Source of the DNA: Vicugna vicugna
Lineage: Eukaryota
Assembly: GCA_013265495.1 (NCBI GenBank)
Contig: MU058000.1
Location: 1,612,001-1,676,000, forward strand
Length of the DNA: 64,000 nt
Direction of reading: 5' to 3'
Below the pieces are notes generated by a model. The model worked only from the letters and a program-made list of their open reading frames with translations. It was not told the origin of the DNA and made no database searches. The translations under genes and the position numbers were made by a program. This document shows, piece by piece, positions 1 to 64,000 of this stretch; positions within the stretch are counted from its first letter, which is position 1; each line of letters starts with the position of its first letter.

Positions 1-310
1 TGAGCAGGGCTGTTGGTCCTGCAGCCTGAGCTGCCATCAGTTCCCAGCTAAGCCAGCCGTGGAGCGTGACAAACACTCACGGGCACTTGAGGTTTTAAAG
101 CGCAAAGTGCGACCGGAGAGTCTTTCACATTCTCAGATATATTTGGACTTAAATGGCAGTCTCTTGCTGGGAAATATTTAGAGCGAATCTCCTTAGTTTG
201 TTAGAGAGCAGCAGGAGGAACACCAGATTCCCAGGCAGGAGGAGGCTGAGACGAAATATGAATAAAACAAGCATGACCAGGCAGAAGAAAACTCCGCATG
301 CACATCGTGT
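1..310 (-). promoter_or_regulatory. CpG-enriched unique segment; candidate promoter/first exon of a minus-strand transcript (donor CCC|GTGAGT, exon ending at 81)
   Basis: About 10 CpGs in 310 bp against a CpG-poor background; plus-strand actcac at 75-80 reads GTGAGT on minus. No recognisable coding content. Confidence 0.3.
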
Positions 311-329
311 CAGGTGGTTCAGAACCCAG

Positions 330-510
330 ATTCAGGGAACAGAGAGACCTGGTTCTCACAGAGCTGAGCTGTATGTGACTTTGGGCAAGTTACTGCATAT
401 TAAGTAACTTCATTTTTCCTACTCCTTTGGAGAGTGAAACAAAATAATGCATGAAAAGTTGTTAACATAGTGACAGGTCAGTAGTAATTACTCAATAATT
501 TTAGTTCGTT
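330..510 (+). mobile_element. MIR SINE, degraded
   Basis: MIR core 'tgtgactttgggcaagttact' and 3' tail 'ataatgcatgaaaag...tactcaataatt'. Confidence 0.75.
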
Positions 511-1344
511 CACATTGTCCTTAATATTAATTATAATGATTACTGTTATTAAAGTGTCAAGTGACAAGAAAAATGATGGTTTGAGAGCATCATGTGGATT
601 ATCCATTTGGTAAGATTTTTGAGTATGTGTTTAATTTTTAAAATAAAGCACTAGAAATGATCTGGGAAAATGTCTGTTTACTGTGCTGTCAGTTCTCATC
701 TGACTCCTTAATCTCCCTCCTGAAGTTAGTTTTATTTTTTTTTAGCAGTATTTAGTGATTTTAGATTTGTAAATAAAGTACAGAGAAGTCAAGACCTGCA
801 TTCTGACAATAAGTTTCTTGCTAACCCTGAATAAACTAAGTGGTTGTGGTCTCATCTTGTTCTGCCACTGTCCAGCAGGGCGGAAAATTGACCTCTTGGC
901 TTCTCAATTTACAAACATATATTTCAGAAATAATGCCTCCTTGTCTCCAAGATTTGGAGATAGATTAAAAATGACAATGGATAGGAAGTTTTGTTTGACA
1001 AATATAGTTTTAATTTAGCCTAAGAATGAGCTTAGTTTCTTTATCAAAAAAAAAAAATGGTTTACCTTCCTCAGGGAGAAAAACAAAATATCTACAAAGA
1101 TGGTTAACTCAGGACATAACTGGCACATAAAAAGGAAATAAACATATTACTTTGCCAATAGATGCTTTTACTTGGTGATGAGTTCCCTGAAAATTGCTAT
1201 TCTGGCATATGTGGATTTTGGTGTTCAAAGTATGGACTAAAAGCACATGGACTTGTGAGAGGGTATGATTCATGTAGAGAAGAAGGCAGCCTGGAAGTCC
1301 TACCAAGAAAGAAACCAAAATAGACAAATGTGTGTGAGATATTT

Positions 1345-1452
1345 TATACATACATACATATATATGTATATATTTATATATATGTGTATATCTATAAAAG
1401 ATGTAATTATATATAAAATTTATACATATTATATATCTATGCATATATGCAT
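1345..1452. repeat. (TA)n-rich low-complexity tract
   Basis: Degenerate tata/taca repeats. Confidence 0.85.
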
Positions 1453-3177
1453 AAATGTAGTTTTACCTTAGAAAAATGTAAAGGCTGGCTCTCTGGCAAA
1501 TGGCAAATCCCTTTTCCCAAAAGTGGTATTTTGAGATGATATCCATTTACATTTGAGTGTGAGTGAGTCTCAGATTCTTTTAAAACAGTAGATTCACTTG
1601 TGCACTGATTTGAAGAAAAAAAAAGAAAAGAAAAAGAAAGGAAAACATCCCGAAAGACCTGTCTTTGAAATATTGGGAACAAACCTTTTAACTTTGCCCA
1701 ATATTAGAGATATACCAGGTAACAGAAAATGTAATTTTGAATCAAAAGGCAAATGCCAGTTAAAAGGTAGCCAAGACAAGCCAGGTATTCAGAAATGAAT
1801 TACATTGTTTGGAGCCACACAATTTGTCTACATAGGTTTCCACGCTAATGTTTGAAAAGAAAAACCATCATTTAAAACATAGCACTTCATAAATGCAGTT
1901 TAAAACAAAATCTATCTCAACGTTAAAGCAATATTAAGTTTAATGAAACTGATTTATACCTAAAATCAATAAGTATCAGTGCCAAACTTACGTATATGTC
2001 ACTCACATAATTATCTGAGATAGAAATACATGGAGAAAAAATCATAAGAGTGTGCAAACCCACAGAAATTCTTCCCCCTGAGTAAAATGAAAATAAATCT
2101 CTATTCAAACACTTCTCAAGCTCTGAAGGTTCCATCTCCAGTATCTGTGGGGCAGTGATGGGTTGGGTGACTGTGGCACTTTTCACATCCCATGAATAAT
2201 TATCTCTGTCCCGAGTGCTTGCCAGCATGACGCATCTTCATTTCATTAAGGGAAAGAAGGACAGGCTGGAATTGGCAGTGGCAGAATTCATTTATCACAT
2301 TTTAATGGAGAAGCAGCTCAGGAAGGGCGGGCCTAATGAGATATTTCTAAAGAAATTAGCCAGTTTCTATTAAAGGGCCATCTCCTCGCTGTCCATGGTA
2401 GTGATGGATAGCAGGACCCCACAGCACAGGGACAGAGCGCACCCTTCCCTCTGCTTTGCTTTGGTTTTCTGAGGCACATGGTTATTTTTGGATGGTCCAT
2501 CTTTCAACTGCTTGAATGAATCATAATGGCAAATTTATATCAATTTTTAACATGGAGTAAAAGGGACCTGGCTTGATTTTCTGGATTTAATTTATGGAGA
2601 GAAACATACCTGTAGACCCAGGCTTGTCCCAACACTAATATTGCTAAAACCACTCACGTCTCAAGCCTGAAAAATACAGGTAGAAAGTTTTCTCTCACTT
2701 TTGTTATTTTCTTGTCATTGTATCAATACTCTTACTTTGGTGTATATGCAACTGAGATTATTCTGACCTAATCTCCTTCCAAAATTTCTGAAGATGACCT
2801 AAAAAAAAAAAGAAAAGCACTTTTAATTGCATTTTGGTTCAAACTCAATTTCCCGAGGCATAATATACATAGTGCTTGTATCAGATGATATCCTAATTTT
2901 GCATTCTCTATTTCCCCCTATTGTTGCTCCTATGTGACTAGCAACAGGAAATTCTCAAGTGCATCCTGTAAATGTGAATGACTCGATTGTGTGCCTGATT
3001 CACCACTGTTCAACTTGTGAAAGGAGTTTAATGCTGAGATGCTTATGCAGTAACTTATGTTAAAATGCTGTTAAAGGGCAGAAAATTAATACAAATTCCT
3101 TTCATGAAGACTTAGGTAATATGATTGATTGTGGTCTGTGCTAAAAAGCAAAGGGCCAGGCCTTCGCTGTTTACCTC

Positions 3178-3290
3178 CCAAAATGTTTACTGAGCTTCTA
3201 GTTTAGGCGAGAGACTATGCTGGACAGTGCGAAGATATTAGGGAGTAGACGAAGATTCTGCCCCTGAAAAACTTATATTCTCATGAAGAG
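3178..3290 (-). mobile_element. L2 3'-end fragment
   Basis: 'aaatgtttactgagcttcta...ctatgctggacagtg...ctgcccctgaaaaacttatattc' matches the reverse of the L2 terminus. Confidence 0.6.
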
Positions 3291-3574
3291 CACACACAAC
3301 AAAAAAAGTGAAAAAAATGAGCTGTGTGTTGGCTAACGTACACTACAGACTTCATTGGGTTGTTTACATATTAGACACAGGAGTGCTTTAAAAATCAAAC
3401 ATTTATGTTGGTACAAAATATTGTTAGTATGGTCAATACTGAATCAGAAGTTTGACATTAGTAGATTTTTTTTTTAGTACATGAACTTGAGAAAAAAACT
3501 GAAAAAGTATATGAATTTAAATGTATATCTCAACGTCAAAAAAAACCCAATTCAGCACTAGGAATAGTTTCAAA

Positions 3575-3672
3575 GGCAAAGAAAAAAAGAAAGAAATGGA
3601 AGAAGGAAGGAAGAAAGCAAGAGAAAGAAAGAGAAGGAAGGAAGGAAAGGAAAGAAAAAAAGAAGGAAAAAG
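3575..3672. repeat. GA/GAAA-rich low-complexity tract
   Basis: gaag/gaaa purine repeats. Confidence 0.85.
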
Positions 3673-5187
3673 TACTATTTAACATTAAGGAAAAAAATTA
3701 TAAATAAGATTCCTAGGGCAAGAAATCAGAAAGGCAGACAGATTGGCAAGAAAGAGCAGTGATCTTGGCACAAATGTGATGGATAGATTCAAATAAATAG
3801 TGAACAACACAGCTAGGAAACAGAAGGTTATAATAAGCAAAGCTGGAAATGTGTTGGGTATGAACTAAATGTTTGGCTTTCTGCCTTATCAGGTTTCCAT
3901 CTGTTGTCCAAACTTTGCAGATTCTCAATAAACCTTATGTCTTGACATGTTTTCCTGCAACAGTATGTATTTTTCTTGGGTCACCATAGAGTCTGCAGGG
4001 GCAGTCCATTATGGTAGTTCCCAGTCATGGGTGACTTTTAAAATTTCTTATATATAAATGAAAAGAGTGCCTTGGTCATGCTGATCACATTTCCAGTGCT
4101 CTGTGGCCTCAAGTGATGGTAAGCTGCAGAGTGTACTGGGCAGAAATTTTAGGCAGTTTCTACCATTAGAGAAAGTCCTTTCAGACAGCACTGCTCTGGA
4201 GGACTGGGGTGGGGGGTGTTTAAAGTCTCTCTCACAGAGGGGAGCTTAGTGGACCTGTGAAATGAATAAACAAAGTGCATACTGCTCAAACATCATCTTC
4301 TTGGAATCCAGACTGGGAGCAGGTCCTATGCAGCACACTCCTTTGGCCCACTGTATTTCTCTATATCATGACAGAGTGTCGTTAGTAATGTTAACATGTA
4401 ATATCTTCCTCCCCCAAATAATTGCATAAACCTTGACAACAAAAAGTCCATCTCCTCCTTCTTGTACTCTTCCCTGCCTCATAACAGTATGAACTGCAAG
4501 GTTGTGTTTTCTAATGAGTAAATTTTAAAAAGTGACATAGGATGGAATGGCACATTCTTACTAAATCAGATATCACTGCACACAGTTTTGCGTGCATCTA
4601 ATTTTGTGTCACAGAAACCCCTCAGCCAGATCAGGGACTAGCAGGACCTGCAGACGTGCAGGTTTCCCCCTCTCCTAGGGCTCTAAGCCTGTCTATTTGG
4701 CAAGACCAAGGTCTTGCTGATGCATGGAGTGCCACAGTGGAGGAGGTAGGCCTGGCTTGGGCCTGTTGTGGTATCCTGAACCCTGATGAAGGATGACTAG
4801 CCACTGAGTAGAAGCTGAATGCATGTTTTATAGATGCTGTCTTTGGGAGACCAGTCTGAGGGAAGGAAGTGCATCCCCTGGTCCATGCAGTGACCACTGG
4901 ACACAGTGCATCCTGCAGAATGACTAATTATTCACGAAAACACTGTGTCCCAACCTAGTGCTCCAACAAGCAGGAAAGTTTTCAGTCACACTTGCCAGGG
5001 TTCTCTGAGTTATGACGTGTTACTACATGTGGTCACAGGGAGGAAGGCACTGAGGCCCTGGCTGGGAGGTGTCAGTACAGCCACGTTCTCAGGCACTGCT
5101 TTGAAGAAGGGTGTAAATATTCCTGTCTGTCAGGAAAACCTTAGAGGAGCATGATATTCAGTGAAAGCCTGACAGAGAAAGAAACTT

Positions 5188-5347
5188 CAGTAGATGGGAA
5201 AGTGTGGTCCTGTGCTGGTGGCAGGGGTGTCGCCTGGGAACTTGTTCGAAACACAAATCCTCATGGCTTGGAGGCTATGGCCCAGCAATGCGTGTTTGAA
5301 CAAGTCCCCAGGTGATTTTGAGAAGCTCTGAAGTTTGAGGACCACTG
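5188..5347 (+). mobile_element. MER5A-like hAT-Charlie DNA transposon (MITE)
   Basis: 'aaagtgtggtcc...cctgggaacttgtt...cccagcaatgcgtgtttgaacaag...ccaggtgatt...aagtttgaggaccactg'; cagt...actg termini. Confidence 0.85.
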
Positions 5348-5972
5348 GGTGGTCGGAGGACAGTGAAATGCTGCCACAACCGCGCCCACACAGGGCTTGG
5401 GGGTCAGAGCCCAGTGATGGTGGCTGGGTCCACTGCTCCTGCTCCCACCACACGCTGAAGGGCTCATTTCTGAGTGTATCCTTGAGGAGAGAACATTCAT
5501 TCCCTGGCAGCAGTTCCAAGTGACTACATCCTCAAGCCTTTCAAGACTGATCCTGCAGAGGAAGAGCTTCAGAGGATGAGGTTTTCCCCATACAGAGGCA
5601 CGGGCTTGCCAGGGCCCAAGCTGGTGCCGGGAGCATTGGGTCTGGATTTATACCAGCGTCTGGTACATTGAAGACTGAGGGACATTACCTTTCCTGTCTC
5701 CACAATAATCCTTTCCTTCCTGAGATAGAAGAGCTCCTATTTTTCAAGTCCATAAACCCAAATATCTTGCAATACTGTCACTCTGTTTCTGAACATCTTC
5801 TCTTCACTGCTGTCAGGGATTCCAAAATGGCACTCTGTCCCTGTCAACCCTATACAGGTAATAAGCTAGTCCCCCTAGAGTGAAAGAAGATGAAACACCA
5901 AAATCAAACACACAAAATATTAAACATTAATTTACTCTTGGGTATGGAATTATTTTCTTGTAAAAAAAAATT

Positions 5973-6268
5973 NNNNNNNNNNNNNNNNNNNNNNNNNNNN
6001 NNNNNNNNNNNNNNNNNNNNNNNNNNNNNNNNNNNNNNNNNNNNNNNNNNNNNNNNNNNNNNNNNNNNNNNNNNNNNNNNNNNNNNNNNNNNNNNNNNNN
6101 NNNNNNNNNNNNNNNNNNNNNNNNNNNNNNNNNNNNNNNNNNNNNNNNNNNNNNNNNNNNNNNNNNNNNNNNNNNNNNNNNNNNNNNNNNNNNNNNNNNN
6201 NNNNNNNNNNNNNNNNNNNNNNNNNNNNNNNNNNNNNNNNNNNNNNNNNNNNNNNNNNNNNNNNNNNN
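5973..6268. other. Assembly gap (N run)
   Basis: Run of n characters. Confidence 1.
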
Positions 6269-7369
6269 ATGAAATTTTTTCCTTGTAAAAAAAAATTGAG
6301 CTCAAAGGACTCAGTCTTTTCCTCCATCTTATTCTGGTGTACTTGAAGATCTGGCTACCACTTCCTCGTGACTGTATCCAGAAAATAATCATTTAGAGCT
6401 TGCCTTTGTTATACAGCTCAGTCAGACAGTTAATCCAGTCTATCATAAAGTCCTGATCCTAGCAATTTTTCCCTTTATCTTCATAGTCGGTACTTAGTGG
6501 AGAAAGGAAACAGCTGGCTAGCATCTTATATGACAGTGCCCCAGGCATTGACTTACTTTTGGCGAGAGGGTTGTTTGAATCATTGGCTGTGGGAGAGGAT
6601 TTAGGGATGGGTACTATAAAAAATGACGCCAGATCTCAATCAAAAAAAAAAAAATTCCTGGGAAATTTGTGATCAGTTCCCTGCTGGCAAAATGATTATA
6701 ATCTTTTGAGAATGAGAATCAAATGCAAAGGTATCATGACCACATTCTCAAAGTGAGCTCCATCTGGACATAAGCAATTCCTTTGAGAAAAACAAGTATG
6801 ATAAACTCCTTTGAGAGAACCTTCCCCAATATGGCAATTGCATTCAGGCTAAAATAAAACATGATATCAAAATATTTTGATTTTCAAATCATGATAACTT
6901 CTTACTGTAATGCAAAGAACAGAAGATGATAGTTTAGTTTTTCTTTTGATATGACTATGATGTCATTACTATTCTTGGCTATAATCCAACAGACTGTTTT
7001 TTGAAATCGTTGTTGGGTATGGGAAAGTGTCATTGTTTCAAAGCTCCTTAACACAAGATCTTTATAACAGAATCTCTTAAATTATCTACATTTTCTTCTT
7101 TGTTACTGTATTAGTGTTCAAAGAAAATTAATGTTCAAAAGATAACCCCAGAGTTTATGAGATCTTTTAGTATCAAAGAAAGATTAAATTACCCTCATTG
7201 AACAGTATCTGGAAAAGAAGAAAGAGGAGATTAGCAAAGTTTTAAGAAATTTATAAAAAAAGGTGGAAGTTAAAACAAAGTGAGGCAGTGGGATCATCAA
7301 AGGTTGCTAAAATTATTAGGCAAAATATTAGAAAATAGGGTGGTCACAGAGTATCAAAATATTATCCTA

Positions 7370-7710
7370 TAGCTGACTTGACAGTCGCAGAAGGAAAAAC
7401 ATACCAGAGATATCTGGTAGTGGCCACCTTAACAATGTCATCAAAGTTAGTATTACTGATAACAGAGCAACCTGCTAGTCTATGCCCTCCAGTGTGATGT
7501 AACTCAAAGTTCACAGCATCTTCTATGAATTACTTTTTTGCCAAAAGTGTTTAGCCTAAATCTCATCAAGCCATAAGACCTAATATTTATTGTATAAGAG
7601 ATATGGGACATAGATGAACAAGTTAAATAACACAATTAAGTAATAATTAGGCAAATCCAGAATGTGAGGCATTCTGTAAGAAAACTAGCCTGATCTTTTC
7701 AAAGAATCCG
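7370..7710 (+). mobile_element. Old L1 3' region (L1MC4/L1ME4-like), first part; continues at 10031-10445
   Basis: 'caccttaacaatgtcatcaaagttagtatt', 'ttgccaaaagtgtttagcctaaatctcatc', 'gcaaatccagaatgtgaggcattctg'. Confidence 0.7.
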
Positions 7711-7721
7711 TATCACCACAC

Positions 7722-9490
7722 TATTGGAGGCTGAAAAATGGCACACCAAAATCTCCAGAAATTAATATTAAGAAGTCTTAATCTGCAGATCCTTATCTGA
7801 AAAAAGGTACTTTGCAGCCATGTTAAGAATTTTAAAAAATTTTTTATTACATATATATATTTTATTGAAGTATAGTCAGTTTACAATGTTGTGTCAATTT
7901 CTGGTATACAGCATAATGCTTCAGTCATACATGAACATACATATATTCATTTTCATATTCTTTTCACCATAAGTTAATATAAGATACTGAATATAGTTCC
8001 CTGTGCTATACAGTATGAACTTGTTGTTTATCTATTTTATATATATTAGTTACTATCTGCTATCTCAAACTCCCAATTTATCCCTTCTCACCCCTTTCCC
8101 CCCAGTAAGCATAAGTTTGTTTTCTATGTCTGTGAGTCTGTTTCTGTTTTGTAAATAACTTTGTGGGTTTTTTTTTTATATTCCACATATAAGTGATATT
8201 GTATGGTATTTTTTTTTCTCCTTCTGGCTTACTTCACTTAGAATGACAATCTTCAGATCCATCCACATTGCTGCAAATGGCCTTATTTATTCTTTTTTAT
8301 GGCTGAGTAGTATTCCATTGTATAAAATAAATTTTGATGGATATGTAGGTGGTTTCCACGTCTTGTCTATTGTAAATAGTGCTGCTATGAACATTGGGGT
8401 GTATGTATCTTTTCAAATTAGAGTTCCCTTCAGATACATGCCCAGGAGTGGGATTGCTGGATCATATGAAGTCTACTTTTAGTCTTTTGAGGAATCTCCA
8501 TACTGTTTTCCATATTGGCTGCACCAAGCTACATTCCCACCAACAGTGTAGGAGGGTCCCCTTTTCTCCACACCCTTTTTAGCATTTATCATTTGTAAAC
8601 TTTTAATGATGGCCATTCTGATTAGTGTGAGGTGATATCTCATTGTAGTTTTGATTTGCATTTCTCTCATAATTAGCAATATTGAGCATTTTGTCATGTG
8701 CCTATTACCCATTTGTATGTCTTCACTGGAGAATTGCTTTTTGGGTCTTCTGCCCACTTTTGGATTGGGTTGTTTGGTTTTTTTTTAATTATTAAGTTGT
8801 ATGAGCTGTTTATATATTCTGGATATTAAGCCCTTGTCAGTCTCATCTTTTACAAATATTTTCTCCCACTCTTTAGGTTGTATTTTGTTTTGCTTATGGT
8901 TTCCTTTGTTGTGCAAAAGCTTATAAGTTTAATTAGGTCCCATTTATTTATTTTTGCTTTTATTTCTATTGCCTGGGTAGACTACCCTAGGAGAACATTG
9001 CTGAGATTTATGTCAGATAATATTTTGCCTATGTTTTCTTCTAAGTGATTTATGGTGTCTTGTCTTAATGTTTAAGTCTTTAAGCCATTTTGAGTTTATT
9101 TTTGTGTATGATGTAAGGATCTTGAGATGGGGAGATAATCTTGGTTTACCTGAGTCGGCTGTAAATGTGTCACAAGTGCCTTGTAAGAGGGATGCAGAGG
9201 GAGATTTTGCTGCAGTAGAGAAAAAGTGATGTGTCAAGAAGAGCAGAACTCAGAGGGATGTGGCCAGGAGCCAAGGAATGCTGGTAGTCTCTAGAAGTGA
9301 ATGATGCAGTGGATGGATTATCACATGGACTCTTAAGAAACCAGTCCTGACAAACACTTTGGCTTTAATCCTTAAGACTCATTTTGTATTTCTGAACTCC
9401 AGAACAGTTAAGAGAATAAATCTGTGTTTTTTTTCTTTAAGCCACTAAGTTTGTGGTGATTTGTTACAGTGGCAACTGGAAATACAGAAG
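7722..9490 (+). mobile_element. MLT1C/D-like MaLR LTR split by a young L1 (parts 7722-7832 and 9113-9490)
   Basis: 'tttgcagccatgttaag' rejoins 'taaggatcttgagatggggagataatc'; 3' end 'agaataaatctgtgtt...taagccactaagtttgtggtgatttgttacagtggca'. Confidence 0.8.
7833..9112 (-). mobile_element. Young 5'-truncated L1 (camelid-like 3' UTR plus ORF2 C-terminal relic)
   Basis: ORF 8479-8757 encodes EDIQMGNRHMTKCSILLIMREMQIKTTMRYHLT (L1 ORF2 C-terminus); minus-strand 3' end ...ctgactatacttcAATAAAa followed by a TA/A-rich tail. Confidence 0.95.
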
Positions 9491-9519
9491 GAAAAACAAT
9501 AAGATGCTGGGGTAGATGG

Positions 9520-10030
9520 GGTTGCTGAGTCCAAACTTGTTCTTCTCACTGCACCACAGGCCAATAAATTGGGAGATGAGGTGCTGGGGCAAGGAATAAC
9601 GACTTTATTTGGAAAGCTGGCAAATTGAGAAGATGGCAGATTAATGTCCTGGAGAACCATCTTCCCCAAGTCAGAATTCAGGCTCCTTTTATACTAAAGA
9701 GGGGGAAGGGGTGTGGTTGATTGTTGCAAACTTCTTGGTGTTGGAATCCTTTGTTCTTGCAGCTGTCCATGTAGGCCAGGTCATGATGTTCTGGCACACC
9801 TCCAGGAAGACAAATGTTATTTTCTTTCTGCTACTTTTTATCTTAATATGAATGGGAAAGTGTTATACTCTTAAAGGTCAGAGTCTTGAGAAAAGTCTCT
9901 TCTATATATTTCAGGCTATAGGCAAGATTCTTTTACAAAACCAGCAAGACTAAGCACAGGAAACAGAGCACAGGGTCAAAGTTAAAGGAACAGATCTAAT
10001 ATGGAGTCAGATTTCTTCTTCCCTATTACA
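9520..10030 (-). mobile_element. ERV1-class solo LTR (MER41-like, Laurasiatheria)
   Basis: Minus strand begins TGTAATAGGG, has an AATAAA (tttatt at 9605-9610 on plus) and ends ...GCAAC; typical ERV1 LTR organisation. Confidence 0.75.
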
Positions 10031-10445
10031 GGGATACGCTTCAGGTTTAAGAGGTTAAAGAGATAGTAACAAACAAATGCAGTTCCTAAATCCTGACTGC
10101 AATCCTAACTTATCAAAGGTAGCTGTAAAATACAATTTTTGAAATACTTGAGAATTTGAGTGTGAACTAGATATTAGATGACTATATAAAATTATTGCCA
10201 TTATTTTCCTATCTTAAGAGATACATTATGAAATATTTTTGATTAAACATCATGATTTCTGTATCTTACATTTAAATTTTTAAAAATCATGTAAAATATA
10301 TGCAGAGAGAGAAGAATTAAAAAACAAATAGGATATAATGTTAATTGTTGAACCTAAGTGATGGTGTGTGGATTCATTACACAATCTTCTGTTTTTAATG
10401 TATATTTGAAGCTTATTCTTAATTTAAAAAAATCTTTAATAAAAA
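10031..10445 (+). mobile_element. Old L1 3' end (L1MC4/L1ME4-like), second part
   Basis: 'aacaaatgcag...aatttgagtgtgaactagatattagatga', 'aatgttaattgttgaacctaagtgatgg', A-rich end. Confidence 0.7.
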
Positions 10446-10507
10446 TATATACAGTAAATTCTTAAAAAGTTAATTAGTTAAAAAATATTCATTAAACTGA
10501 AAGCCAT

Positions 10508-10921
10508 TGTATTAGTCAGGGTATGCTAAGTCAAAACCTGTACATTTCAATAGCTAAACAAAAAGAAATTTCATTTCTGAATCATGCAACAGTCCAAAGT
10601 GGGCTTATTGTCAGAAAGATCTCCTGGGCAGTTTACCTGAAAGTGATATTACAGAGTCCTTGATACTTTCCACCTTGTGTTCCTGCCATTCCCCTAGGAT
10701 TCTTTTATAGCTGGTAGCAGGGTACCGGGGAGATCAAGGATTGCGCAGGAAGTTGTCCATGGTCTGCCCTGGAGGTGTGGCTCGGCACTTCATCCTGTAT
10801 TCCATTAGCTGTAACTTAGCTCTATCACCAACCACATCCAACTGCACAGAAATTCAATTTTGTCATCCACTTGTATCTTCAGGGGAAAACATTCTTGTTT
10901 ATATCTAGCAGTCACTTCCCC
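10508..10921 (-). mobile_element. MLT1K/L-like MaLR LTR
   Basis: 'tgtattagtcagggtatgcta...tttccaccttgtg...ctggaggtgtggctcggcacttcatcctgtattccattagc'. Confidence 0.7.
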
Positions 10922-11359
10922 AATCCCTCTTTTTGTATGACAGTGTAGCACCATAATTTCCTCCAAGGATGTATGTTAGAAAAATCTAAAGTGCCCACAG
11001 CATTTTACTGACCACAAATTTAAAGTAAAATTATTGAGAGAAGCCATTAAAATAATCCTACTGGAAATTCCTATTAATATTTATCCCCTATTTGTTTCCT
11101 GAGAATGCAAATGTTATTGAATTAGGTTAATATCATTGCATTATTTTACATACACATGTATGTGCACATATACACTCGAATGTTGCCAACAAAATGAATA
11201 TGCATTTTTGGATATTGCCATTTTTTTTTCCTGAAATCATGTAAGTATCACCACATTTGACTAATGATCTGTAGAATGTTTGATAAGCTCACTCTGTTCT
11301 ATGCTTCCCTTAGTCACGTATTCTTCCTGGCTTCTATTTTGCAGCTTGATCTATAAACT

Positions 11360-11700
11360 CAGACATTCATTCCATCCTTCATTCTTTCAAATATTTGTTA
11401 AGAATCTGCAGTTGAGGGCTATGGTAGGAGCCCTGTGAGAATATTGACATTTCCATGTTCATTTAAAACTTTGGAGGGAATATGGGTTGTAAAATTATTG
11501 GGACAAATATGTGATAAATTTTCAGACGCTCTCACAGATACAAATGCAGAATGAAAATAAGAGTTGTCAATTCTACAGGTATGAATTGAGGTCAAGGAAC
11601 TTGATAGAGGCAGTGATGCTGAAGAGGAGTTTTTAAAAAGAACATGGTATTCTCTAGGCTAATCGATGAAGAAGTCATTGGGGCAAATTTTTACCTGGCA
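11360..11700 (-). mobile_element. L2 fragment
   Basis: 'cattcattccatccttcattctttcaaatatttgttaag' is the reversed L2 terminus. Confidence 0.6.
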
Positions 11701-11789
11701 TGAAGTGTCTTCTACAGAGTGGTGCTAGTAACCCCTCTTCTGGAAGGTTTTTCTACACATCATTTCTTGTGGTAACTTTCTAAGCACTA

Positions 11790-11945
11790 TGTGTATTTAG
11801 TTTTACTGCTTTACAGTGAGAGAAACTAAGACACAAAGAGGTTAAGGAAACTACCCAAGGTCAGGGAGCTATTAAATATCAGAGATGAAATTTGGATCTA
11901 ATCCTTCTCTTTGCAAAAACTTTGCCCTTTGTACATTGAGGCAGC
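11790..11945 (-). mobile_element. MIR
   Basis: 'tttacagtgagagaaactaagacacaaagaggttaagg...cccaaggtca'. Confidence 0.8.
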
Positions 11946-14404
11946 TCCAAAATATGCAAGTTTATAATGTGGATAAAAAGAATGGAATATAGGCTCATTT
12001 GTTTAATGAATGACGGAGGTAAACAGTTATAACTTTACATGAGTTGATTTATATTGTCTTGCAATTTATCTTGTAAACATAATCCGTCATCACAAGCTGC
12101 TTCTTTGCTTTAGTGTTCCAACTTTGCAAAGCCGCAGGAATAGACTAATAAACCGAACAGAAAATTATGAGGACATGGTGAAGGGGATCCAATTTATTGT
12201 GTTAAAAGAAAACCTTGGTTCACACAACATTTCCTGTTTTTTATGAAAGTGAGGCATACAGGGTAAACACTTAGCAGCAGTCTCTGACTAGTCTGAGCCC
12301 CTGAAATAGGTCTGAAGTTATCATAAACATGTGTGAACACACACACATATTTCTAATAAACCTTCCTGTGATCCTTCTCTCAGAAATGTAGCATAACTCA
12401 TTAAGCAGCCATCATGTTGTGGGTCAAACTTCATACCTTTGTTGGAGCATTGCTAAGCTCTACCAGGAGTTTACCACCATTGATAGTTTTATGGTTTATG
12501 ATGTGGCATTTATAAATAAAAATGTCTATTTAATAATGAGGTTTTCTATTTTAATGACGTTTATGGCAACAACTTTGTCTCTGACATTTTAGAAATTACA
12601 GCCTTGCTCTAGAAACTTGTCCTAAAGGATGGCATGTCCAGGTGAGGGTAATGAGCCATAGTTAATAATTTCCATACTTGACCGGAGTCACTCTCAGGTA
12701 CACTGAAGACCATGAGGGATTCGGCTTGGCTAAAATCCAGTCATTTTCCTCCATGAAACCTCCCTTCCATGGTATGTCTTTTTCTGCATCATTTATGACC
12801 TTTGTAATTTACTCTTTAGATTTAACCAAAATTTAAATGTACTAAAGAAGTGAAGTCAACACAAGCTATGTGCAAAAGTCTCTTGATTGCAGAGGAGAGT
12901 TGGGTGAATTTGACAAGCACTGACACTAGTTTTTACATAGGTGATCACACCCACAAGGGCTGTTGGCCCAATTTCCAACCCAAAATAATAAACCAGGGAC
13001 TCTTCACACCTCAGATATTCAGCCAATGAAAGTGATAAAGCGAATCACAATTATTGTGATGAAGGTAGCTTTCAAAATTATAAAAATTATGAATGGAAAT
13101 TTTAGGAAACAACTGATAAAATATACAACAAATGTAGTAACTGAACTCCTTTTTAAAATAATGAACTTTCATATATTTGATAATGTACAATCATAAATAA
13201 AAGTTTTTGATGAGTTCATTCCTTCTACAGAATTTTTTATTTCCATCTAGACATTATTCTTTTAAAAGGCATGGGAACTTCTGTAAGAGTCTTAAAACCA
13301 ACTTTTCTTCTTTTTATTCCTGGTTTGTGATCAGAGAAAGTGTCAGCAAGGATGTAATGTGAATAAAAAACTACCCTTAAATGTAATAATAAATGGCCAC
13401 AAGTACAAAGCTGATAAAAAAGAAAACTGTCATTAGCAACTTTTTGTATTAAAAATGTATAAATCATCAAATGAGAAAGTGCAGAATCTAGAGAAACAAC
13501 TATTAGGTGTCAAAACAATAAGCCAAGGTATGTATCACATATTTCTATAAAATCCACTTAAGGAATTTGTCACACCATTTAGAGCTATTTATGTATTGAC
13601 AGCTACAGAGAAACAAACATTCCTCTCTCTTGCTTAATCTGAATTTTCAAATTTGAGGCAAGCTAATGTTTTGCCTTATTCTTATTTTTTTCTTGAATTA
13701 TTCCCACCAACCAAGAAGTAAACTGGGCAAAGGTGTAGAAAACCCACTGCTTTCAGGCTGTGTGGATCTCAGTTTGAAATAAATTGTTGAGAGCTCTGTT
13801 TTGTGCTCGAGGAAGTTTATTTTTCTCTACAACTGATTAACGTACTTTTCCTTATTTATTTTTCAAGGGTTACATGTTCCCCCAAAATTTTGAAGTCATA
13901 CTTGTCAGAGACTGGACTAGCAATACATGATTCTAGGACTCAAGGGGAAATTTATTTTTCTGCCATCTTGACTGTGGTGAGCTGTGATTTAACAAACAGA
14001 ATTTTTATAAGATTATGAAAAGCATAGCAATGATAATTTCATAATAAATAGTTCTTAAATCTGGACACCTTTGACCTAAAAATCAACACAAAGAAATTCT
14101 TGTGTTCAGCTCTTTGCCTGCCTACATACATAGGGCATTTGGTCCGTTATTGGAAATACTGATACCTCAAAGGAACTTTTGCAGGGAAGGAGAATGTTTT
14201 CTTCCTTAAAAATCATTTATTTGAGCTGTAGTAGATTTTTTACTACAAACATGTAATGAAAATTTATAAGCTGAAAATTATGAAAATGCACTGTCCCCTT
14301 TTTTTATATGATTACTTTTATTGTCCTTTGTAATATTGTTGAAAAACTTTACCCTTTGGCCAGAAGAAAAAAAGTCTGCAAATGAGAAGGTTTCTATAGT
14401 TTTA

Positions 14405-15400
14405 AAGAATAGCCCAACCTGAGAACTACCATTATATCTATCTGCCCAGTAGCAGAATGGAAAAACAAATTTTGCGTTATATTCTCACAATGAAATACTA
14501 TACAGCAATGAAAGTAAACACTAAAACTATATCCCACAATATAGATGGATTCTTACAGAAATAACGTTGAACAAAAGAAGCGAGATATAAATAAGATACA
14601 TATTTGACTCCAGCTGTGTAAAGCACAATAACTAAACTGTGCTTTTAGAAGTCAGGGTAGTGGTTATTCTTAAGGAGTCATTTATAATGAAAGGGGAAGA
14701 ACAAAGTGGGGCTGTGCAGTGCTGTTAATGTTGTTTCCTAACCTGGGTTTGGATTACTCAGATGTATCCAATGGGTGAAGGTGTGTCAGTTTGTACATTC
14801 GTGTTATATACACTTTTTTCTATATATGAGATTAAAAATGAACACAAATGTGTTGTTACTTCTCTCATAGAAGGTCAGCATCTGCTTTCATTCCTCTTGA
14901 ATGGGCTAGTCTTAGTGACTTACTCCATCAACAGAAGGCAGAATACATGACATTCTGAGACATTTCATGCTGAGTCACCAAAAGCCTTGCAGCTTTTACC
15001 CAGGGCTGTTGGAAAACAATTTGTGGGAGTCTGGGCCATCCCATACATCTGATTACCCTGAGGCTGCCGTGCCGTGAGGGAACCCAAGTCACTTGGAAAA
15101 GCCGCGCGTTGTCTATTTTCCAGTCATCACCAGCAAGGCAAAAACTTCACTGTGTGAGTGAAGCTGTTTTAGATCCTCCAGACTAGACCATCTGTCTGCT
15201 GATTATTACTGAGTGACTGAGTTGATGTCATGTAAAAAAAGAATCACTTAGATGATTGCTAAGCAAAAATCTTACCCTCAAAATCATGATACATGATAAA
15301 ATAGCTGTTGGTTTAAGCCAAGTTATAAAGTAGGAGGTAGTTTAACACACAGCAGTAGATAACTAAAACATACATTATACTTTTGATTAAAAGTTTTTTT
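14405..15400 (+). mobile_element. L1ME 3' end interrupted by an MLT1 LTR
   Basis: 'cacaatgaaatactatacagcaatgaaa', 'ttgaacaaaagaagc', 'tagaagtcagggtagtggtta'; tail resumes at ~15370. Confidence 0.75.
14826..15369 (+). mobile_element. MLT1G-like MaLR LTR
   Basis: 'aaaagccttgcagctttt', 'ctgattaccctgaggctgcc', 'tgtgagtgaagc...gatcctccagactagacc', end 'cagcagtagataactaaaaca'. Confidence 0.8.
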
Positions 15401-16676
15401 TTTAATCTTGAGAAAGTGATTTACAATCTTTTGAAAATGTAAATTGCTCTTTGACTGACAAGTCTGCTGGTGTATAGGCTGCTAAAAAAGCTTTTAACTG
15501 AAAGTACACACAATCCATTGAAATTACTTTTGGACTAGGGTTTAGGTCTAGAGATTGTTTTTCTACAATATCACATTGTCACCAACTGCAGAAATAAGTT
15601 ATTTGATCAATATTTTGACAATAATTATAACTAAATTCAAAACATGTCCAATCACTGATGGCAAATTTCACCACTGATAATTAAATTACATTTTAACAAT
15701 GGAGTTTTTATATCATCATTTCAAGACCACAGACTTTGGATGATTTAGCAAGATTGATATGATTTTCATCTTTGACACTGAGATTTTTTTATTACCTTAA
15801 AAATGTTACACATCACCTTATTTGGTCAAAATTATTCTGTCTATTTGAAAATGTTGATACAATCAGCCCTCTTTGTTTCCTAAATTTTCATTTTGAAAAA
15901 CAGCAAACCTTAGAATTCTTTTTTAGAGTAATAGCTTTTGAATTTTTTCCTACTTGTAAGTAAAATAAATGTTTTGGTCTTATCATTAGATAAAACCTCA
16001 ATGATTGTATTTTAAAAGTGATTAGCTAAGAATAAGAAATCTCAAAGTTAGCATGCTATTAAAAGGAAAAAAAGGAAGTAGACTTATTACAAACTCTCTA
16101 TGCAAGTAATAATAGAGTATAAATGACTTTGAAGAGTTATATTAATGCTTTTGTGGACTCAGAGATAGAACAGAAAGTGACCTTAAGGGAAGATACTGCC
16201 TGCTGGTCATCACTCGGCTATTTGGTCTACACGTCCTACACTTAGAGGAGAGCTGGAATTGGTGTACTTGCTGTAACATGGCAACAGAATGAAACTCCAG
16301 ATGCTCACAGATGGTAAGCCCACAAACTTAATTAAAACTCATGCTTTATTATCCCAAAACAGGAAAATTAAGAACGCCTTGCCCAAAGAAAATGTTTATG
16401 TTTTCTCTGTCTCATCTCTAACCATCCAGAAAACTTTAAGGGTCATGGAAATGGGAAAAAAAAAATCTTGTTGCCAGATAAGGGAGTACATTAGAGTTAC
16501 AGACCATTAACCTAAACATTACTTCAAATCTGAGTTCAACAAACAATTATAAATTGTGCACTAAGTATGGAGTACTGTATTATTGATTTAATCAGGGTTT
16601 AATGAGAATATTATAGAAAGGAATTAAGTACAAGCTTCCATCACTAAATATGTGTTGAGTACTTATACTCTGGACA

Positions 16677-16750
16677 TTATATATATATATATATACACGC
16701 ACACACACACACACAGTATATACATACATATATACTATAAATATATATGA
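16677..16750. repeat. (TA)n(CA)n compound microsatellite
   Basis: Seen directly. Confidence 0.9.
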
Positions 16751-17819
16751 GTATAAATTTTTCTTGTAATTGTTTGGACAATTTTACTTTCTCTTCAGAG
16801 ATACTGAAATGAGATTAACTGACCATTCTGTGTGTATTTATATGCACTTTAGACTCTTAGAAGTTTTTTTTTCTTTATATTGCAAACCTCTAATTATATT
16901 CTTACATAGGCTTGTACTTAGGTAGATAATATTGAAATTTAAGTATTATATTTTTTGGTCAATGCAGTTCCTTTTTTCTCTGGGTGCTCCCTGTGGACCT
17001 GATTGTACTGTAGCCAGAAGAGTAGAAATATAGAAGGAATGGTCTCTCATAGCTCGACTTGGAAGCGTTTTATTGCCTGCTAGATCTTTCTTTAGTCTTC
17101 ATGGAAGAAGCGTGACAGTTTAAAACAATATTACCTCTCTTGAAAATAAATACTGTCTCTCCCTTTCAAGCTGCATTAACTTTCTTCATAGAAATATGAA
17201 AATATCTAAATTGTTTTCCTCTTGTTGACAAGTTATGTATTATCTGTTATCTGTAAATTTATCTTTCCTGAAAGCTAACATCCATATTTGTAGGTATCCA
17301 GAGGACCAGAATTCAAATTACCTTATACCAATTATTCAATACTTTAAAAAGTAAAATAGTTATTTATCTGAATATCCAGATTCTATGCTATCAAATTATT
17401 TTACTGTATTTAAATCTACTGATTTTTTTAGATTAATTTTGAAGACAGTCACATATTTAAGCTATCTTATCTACTCTAATCATTCCTTTTGGTTTGTCTT
17501 TGACAACTTTCCTGCTTTTTTATGGTCAACTGTATTTTTTATCTAAGATAGTTATATTTTCTAAGTAGAATAGTTTATTTTAGCAGTTTGTACATTTATA
17601 TTTTTCATTTTGTTTCAGCTAGAGAATCTAATTCCTCATAATGATCATGATTTTTGTCTTCACTTTTCCCACATTTCTGTACTTAATTTAGTTTTCTTGC
17701 CTTACTTCAAATGCTCACAATTTACAATGCTCATTGGTAGGCATATAGTCACCAGTGGAGTGATCACAGATAGACTTTAATGAGACTGTGTTTGGTAGAT
17801 TTATTCATAAGAGTCCAAG

Positions 17820-18255
17820 ATTGGGAATAATCAAAATACCTATCAAGGATAAAGTGGATTTTAAAAAATTGTAATATTTTCATGTAATGAAAACTACACA
17901 TCATTAAAAATGACAACAAGCTACTGATACATGCAATTGTGTAGATAAATCCCAAAAAAGTTACATCAAGAAAGCAGACACAAAGGATATTTTATAATTC
18001 CATTTATATGAAATTCAAGAATAGACAACATTAATTATTGGAGATAAAGGTTGGAATAGTAGTTCCCTGTAGGATGGAGGATATTATTTGGACTTAAAGG
18101 GATCTCTTGGGACATTTTATGATGCAAGAATTGTTCAACAGTTTAATATTTTGATCTCGGGGGGTAGTTATAATACAAATGCATAATTACAGAAAATGTA
18201 TTTAGCTGTGTAGTTAAAATTTATGAATTTTATTGTACCTATTTTATCTCAAAAG
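17820..18255 (+). mobile_element. L1ME 3' end
   Basis: 'aagctactgatacatgcaa', 'attccatttatatgaaattcaagaatag', 'gttaaaatttatgaattttattgta'. Confidence 0.75.
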
Positions 18256-18785
18256 AGTGAAACTAATTACAACAGCAGAAGAATAATGCAAAGAAACTTT
18301 CTCTTTTAGCTAAGTTGGAGTAGTTTGTGGTAGGTAAGTGATCCCACTTGAAAAAAGGGAAAAACAAAACAGATAGGCTATGTAAAATTAGAAAAACGAT
18401 TTGTTTGAGGGTATCAGTGAGTTTCCAAGGCAACCAGAACTCGCGGAGCCAAGACCTGTGCATCGTATGAGCCACTTTTGCCTTCATGGTGTTTGCAATT
18501 CATGAACACAAGAGATAGAGAAATCCAGGCAGAAGGCCATGGAGAAAAGGTAGAAAAACTGGCAGAACTTTGAGGGATGACATAAGTCTGAGGAAATCAA
18601 AATAGAAATTCAGTACAGCCAAGGCAGCTAGGACTTAAAGTGTCAAGATGATGGTGGGTCAATCCTAAACAATTCGGTTTTCTCTTTATGGTATTTGCAG
18701 ATTGTATTTTTCAAGGCAGGAAACTAAAGAGCTAAGCAGAAAGCCATTAACAAGTAGAGCAACTTATCTGCAGTCTTACAGAGCT

Positions 18786-19429
18786 TGTTGCTGGACCAGA
18801 CTTGGGCCCACTCACCCAACGTGCAGCAAAGCCAATCTACTAACACTGGGTTATGATGAAGGAAAGGAGGGTGTTCATTGTACAGCCAAGCAAGGAAAAT
18901 AGGCAGCTGTTGTTCAAAGACCCCAAATTCCCCAATGGCTTTCAGGGAAAGGTTTTTAAAGACAATGTGAAAGAGAGGATTGTGGGGTTCACGATCAGCT
19001 TGTACCCAGTTCTCTGAGTGGTTGATGGTGAGGTAACAGGTGATGTTTTGGGAATCTCAGTCATCAGCTTTTTGGATCTAACCTGTTTCAGGTCTACCTG
19101 CTTGTAGTCAGCTTGCAGTTAACTTGTTCTTCCTGGTGGGGGTTTTGGTAGCTGCAAAACAACTCAGAGTTACAGCTCAGGATATTATCTGTAGCTCTGG
19201 AGGAGGAACAAAAGCCTTTGACTTTGTCTTATGGCTAAACTATTATTATTTTGTCTGGCTTGACTGTTTTCCTTTGTTTCTATGTTTTCTTACTTCTCTG
19301 ATTAAATTTGCTCTTTGGAACTGAGGGAAGGCCTGGGAGGCTAAAACTTTTTTTTTTACAAACAAGAGAGGCAGGGGATATGGGAGGGCCTGTCCCTGGG
19401 AAGGCCCCATAGGGTCCTCTTTGGTTTCA
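18786..19429 (-). mobile_element. ERV1-class solo LTR, 644 bp, with a perfect 4-bp TSD (AGCT)
   Basis: TG...CA termini; AGCT at 18782-18785 and 19430-19433; a 4-bp TSD is typical of class I (gamma-like) ERVs. Confidence 0.9.
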
Positions 19430-19945
19430 AGCTGAAGAGACAAAATAATGGAATTCACAGACAACTAAAGAAAAGAAGCCCTAGTTATCACCAGAGATGT
19501 TCATATAGGATCCATGGAGAGCCACTCCTTAGCAGTGCGAGTGTTTAAGATACTGGCAAGACTGAGTCTCTAAGTCAATCCAATTACTGGTTCAGTATAG
19601 TTTCCTCCAAGCTACCTATCAGAGGATAGAATGAACCTTCTCTAGATAAAGAATACATCTCCTAGAACTTCCACAATTTATCAGACATGAAGACTGATAT
19701 TAAAAAATAATACCAGATATACCAAGAAAAACAACCAAAAGAAAGATAAAGCATCTAGAGGAATTGACTCTTGGAAGACCTATTATCAAAGTTATGGGAC
19801 ATAGATGTTAAAATAACTACGATTAGTAAGTTGAAGAAAACAGATTACAAGGTACAAGAAAACAGATTTGGTGCAGATTACACCAAAGTCCCAGACAATG
19901 TAAAAGAAAATAGAGGAAAATTCTTGAATGAAAAATGGAATAATT

Positions 19946-20103
19946 AATATATCAATCATAGTTCATTTGCTGTGGTAAATGTACCATATTAAGGTAAAAT
20001 GTTAGCAATAGAGGAAACTGGATGTAGGATGTAGGGAATTCTGTGCACTATTTTTGAAACTTTTTGGTAAGTATAAAACTATTCTAAAATTAAAAGTTTA
20101 TTT
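19946..20103 (+). mobile_element. Short L1MC/MD-like 3'-end insertion with a 14-bp TSD
   Basis: 'aaatgtaccatattaaggtaaaatgttagcaatagaggaaactgg...aaaactattctaaaattaaaagtttattt'; aaaatggaataatt at 19932-19945 and 20104-20117. Confidence 0.85.
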
Positions 20104-22349
20104 AAAATGGAATAATTGACATTATGACCTTAAATGTGAATTAAGAACAGATTTTATAGAGAAAAAGAAAGGATTTATCAAAGAATGACATAAGCAGAAA
20201 CTATCTGGCTTGAAGAATGAAGAACAAATGAATAGAAAATTTCAGAAGAAAATAAGATAACTATGCAAAAAAGTGAGAAATTCTCACTTTTGTCATTGCA
20301 GCCCCAGGAAAAGAGAATAAAAAGAAAGGCATATAAACAATATTGGAAGGGATAATGGACAAGACTTCTCCAAAACTGAAGATATCAAACCACATATTTA
20401 AAAAGCTCTACAAAACAATCAGGATAAATATATAGAACATGACACCTGAGCATATCGATGTGTCACTCTTGGAAAGCAAACACAAAAAGAAAATCTTAAA
20501 AGCATCTAGAAAATCAATAAAACTGATAGTAACTTCTCAACAAAAATGAAGAAAAGAACATAACGAAATAACATCTTTAAAACGCTAAAAACATCATCCA
20601 TCTTAAAATTCTATACTTGATGGAAGTATCCTTCAAAAGTGAAAGCAAAAAAGGACATTTCCAAACAAAGACTGAGAAATGGACACCTTCCCTCAGAACA
20701 TTTGCATGAAGTTCTTCAGGGAGAAGGAGAATCATTCTAGTTGGAAACATGGAAATGAAGAAGACTGGAATATTGATGATATTAAAAAATAATATGAACA
20801 CTGATGGTATAGAGTAATGATAAGTATAATACAGGGCTTACCAACACATACATACATACCATCCATACATAAATACATATATATATATATATCTGTGTGT
20901 ATGATTTTATGCAGCAATAATATAAAAATTTGGACTAGGATTGGAGATAAATGGAGTTAAAGTGTTCTAAAATCCATGCCTTGTCCACCAAGGGGTAAGA
21001 AACTAATTTGAAGTACACTGAAATTATATACATATGTGTGTGTGTGTATGCATGTATATATCTGTTTTCATTTATCTTTTAATGTATATATACACACATA
21101 TAAATTTTCTTTCTCAATCCCTCTCTCTCTCCTGTCTCTCATTTAACTTTCTTTTTTTCTCCTTTAGAGTTAGCTCATTTACAGATAAGCTGTTTGGTTT
21201 GCGGTGGGTTATTGGTACAGCATTTGGAATATCTGTGAAGAATCCTCCTCTGTTCACAGTCAGGATCCTTTATTAATAAACATTTATCAGGCAACACTGA
21301 CATATTTTCCTATTGCTACTGATACTGTACCTGTTCTATGACCTAAAGAATTTAAGTCTGTGCTGATAATTTGGCACCTTTCAGTTGCATCACATTCACT
21401 TGAAAGGAGAACAAGAAGAAACAAATAAAAAGCAAGTTATATAAAAAAAGTGATAGCTCCGAGTTTAAATAGAATGAAATATCATTATGACAACTGGTGT
21501 TTTGTCCCCTAACTTAACTTGTGACACATATTTCTACACATATTTAGATATTTTTGCTAATTGGTATGTTTGAAGGTTGCAGTAGGGTTGTGACCATGAG
21601 AAAATCTGTAAGGACATATAAAACAAAAGTAATAAGGTGGCGGTGACAGAGCAAAGGTATATCACCATTCCAAGAAGATAGAATGATAAATTATCTGCGG
21701 GGATGGTTCTAGGGGGCCCAGTTCTTCAAGTTACCTGCTTCCCCTCTAGCACAGAGCTCTCATTGCCTTACAGTGGAACTCTGATCTTGAAAAGAAAATT
21801 GGAGTCAGGAGAATTGAGTCCATTCTTATGCCCTACCTTTGCAATAATTTTAAAGGACATATGTCTTTCAAATAATTCTGTTGGGTTTGATGGTGGTGAC
21901 AAGAGGTCAGTAAATACACTTATGATAGAAGGAAGAGATAGAAATATATTAAAGGGAAAACCCCAGATCACAGCAATAAACTCCTCTCACAGAGCTGAAC
22001 ATAAAAAGAAATACCTTTAAAGGAGCTTAAATCAGCAACCTTTGGAAATGTGTAAAGTTTCAGTTTGTGCAGTTCTTTTTTCTTTTTTAATCTAAAAGAA
22101 AGGTCTTTGAAATCTTGTCAGAAATCATTTATTAGTTTGCAAGTTTCCACTTAGAATTCAGTGCAATTCAAGGAGAGATCTGGAGAGGCATGTTTATCTG
22201 GTGCTTTTGGCATCCCCTGTACTTAGGGTGACTCATGACCTGTGAGAATCAATGAATCTTTATTAAATATGTTCACAGCTTGCTGCCTCCAATGCCTCTC
22301 CCAGCACCTTATGCATACTTGGGCTGTGGAACTGACAACACTGACTTCC

Positions 22350-22475
22350 ATTGCACTCTGGGTTCCTTAAGGGCAAAGACTATTTCTTCATTCGGCTCTG
22401 TACCTCTATAGCATATGGCAGAGTACTGGCTGCAAGTGGAAATTAATAAAAAGCTTCCTAAATGCATAAATGGTT
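22350..22475 (+). mobile_element. L2 3' end
   Basis: 'gttccttaagggcaaagactatttc...ctctgtacctctatagca...aataaaaagcttcctaaatgcataaatg'. Confidence 0.6.
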
Positions 22476-22679
22476 AAAGAGAACTGAAATTTTAGGTTAA
22501 TGGTGGGATGTGGCATGTTGCCCCATCTCTTCTAATGTGTCAAGGAATACCTGATTTTCAACATAGAATTTCATAAATTTGTTTGTTTGGAAGGTTAAGA
22601 TCCAGAAAAATGAGACAATGAGACTGGGAGTCAGACGTAAGAGGCAGTATTACAAGATAATAAGGTGTTTCAAGGTCAA

Positions 22680-23860
22680 CATCTATTAACTCAGACATTT
22701 ATTCCTAATGAATATGTGCCACCAAATATTCTGGTTTTGGAAATTAGCTTAGTGAAAGATATTTGCACAGTAGGGACAGAGTAATGAGGAAGGCAGTCAT
22801 TGCAAAACATACCTTCTGGAGGTGGAAGATAAACCATGAACCTCTTGTCAGTGCACACACAGACAAGGAAATGAGATGCTGATAAATGGCATGAAGAAGA
22901 TTAAAGAGGTGAAGTGGCTGGCATGGGGGCATCTCATCTAGTGTGACCTGAGAAGTGCTCTCTGAAGAGGTGACATTTGATTGGACAAAGAAGCAGCCAT
23001 GTGAAGATATGGAGAAAGAAATAGCAAAAACAGCAAATGGAAGGGTCTGATATTAGAAGAAGCTATATATGTTCAAGAGACAGGAAAAATATGCCACTGT
23101 GGATGAGTATGTTGAATGAGCGGTAGAGTGGGTAGAGATTAAGGTGAAGAGCAGGATATATAATATGTTTTAGTGGATTTCACATACAGGGCTACTGTTT
23201 ACTGGTACGTACTTGAGGGTGTCAGTTGTTAAGGTGTTGAAATTCTTCTTTATTACTTGATGAATGGTCACTGACCAACACCCTCAAAATGCCTACTTTG
23301 ATGACTCCATCCCATACCTAGGTCCCTGTGGTCTTCTTCATGAGTCAGCAACTAAAGGGCAAATGTGATCCATAGCAGGTAGCCTCTGGGGCCTTGCTCA
23401 GCACTCTCACCTGGGCATGGTCTGATCCTTAGTGTTCATGCTGTGCCCAGAGATAAATATTTTGAATATCACTTCTGATTTGGGCAACAGAGGGAGATCT
23501 ATGTAGATTTTACTCAAAGAGCAATGGGAAGCTATTGGAGACTTTCACACAAAGCAGAACAATGACCTGATTTAAACTTTAAAAAGATTACCCTGGGTGT
23601 TCTATGGAGGGTGTACAGCCAGTAGGAGAAACTGGAAACAGGAGCCCCAACAAGGGCAGATTATTTATAGATGAGAAGTGATGGTGGCTTAGATTGGACT
23701 TGAAGCAATAGAGATAACAGTCAGATTCAGGATATAGTTTAGAGATAGAGATATTTATTTTATTTTAATGAATGTTTGGGATAGGGGATTGGAAAGGCAG
23801 AGGGGGATCAAGAATGATTCTTAATTTATTAACCAGAGCAACTGGGTGTGTAGTGATGCA
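22680..23860 (-). mobile_element. L2a-like fragment, interrupted at 23187-23478
   Basis: 'ctctctgaagaggtgacatttga', 'gcagccatgtgaagat', 'gcaatgggaagctattggag', 'aaaagattaccctgg', 'gatggtggcttag'. Confidence 0.8.
23187..23478. mobile_element. hAT-Tip100-like DNA transposon relic (Arthur1-like)
   Basis: cagg...tctg ends; terminal 'taaatattttgaatatcacttctg'; interrupts the L2. Confidence 0.45.
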
Positions 23861-23864
23861 ACAC

Positions 23865-25250
23865 AGACAAATGCCGAGCCCCCGATATGGCGCCATTGCT
23901 TCGGAAGATGAACTGGTTACCTAATGGCAAATTGATTATGTAAGCATATTCCAAGAGTGGGCAAGAATCTCAACCAGCACCATATCCAAGGGCTTATGAT
24001 GTGTTTGATCCACTGGCATGAGATCCTGTAAAATATCACATAACGCTAAGTAACTGACTTCACAGCAAAAACAGTTCATGAAATGACCCATAACCATGGT
24101 ATCAGTTGGTCATATCACATACTATACTCCAAAGAAGCTGGAGCACCAGACTGGAGCAAAACTTTTCAGAAATGGGATGCCATCCTTCAGGACACAGTGT
24201 GCACCTTGACTTAAGGAGATTTATATGCTATTTTTTCCCCAGTAGGAAGACTACACGGGCTCAAAATACTCAAATTCCCACTGACTGTCACTTCCAATGG
24301 CTCACTTGGGGAATATGTGCTTCCTGCCCCCATATCTCTGGGTTTTGTAGGGTCAGAGGTCCTGGTTCCCCATGGGGAATACATGCTAGAGGACATGGCA
24401 GAAGTGTCACTGAATTGTAACCTTGACTTCTAGCAGGGCATCTTGGGTTCCTTGTGTTCAGGGACTGTCAAGCAAGAAGAGGCATCATCGTCTTGGATTA
24501 CTAAGCACTGATCATCAAAAAGATGATGTTGTTACACAATAAAGATAGGGATCTACTGAGGCTCCAAGCTATCCACTTGACTAACTCTTTTTATTGTCTG
24601 ACACAATTGTTGTGGTAAATGGTCTTGTGCAGTAATCACAGCCTGTTATGGGCTGGATTCTGTCCCTCCCATATGTCAAAGCACTAACTTTTTATGTGAC
24701 TTTAAGAAAGGGCCTGTGAGGAAGTGATAAAAATGCAAGTAAAGTCATGGGCTGTAATCAGATTCCACTGGAATCCTTCTAAGAGGATGAGACACCAGAG
24801 AGCTTGCTCTCTTTCCACAAGCACACAGAGAAGAGGCCAGGGAAGGCCACAGGGAGAAAGTGGTCATCTACAAGCCAGGAAAAGAAGCCTTATCAGAAAC
24901 CAGCTCTGAAAGAAACTTTATCTTAGAACTGTAAGAAAATAAACCTCTCTTGTTTCAGCTGCTCCCTCTGTGATATTCTGTTACGGCAGCCTCCATCACC
25001 TCAGAATGACATGTTGACTCAAAGAGAGAATCTGGGGAGTATCACCAGGGAAGCCACTGCGGCAAGCAGACTTTCCCCCTGAGCAGCAGGTCTGGCTCAC
25101 TCATCAGACCAGCTGTCACAGTGGTGGCTGTATCTTGCTCATGAAGCTTTCTCCTCTAAGTTTCCTCTAGCTGAGAGGCCCACCAGATACCTGGAGGAAC
25201 CACGCACCAGACACGTGTGAAGAAGTGGCTTTGACCCACAAGAGGTGGCC
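23865..25250 (+). mobile_element. ERVL-class internal relic (integrase to 3' region; HERV16/ERV3-16A3-like), interrupted by MLT1A
   Basis: 'gagcccccgatatggcgccatt...ggcaaattgattat', 'tggtcatatcacatac', 'atgggatgccatccttcagga', 'cacttggggaatatgtgcttcctg'; directly abuts an LTR16. Confidence 0.75.
24644..24991 (+). mobile_element. MLT1A-like MaLR LTR
   Basis: 'tgttatgggctggatt', 'gagacaccagagagcttgctctct', 'catctacaagccagga', 'agaactgtaagaaaataaa'. Confidence 0.85.
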
Positions 25251-25669
25251 TGCGGTCAGCATGGGGAAGCCCTGCACAGCTCTTGTTGCCCCAGCTGCTA
25301 GGAGTCTGGCCAGTAAACTGTCTTCAGTTGTCACCTTGTTAGGAATGGCCCCAACTGCAGAGAGAATTGCCAATAGCAAGGACACAGCCTTCTGGCAGAA
25401 GCCCACCTTTCATGTGTGTTGGAGGCAGAACCTCCAAGGACCTGGCCAGTGTGGCTCAATGTGGGACGCATGTGAAGGACCAAGTCAGGTCCTGAGCTTC
25501 CCATGGGGGTTGGGTGAAGTCACTGGGTCTCAGTGAAGACTCTACTTCTCTCTCTACCCAGTCCTGTTCCCCTCCTTCCATAGTGATGATTTCAAGGTCA
25601 TTTCCTAATGAGCTTTCTGAGCAACAACCTGTCTTGGAGTCTGCCTCCTGGAGAATCCACGCTGTGACA
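25251..25669 (+). mobile_element. LTR16A-like ERVL LTR (3' LTR of the relic)
   Basis: TG...CA; 'ccccagctgctaggag', 'ccccaactgcagagagaattgcc', end 'gagtctgcctcctggagaatccacgctgtgaca'. Confidence 0.8.
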
Positions 25670-28239
25670 TGCTGTGAATGAAATCAGTGATACCAGTTGT
25701 CATTTAGTGCAGACACTGGAATTATTTTTTTAGGGTTCCGTAAGTAATGCTTCATAGAAAATAACCAGGTCAAACATTTTTTTCTTAAAAATCAGAATAA
25801 GGACATTTTATATTTTTATTTTAAGGTTAGTACTAGAATTTGTAATATGTTAACAAAGTTTACATCCAATGATAAAATGATATGTTTCTAACTATTAGAT
25901 GAAAAAACAAAAATTCACTCAAGTGGAAAAACATTATTACAAAAACATTTATTTTTCAAAAGAATTTACTTTTGGGGTTTTAAGCAATCTAATATGAAAT
26001 GTATAAAACTTACATTTTTCACTTTTGAATCAATCTATTATCTTACTGTTTTATTTAAAAAGGTAACATATTAAAATAGAAAAAATAAGCCACATTTTCA
26101 TGTAAACTCAAAAGTAGGATTCAGTTTATGTATGGGCCAAAGATCATATGCATTCCTTCATCTCAGATCTTTACTTAATTGCTTCTTAATAGTTGTAGCA
26201 AAACAGCCCATATGGTGGTAAGTGCCTAATATATTTGTGAAGTGGCAGTTTTCCACATATGAGATGTGTCAGTTTTCTAGAGAACTTTCTTCATTACTAT
26301 GGTTGCTCCTCTTTGCTACTTGAGAAATTTCTTTCTCAGTTTAAATCTACTGCGACATAGTTTTTCCATGCCAGGCAAAAACTCTCAACACGTATTTGCA
26401 TATGTAAAGTAGAACTCACGTTTGCAAGTCATGCTTTTTACCTTTAGCTTGGTAGTCTCATGCAGATCCATTCATAAACAAGTTCTCATGTACATTTATG
26501 GAAATCGCAGGTACACGAGTAGAGTCTGTTTTTCTTTCGAGTATCCATCTGGAAAGATTTACAAGATCCTTGGCAAAAGTTGCTATGCAGAAAGAGTCCG
26601 TACAAACAAAATAAGGCATGTGCCACAGCTTTGTTAAGCTTCAACGTGTAAATAGAATTGTCCCCCTTGGGATTTGCCTTATGTATCGTTTGATTTTTCT
26701 TCTCCGTAACTAAGAATTAAATTCTCAGCAAGTTTGAACTTGCTTGAATGGGTCAAGTAGATGCTGTAGGTTCTGAACTCATTTATTTGGTTTCATATTC
26801 AGAAGTGTGGTGGTGCTGAAAGAAAAAAGGTCAGGATGGTAACAATCTGAACACAGACAGAAGTAATTTGAGCTCGAAGGGCACAAAGAGGGCACCTAGT
26901 CTAGGTCTCTACCAGCCAAATACCTCTAAGTCCAGACTCATGACAGTATCCAGGTGTTGGAAAATAAAGTATGGCTGGGCACTGTAGCAAGCTGAAGAGA
27001 GTCCACCCTCTAAATACAATAAAAAAAAAAAAAAAGACAAAAAAGACTAATACTTCAGCAAGTCATAGTAGGCTGACATTGATGACCCCCACTAGTCTAT
27101 CCAAACTCTTATTTTTTAACTGATGAGATTTTTTGTTAACTGATAAGATTCCTGAGCACAGTGATGGCAGACGATAATATTAAAAACAAATCTGTTCGTA
27201 AGGAACCTGAAGGGAATGGTCTAGTGATGGATTAAAGTCTCCTGATACCCAATTTGGAGCTGTTTCTCTCAGAGGTTAATATCTTTGAGGTTGAATAGTT
27301 TGCTCTCTTCAACTGGACATTCCCGAGTTCCATTCAGTATTTAACAATTATTTCCAAATGCAACTGTGATGTATTAGATTGTATTATATTTTACTACCAT
27401 CCAAGCTCCTTAGAACTACAAGAAGCTATTCTTTCCTGGAGTATCCAGATTGTGAGGCAACTCTGATACATGATGTTAAAAAGAAATTCTGTTTATATAT
27501 TTCGATTGGTGAAAAATAATTTCTGTTTGAGCAGTTCTGTTAATATTCCCATGTGGTGGTATTTTTAGTTTCTAAGTCAGGCATGTCGATGCACAGGGAA
27601 AAAAAGAGAAAGCAATTTACAACTCTGCAAAGAAATACAGCCTCTTCCACTTCATTTGTGTTTCATCTTGATTATCAACACATTTGTCATCCCCCTGTAA
27701 TTTATTCATTATTTTTACCAGAGGAATATGAAGGGAAAAAAGAAGATAAGTGCACTTGTCAAAATGTGAAACAGATGCTCTAACAATGATTGGAGACAAT
27801 TAATGTTCTCAGGAAGAAGCAACAGGCTGGGTTTGTGTTTAGCTTCGGATTTTTACAGCAAACAGACTTGGGGAAAATGCAAATGTGAAATGAAGGTTTT
27901 ATTTCCCAAGCAAAGGAAAACAGTAGTCTCTGACTACATTGTTGTGCATTTCTGTTATAATCTGACAGTTTAGATCCTTTCTGAAAAATCATTAAGAACA
28001 ATGAGAGCAAAATGCAAATTGAGCAGCTTTGAAGAGTGATTCAATGACTCTTTCTTCTGAATCACCAAATTGAAAATGTCCTGCGATTGAAATGGCTGTG
28101 GGATGGTGGGCTGACAAGTAGAATGAAGATGAATATGTGTCTGAGCACACTTCAATTCCAGTTGGGCACAACAAAGTAAGTGTGCCTCCAATCACCTTCG
28201 CAATGTTTCCATTTGTTCTTTCTTTTATTGAAGTGAAGA

Positions 28240-29620
28240 GATTTCAGTTCCACCACCTTCTGAACTCTGACAGTATTTCCCTTCCCCACATCTCGCCCCT
28301 ACTCCACTGATCTTACTCTAGACCTTGTAATCAGTAGTCTCATTCTCTGACCCTTACCTCCTTTCCTCTGCCACTCACTCCAGTGGTTTGACTCTAACAG
28401 TTTTCTAACCACGTGGAACTCATTATTGCTGTAACCAATATCCAATTATCCTCAGCTTTGGGATTCTTGGGAGGATCATACTACCCCCAAATCAGGATTG
28501 GACTCTCTTCAACTTTATGACCACAAATACCAATGTGTCCTCAACACTGACAACCAATCTGATGTATGAGGATAGGTTGGACTGTGGGGAAAATACATAT
28601 ATAATGGCTCAACAGAAGTTTCCTTCTCATTGACCTAACAGTCTAAGGTGAGTCTCTGATCAGATCATGAGATGACTCTCCTCCGCTGGTCACTTAGGGG
28701 CAGATATTTCTTCCATCTTCTGGATTTGTCTCACCTGAGAACTTAGTTATTAACTGCATCGAGCTGGCAGAAAGAGGGGGCATAGGGAGGGCTTCTCTGC
28801 TTCTTAGATGTCTTGTTTGAAAGTAGAAAATGCCCTTTCTGCTTATACACTGTTAGATAGAGCTCATTTTATGGCCATAATCTGAAAAATGTAGTCTAGT
28901 TCTGTGACCAGGAAGAAAAGAAGAAAAGGAAAAGTATTTTGATGAAGAGCTAACAATCTCCACCACATATGTTAATAATTTCCTGAAATTGTATTTTCCT
29001 ACTCTCAAAGAAAACTATTACTTCTCTCTCTTCAAATCATAAACGTCCTAAAATGACCTGGCTCCACTGAGAACATAGATACAGTCAGATGAGAATCTCC
29101 ATTTTCTTCCCACCTTCTGAGCTGCCTATGAGCCCACAGACTTGATTTTTTTCCTTCCCTTATAACAGAGTAAACATTCTTGCATGGTCTAAAGGCATGG
29201 CCTCTTTTTGTTCCCTGGGTAGAATTTCCTCTGTATTTCTCAAGGACCTTACCTCTGCCATCATCTTTATTTCTAACCTCCCATCATCAAGTTCTTACTT
29301 TGGATTAATGCCAGTAGTATGAAAACATGCCTAGTATCACTCAGATTTACACAAGTAAGCAAAAAAATATTTTACCCCACATCCCTCTCCATCCATTGCC
29401 TCATTTCTCTACAACCCTTACTGGAAAATTGATGAAGTACTTGATAACATCATTTCTACCCTTTATACCTCCCATCTTGATCACCCTTCAACCAGGATTT
29501 TATTCAAATCACTCCAGTAATATAGTACCTAACAAAGTCACCAATGATCCACATCTTGCTCATGTCAGTGCCAATTATGTGCCCTGAGCCTACCTTTAGT
29601 TAACATCAGACACACATCAC
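28240..29620 (+). mobile_element. L2 internal fragments (interrupted by MLT1 at 28560-28967)
   Basis: Pyrimidine-rich L2 motifs 'ctctagaccttgtaat', 'tttctcaaggacctt', 'caaagtcaccaatgatccacatcttgct'. Confidence 0.6.
28560..28967 (-). mobile_element. MLT1K/L-like MaLR LTR
   Basis: 'aatggctcaacagaagtttccttctc', 'ttcttccatctt', 'aaatgtagtctagttctgtgaccaggaagaa', end 'ctccaccaca'. Confidence 0.75.
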
Positions 29621-30117
29621 CCTGCAACAAATGTAAGATGGTCTGAAGTAAGGAACACATCTCTCTGCTTTCTAAACTCATTGAACATCTGAGCAGTATT
29701 CAACTGAGTTTAATCTAAAGATATTTTGATATTAGGTAAACTTTATGATTTCCTAAAGGACAACCGATATTTTTTGGTAGGAAATGGCCAACTCAATACT
29801 AATACAATAATAATTTACAGACTAGAGAGACTTCCTTTTTTTTTTTTTTCTAGGCACCTTTTTTTGTGCATAATACCAGATGATTTGGTTGCTTCAATCA
29901 GGACATCAAGTTAATGGGGTGGCAACATTCTTCCATTCAGAACCATAAATTAACATGCATCATACTCATCACTGAACTAGATGCTTCAGATATATGAAGA
30001 TGATTCACTGAGCTCAAGGAAACTGTAATCTAAAGGAGAAAATAAACATACATTTAGTCCTACAAAAACTGAGAAAGAACTTCTTTTGAGACTGGTTCCA
30101 TGTAAGTTATTGCAGAC

Positions 30118-30614
30118 TGTACTTAGAGGCAACTGCAAGTATGTTTCTCATATTACGTGGTCTTCTACACATGTGGTGTCTATTTCTCTCCCACCTTGAA
30201 ACTCAGTGGTCCCTGTGACCTCTTTAACCAATAGAATATTGATGCTTTGCAAATTCTGGTTGTAGCTCTACATACTTTGGCAGTTCCTGTTTCTCCCTCT
30301 TGAAATGTCACTGGTACTGAAGTACCATTCTGTTAGACGCTAAAGCAAAATGAAGCAACCATGTGGAGACTCTTTGATCTGGGCCTCAGATGAGAATCCA
30401 GCCGCTGTCCAGAATCCATGGTCAGTTAGATGAGTGGTTCGTCCTGAATGCGCACCTTTCAGATGATTCCAGCAACAGCATCCAAGTGAACTGAATGAAG
30501 GCCCAAGTGGGAAAATGCACAGATGATCCCAGTCAACCCACAGAATCATGAGGAAAAATAATAGCTTGTTCATTTAGTTTGGTTGGTTTGTTATGCAGGA
30601 ATAGATAGCCCAAA
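30118..30614 (+). mobile_element. MLT1H-like MaLR LTR
   Basis: 'ctttaaccaatagaat', 'tttcagatgattccagc', 'cccagtcaacccacagaatcatgag', 'tttgttatgcaggaatagata'. Confidence 0.8.
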
Positions 30615-32596
30615 GGTTAGGTGACAGCCATAAAAATCATTTAGGTATATTCTCTATCCCTGGGACCCTACAGTCTAATGTAGGACTTTGAGGAATTCCT
30701 TAAAATGTGAATATAAAGTTATGGTGAATAATACACAAGATGTATGATTATATGTAAAGAGTACAGGAAAGACTTGTTTAGAAAAGTGCCATTTGAGTTA
30801 GAATTTGAAATGGGTGTCAAATTTTTCTAATTGCTGTTTGATAAGATTTAAACCGTTGGAGAAATCTACCAAGAAGAAACAGCTTGAGAGAAGAAATCTA
30901 TGGTGGTCAGAAGCTGGTAATATTAGCTCACATTAATTAAATTGCTGTCAAGATTTGGGAACTTCACATAAGTTACTTCTTATTTTTATCAAAACCATCT
31001 AGTAAGAAAGGAATTAAATCAGGATTCAAATGCAGCACTTGAAACTTAGGCTACTTCCAGTATGCTAGCATGCCTCCAGGGAGGGATAGGAAGAAAAATG
31101 AGAAGAATGATTTAAACAGAATGTTGGGGCACAACAATAGAGAAGGTTGAAGGCCCTACAAGAGCTTGTCTTCAATCAAAGTAGCAAAATGGACCCACTA
31201 AAGATTTGTCAGCAGAGAAACTCATGTTCTCATTGCTACTTAAAATAGTCACATGATTTCCTTTTTTAACATTATTTTCTTATTTGATTGTGTAGATTTT
31301 TATTTAGATGCAGTGTTTGGTTTCTTATTGGAGTAACGGAATTGCATCTCTTAGTTATATTTTGGCTTTCATCAAAAGTTGGGTTAAGAGATTTTAAATT
31401 TATTAAATGGGAAAACTGACTAGTACAATGTGGATTTAAGTTAATAAAATGTAGCCTCTTTTCTAAATGTTCATTTATTAATATAAACAACTACAACAAT
31501 TAAGCATTATTAAATTTGGAGGGATGGGAAATTCAAAGATTTTCTGCATAACAGATTTAAATCTTTACACACATTTGGTTGATTTTAGAACATTAACAAG
31601 TCTAAGAATTTCTATTTTATTCTTTTCACTTTTTAGATAGAAATATTTAAACTCAAAATTGTTAAGTTTCACACAAATTAGCAACAACAATGTTTGTGAA
31701 AACAATCAACTAACTAGGAAACAAATGTGCAGTCCAGGTAATCTGACTTCCACCTGAGGGTCTTGCGATCTTTAAAGACATCTTGAAGAAGTCATCTATT
31801 TGTCTCTCCTTGAATAAATACCATGTTAGGAACATAAGCACGTCTTTATTTGATTTTCAGAATGAATTTCTAGAAGTCTCACAAAAGGCTTATTTACAAT
31901 TATTTAAGATTACAGATATACAAGCTGGAAAAACTTTAGTAAGTCTGCACTGGCTTAAGGCAACATCTTGGAAGTAAATTTAGGTATTTATTTAAAAGAT
32001 TCTCTCATATAATTTTTTTTTCCTCTCTCTCTCCCATTCTTTACTGTAGTAGTTTAGATTTATGAAACTCTATTTGCATTTTTTGTAAGAAGAATATTAC
32101 TATATTATTGACTATGAAAGTAAGGCATGACTATAATAGAAAACATGGAAAATATGGAAGAGTATAAAAATCTCATCTAACCTGTCCGCCTGGGTATGAC
32201 AGCTTCAAACAGTTTTATTTATCTCTTACTATTGTCAACCGATGTGTCATATTTCTTGTGCATCCAGAGTTGTACCTTGTTGATTATTATGTCTCCAAAC
32301 ACTATCACAGTTTCAAGTGTATTGTAGGAGCTCAAAAACATATTTTGGGTAGAAAATAATGCAATTGATTCCCTTGTTTCTTTCTGAACATTTTTTTATA
32401 GTAGGGGTTGTTCTGTATTAATGAACTTACGCTCACCTAACATCTTTTGCTCAATATATTGATATCTCATATCATAGCATATAGCATACAATTTCCTCAT
32501 ATGAACACATCAAATATTATCCAAATAATCCCCTCATTTTAGTCATTAAATGAGTTCTAACAGTTTGCGAGTATAAATCATTTGGTTTTCAAAAAC

Positions 32597-32957
32597 CATA
32601 GAAGGAGACTACTTTTTATCCACCCAAATCCATTACTCCCTTCCTTTATTTCCCTTGTAATGGAGTTGTAATTTGTTGCTTGATCATTCAGGGACTATGA
32701 TTCCCAGCCGCTCCTTTGCAGCAAGGGGTATCCATGTAACAAAGTTCTCACCAACAAAATATGAGTCAGAGTGTCCTGTTCTTCTTTCAGAATAAGCCCA
32801 AATCCATGAGAGATAAGTAGCTCGGGCATCTAGATCTCCATAAGATGGAACATTCATCTCTGATGATTACAAACAAGAGAATTCTTTGTTCTTGAATCAA
32901 CATTATTGTTGGGTCTCTCATGAGAGAAGCTGAGTCATTTGTAGCAACTAATCCAGT
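32597..32957 (+). mobile_element. MLT1I/J-like MaLR LTR
   Basis: 'ttcccagccgctcctttgcagcaagggg...catgtaacaaagttctcaccaac', 'ttgggtctctc'. Confidence 0.65.
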
Positions 32958-33186
32958 CACATGCTCTATCACTAAACACGTTTCAGCTTTCACTAGGGAC
33001 TAGCTCAAGTGTAGTAATCTTGGCTCATAAGTGTCCCTGTCTAAAGCAGGAAAGTATGTTTCCACAAATCACTTCTGTGTTGTTTCACACAATAAAGACA
33101 ACACATCAGAGGCTGATTTCCAGCTGGAAGTCTACAGGGTGAGAATGTGACTGACCATCTGTTTTGATGAGTCAGACATCCTCAAA

Positions 33187-33372
33187 CAATGGCTTGTAAA
33201 TTTTAGTGTGTTTCAGAATCACGTGGGGGGCTGTTAAAGCACAGATTGCTAAGTCTACCTCCAAGGTCTCTGGTTCTGTAGATATGGAGTGGGTTCTGAC
33301 GGCACGTATTTTTAATGTGTTCTCAAGTTATGTTGATGTTCATGGTCTTATGATGCACTTTAAGAAACTATT
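33187..33372 (-). mobile_element. MER5A-like hAT element
   Basis: 'tcagaatcacgtgggggctgttaaagcacagattgct...ctctggttctgtag...cactttaagaaacta'. Confidence 0.8.
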
Positions 33373-34056
33373 CTTGAAGAACTAGAGCCCAATTCCTTCA
33401 GAATGGGAAAAAAAAGGGGGGGGGGAATAAAGAAAATAACACCTTCCCAAGTATTTTTCTGAGTAGGTTCTAAAGAAAATTTATGAAAGTCAGCATTTTC
33501 TCCTTGCAACAATTATTATTCAAGCTACTTCACTTGTCTTTGTATCTCTAAATAGGTGGCAAATACTTAGAACACACAGTCTGATCGCTGCCTCTCTTCC
33601 TTCTCTGAGGCAGCGCTAGTGAACGTGTGGAAGAACTAACACTGCTGAAACCCAACAGTCTACATATCTGCTGGATCACTGGTCTGTGACAGAGAATGCC
33701 TTTTTTCCCTACTGGCGTGTTCCAGTCATCAGATGGTTAGCTTGCCACTGGTGCGTAACACTTTAAGTGATCCACTTGTCAAGTAGGGCTATTAATCTTC
33801 ATGATTTAACGGAGAATTCTAGACATCAACAAATGGGAGAGACATCTGACCACTGAAACCCAAGCGCAATACTTTTCCCTCCTGCACTTTGGCCATTCCT
33901 TTGGCATACAGAACGGAACCCCCCAGGTCAGCGGGTGGGAAGCTATAACTTGGAGACCTAGCTCATGCCCTCAAGGCAATCATTTACCAGAGCAGAAGCC
34001 TTTCAGGTAAGATGCTAGATAGATTCTCTGATGTTTTATATTGCAAGACTACTTAC

Positions 34057-34293
34057 AAAACCTTTTTGAATCTTGTCCCTTCCCCATTAAGGGGACTACA
34101 ATGTCACTCCTACTGTCCTCTGAGTCTGAGTGACTTTTTTCTCTCATTGTTCTCCCAAAGCAAGATATGGTGACAGAGTGTCTCATCTCAGTCATCAGTA
34201 CCAGCCATCTCTCCAAGAACTCATAGCACTTGTAACACTTATTAATAAGACAGAACATCTATCAGTGCTTAGTTTTAGTCTGCTCTTTATCCT
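34057..34293 (-). other. Candidate spliced exon (237 nt), probably non-coding or 5' UTR/start-containing
   Basis: Acceptor ...cctgtcttctgCAG|AGG and donor TTT|GTAAGT in unique sequence; no frame is open end to end, but ATG at 34258 runs through the donor. Confidence 0.35.
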
Positions 34294-35239
34294 CTGCAGA
34301 AGACAGGCCATAAATAGAGCAAATGATCATTGTTATATACCACATGCTTCGGAAGATAAAGAGATAGTTATTTATAGCAATGAATCGAAACTCTTTGCAC
34401 TTTCTGATTAAAGCTCACCTGTGTTAAGTGTGACATTGCCAAGAGAAATATTTGCCCTTTACAATATTATATGTAATTATGTGTTCCATGCTCTAAGAGG
34501 GCCAGTGCTTAAAAAAGAAAACAGTATTGGTACCTGTGAAACTTTTGTTGGGCAAAAATCCTCAGAGACGTGAATCATAGGTTTCTAATTCAGACCTTTT
34601 AATTACATAAATTTTACTTTCTGAACCTTCATACTCTATTTTTAGTGTAATTCCACACTAAATACTTGCCCTAAAATTGAGGCAAAGAAAGTCACAGCCA
34701 TCCTGTATTTTGAGGTCTAAAGAGGATTATCACAAGTCACTATTATGTCCAAGATTGAAAATCATCCCAGCTTTGCTTTTAAAAAAATTCAAACAAGTTA
34801 CAGTAGTAGTGACAGTTATTGGCATTTGACATAGTCCCTGGAGGCATCAAAAGACTGTCTGAGTACAGATGTCCTAAGGCATGGCAGCTAAATGAGGAAT
34901 CCATGAGGCCAGCCTCAGTGGTCCAGGAAGCCTGTGTCTAGATCACTGGGTAACAAGTCTTGGTGGGGGAGTTTCTCCAACAAGACGCCACCCGTTATCA
35001 TGTACTCATAGCTAAAATATGTAACTCACAGGGGAAGGACTAATCATGTGTTGTGTATTTTGTGCCAATTACTGGAGTATATTGGGAGTTTAGGTCTGCT
35101 GGCATTTATATCATATCCTTCTTAAAGTTTGAATTGATTCACTATTAGAATGTTTCAAGACACGATCTTAATAAGAAAAATGACCTTCCTAATATTATGT
35201 CTTATTATGCAAGCCCTTAATGTTGTCCCATCACAAGTC

Positions 35240-35440
35240 ACCTACAGCTCTGGAGTCATTTATTTGGTAAGTTTATGACCACTTACTAGCTCCCTGGCCT
35301 TGGACAAATAACTTAAATCCCCTGATTTAATTGTACCTTAAGTACATGATTTTTGGAGGATAAGATGAGATGATGAAGGAACAGCACATGGCATAGTGCC
35401 TAATGCAAATTAAGCACTGTAGAAATGTATCCATTATTAT
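35240..35440 (+). mobile_element. MIR
   Basis: 'ccacttactagctccctggccttggacaaataacttaa...gcacatggcatagtgcct'. Confidence 0.75.
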
Positions 35441-36109
35441 TAGAACATGGCTAGTCTTTTTACCTAAATGTATGTAAGGCTTTTTGAGGGAGACTGGAGA
35501 AAGTGCCTCGGACGAATATGTCTTTCTCATTGAGCAGTCATTTACGCAGTAATGTTGCTTTGGTCAGCAGATATACCTCTGATGAACGTGTAGATGCAAC
35601 CGAAGACATAAAACTTCAGTTGATATCAGTTATGTGTCTCCTTAAGATAATTTTTTGTCATGTAGTTTCTGATAGAAGAGCCAAGGAAAAATGTTATTAA
35701 AAGCAGAGAAGAATCTTGAAACTATGTCTACCAGATTTGTACATAGTTAAGCAAACCCTTTTTACTTTAGCTATTTATCGAATACATAATTGTCGAACAA
35801 TTGTTAAGGGCTAGCCAAATAGGCAAAACATCTAGGTGAAACCATACACATGACACTGTTAGTGCCTGTCCTCATGGCATTTGTTTTCTGTTTTAGAACT
35901 TTTCCAAGGTGCTGTCCCCAATTGAATATGATACACTCATTCTCATTAAAAATGTGAATTGTTCATTTTTTTTTTGTTATAATTGTCAGAATCTTCACTT
36001 GGAACTTTTAATTTTTTTTTAAGGAAATTGAATGAATGCTCATGTTTATTTGATAAATGCTCATTATTGGTTACTCTCTGCTACTAAGTGGTAGTAACAA
36101 TTTCCTACT

Positions 36110-36270
36110 TTATTAGGTAGGTATTATTAGTATTCCTATTTTACAGATGGGAAATTGAAACACAGAAAGGTTAAGTAACTAGCTGAAAGTCACACAGCTA
36201 GTATGTGGTAGGGCCAAGTTTCAAATCCAGAGAAACTGATTCAGATGTTTGGGATTTGAACCATTAAACA
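36110..36270 (-). mobile_element. MIR
   Basis: 'cctattttacagatgggaaattgaaacacagaaaggttaagtaact...aagtcacacagctagt'. Confidence 0.85.
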
Positions 36271-36664
36271 TGTTCAGGCAATATTATACGTGATTCTAGT
36301 GTGAACTAAAATTGTTGGTCTCAGAAAGGTGAAAATTTGTACAATGTCATTAGGGATCTCACCTTTGTTTCTAGACTCTTGTTTTGACTAAATGTACCAT
36401 TACTCTGTAGTAAAAGTGTTACTGACTGATACTGTGCCTACTTCTGCATTTTCTTTTTCTTATTCCTCCCAAAATGTCTATAGGAATATATGAGATTTGC
36501 TTGAACGTTAACATGGATGTCACTTTTAACATTATTTTTTACCTCTGCTTCTTATAATCGTTCCCAGCTGTTCTTGTTTTGCTTTCTTTCTTGCAGCCCA
36601 AATGTAGTTTGTTTCATCTGCACTAAATGGAGAGGTAGTAATTCCACCACTATATGGTGGAATG

Positions 36665-36930
36665 TTAATAGCTAATACAAATGAGAATTTTTTTAAGTTT
36701 GTACCAGCACTGGGGTAAGTGCCTGATCTGTATTATCTTATTTAATTCTCACAGTAATTCACCAAGTTTGGATTTGTTTTTATCTACATTTTATAGGTTA
36801 TGAACCTGAGACTGTCAAAACACAAAAAAGTACATCAAAATAGTCTATAACGGCTTTAGCATATAGGATGGAGAATGGACTTGTTGGAATTTGAGTACAA
36901 GTTCATGAGATGTCAAAGCCTAAACTGTTA
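36665..36930 (-). mobile_element. MIR
   Basis: 'gtaccagcactgg...tattatcttatttaattctcacag...cattttataggttatgaacctgagact'. Confidence 0.65.
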
Positions 36931-39900
36931 ACCAATGGTGGTACTTGAAAAACAATGACCTGGCTTTATGTCTGGGTCCTAATTAGGCAGTGTGTTCTTC
37001 AGCAACTTACTGAGAGCATCTTTCTTTCAATTTAGCTAACTTTAGTTTAAGATACAAAAAATTCCTTCACTGATTATGCATTTATTCACTGGACTACCCT
37101 ATGCCGAAACCTTCACTATGAATAGATGGTACAAGGACGAACAGAACATCTTTCATTAATGACCTTAGAAGATAATGATAATACAGCATTTACGTCATAG
37201 AGTTAAGTAAAGATTGAATAAATCAGCAGATAAGCTCTTCAGAATAAAATCCATATTACAGTGATACACACACATACATGCATTATTAATATATTGGTAA
37301 AGGTGAAGGGAGGTAAAAATGTGAGTGTGTGTGTGTGTGTGAGTCTCACATAGACAACTGTCTCTGTGTGTTTGCCTGCCAAGTACATAGTAGAAACCCA
37401 TGCCAAGGAGAACATTATGAATGATACAGGTCAGCTTTGAAAATGCTTTTCTCCAAAGAATCTGCCATAAAGTCATACATCTACAAAGAAATGAGGCTTG
37501 ACACTCCCCACCTACATTTCAAGGAGGATGTAATAAGGTAGGTGAAAATGTATGCCAGGCTGCATGCAGTTTATCTTTATAGATGGTCACATTTATAGCC
37601 TATGCAGGTAACTAGGATTCTTAATTAAAAGACTTTAAAATTTTTTTGATAATTTTTGCAGTATTAATAAGGATTGATGGATGATGAAGTATGTATTTAG
37701 GTAGCAATAATGTGTTTGGAGACATGTTAGCAACTCAGGACCACTTACTAGACATTATAGCATCATTAACAAAGAACACTAAACATTTGACAAAATAAAT
37801 ATCTCTGTATCATCTCCTCAGAGGCTTGAAATGATTATCCTAAGAAGCATTGCAGAGAAATCTAAATAATTTCCAGGAATGATGAATGAAATTAAAGGCA
37901 TTCTAGGCAGACAAATATTAATATAAATATCACTTTCCTCAAGAAACATTTCACATAATTACAACATTTCTGTTAAATTTAGGTATTTTTGACCTGTATT
38001 TGCTAGCTTTAAATTGGTATTTCAAAACAGTTCTTAAAAATAATACTTTTTACATTACCATGAGGCAGGGTCACATAAGAATTGCCACAAAAGAAAGAAT
38101 TGTTAACATATGAAAAAAATAGCTGTTGCTTTGATTTAAAAAAAAGAAAAACAAAATAGGTGAATTTTCCTCTGTGATTGGGCTTGTTTTGTTTTGTTTG
38201 GTAGCTGATTCTACTTCCTGTCATGTACATGGTTTTAACCTTTGAACTTCATTCCCTTTGAGTTCATTGTTTAATTACTGGGCATGGAATCCTCTGGGTC
38301 TCATCTTCAGCCTCTGCGGTTCCCTTCTCACTTGACCTCCCTAGCAGACTCAGAGCTCTGCTTTCTAACCCTGACCTTGAGTTGGAGGGATTAACAACAG
38401 AAGCCCAACTCCTGTGGGCTGAGCATCTCTTCAGTTATGCTACTAGTCTGGTCCTGCCTATGGCCACCTCCTGTCTAATCCTTCTGATTCTGGGTCCTGT
38501 CCAGTTGAATTTGTTTCTATATTATTTTCTCTGCATCTGAGTCCCTTCTTTAAGTGGCATCAGGCAAGGCAAAGCTTCTCAAACTCTATTTTGATGGTGC
38601 CATTCAAGTTCCACTTACAGAGTTATTTACAAAGTACATTATTTTAAAATTAAATGAACTTATATTATTTTTTACTAACTTTTAAAAAAAAATCACATTG
38701 GTTTGAAAGACAAACCTCTGCTATATGGGAAAGGAATATTTCTCACCTTAAGCAGAGTAACTACATAATGAAATAAAATGAAGGCAAAAATTACAAAATC
38801 AGTATCTCTCCAGATATTATTGCAAGTCTGAGAATTATTATCTATTTGATAATAATGGAGACTAGCAAGAGGTGGAGTGATGTTACTGAACATAGTGACA
38901 GTAAATTGAGTTCTCTTCTTTCCATAATCAGAATGACTGATAAAATAACCAAGATTGATGAAGGTCACAAATTGAGACAGCAATGTAGAAATTCCCTACC
39001 CTCAAATTCCTAACTCAATTTTAAAAATCAGCAATAAACATAAAATGTAATAACTACTAGCAACTAAATAAGTAAAGGAACAAGAGAATGCAATCAATTT
39101 CCCAAACAAATGTCCTGGGTAGGTGTGGGGAGGGGCAGAAGATTCTGGAACAGGTTGGAAAGGTGCAGAAGAGTTTATTTAGCTCCTTACCCTAACCCTG
39201 GTCCCAGAAGCTGCAGCAATGAGATGATTCTACTTACTTCCTGGTATGAATAGAAATGAAAAAAATAGATACTAAAAGAATTGTTCCATTTTAAGGGATA
39301 GGTGACTCCTAGATTATGACTATATATGATATGTTTTGTGTAGGGTGTTCTGGTTAGCTTTCAGTATCTCTTTTTTTTGCAATGATACTTCATAAAACAC
39401 AAAATATAAAAATTATTAAGGTCAGTTCTGGTTATAAGGAACGTTATGTACCGACCATTTCCATGATTAATTGAAAAGTCTTCATACTACAAAATGCTTG
39501 CCTATGTACTCTCTGAAGTTCATTTTAATTTATATACCCTAAACTATGCTCAGTTTCAGTTACAAAATCCTGTTATAAAAAGAGTTGCCAAAACTTTACG
39601 CTATTCAAAAGGAAGTCCTTCCAAGTTGAAATTTTACAAAGCACATCTTATAGGTGACGATATATTAAATGAAAGGTTACTTTAATAATAATTTTTTTGC
39701 CAGCACAGCTTCAATGCCATATAAACGTTTCCTATTCAATTACCTGCTCACATTTTTCATCTTCACTGATTTTGCAGTGATCAGAATATTTCTCTTAAAC
39801 CCCACTACATTAATCCATCAAAGTGCTTTTTTCATTAGGTGATGAAGTTTCCCACCCTGAGTATTACCAGGGAGGATGATGATATTTCCCTATTGTTCTG

Positions 39901-41731
39901 CCTCTAGACTGTTACTAGTGAGGATACTTTTATTCCTCTAACCTCCCATTATTCAAGAAGCACAATGGGTTTACTGTGTAGAGTGGGCAATGGAAACCAC
40001 CTAGAATCAGACCCCTCAAATCCTTCAAAGGAAGCTTTTCTGTCTATCTTCAGCCCCTTGCAGATTTACTTAAATAATCACCTTTCCATTGATTAATTAC
40101 TCAAAGCATTTTGTAACTGGAATGTGCATTTCGTGCAGTCAAGCTCGAAATAAAAAAGTAGTAAAACAAACAGTCCACATGGTAGTAGGCATCAGAACAT
40201 CAAGCAAAAAAAAAAATCAAAAGCTCCTCTAAGAAAGCTGATGGCTAGAAAGGATAAACAAAATCTCTTCAAAGACTTAACTCAACAAGACCGCCCCTCC
40301 TCATACCAGACTGTGAGCAAAGAACACTCATTTCTTTGATTTAACTTTCATGTCATTGGTTTCTTCTTTGGTTTAGTTAGTTACTCTAATAGTTTGATGA
40401 CATAGAGTTCACTGGTTTACCGGGAACATCCCCAAGTGTCCATTAAAAGAAGGAATTACAAACAAGTGCAACAAAGTGTTTTCTGGATTAGTATTGAGAG
40501 CAATGACCTTTGTATCGAATTGACAGGAAAGAAGATACATGTGCTTCCAAAAATCTTTTTTTTTTTTTTGCCTCCTACAACTCCTATAGTCACATCATTG
40601 ACTCTACTATCTCATTGCAAGTTTACATATCTTGACCTTGTGACTTACTGTGACAGCACTAACCCTAACCCTAACCCTGAATAGTATTAGAAAAGGGACA
40701 CTGGAAACTGAGCCTCGCCCACAGCAGGAGCTCATTAAATGCAGAAGGGGCTTTACTATGTCTAATTTCAAAAGATGTGGAGTGCCTTACAATTGCCAGT
40801 TGGTAATACCACTTGTTTGACTGTTCTAGCCCTAAAAAATATCATTAAAATGCCAGAATATAGTACTTTGAGATTTATTACAATCCCTTCCCTAATACAG
40901 AGAATTTATATCATCTTGCTCTGGACACACACGTATATGAAGGAACTTCACCAATCTCATTCATCATTGGTTTCACAAGTGCTTAAAATATTATCTGACA
41001 TGTTGAAGGGCTCAGTATCGGTCAAATTAATAAAAACATTTGTTATTCAGACTGTACACTTCGGTAAATTCGGCCTTGGGAACAAACCTCCCAGTAGTTT
41101 AGGGAAAAGAGAAACCGCTAAATTAATTACATAATATTCTCTATACCCAAAGCTATGTGATTTAATTGTTTTTAAAACAGCATTATTATAATTATAAGGG
41201 TAGATCTTGAGAACATAATGAATTATGGAGTTAGTAAGTTTAGTAAATTAGATTTGACCCAACTTCTAATCATCTACCTGGAGACAAATGACTGCCAGGT
41301 AAAAAACTCTGCTTAAACAGCTTTTGAGTGACTTGATTTTTTAGGTTATTGTTATTTTTGTTTTCCTTATTTTCACAGCCAATTTTAGTCTCTGGAGAAA
41401 AATCTCAAAATTTACAACGGAAATTTTACAGAAGGCTTAATATTACAAGGTTTATCATTCAGTTTGTGAGCTTTAAAAGTTGTGGACACTTTGAAATAGG
41501 CTTTTGCTAGAAAACCATCAGTGAAAAAATAAAATGAAATAATTTTTTTTAAAGAAAAAGTGACTTTTCTCCTACCAATAAAACTTCCAAAAGTCAATAC
41601 ATATGACTTTATTTTCAAAAACAGACATTAAAAGTGGCAGATATAAGGCTGTTCAGGCAAAGACTGAAAACAGAAGATAAAAGAATTTGGCTGAAACAGG
41701 AACGTTTCTCCAGTAGAATTTGCAGTGAAAG

Positions 41732-42147
41732 TGTCATAGGGCAGGTCCAGGGAACTAGTCCGTGCATCTAAGATTTGTGTGCAGGGGGGTTTATTGGGGA
41801 GGATCTCAGGAAACTGTGAAGAAAGGACTAAAGAAAGCAGGATTGTGCAGGGAAAAGTTGAAGTGCAAAGCTGTTGAAAAAGAGGCCACTGACAATCCCG
41901 GGGTGAGGGGAGTTCTGGACCTGGCCCCGCCCTTCAAGGTCAAGGGGCCAGGCCCTGATACTGCCACAGGAAGAGGTCATGAGATTAAGACTGCCCTTGT
42001 CAGGGGGCATCAAGGGGGGTCTGACTGAAGATAAGACCTGGAGAGGGACCCAGGTCTAAGAGCCGTCAGCCCACATCACCACCAGCTAAAGGGAAAAACA
42101 ACTCTGTTTCAGCAGAGAATCTGGGCTGCACATCAGAGCCTCCAGGA
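41732..42147 (-). mobile_element. LTR16C-like ERVL LTR
   Basis: 'agatttgtgtgcagggggtttattgggga', 'gcaggattgtgcagggaaaagttgaagtgc', 'gagccgtcagc'. Confidence 0.75.
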
Positions 42148-42674
42148 TGGAGGGTACTAGGTTACTGAAAGTAATAATATTTACAAAAATCCTTCTTTTG
42201 ATTTTATTTGGGAAGCTCTACCACACACAGGCACACACACACAGTTTTTAAGTTGCCTCCTTAAAGAAAATAAAAAATAGAGAGAGAAAAGAAAAAGCAG
42301 AGCACAGTGAGAAAGAATTGCCTCAGTGTGAGCTCCTTGAGCTCTGCCTGTCTGGTTTACCACGTAAGTGTTCGAAAATAGCCTGACACAGACAGGTGTT
42401 CAAAACTTATTGTTTAACATAATAAATGTATTAATTATTCCTAGTTTTCAAAGGACCCAAAACACTGTTCCATTAAAACAACAGGCAGATACTGTTCTTT
42501 AGGTGCTGGCTTGGAATTTTTGTAGCCTCCTTTCTGTAATGAACTCCTTTTTTCCCCCCATTAAAAACAACCCCAGCCGATGGAGCTGGCCCAGCAGCCT
42601 TCTCAGAAGGGAAAGGAAAGAACCATCTAAAGAGATGATGTGTGGGTTCTCTCCAGGCTCACGTTAACTTCCCC

Positions 42675-42860
42675 AGCGCCCTGAGTCAGACTTTGGTTTC
42701 AAACTGGGACTCAATCACTTAATAGCTCTGTGACCAAAAGCAAGTGTCTCAACCTCTCTCAGTCTTGGTTTCCCAACTGCAAAAGCGGAATGTTAGTGGA
42801 AACCTCCCAGGCTTGTGGTGAACTTTAATTAAAATCATTTCCAGAGCTAAAAGTATAGTA
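42675..42860 (+). mobile_element. MIR
   Basis: 'gagtcagactttggtttcaaa...cacttaatagctctgtgaccaaaagcaagtgtctcaacctctctcagtcttggtttccc'. Confidence 0.8.
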
Positions 42861-42969
42861 TACTGAAGTGGGAAATTTTTTTTTACACAAAGCACCGAAT
42901 CTAGAAGTCATAAAGGAAAACTTTGTGTGTGGTATCTTTTTTTTTTTTTTTAACTTTGCAGAGAGCTTC

Positions 42970-43850
42970 CAGGAAATACTTGCAACATTTAACGGAAGGC
43001 TGATATTTTAAATACATCAAAGCATTCTTTGAAATACTGAGAACAAGGCCGAGAACCCAATTAAAAATTGAGAAAAGGACGTACAGATGTAGTTCTAAGA
43101 AAACAAAATACAAATAATATATAAACATATAGCAAATATTAACTATAAGGCAAAATTAAAAAATAAAAATTGAAATAATAATGTGATCTGAGTTTTTACT
43201 TTTCAAAAAGCAAAATCTAAAAACAGGAGAAAGAAATTACAGGATACACTGTGTCAGTGAAGGTCCAGCAGTTCATGGTTCACAGAAGGGTAAATTAGTG
43301 AGCTCTTGTTGGAGAATAATTTGGAAATAGGTATTAAATTAAAAGTAAACATATGTTTTGATCCAGCAATTTAATCTCTAGGACTGTATATTACTGATAA
43401 ATTTATACCTATATAAATATCTGTTGCATCATTATTTGTAGCAGAAAAATACCAAAAACAACCTGTATTTTCCTTAGGAAGGTGCCCATTTAATAACTAT
43501 ATGTGCACATACATATATATATGAGAGATTAGTGTTCTGAAGACAATATGAAAGTTATTGTATGTTTTGCTGTGGAAAGACTTCAAGATAAATTGTTAAA
43601 TAAAAAATAAAAGCAAGATATGGAAGACTGTAAAATATGCTTCCAGTTATGTAGATAATTATATAAGAATATGCATATTTGTAGATAAATTATATTGGAA
43701 AGAAAAAATAGACGTTTATCTGCAAGAATTTGTCTCTGAAACAGGAGGTCGGGGGCTTGGGATGAGAAAGAGATGCACTTCTTCATTGTATACACTTGAT
43801 AACAGCTTGACTTGTGATGTTTATACATGTATTATTTTTAAATTTAAAAT
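42970..43850 (+). mobile_element. L1ME-like ORF2 end / 3' UTR, degraded
   Basis: 'ttttgatccagcaatttaatctctagga', 'gcatcattatttgtagcagaaaa', 'tggaaagacttcaagataaattgttaaat'. Confidence 0.7.
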
Positions 43851-43874
43851 ACAGTTACTTAAAATGAAAATTTT

Positions 43875-44760
43875 AGAGAGCACTTGCCAGTCTGTCTCAT
43901 TTAATGCTGTATCACTGTTACTTGGCGCTCGGCATAGCACAGAGTAAACATTCAATATTGTTGAATTAATCCATATTTTAAAATTACATAGAAAATTTAG
44001 GATTCCCACTATATACCTCTAGCCCAGTTTCTTCTCTTGAGTTCTAGAAATGTGTTTCAACTGTGCATTTGGAACCTCTACCCAAAGGTCTCACAGCTCC
44101 CTCATACTCAGCACGTTCAACACTTGGGTCGACAGTCACCTCTCCTCCAATAGTATCTCCTCTTTGTCTTCTAAACTCTATCTCCCTTAATGGTATTAAC
44201 ATCCATTAAAAACACGTGCCAGGATGTGATCCTTTTCATTGTATCACTAATGTGACTGACATTGATTCAGCTCACTTGAGCCATTGTGAGAGGCTCTTTC
44301 CTCTCTTCTTTGCAGTGTAGGTTTAGACAACCAGAGGGGGACTTCTGAAGGGCAGTTATCATTATATAACTACTGAGTTTACAACTCTTTCATGATCTTC
44401 CACGACCTGCAGGATGAAGTCCAAATGCTGCATGGGGGACTGTGTGGTGTTCTGAGTTTGACGTGTTCGATGTCCTTTCCGCCTGTGCAGCCTTACCTAT
44501 GGGCACTCCTACAAACATGGAACTACATTGATTCTACCTGTGACACGTTAATTTATGCCTCTATGCCTTTCGACACTCTTCCCTCTGGCTAAATTACCCT
44601 CTCCCCGTTTTTACCCTAGAAAATACTCTTTCAACCCTAATGTACAGCAAAGGTGTCACATCTTTGGAGAAGCCGTTAGTCACACCAGCTATTCTCATAT
44701 TTCCAAATGGGCTTCTGTTACTACTCTTAGAAAACAATGAGGTAACCCTGTGCATATCTG
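43875..44760 (+). mobile_element. L2 fragments
   Basis: 'ctcggcatagcacagagtaaacattcaatattgttgaattaat'; 'tatacctctagcccag...ctcatactcagcacgttcaa'; 'aggatgaagtccaaa'. Confidence 0.6.
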
Positions 44761-46454
44761 GTTTTTCACTAGACTGTCATTTAGAGGGTTGACGCATAAT
44801 AGTGCTGAGCGGAAAGAAAATAGGGAGTTCACTCTAGGTAAACGTCAGGTGGGCAGAATTGGAGCTGATGGAATAAGAGCCATGATTTACAGAAAGGAAC
44901 TGAAATTTATTATCTACTATAGGCAAGTCATTGTGATTTTCCTAAAACCTTCCCAAGTTTTTCCTAGTAGTACCTTTATTATGCTCTCCTAAAATTACCC
45001 ATTTTGATGGAGCCATCTGTTTTCTGTCAGCACCCTGACGGATATGCAGTCTCATTCCAAATTGATGATCGTGAGTTCATATTCGTAGTAATTACAAAAC
45101 AGTGCTAAATTACTAATGTGTTTTCCCCAATAATTCTTGTTAAAAATAAAGTAATTGAGAGTGTACCCTCAGTTACTTTGTTTTGTATAAGAGATTTTGT
45201 AAGAACTAGTTTATAAGATTATTCACACCTCTCTGAGGACAATTTTGTGAAAAGTCGTCCCTCATGTTTGGCATATAGGTTAAACCTTATGGGGAAATTA
45301 CCACATCTTTCCCCTCACTTCTTGCAGCCCCTGCCGTTTGTCTGTTCTCATCCTCTTCTCCCACCCTCAAGAAACCTACATCTTCATGCATCTATAAGCA
45401 TAGAATTAGTTATTCATCAGTTTATTCATTTAAAACTATTTCCTCCATCAAATTTATATTATTGGCTGTAAGGACTGAGAATCTTTATCAGAATTCAGAA
45501 TCCCTTTTGCTTAAGTCCAATATCAAGAAAATTCAGAAAAGAAACAATTCATCCAAATTCAACATTTCTGTTAATGACAAAAACCTACTAACATTCGATG
45601 AGAACTATTGATGCAGAAATGAGAAATTTTTCATTTACAATGATTACTAGTCAAATTATAATTATACAACCAACTTTAACCAAAGAGCTTTAATCGTTCC
45701 TGTCAAGTTGTAGGTGAGAATACCTGTTCAATTTTGTGATTTATTTAGTTGATGATGTTGAAATATAGAAAAATAATGCTAAAATGATGACATTTTACGT
45801 TAGTAAATATAGAATAAAATGGGGAAACAATCTATTTTATGTAATAAAAAGAACTAATTAGATTTGTTTCTTCAGTGGAAGAAAATTAGTATCAGTTGAG
45901 CACATACTAGAGATGGTTTAGTATTTTCATATAGTATCTATTCTCTACAACAACTTTCTGAGAAAGTATTACTGTTTTCCTTTTATTGTTGAAGAAATGA
46001 TGACTCAGAGAGATTTTGAATCTTGGCAACCACAGTGAGCAGGTCAGTTCTCGAATCTCAGACTCTAGAGGTATTTGCTACAATAACCTTATTATCTGCT
46101 GTAACAACTCTCAAATCTTGATTTTTTTCCTTTTCTTAAAGAATGAAATATTTCTCTTTATCAACCTGCCTAGCTATCTATCCTTATATTTGCATGTATG
46201 TATAGAAGAGTGTCTGAAATAGTATTTACCTATTGTTGATAATGGATAGTTTAGACAGTAGGATTCAAGTGACCATAAAAATACTCTTCTTTATTCTGGT
46301 CAGTACTGATTCTTAAAATAAATGAGTGTGTATTACTTTTACAATTGCTGTTCCAGAATCACTAAAGAACATACTGCCTCTATAAGTATTTAGAACGTCC
46401 CATGCCTTATTTTATGTCAAACCATAGATGTATTTGTCTTGTGTTTTTTTCCAT

Positions 46455-47813
46455 TTTATTGAGGTATAATTGACATATAACCATGTATTGTCCAAGGTGC
46501 ACAGCACAATGATATATGTTTATACTGCAAGATGATTACTGCAATAAGTTTGATTAACATCCATCACTACACAGTTATAAATTATTTTTCTTGTGATAAG
46601 AACTTTTAATTGATTAGCAACTTTCAAATATGTGATACAATATTGTTAACTGTTAGTCATCATGGTCTACATTACACCCCCCAGAACATATTTATCTTAT
46701 AACTAGAAATTTTTACCTTTTGACCGCCTTCACCCATTTTCCTCAACCTCACTGTCCACCTCTGGAAACCATCAATCTGCTTTCTGTATCTATGAGTTTG
46801 TGTTTTTTTAGATTTCATATATAAATGAGACCATACATTCTCTATCTTTCTCTGTCTGACTTATTTCACAGCTATAATGCCCTCAGGGTCCATCCATGCT
46901 GTCACAAATGGCAGGATTTACTTCCTTTATGGCTGAATAATATTCCATCATTATTCACTTTTTTTTGGTCATTCATCCATCAATAGGCAATTCAGTTGTT
47001 TCCATATCTTTGCTATTGTAAATAATGCTGCAATAAACATGAGGGTGCATATATCTTTTTGAGTTAGTGTTTTTGTTTTCTTTGGATAAACACCCAGAAG
47101 TGGAATCACTGGTCATATGGTAAGTTTTTTTTGTTGTGGGTTTTTTTTTTTGAGGAAGCTCCGCACTGTTTTCCAAAGTGGCTGCACCAATTTACAATCC
47201 CACCAGCAGTGCACAAGGGTTCTCTTTTCTCGTGTCTCCTCACCAATACTGGTAATTTCTTGTTTTTTTAAATAAGAACCAGTCTAACAGTGTGGGGTGA
47301 TACCTCATAGGGTTTGTATTTGTATTTCCCTGATGATTAGTGATATTGAGCACCCTTTTATGTACATTTTGGCCTTCTGTATGTCTTCTTTGGAAAAATG
47401 TCTATTTAGATCCCCCACTCTTTTTTTTGTCAGATTTTTTTTTTTTTTGCTATTGAGTTGGAGGAGTTCTTTATATATTTTGGATTTTCACCCTTATCAG
47501 ACATATAATTTGCAAATCATTTCTCCCATTCTGTAGGTTGCCTTATCATTTTGTTGATGGTGTCCTTTGTTGTGCAGATCTTTAGCTTGATGTAAGTCCA
47601 CTTGTTTATTTTTGCTTTTGTTGTCTTTGCTTTTGGTGTCAAATTCAAAAACTGATTGCCAAGACTGAGGTCAAGGAGTTCTTTTACTATGTTTTCATTT
47701 AGGAATTTGTGGGTTCAGATCTTAACACTCAAGACTTTAATCCATTTTGGGTTGATTTTTGTGATGGTGTAAGATAGTGGTCCAGCTTCATTCTTCTGCA
47801 TATGGCTGTCCAG
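46455..47813 (-). mobile_element. 5'-truncated L1MA9-like element (3' UTR plus ORF2 C-terminus)
   Basis: 'ttttattgaggtataattgacatataac', 'tagcaactttcaaatat', 'ttccaaagtggctgcaccaatttacaatcccaccagcagtg', 'tcttctttggaaaaatgtctattt'. Confidence 0.9.
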
Positions 47814-47829
47814 TCCTGGTAGTTTGACT

Positions 47830-48130
47830 GTATTTTTTTGTCTTGTTCATACTGTTAGTACAGTTGGGGTGGAAAGCAGGCTCCCACCCATTCTACACTG
47901 TCATCCAAGATCCCAAAATGTGCTGTATTTAACATGTGGCTACAGGGTTACCTAGGACATCAACATCAGTTGGCATAAAGGGGTGAGAGAGAGAAGGACC
48001 GCATGAGTGGCTATATGGGCCAGGCTTCACAGTGGTGTGTGTCAAGCCCACACACATTCTCCTGGCTGGAATTCAGGCATCTGATGATGTTTAAATAAAA
48101 TAAGGCCTAAGGAGTGAGTCTAGTGAAATA
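47830..48130 (-). mobile_element. MLT1K-like fragment
   Basis: 'aacatgtggctacagggttacc', 'tatgggccaggcttcacagtggtg', 'cacattctcctggctggaa'. Confidence 0.6.
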
Positions 48131-48931
48131 TCTGGTCTGTTAACCCCAGAATTGAATTGGTTTCTTCTTATAGCCTTACTTTTCCAGAGGAACATAATAA
48201 TGAATCAACCATTAAGAAACTACCCATTGTGCTTAATTTTCTAATCCTCAGAAATCAACAATATAATTCATTTTACAGTTTTCTGATCTTAAACACATTT
48301 TTGGGAAGTGTTACTTTACATCAGCTTGCTGTGGTCCATGGACAGAGAAATACTTATTTCAAAGTCCATTTCAATGAAAATGAAATGTGAAAAGACCATG
48401 TTCAAATCTCTGTATCTAACCTCTGAAAATCTGCTTTAAAGAATGAAAAATACAATAGGCAAGTTACAACAACCACATGGATATCAGTGATCACACCGTT
48501 GAATGTATGTGCAAATTTTACTTAGGTTACTTCAGCCTAAAGAAGCACAAAATGTTTCATCATGAACAGAAATTCCACAACAAAGCATTCATCAGTTATA
48601 TACTACAAGCCTTTTCAGAGCAGACTGAGCACATTGTTACTGACAACTGAAAGGTGACTTTTGAAGGACTGAAACTGAAGGTCGTTTTCGCCTTTCTCAT
48701 TTTCTAAGATTTCACAAAAGCATAGAGAAGTTCTAGGCATTATTTTTTTGCTATTATATGTGTAGAAATTAAGTCAGAAAGCTAATGATTTCATCTATTG
48801 TATGAATTTCACAGTCTTTAATATTAATAAAATTAGCATCCTCTCATTATGTTTTTTTTTTTAATGACCAACAAGTAATACAGGACTTGACTGATTCTTG
48901 AATGGACATGAGTTTTTATAACTATTGAAAA

Positions 48932-49265
48932 TAGATATTAGCAAACTGTTGTCCAAAGGCCAAATATAGTCATCTACCTGTTTTTGTATGTCCCATGAGC
49001 TGAGTGGGTTTTGCATTTTTATTATTTAAAAACATTAAAATAAGAATATATCATGATGCACAAGAATTACATGAAGTTCAAGTTCCAGTGACTGTAAATA
49101 AAGCTTTATCATAATATAGCTGCACTCATTCATTTATATATCATCTATGACTGCTTTTGGTCTAGAATGACAGAGTTGAGAAGTTGTGTCAGACTGGTCC
49201 ACAAAGTTGAAAATATTTACTATCTGATCCTTTCTGACAAAATAAAAATGGTTTGCTGACTTCTC
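48932..49265. mobile_element. MER58B-like hAT-Charlie element
   Basis: 'gcaaact...aggccaaat...cctgtttttgtatg', 'taaataaagctttat', 'aaaatatttactatctgatccttt...gtttgctgac'. Confidence 0.85.
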
Positions 49266-51064
49266 ATCTAAAGCAAAATGGAATCACTTAAAAGCTTAAA
49301 AAAAGCCATATCATATTTTGTCCTAAAGCATGACATCTTAGCCTTTTTCATTCAGGAAAAATAAAGGTTCAGTAGGATACGTGGAAATATGTTCTGTAAG
49401 ATCCGTAGAATCTGCATGGCTCTGTGTGCCCTGGTTGACATGATTACGAACAAGCCTGCATTTTACAGAACAGTTCCTTCATGAGTCTCAGCACCACCCA
49501 CGTGGTAATTAGTTTCTCACGTCTTCAGCTTCTGAATGCCTGAGGAAAAGTAAGGAGAGAGAGGACATAAAAGGAAGTCCCAAAGATTGCATCTGAAATG
49601 ATTTATAGAAATAACACCAACATCATTATTATCTAATAATATAATAAAGTGAACACATTTCAGGGGGCTATATTTTGTGTTTACTTAACGAAAAAATACT
49701 GATTTGGTACAAAGGATGTTTGTTTTATAACAGCAACAATCTGAAACCTTTTCTTAAGAAAATGTGTAGTATATGACTTTTCTAACAGTGACACAGGAAG
49801 ATAGTGACACAGGAAGATAGCTAAGCAAAATCAAATGGGATAACACAAATATATAGGCTTCTGAACAAACTGCAAATCTCATTACTTCTGTGGTTCTGTG
49901 ATGTGGCTTAAATATGCTCATCCATCATTGAAACCTATAGAACTTCCAGTGTTAATTTAGACTTGCTGACAGTTGTGTGGGAGGAATGGTGTCAAAAATA
50001 CAGCCATATACTCTGCACCCCTTAGTGAAATGTTACTCACAGTTTCCAACACGAACCTTTTATTGACTAAGATTTCACCTCTGAGGTGAATATTGGCAGC
50101 CCAGAATGCCTGCTTGTTTTGGATTGGTTATTTGTTTGATGCAGAGTCAAATAAATGCCCAAGTCAATCAACAGTTTCCAAATGCCTTTGAATTTTCGGG
50201 GCATAAATAAAGCTTTGCCTTTGAAAGGACAGCAAATTTAACTTCATGTTACAGGACCCCTTCTGTGTCATTAGAGGCACCATTTTTCAAATGGTTCCTG
50301 GGTAGAAGATTAAAAAAAAAAAAAGGTGAAACCTGGCCAACATTCTGACACTTGTTTCCTCAGGGATTCCGAACAAATTTGTTGCCATTAGTTCACAATG
50401 TGAATTGATGCCTCTGGATATTTTTAGGGAAGAAAAACTTTAAAACAAGTGAGATATTATATCCATCTAAAAAAGCTGCAGGCAAAGGGTGTTATGCTTT
50501 GTGACAAACTGTGATATAGCTTTTAAATAAGTGACTCCCAATTTTCAGCTCCAATTCTTCTTGCTTTTTTGTTCTGGGAATTATAGGTAAATTGTCTCTA
50601 AAGAACATTGCTTATCATATTAGTACCCATGGTGAATGCAAACAAGTGAGTCATCTTATCTTTACATTTTAAACATAAACTATCTAAAAATTTACATGTA
50701 AAAGTGTAAAAATAAAGTTCTGAAAAACTTGGCTTATATTTTAGCTTGTTACTATCAAAAAGTAGATGTGAATACAGTGGCTACCCATTGGAAAATGTCT
50801 TTTGAATAATACATTAAAATTGATATATTCAGAAATAAAATACATTATTCAATAACATGATACTAATGAGTTTGTTATTTTCTCTAGTTTGTTTTAATGA
50901 AGCTGCACTCACAGGCTTTTTTTTTAACAGTTGGTAAATGATTCACCTCTGAATTCTGAAAACCCAAATTTAAGTTCTCTCTCTGTTCCTCAGCCAGGCT
51001 GAGTGATGTTGTGATGGTGATGATAACTATGACAAGGAAACTCCCATTAATAAAAGAATCAAAT

Positions 51065-51665
51065 AACCCATTACTGAAGACTTGCTATGTGCTTGACCCT
51101 GTTTTATGTAAATACTATTAATATCCTTAAAATAAGTACTAGAATAACCCCATTTTACAGATGATGTAGATATTTAGAAAAGCCGAAGAGTATTGCTAAG
51201 ATTATACCCTAGAAAATGGTATAAATCTAAAGAATGACACAATCTGGTTAATTCAACATCTTGCATAATAGTTATCAATACACACTTTTCATGGATTTTA
51301 ATACTCAGATGTTTTAGACTTACTGTAAAAGCACTCAACACCATAATTAGATTTGTAATTATATACTTATTGATAGAAGATCCATAAGAAAGAATGTCTC
51401 AGATTTTTGATGCTTACTGGTCATTAATATTTTGAATTTCCACAATGTAACTGAGTTTGGATGTTGGAACCAGAGGAGATTATGAGTCTCAACTGCACCT
51501 CTGTTAGCTTTGGAACATTAATTAATCTCTCTGAATAAGTTTCTCCTCTTTCAAGTAAGCATAATGAAAATACCCACATCTCATTCTTGTAAGAATTTAA
51601 AAAGAAATGTAATTAGAATGACCTTTGTAAAGTGTAAAGTGCATATAGTTACAAATTATTATCAT
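51065..51665. mobile_element. Two MIR fragments (51065-51260 minus; 51465-51665 plus)
   Basis: 'ccccattttacagatga'; 'aatctctctgaataagtttctcctct...tgtaaagtg'. Confidence 0.6.
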
Positions 51666-51724
51666 AGACAAAAAAATACACATATGCTATATAATGGGAT
51701 TGTAGTTTTCTTGTAGTAGGTTTC

Positions 51725-51840
51725 AAGCATGGTAATCATTTTGTGGTATATACATGTATCAAATCATCACCGTGCTTAATTTATATTTACATATGTTACA
51801 TGTCAATAATATCTCAATAAAGCCAGAAAAAAAAATAAAA
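51725..51840 (+). mobile_element. L1MA/MB 3'-terminal fragment
   Basis: 'atatacatgtatcaaatcatcac...atgtcaataatatctcaataaagccagaaaaaaaa'. Confidence 0.8.
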
Positions 51841-52559
51841 TGAACTGGGAGACATAAATTGACTGGTACATCCTGGGCCATATTGCCACCACTGGGTGTA
51901 ACCACAATGGACACCCAACTCGTTGGCCAGGGGCAGTATGGATGCTGGGCAGACTAGCACTACAGTAAATTAGTTACCACTGGGAAACTAATTAATATGC
52001 ATGTATCCTAAAGGAATGTTAGACAAAAGCCAGAAAAAATTAACACATGAAGCCTGGGATAATCAAATTTAAGAATTAGTAAAGAAGCACAATAAAAAAT
52101 TCTCAGAAATTTTGTGAACAAATCTGCTTTGAAAAAATTCTTGGAAGCAGATTCAATTAAAATAAATAAATTCAGGAGAATACTGTAAGATATATGGAAT
52201 TAAGGACAATAAAATAACTAAAGAAAGCTTATTGTTTGAAAAGTCAAGGATAAAATAAAAGAAAAAAATCACCATGAAAACATCCAAAACTGGATCTCTA
52301 AGCAATATCAACGCAAGCTTAAGTAAGTGGGTGGGGAAAAGGGATGCCATACTAAATTAAAGTACAAGTCTTATTAGGAACAACATAGTCATTGATTAAT
52401 AGAAGAAGTCAAGATGGTTTAATAAATGTGATTATGAGTCTTAAGTAAATAGCACTTAACAGAAGAAATAGAAAATATAATTTTTTACATTAGTAGAAAA
52501 AGAATATAAGCAAATGAAAGAAAGAAAAATTATAAAAAATTAAATACAAGAAATTGAAC

Positions 52560-53160
52560 TCATAAAATAAGATGGCAAAGGATTTCTAATATGTCAGTAA
52601 CCAGTAAATATAAAGTTCACGTTAACTAATAAACATCAGAGAATATTAATTTGATTTAAAATAGGATCTAAGAAATCTTATTTGCAAAAATAAATTCCAT
52701 CAGAAGGAAAAAAAAAATTATACCAGGCAATTAGGGTAAGGAAGTAAGAAAGATGGAAAAAACAAGAAAGGAAAGGAGGCAGGAGGAAGAAGAAAGAAGG
52801 GAAAGAAAGAGCAAAAAAGAATGAAAGAGAGGAATAAGGAAATTTTAGTAGCATTTTTATATCAGGTAAAAAAGAATGCAAGGCAAAAAATACTATGAGA
52901 AACAACAGAGATGGCAATATTCTGCTAAATGGAAATAAAACAAAAATATATAACCCTCCAGCCTATATATAAACCCAAAATGGAGCATTGAATGGATAGT
53001 AGCCAGAATTGAAAAGAAAACTCTACAATTGGGTCTAGAAATTCTAGAACCTTTCCCTAATGAAGTCATATATCAAGCAGAAAAACAGAGCTTAACAGAG
53101 TCTAATACTAAATAAGTTACTAACCTGATAAAGATTATACATCTATAAAGATTACTTAAA
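52560..53160 (+). mobile_element. Degraded L1M ORF2 endonuclease-region relic
   Basis: 'ttataccaggcaa', 'tagcatttttatatcaggtaaaaaagaatgcaaggcaaaaa'. Confidence 0.55.
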
Positions 53161-53244
53161 AACAATGCAAATAGACTGTATGCTGGATAGATGGAAATGC
53201 ATTCCATGTTCCTGAGTGAAACAGCTTGTTAGCATCTTTCATTT

Positions 53245-53400
53245 TCTCCCAGGTTAATCCGTACGTTTGATGAAATGTGGAAATAAATGAGCCAACCCAA
53301 CGGAAACAGGCAAAGGGCACTTTTGCAGAGCTTGCTATACCAAGGGAGTCAGCCACGATCACTCGCATTTTCTCAGGGACTGAAAACATGAAACTCTGAG
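53245..53400 (-). mobile_element. ERV1-class LTR fragment
   Basis: 'aaatgtggaaataaatgag...cagagcttgctataccaagggagtcagccacgatcactcgc' resembles an ERV1 LTR terminus. Confidence 0.5.
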
Positions 53401-53908
53401 AATTTTTCTCTAGCAAGAGGGATTGTTACTTAGGTGGGAGTCAGAAAGGAGAGTAGTTCATGTAGTTGAGATTCAATTATAAATGGTTTTGGATGCCATC
53501 ATCATGGATCTAACTCTCACCAGAAGAAAATGTAGGAAGTATCTCAGGTTTTATGCAGAGTGACAGGATCTACTCTGCGTTTTGAACAATAACCCTGGCA
53601 ATAAACCTTTCTAGGCTGAGAATTAGAGCATAAATTTGGGCAGAGGGTCAAAAAAGTACATTTCATCTCTGGAGTGAAATAGACTCCTATTATTCCTCCA
53701 CTCACCCCAAATACTCATTAACACATTCCTTTTCAAATTGTGTGTTTTGAAATCTATTCATGTCTTACGGACAGATTCCAAATTCTAAATATTTGCCAAA
53801 CCACCCAACCTACCCAATATGAGTATCACTTGTTTATTTGATATTTTTTATTGATTTTAAAAAACTTCAATCAAGAATTAAGTTGTTTGCAACCTAATTA
53901 AGTTGACG

Positions 53909-54434
53909 GCAACCTGGACGTTCGTTGACAGATGACAGGATGAGGAAGTTGTGGTATGTTTATCCAAAGGATACTACTCAGCTACGGAGGAGAATGGGAT
54001 GATGATGTTCGGGGCAACATGGATGAACCTGGAGATTGTCACTCTGGGTGGAGTGAGCAGGAGGGAGGGAGAGGAGTGCCATGTGATGTCACTTGTGTGT
54101 GGAATCTAGAAAACAGACGAGTGAACTTCTTTGCAGGGCGGGGGCAGACTCCCAGACATAGAGGACGGGGCTTGTGGTTGCTGGTGGGGAGGGTTGGGAA
54201 GGGGGGAAGTGGGAAGGAATGGATTGGGAGTTGGGGATTTGCAGATGCTAACTAATACCTGTAAAGTTGATGGTTGGCGAGTTCATGCTGCGAAGCACAG
54301 GCAGCTGTGTTCGGTATCTTAGGGTAACCTATGGTGAAGAGGAGTATGGGAACCAATATATGTATATTCACGTGGACTGGAGCATTGTGCTGTGCACCGG
54401 AGATTGAGTTGTGAACTGACTATACTTCAATAAA

Positions 54435-54435
<1 letters not shown>
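53909..54435 (+). mobile_element. 5'-truncated L1 3' end, same family as 7833-9112, A-to-G hypermutated
   Basis: Colinear with the reverse complement of 7861-8325, ending identically in aactgactatacttcaataaaa; differences are dominated by A>G. Confidence 0.95.

Positions 54436-54472
<37 letters not shown>
54436..54472 (+). repeat. (CA)n microsatellite at the L1 tail
   Basis: Seen directly; follows the L1 AATAAA. Confidence 0.95.
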
Positions 54473-54475
<3 letters not shown>

Positions 54476-55429
54476 GAAAACGAATAGGTTCTTGTGTTTG
54501 TTTTACAAACCCATTTTACCTTGAGGATGGCAAGGAGAAAGTTAAAGTCCTATGGCTCTCTGGCAAATGGTTTTATTCCTCTTCTTCTAATTTCTGCGTT
54601 TTGCATTAAAAAATAAACAGAAGGAGAGGCAGGAAGAGGAAGAACGAAGAGATCAATGGCTCAAGATTTTGAAAGACTATCTTGAACCTGTGAAATCTGA
54701 CAAAGTGTGTTGAAGTAGAAAAACTGAGATACATTATTTTTTATGCCATTTTATTTTGTGGTATGTCTAAACGTCCTGGAAGTTTTTTGTTGTTGTTGTT
54801 ATATATAAGTTCGGCAAGATTTTTCCTTTTTTCAGTTTCTCTTTCTTTTTAGAAAGAATGTACAATATTTTTACTTCAGTGTCCTCCCCCACATTCACCT
54901 CTAGTTAGCTTATTATTCAGATTTAGGCTGTGATTTGTTTCCAACTAGTCTGCCGCAGAATTTTTTAGAATAGTTTTGAATAAGAACGTCATCAATAAGA
55001 ACAAATAAACATACACGTTACAGGCACTGTTCCAGGAACTTCTGGTGCAGTTTATTTCACCGTTCAATATATCAGTATTACTAGATTATAAAGATACCAT
55101 ATAGTAGACAGGTTATGGTACAAAATACGGATTATTTACTGCCACAATTACTGTGTGTTTTTATTAAAGTAAGTTTCTTTTGGAAATGTTGGGAAATTCT
55201 TAAGATATAAAGCCATTATGAATAATTTATTCCTTCCTCTCTGTCAACACCTTTTGCATAAATCATTGCTGTCTTCGTTTGATGTGTTCATATATCTTAC
55301 AAAGTAAAATTTTATTTCACTTACCAATATCACAGACATTTTCTCATATTATTTAAAAAAAAACCCTTAAAAGCATGCTTTTTATGGATACAAATTATTC
55401 TTTAATAATGGATGCTCTTGTTTGAAAAG

Positions 55430-55690
55430 CTCTATAGCATAGAAGTTATGAACCTGAGCTTCCACCTGAGCTTTAATCACTGCTTCACTATCATTAACAT
55501 GTGAAATTTAGCAAATTCATTAATTGACTTCTCACTCTCTAAGTTTCCACGCACAAAAACTAGTAATAAGAACAATACTTACTCCGTAGGGTTGTTTTCC
55601 TAATTAGATGGCTTCATATGTGTAGTGCGATTTAAACAATGCTTGGAATGTGATATATACTATATAAATAGTAGATACCATTCTTATCAT
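55430..55690 (+). mobile_element. MIR nested in degraded minus-strand L1M sequence
   Basis: 'aacaatacttactccgtagggttgtt...atgtgtagtgcgatttaaacaatgcttggaatgtgata'. Confidence 0.65.
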
Positions 55691-56129
55691 TTATTTTTAA
55701 AATCCCATATTGTGAGATAGTTGAATTGTTTCCATCTTTATGAACTTTTGAGTAATGATACACTTAACAAATTTGAATATAAATCTTTGTAAGAATATCA
55801 CAGCCAAATGATTTGTGATTTTGATATATAATGTAAAATTGCCTTCTAGAAAAGTTATAAAATTTATCTACCATCTGTCAACTTAGAAGAGACAGTTTGA
55901 TAAGGATTAAGAGACCCCATAATTAAGCAGAATGCATTTTATTGGTAGAATAAATAGATGTGTATTTGTTTTATTGGTAATTCATATTTTTTATTTTCAA
56001 AACTGCCTAGTTATATCTTTAATTTTTTTCTTTTAGACATATTTTTATGGTTTTAATGTTCTACAGATGATAATGGTTAACTTGTCTTATTTATTGTAAA
56101 ATATCCAGTTTTGGTTTATATCTGAATAT

Positions 56130-56420
56130 CATGAGTGGAAATTATCTGTCTCATTTATGTTTTTTGCTTGTATATACTTCTTAATTTTAATATTATTTTC
56201 CTGATTTACATACTTTCCTGGCATATTTGTGATTATCACCTCATTTTGGTTTCTCTGTATCTTCTGTTTTAGACTACCTCTTGAAAGTACCATAAATTTA
56301 GACTTTGTTTCTGGTCCAGTCTGTCTTCTAATAGTAAAATTTAATCCATTCATATTTATTGCTTTAATTGGTACATTTGCTCTTGAATCAGCCATTTTTC
56401 TTTGTGTTAATGTTGTATAC
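56130..56420 (-). mobile_element. L1M ORF2 N-terminal (endonuclease) relic
   Basis: ORF 56129-56395 contains IKAINMNGLNFTIRRQ, similar to L1 ORF2 ITLNVNGLNxPIKR. Confidence 0.7.
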
Positions 56421-57789
56421 CTTACTGTTTCTTCCTATCCTCTTAATTTTGATAACTATGAATAATGTCTTCCTTTTTTTTTTCTTTTTTTCTCTGTCAG
56501 AAATCATACCAGTTAGTATAATGGTTTTATTAGTTAAATTTATTTTTATGTAATTTCAAAGTCAATACTGAAACCTTATCAGATTTCTGGTTCAAAATAG
56601 TGTTTGGCTAAAGCCTTTGCTGGGACTTCTTTAGTTTCTCACTAAAATACATATACAAACTGAAAACAATCCTTGCTAGACAAATGGATTCTAGAATATT
56701 TGAAGAATGCCCACTACCTATAAGTATGATCTGTGTGCCATGAATGTAACTTAAGAAACAGATTGCTAGAGAAAAAGGAAACTGGAAACATTATGTATCT
56801 CCTTCCATGTCTGACTGAGCAGAAGCTCAGACTCTGAGCCACTGGGAAAATTAGAGAGCTGCTTACTGAAAATAGGGGAAAATATGGTAGGTATAAGCAG
56901 AGAGAGTGTTGCTTCTCTAGAAGAGAAAGAGCAGATAAAAAAGAAATGATCATTTACAAAAAGAGAATAAAACAAAACAAAACAACTTTAGCCAACAGGA
57001 CAGAGATATTGCAGGAACACAGAACAGCAGGAGTAGAGCTGTCACCCTTCTAGGCCCTGGGGTTTGATCACCAGAAATTAAAGGAGAGAATGTTGGATAA
57101 AGCATAGACAGGTACAGCTTTACATTGTTCTTGACAAATGTTTATTGTGGGTGTAAATTATAATAGTAGTCAATACCAACAATTACTAAAAGCTATTCAT
57201 TCTCACATGCAAAACTGGCTTGAAAACGCCACATTCCCAATTTATCAAGGTGGAAATAGTAAATATTTTTATCACAACACATTTTAAGTTACTTGGCTTC
57301 TCAGCTAAGGAGTAAATGCGTTCACTTGAAAAAATATGTATTATATTCTGGCTCCAAAGTGATGGAACCATAGAACAGATTAAAAGTGAACAAGTTAGCA
57401 GGGATCAGAGCTCTGAATTTGAGGTAATGTATGCATTTTTATAGGTGCAAAAATATCTAGTTGCAGTGCTTTATTGAGCTGGCATTTCCGATCAATGTTG
57501 CATATACAGCATCAGTGTATGCCATTAAGGCCAGTCAGAGTTGTGTAGGATTATTAAATACTGTACAGCGGATATTTGTAGGGGGAAAGGAGGAGGAAGG
57601 AAACACCTCTTTTGAAACCTCTGAATTTCCAAACTTCAGCAAGTATGTATTTCTCATAGTTAATCCTCAGAGTCTTTCGTTGGGAGATAGTCAACCTCAG
57701 ATCTTCCCATATTGACTTGCTAATTCCCATATTGAATCTTGCAGGGAAAAATGGATGATGGTGATTATGATGAAGATGATAATAAAACC

Positions 57790-58010
57790 CACCATTTAAG
57801 GAGACATATATGTGCCTACTTTTGTGATAAGTTATTTATACATACCACTGAATTAGACTTTCCAACAGTGCTATTCATGTCTCCAATTCACAGGTGAAGA
57901 AACTGCTTGTGAGAGAAAGTAATTCACAATGACATGGTTATAAAGAGTTGTAATTGCGGATTAATATAACTAGTTGACTCCAAATACCAGGATCTCAACT
58001 TTTTAGCTAC
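57790..58010 (-). mobile_element. MIR
   Basis: 'ctccaattcacaggtgaagaaactg', 'gactccaaa'. Confidence 0.65.
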
Positions 58011-58699
58011 AGTGCCCTTGGGCATTACATCTTACAGCCAGTGTATATCATATTGCCAGTTGATGCCACCTATTTTTTATCTCTAAGTTTTGGTTGCATT
58101 TCCAGAGAGGATAGTGCTATTGGCTAAAGTGTGCCTCCTCCAATTCCCCAGAAAGACATTTTAGTTAAAATGTCTCCAGTAAAATCTCCAGTCTACTGCT
58201 ATTAAGAGGTAGATCTTTCACCAGATAGGTTTCCTTTCATTGTCTTTTCCTAGAGAGTATCATTGCATTTCTCTTCTGTTGCACTGAATCAGTCTTTTTT
58301 TTCCAATTCTTTAAGGAAGACAGAAATATTCCTAATGGTAAACTATTGGGAAAAAAATCTGTGTTCTATCAATGACATCTCATTTGTATTTAAGCTGCAA
58401 AATAGCTTATTTACTAGAGCATGAACCTGATTTGTCAATGCTTTTGTATTTCCCCACCTTCTTTCTGGCCTCCACACATGAGTTAAAAATAAACCTATTT
58501 AGAGTAAATTATTTGTATTTTAGTAGGAAAGTCTGAAAAATTGTTCTGCAGCTCAAGAGACTATAACTAGGAATGAGTATCTGGGGCCCCTAGAGGGATG
58601 GCAAAAGGGCCAATGTGGAGCAAAAGAATGACCCCATCGCATAAGCAACCACCTGCTGTTAATCTGTGGATTACTGAACTGATTGAGAGAGGGGGGAAA

Positions 58700-58880
58700 A
58701 GCCAGTCAACGCTGGAGACTCGGTGACCTGGCACCGTGATTCAGCTGAGCTACTTTTGATTTAGGGCACAATGATTAAACTTCCTAAGCCTCAATTTCTT
58801 CACCCCTAAATAAAGGGTAATAATACATACAGAGTGTGGGAGAATTAGATGTAATGAATGAAAAGTACCTAGCACAGATC
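58700..58880 (+). mobile_element. MIR
   Basis: 'aacttcctaagcctcaatttcttca...agggtaataatac...aaagtacctagcacag'. Confidence 0.75.
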
Positions 58881-60147
58881 CTCTGATTTCAACGCACATC
58901 TTAGAATTAATCTTTTATTCCTTTTCTTATCCTTCTTCTTTTCTTTCTCCTCTTCTGTTTCTTCTGGGCCTTCTTCTTCTTAATATTATTATATAAACTT
59001 TATAAATAAACAATGCCATGGTATTGACACAGGCCTGACTTCTCTGCAACACAGTGGTCTACACTATCCATCCCTATATAGTGTAGTGACACAAACCAAA
59101 TCATAACTGAACCAAAGATGTTATTTTGGTGATGTGGTATTGGAAGCAGGTTAGTTAATCATGGCATTGCCAAAGTTCAAATTTCACATCCATTCTACAA
59201 CATTAGCTATAGCCATTATAGAGTTTGTCTTATGAGACTCAACAACTGACGTATACTCGTATTAAACCTTTATAGTTATAAACAATAGCTAGGAATATAA
59301 AGATACATACTTGTTCATATATTACATACACACATACATAAAACAACTGAATATGATGTATATATGTTTATCCCTTATCAATCATTCAAAGTAAACTATG
59401 ATTACTTTAGAATGACATATGTATAAATTGAAACTTTTGTCATTTATTTATATATATATGATATTTTACTTGATAAATGGAACACATTTACAGTTGTTCT
59501 GACTTTTCTGTGAGCCATGTAAATTCAGTTTGCTATGAGCTCCTTCTATATAACCATATGAATTATTATATTCATTCTAGAAAATCCTACAGTTAACATA
59601 TCTACAGATCCTTTTTTATATATTTGTCTTCAATTCTACTTTCCTTTAAGATTTATAACTCCATATACTTTCTACCAGTTTAAAGATTAGTAGAGAGAAG
59701 CCAAGAATAAATCTGTGCACAAACTTTGGTCTTATGTCAAATCTTGGCCATTATAAATAATATTATGGTCCCTTCTGGTCTTCCTGAAAACATCTCTGAC
59801 AAAGACTTACAGGGTCTTGCACTTCTTACTGTAATCATACCAAGTTCAGGATTTCAACTGTTTGTGGTACCTTAGTTTGATCAGTGTCTTTGGGTTGAGC
59901 CAAGCTAACCAAACATAAGAGATTACTAAGATAATAGAATTCTATTATATTAATAAATACATCAAAGCACCATAATATTTTACTGGCTGACCAATGCACT
60001 TTCATTCCTCTGAAAAAAACTAATTAACTCACTAGTACATAATGAAATCATTGTTTATTGAGCATCATTTAGATCAAAGAATTAGTTAAATAACTTTGAT
60101 GATTAAAATCCTAAAATTCTGATACATCTATCTCTACTCTTAAGTAC

Positions 60148-60602
60148 TGTATTCTTTTCTTAGAGCTGCTATATTAAAAAAATATCACAAACTGAGTAGC
60201 TTAAAACAAAAGGAATTTATTCTCTAACAGCTCTAGAGGACAGAAGTCTGAAATCAAAGTGTTGGCAAGGGCACACTCCCTCTGGAGGCTCTAGGGAGAA
60301 TCCTTCCTGGTCTCTTCCAGCTTCTGATGGTTGCCAGCAATCCATGGCTTCCTTGGCGTGCAGCCACATCCCTCCCATCTCTGCCTCTGTATTCATATCA
60401 CTTTTTCTGTGTTTCTGTCTTCTCTTCTATCTCTCATAAGGACACTTATTATTGGATTTAGAGCCTACTTGAATAATTCAGGGTACTCTCATCTCAAGAT
60501 TCTTAATTACATCTGCAAAGATCTTTTTTCCAAACAAAGTCACATTCACAGTTTTCAGGGACAAAACCATTATTTTTTTCAGTCACCATTCAGCCCAGTA
60601 CA
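60148..60602 (-). mobile_element. MLT1C-like MaLR LTR
   Basis: TG...CA; 'aagtctgaaatcaaagtgttggcaaggg', 'ctctagggagaatccttcctggtctcttccagcttctg', 'ttaattacatctgcaaaga'. Confidence 0.9.
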
Positions 60603-62109
60603 GACACTATCTGCTTGAGAACTGTCATGTCAATAGCTATTTGTCAGAGTGCTCTCTGCCTCTGCATTGAATGTATTGAGGATACATGAGCCATGGGCGT
60701 ATTTTTTTTTAACTTCCTCCTGATTTTAAGTAGAACCTCCTCCTTTTATGAACTAATTTAATATAGTTTAGAGATTGACAGAAGACATAATATAAAAGAA
60801 AGTAAGTGGTATGAGATGAGTTTCTAGAGGTAAATAGAGACTGGTTAATGCAGCATTTTGGAAGCCATAGGAAAAACGTGACTTTTGTTCAAAGTGCAAT
60901 GTAGCACTTAGAACTGGTGAAAGCTGTCTACATTTTACCCACATTTAACTAGGGGTATCTCCATACGTGTCTCCATACATGTCAAGGTCTAGAGTCAAGA
61001 ACACCATTTCCTCTCTACATGCAATGCTGGAAGTTTCAATACCAAACAGAGAACACCTTCCATGGAGACCAATGCAACATGGACGGAAGATACATTTACA
61101 TTTTTGTCTCCATGCCCTGCAATTCAGTTTTTCCATTCACCTTGCTAAGGTGCTAGCCGATGTTGGTTAAAGGATGGATAAATGCTCCTTGTTACAGAGA
61201 CAGAGTGAGGGAACTGTGTCAGCATTTCCAGTTTTGCTGTTGGTCTCCTTTCCCTCACGCATCCTACATTCTACATTGTAGATCCCAGAAGGTACTGAAA
61301 CACCCTCCTTCTCCCTTTAATTTCCACTCTTTTGTGCACTTTTTTGTTTTTGTTGTTTCTATTAAACCATCATTCCCTTTCATCCTTCGGTAGCCTTTTC
61401 CCAGACCATGCCATACCAGGACCAGGTCGCCACACAATCCACTTTCCATCACTCAATCAGCTTCTAGAATCCCATCCATTCCCCAGCTAGCCGATGATTA
61501 ATTACAACACAGAGCAATGTCTCATATCTGCACCACTCCTTCATTCCTCCGCTAAATACCTAAATATTCACATTCTTGAACTTTCCTTTCACTCACCACT
61601 TCACAAAATATACTGATTTCAGTGTTCATACATAGTGTTAAGAGTTTATTTTATGTTACTGGTTAATGTTTGCACAGTTGTCTGGATCGGGCCCTCCATC
61701 TTTCCACACAAATGAACAGACATTCCACAGTACGTCAATGGGTTGTTTCTAATGACATGTGAACTCAGATGGAATGTGAAAATGAGCCTGCAGGAAGTTT
61801 GATCCACATGTTCCAAGAGAAGGAAGGTTTGTGCTCATACTCATAGTATTATCTGGCTATTAGCAGCATATGTTGATCAGCCCACTGTTACGGTATCCAG
61901 AATTTTATAGGAAGCGGAAGACACAGCCTCTGACATTTGGGAGTTTATATAATAAATGAGTGCACGTCACCAGCAGTAAGAAACCATGTAGAGGAAACCG
62001 GAGAGATTTGGGCATCTCTGGGAGTCATAGTGCATGAATTATCTACTGCCAGATGGATCTGAAGAGTTTTAAGGTATCAAGTATGTGTGGTGGGTGGTCA
62101 TCAGGAGGC

Positions 62110-62290
62110 AAGGAGGGAAGTTCCTGAAACTTGGCTTCAGTACTAATAACTGTATATCCCAGAGTTTCCTATTTTTCCTTTGTAAAATGAGAATACTGGT
62201 GTCTTCGCTTTCCAGGACCACTATGGGTATTAAATAAATTTGTATTTGCAAAATATCCAGGATATAGAGTAGTTGCTTATATATTAATTC
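62110..62290 (+). mobile_element. MIR
   Basis: 'tttcctttgtaaaatgagaata...ttccaggac...tattaaataaa'. Confidence 0.6.
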
Positions 62291-63053
62291 TCTGCCATCA
62301 ACACCTCAACCAGGATGTAGAATTGACGTCAATAATGTAAATTCAGCATCACAAGATTTTTGTCTTGAAGAGGGCTATATCAAAGTGGCTGTAGAAGCCA
62401 TAATTAAAAGAAAGACAAGCATCTAACAAAAAAATTGGGGAGGTACCCATGCATATGGAAATTTTACTAACTACTTTTTTTAATTAAAAAATTCATGTCA
62501 TAAATAGAACAACATAACCAAGTGAATGTATTCAAATTTAACCTTGTGATGTCTTCAGAAATAAATAATATTTCAGTTTTTATTATTTTTAAGGATGACG
62601 CCGTTTAGATGGTTTTTCTTTATTTTTGTTAATTTTAAACAAGTAAGCCAGTGATTTATTGCATATACTATTCATCAAGTTAAACACAGATATCAGGAAG
62701 ATATGTATCAACTTATTATTGTAATATTTCTACAAGCAATGCTGGTGGCTCGGCAATGTGAAATTAAATTTGTATTTTGGGGGCTATATGATCATATTTT
62801 TATGCATTTATTTTAGATTAAGCTTGCTGATTCTCCTCCTAATACTGAAATTATAAAGTCATGATACCTGAGACATGTATTTACATCTTTGTCCTGTATT
62901 AAAGAATAAAAGATTCTGGGGAATGGGGATATGAGATGCATGGAGGCAATGAGAGGTGTAAAAGAATATTATGTCCATAAAGGAAAAAAAAAACAATCTG
63001 GAGGGTTTCTTTACAAGTTAACTAAAAGAAATAAAAATGTATTTCTATTGCAC

Positions 63054-63223
63054 TTAGACTAAGATTAAGGCACAGTTACGGTACTGCAGTGTTTCTCTTT
63101 TCACCAGGTCATCGGTAGTCTTTATTAAGATGTCAGAAAATTCTGCTGTTACGCAATATGAAATTCCTACCCTATCATCTGTAAAGTAGTCTCCGTTAGT
63201 GCTACAAGTTTCTAAACCAAATC
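63054..63223 (-). CDS. Putative last coding exon (phase 1) of an unidentified minus-strand gene whose upstream exons lie beyond the window: (G)FGLETCSTNGDYFTDDRVGISYCVTAEFSDILIKTTDDLVKRETLQYRNCALILV*
   Basis: Acceptor catttcattctttCAG|GA; only one frame stays open (55 codons to TAA at 63056-63054); unique sequence with 4 CpGs; minus-strand AATAAA at 62807-62812 and 62655-62660. Protein not recognised. Confidence 0.35.
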
Positions 63224-63279
63224 CTGAAAGAATGAAATGATTGCCTTTGTGACCAGCAAGGCGTCTGTCACATAGTGGT

Positions 63280-63450
63280 AAGCACAGTGGGTTCGAGAAC
63301 CGAAAAAATGCATTCAAATCCCAGGTCTGTCACTTAATCACTGCCATCTCAGGCAGTCATGTAGCTGTTTTAAGTGTCAGTTTCTTCAGCTCTAAAATTG
63401 GGATGATACATGAAAATGGTGTCTCAGAGGATCAAATGGCATGATAGTTT
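63280..63450 (+). mobile_element. MIR
   Basis: 'agtggtaagcacagtgggttc...ttcaaatcccaggtctgtcactta...tcagtttcttcagctctaaaattggga'. Confidence 0.8.
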
Positions 63451-64000
63451 GGTGTCAGAACCCAGCTATTCATTCATTCAAAGCAAATCATTTTTCTCCT
63501 CCCTGCATCAAATCTAATCTAAACTTCAGACAAATGAGCTCTGCCTCAAATACTTACTTATCTAGCAATTGACTCACTTTACATAGACTTTCTGTGTGGT
63601 ACTTTCAGTGTGAAATCAGCCATGGAAATTCTCTGGATATAATATTGAGACTTTACCACCATCCTTTCTAAGCTTGCAGTGATATTTATCTTGATCACTG
63701 CCTATTTTGAAGACAGCAAATCCTACATTGTGCCAAACTGTGTGGTGGTCTTATAATTTTAAATTTCCATAATAGAGGGATATTATATCATGCATTTTTG
63801 ATTAACATTAAGGAAATTAATATAATAAAAGCAGGGGTTAGTAATGGTTATCTTGGAATGGTTCAGCAGATAGGCTGTTGGGGGAAAGTACATTTCCAAA
63901 TGGGAAATATCTTACATGTCTCTCACAGTATCTTAATATTAACCATCAGAGGGGTGTGGCCCTAAACGCATCTCTTCCTTTAGAATAAATATTGTTTTAT

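Follow-up and report, generated by a model that had tools for sequence, protein, structure and literature searches.

A 5'-truncated L1 3' end at positions 53905..54440 (+) of the window, the whole stretch of 64,000 nucleotides analysed here, was found to be hypermutated from A to G by alignment to 58 genomic copies of its family. The changes are specific to one strand, private to this copy and limited to the element. They follow an ADAR-like rule for the 5' neighbour, they are present in independent DNA and they are old. At least one further case was found. ADAR-type editing of the RNA template, followed by insertion, is very probably the explanation of this copy. The sequence-only reading, made from the letters of the window, had proposed that an A-to-I hyperedited L1 transcript was retrotransposed and fixed in the germline, and this proposal is supported by the substitution spectrum, the private sites, the boundaries, the neighbour context and the recurrence.

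Anatomy of the element and its substitution spectrum

An L1 3' end is present where the sequence-only reading had placed it. Its start, which had been given as 53909, lies slightly upstream at about 53905, and in the multiple alignment the homology runs from there to the common 3' end of the family with its AATAAA. The first 68 codons are a remnant of the ORF2 C-terminus, recognised by translation at about 53906-54109 (+) with its stop at 54107-54109, and the remainder of the element, 54110-54440 (+), is the L1 3' UTR. The translation of the remnant reads YYSATEENGMMMFGATWMNLEIVTLGGVSRREGEECHVMSLVCGI up to the stop; it is colinear with the family frame and has the same stop. A stop-free frame of 145 aa in a family copy matched residues 1145-1268 of human LINE-1 ORF2p with E = 9e-45, and Pfam gave no match for the C-terminal ORF2 piece. 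For the gene context, Pfam gave no matches in the five longest open frames of the window, which are five of its six frames of at least 110 aa (5950-6327 (-) was left out). The L1 family is high-copy and dispersed, with 6008 and 8831 first-look candidates in two genome searches, and its copies have a common 3' end. An ordinary, unedited sister copy lies in the window at 7861..8396 (-), where it belongs to a longer L1 extending upstream. This sister copy had served the sequence-only reading as its reference. It is 92.6% identical to the family majority, from which it differs by 4 A>G and 11 G>A changes.

Both ends of the focal element show some further details. At the 3' end, an (AC)17.5 microsatellite occupies 54439..54473 (+) in place of the expected A-rich tail. 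The repeat is probably a habit of the family and not a product of editing, because an ordinary, unedited family copy (L011) likewise ends in TA/CA repeats. At the 5' end, two tandem 20-bp units, 85% alike, lie across the junction at 53876..53915 (+). They read AATTAAGTTG...GCAACCT; the first ends in CAACCTAA, which is unedited family sequence, and the second ends in CAACCTGG. The units may have arisen when the junction was duplicated after insertion, or they may be an artefact of joining. A local alignment of the flanks revealed no target-site duplication above shuffled sequence (378 of 500 shuffles scored as well).

The substitution spectrum was determined in an alignment of 59 rows, the focal copy and 58 controls including the sister, with the per-column majority taken as the ancestral state. 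For the reference loci, the focal copy and the sister each served as query for 29, and L046 was dropped as a duplicate of L011. Over 522 aligned sites, the focal copy has 89 A>G changes at 222 ancestral A's (about 40%), together with 10 G>A, 11 T>C, 6 C>T and 17 transversions. The means of the 58 controls, a non-random set selected for their resemblance to either the focal copy or the sister, are 7.3 for A>G (sd 3.2, maximum 15), 7.9 for G>A, 7.1 for T>C, 4.0 for C>T and 12.8 for transversions. The z value of the focal A>G count against these controls is 25.7. The fraction of changed A's exceeds that of T>C among T's (Fisher p = 9e-12) and that of G>A among G's (p = 1e-8). The family state is therefore A, and the focal copy is the outlier against the 58 genomic copies. 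The hand count of the sequence-only reading against the sister, roughly 70 A>G, 4 G>A and 10 T>C, is close to what the pairwise alignment gives. Between 53880-54470 and the reverse complement of 7820-8400, there are 77 A>G, 4 G>A, 13 T>C, 5 C>T and 26 transversions beside 345 matches. The two example stretches that it quoted are also present in the sequence as given. Its dismissal of APOBEC3 and of gBGC can be retained as well. The sense-strand cluster of G>A changes that APOBEC3 would leave is absent (10 of 100 ancestral G's, near the control mean). As for gBGC, the change is one-stranded, T>C being far from as common as A>G, and the flanks are of ordinary composition.

The excess has sharp boundaries. 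The edited zone extends from the first changed site at 53908 to the last at 54413 (+), with an approximately even density in 40-nt bins between them. It is followed by an unedited terminal segment at 54414..54440 (+), with AATAAA at 54429-54434, in which all 13 ancestral A's are retained. The probability of this retention at the overall rate is 9e-4, and many of the 13 A's sit in favourable contexts. The untouched 3' end described by the sequence-only reading is thus borne out. The G content is 37% within the element and 17-19% in the 500-nt flank on each side, so that the skew does not reach the flanks, and the rise and fall of the GC-skew profile coincide with the element ends. The A content is 25% in the focal element against 43% in the sister.

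The neighbour context was also informative. By 5' neighbour, the edited fraction is 29/52 (.56) after T, 39/86 (.45) after A, 13/34 (.38) after C and 8/42 (.19) after G, and the chi-square p value is 0.003. This order is ADAR-like. The sequence-only reading had noted several edits 3' of G as a point against ADAR. The caveat does not hold statistically, because A's after G were changed least, as expected of ADAR. According to the portion of Porath 2014 (PMC4365171) that treats their context, hyper-editing sites are depleted of G upstream and enriched for G downstream. The downstream enrichment is absent from the focal copy, in which the fractions by 3' neighbour are.52 for A,.38 for G,.35 for C and.32 for T (p = 0.07). 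It is also absent from the second copy described below, where the fraction before G is.30 and not above average (p = 0.19).

A second hypermutated copy and weaker candidates

A 21-nt stretch of the focal copy containing 8 changes was used as the first probe against the whole genome with up to 3 mismatches. It gave 57 matches, compared with 9 for the reversed control. Twenty of the 57 were fetched, having been chosen by eye as the most L1-like, and 37 were left unfetched. Four of the 20 fetched loci belong to this L1 family. One of them is a strong second copy, and the other three (L067-L069) show only local or modest A>G change and are biased by the manner of their discovery.

The second copy is a hypermutated L1 3' end of 776 nt at about 2010386-2011162 (-) of G000:C5059 (loci L061 and L081). 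Upstream of it the alignment is non-homologous, and the copy is therefore 5'-truncated at about 776 nt. Against 15 reference copies, it has 121 A>G changes at 311 A's, with 12 G>A, 16 T>C and 18 C>T. The fractions by 5' neighbour are.52 after T,.50 after A,.29 after C and.19 after G (p = 8e-5). Its last change lies 26 nt from the end, beyond which 10 A's are retained, so that its 3' boundary is the same as that of the focal copy. No target-site duplication above shuffled sequence was detected for the second copy (225 of 500 shuffles scored as well), and a clean poly(A) tail is absent from both copies. In the minus-strand reading, the second copy ends in AATTTAAAAAAT, followed by seven G's before the flank (L081 880-886). 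This run of G's is either a piece of edited poly(A) or flank sequence.

The focal and second copies are about 69% identical. At 197 comparable A sites, G is found in both copies at 48, in the focal copy only at 36 and in the second copy only at 31, and A is found in both at 82. The two copies are separate editing outcomes and not copies of one another, because 67 of the 115 changed sites are discordant and they share only 3 differences other than A>G. The 48 shared sites exceed the 33.7 expected (p = 3.5e-5). This excess probably reflects site preference.

Other probes were less specific. A probe from the second copy failed as a detector, giving 992 matches, since its motif already exists in a natural L1 subfamily. 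A degenerate probe near the 3' end failed likewise with 908 matches, again from a natural subfamily. None of 20 loci fetched from these 908 was heavily hypermutated; their A>G fractions are 0.08-0.30, and the highest belong to short fragments containing the probe itself. The two sets show that subfamilies with G at sites where A>G is read are represented by 992 + 908 pattern matches genome-wide, and natural L1 subfamilies carry G at 2-3 of 4 sites within one stretch. Any search for hypermutated copies must take the subfamily of each copy as its standard of comparison.

A fourth, degenerate probe gave 5 matches, of which 3 were new (L102-L104). Outside the probe windows, A>G changes in the three loci number 48/262, 41/239 and 32/274, and T>C changes 18/156, 11/142 and 7/164 (p = 0.07, 0.009 and 0.009, respectively). 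The 15 controls have a mean of 10.5 A>G changes and a maximum of 18. Few of the changes in L102-L104 follow G. The three loci are regarded only as weaker candidates, having been found by their G's. In L104 (G000:C12268:1488100-1489600, -), only 1 A>G was seen among 91 A's in the upstream 240 columns, compared with about 20% in the 3' 460 columns. Its A>G excess thus has a boundary inside the element.

Origin of the changes

For the focal copy, editing of the RNA template would have proceeded in three steps. The RNA, either an L1 transcript or some other transcript with an L1 3' end at its terminus, would have been held in a long, near-perfect duplex with antisense L1. An ADAR-type adenosine deaminase would then have turned about 40% of the adenosines into inosine. 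Finally, reverse transcription of the edited RNA, in which inosine would have been read as G, would have given a 5'-truncated copy inserted in the germline. We infer an ADAR as the enzyme, antisense L1 RNA as the duplex partner and L1 target-primed reverse transcription as the route of insertion. The unedited L1 3' end folds no better than shuffled sequence (z = +1.05), and editing along 500-780 nt would therefore need an antisense partner. This partner could have been antisense L1 RNA transcribed separately, or the edited transcript could itself have contained an inverted L1 copy. The 3' boundary shared by the two copies might reflect a partner without the last ~26 nt, or an AU-rich end that was unstably paired or protected. 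Deamination of the DNA strand in an RNA:DNA hybrid would yield T>C on the sense strand, which is not seen.

The G's could instead have arisen without RNA editing, by error-prone L1 reverse transcription in which dC was repeatedly placed opposite template A, for example from a skewed dNTP pool. Such errors would also produce A>G on the sense strand confined to the element. The first 26-27 nt to be copied are clean in both copies, which can be read as a change in the state of the polymerase after initiation, and neither an antisense partner for ADAR nor a source locus or an inverted L1 pair came to light. However, about 40% of a single template base is changed while the other classes stay near background. 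An error rate of this size at one template base far exceeds the known biases of polymerases. Moreover, the 5' order, with T and A similar and above C and G, is the rule of ADAR, and misincorporation by template dislocation would be expected to favour a 5' G rather than avoid it. Reverse-transcriptase error is therefore considered quite unlikely.

A second alternative places the changes in the DNA after insertion, by a strand-asymmetric A>G process such as damage linked to transcription or the action of an adenine deaminase on single-stranded DNA. The evidence from independent DNA bears on it. At least half of the sampled words of 53700-54700 are present in 18 public runs from 8 studies with 5 organism labels. 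Contigs from 4 runs (4 studies, 4 organism labels) span 53700-54426 with 0-4 differences, and their depth over the element equals that of the unique flanks, as for a single-copy sequence; these are Logan contigs of older runs rather than raw reads, and the best-matching run may be the assembly's own sample. The sequence-only reading had asked for confirmation in raw reads; these contigs are independent DNA carrying the G's, and each of the four organism labels represented in them has the focal copy. Two of the four runs account for all the differences: one flank position, 53757, shows T>C, the CpG positions 53920 and 53924 both show G>A, and 54195 shows T>G. Among the 89 changed sites, 88 are identical across the four runs. 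Like 53920, the exception at 53924 reads A in runs X8 and X10, whose lineage has either lost the change by reversion or never acquired it.

The age of the G's can be read from the CpGs that they made. In the focal copy, 3 of 10 C's that became CpG by an adjacent A>G are now T, compared with 2 of 52 other C's. In the second copy, the corresponding counts are 11 of 15 and 7 of 99, and in the controls a C before A reads T in 130 of 2085 cases. The decay of these CpGs indicates that the G's have been methylated germline DNA for a long time, and some of the original changes may have reverted in this way. Against a DNA-level process stand the identity of 88 sites in four organism labels and the CpG decay, which shows that the G's are old. 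The excess ends at the 5' end of the element and 27 nt inside its 3' end, next to ordinary flanks, and the same inner 3' boundary recurs at the unrelated locus of the second copy. The change is one-stranded, and specificity for TpA is absent, since 29 of the 89 changed A's follow T and 39 follow A. Thus, a DNA-level origin is very unlikely.

Thirdly, the element might belong to a naturally G-rich L1 subfamily or have been gene-converted from one. Natural subfamilies do have G at some of these sites, as the two sets of pattern matches indicate. At 8 of the 89 changed sites G is present in at least 6 of the 58 other copies, and the overlap with the second copy is above chance. In contrast, G is found in 0-1 of the 58 copies at 45 of the 89 sites. 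A few of the 89 sites may thus reflect subfamily differences, and about 80 are private as judged from the alignment. The closest other genomic copy is 72% identical to the focal copy, among the best 40 scored of 6008 candidates. The second copy is no closer relative and is discordant at most of the changed sites, as given above, and the 20 loci retrieved by a G-bearing pattern reach A>G fractions of at most 0.30, as against 0.42. No shared G-rich subfamily, which the sequence-only reading had named as a source of refutation, has thus come to light, and this origin is highly improbable. An assembly or base-calling artefact can be given almost no credence: apart from the general possibility, it is favoured only in that the best-matching run may be the assembly's own sample, whereas contigs from the four runs reproduce the sequence at single-copy depth and the decay at edit-made CpGs is a biological signature.

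With editing of the RNA template as the preferred explanation, a wider proposal may be put forward tentatively, although we lean slightly against it. Hyper-edited L1 RNA may have been a recurrent source of heritable insertions in this lineage. L1 3' ends would regularly enter long sense-antisense duplexes, in germ cells or early embryos, would be deaminated by ADAR as far as a constant limit some 26 nt short of the polyadenylation site, and would be inserted nonetheless. If this is true, ADAR would be mutagenic to L1, much as APOBEC3 is to cDNA. Each fossil would then record the extent of an ancestral RNA duplex and would seed new G-rich, CpG-rich sequence.

Relation to known deaminase fossils

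ADAR1-type A-to-G hypermutation was reportedly described in avian retroviruses by Hajjar and Linial in 1995. Clusters of A-to-G changes in integrated BLV proviral DNA, detected by PCIP-seq, have been ascribed to ADAR1; as described in the relevant portion of that report, they span about 70 bp with at least 7 changes (PMC8025556). A-to-G hypermutation of HTLV-2/STLV-3 is attributed there to Ko et al. 2012. As in these retroviral cases, insofar as that source describes them, adenosines of an RNA that was later reverse-transcribed are seen here as clustered, one-stranded A>G changes in integrated DNA. The retroviral cases presented there are exogenous and somatic, whereas the element here is a non-LTR L1, changed over 500-780 nt at about 40% of its A's, inherited and found under several organism labels.

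Fixed copies hypermutated by a deaminase are known from APOBEC3, whose G-to-A fossils have been described in L1, Alu and LTR elements (Knisbacher and Levanon, PMC4866542; Zaranek et al., PMC2873906). The copies described here resemble those fossils, as the cited passages portray them, in that a fixed hypermutated copy records a host deaminase and is recognised by one-directional mismatch clusters against family members. They differ from the fossils of those passages in direction, G>A there arising from minus-strand cDNA and A>G here from RNA, and in motif. In the parts of both screens that deal with mismatch classes, A>G served only as a filter or a background class (PMC4866542, PMC2873906).

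Hyper-editing in transcriptomes is a parallel at the RNA level. The relevant part of PMC4365171 likewise describes dense A-to-G change in repeats, a need for long dsRNA and a deficit of G one base upstream. The clusters considered there are RNA-versus-DNA mismatches with enrichment of G downstream, whereas the changes here are in DNA and lack that enrichment. For L1 itself, Orecchini et al. 2017, in the part concerned with their reporter, detected no edited site over more than 2.5 kb of L1 RNA, and their conclusion was that the restriction of L1 by ADAR1 does not depend on editing (PMC5224506). That work, in the same part, links ADAR1 to L1 RNA and the L1 ribonucleoprotein, while the copies here imply the existence of edited L1 RNA that remains competent for insertion. 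In the passage concerned, a 2016 review says of the part played by ADAR editing in the mutation of retroelements that it "has not yet been determined" (PMC4982230). A full-text literature search, whose coverage did not extend to Carmi et al. 2011 or to a 2015 review by Knisbacher and Levanon, brought up no description of an ADAR-type L1 copy fixed in the germline.

The two copies therefore constitute evidence, at the level of sequence, that L1 RNA can be hyper-edited along at least 500-780 nt, that reverse transcription and insertion are not completely closed to inosine-rich RNA, and that more than one such event took place in a germline. There is a risk of taking dense A>G copies for old or divergent subfamilies. 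Per-copy substitution tables over mammalian L1 3' ends could give the frequency of such events, their ages and the boundaries of the duplexes. The decay of edit-made CpGs offers a possible internal clock for dating such insertions.
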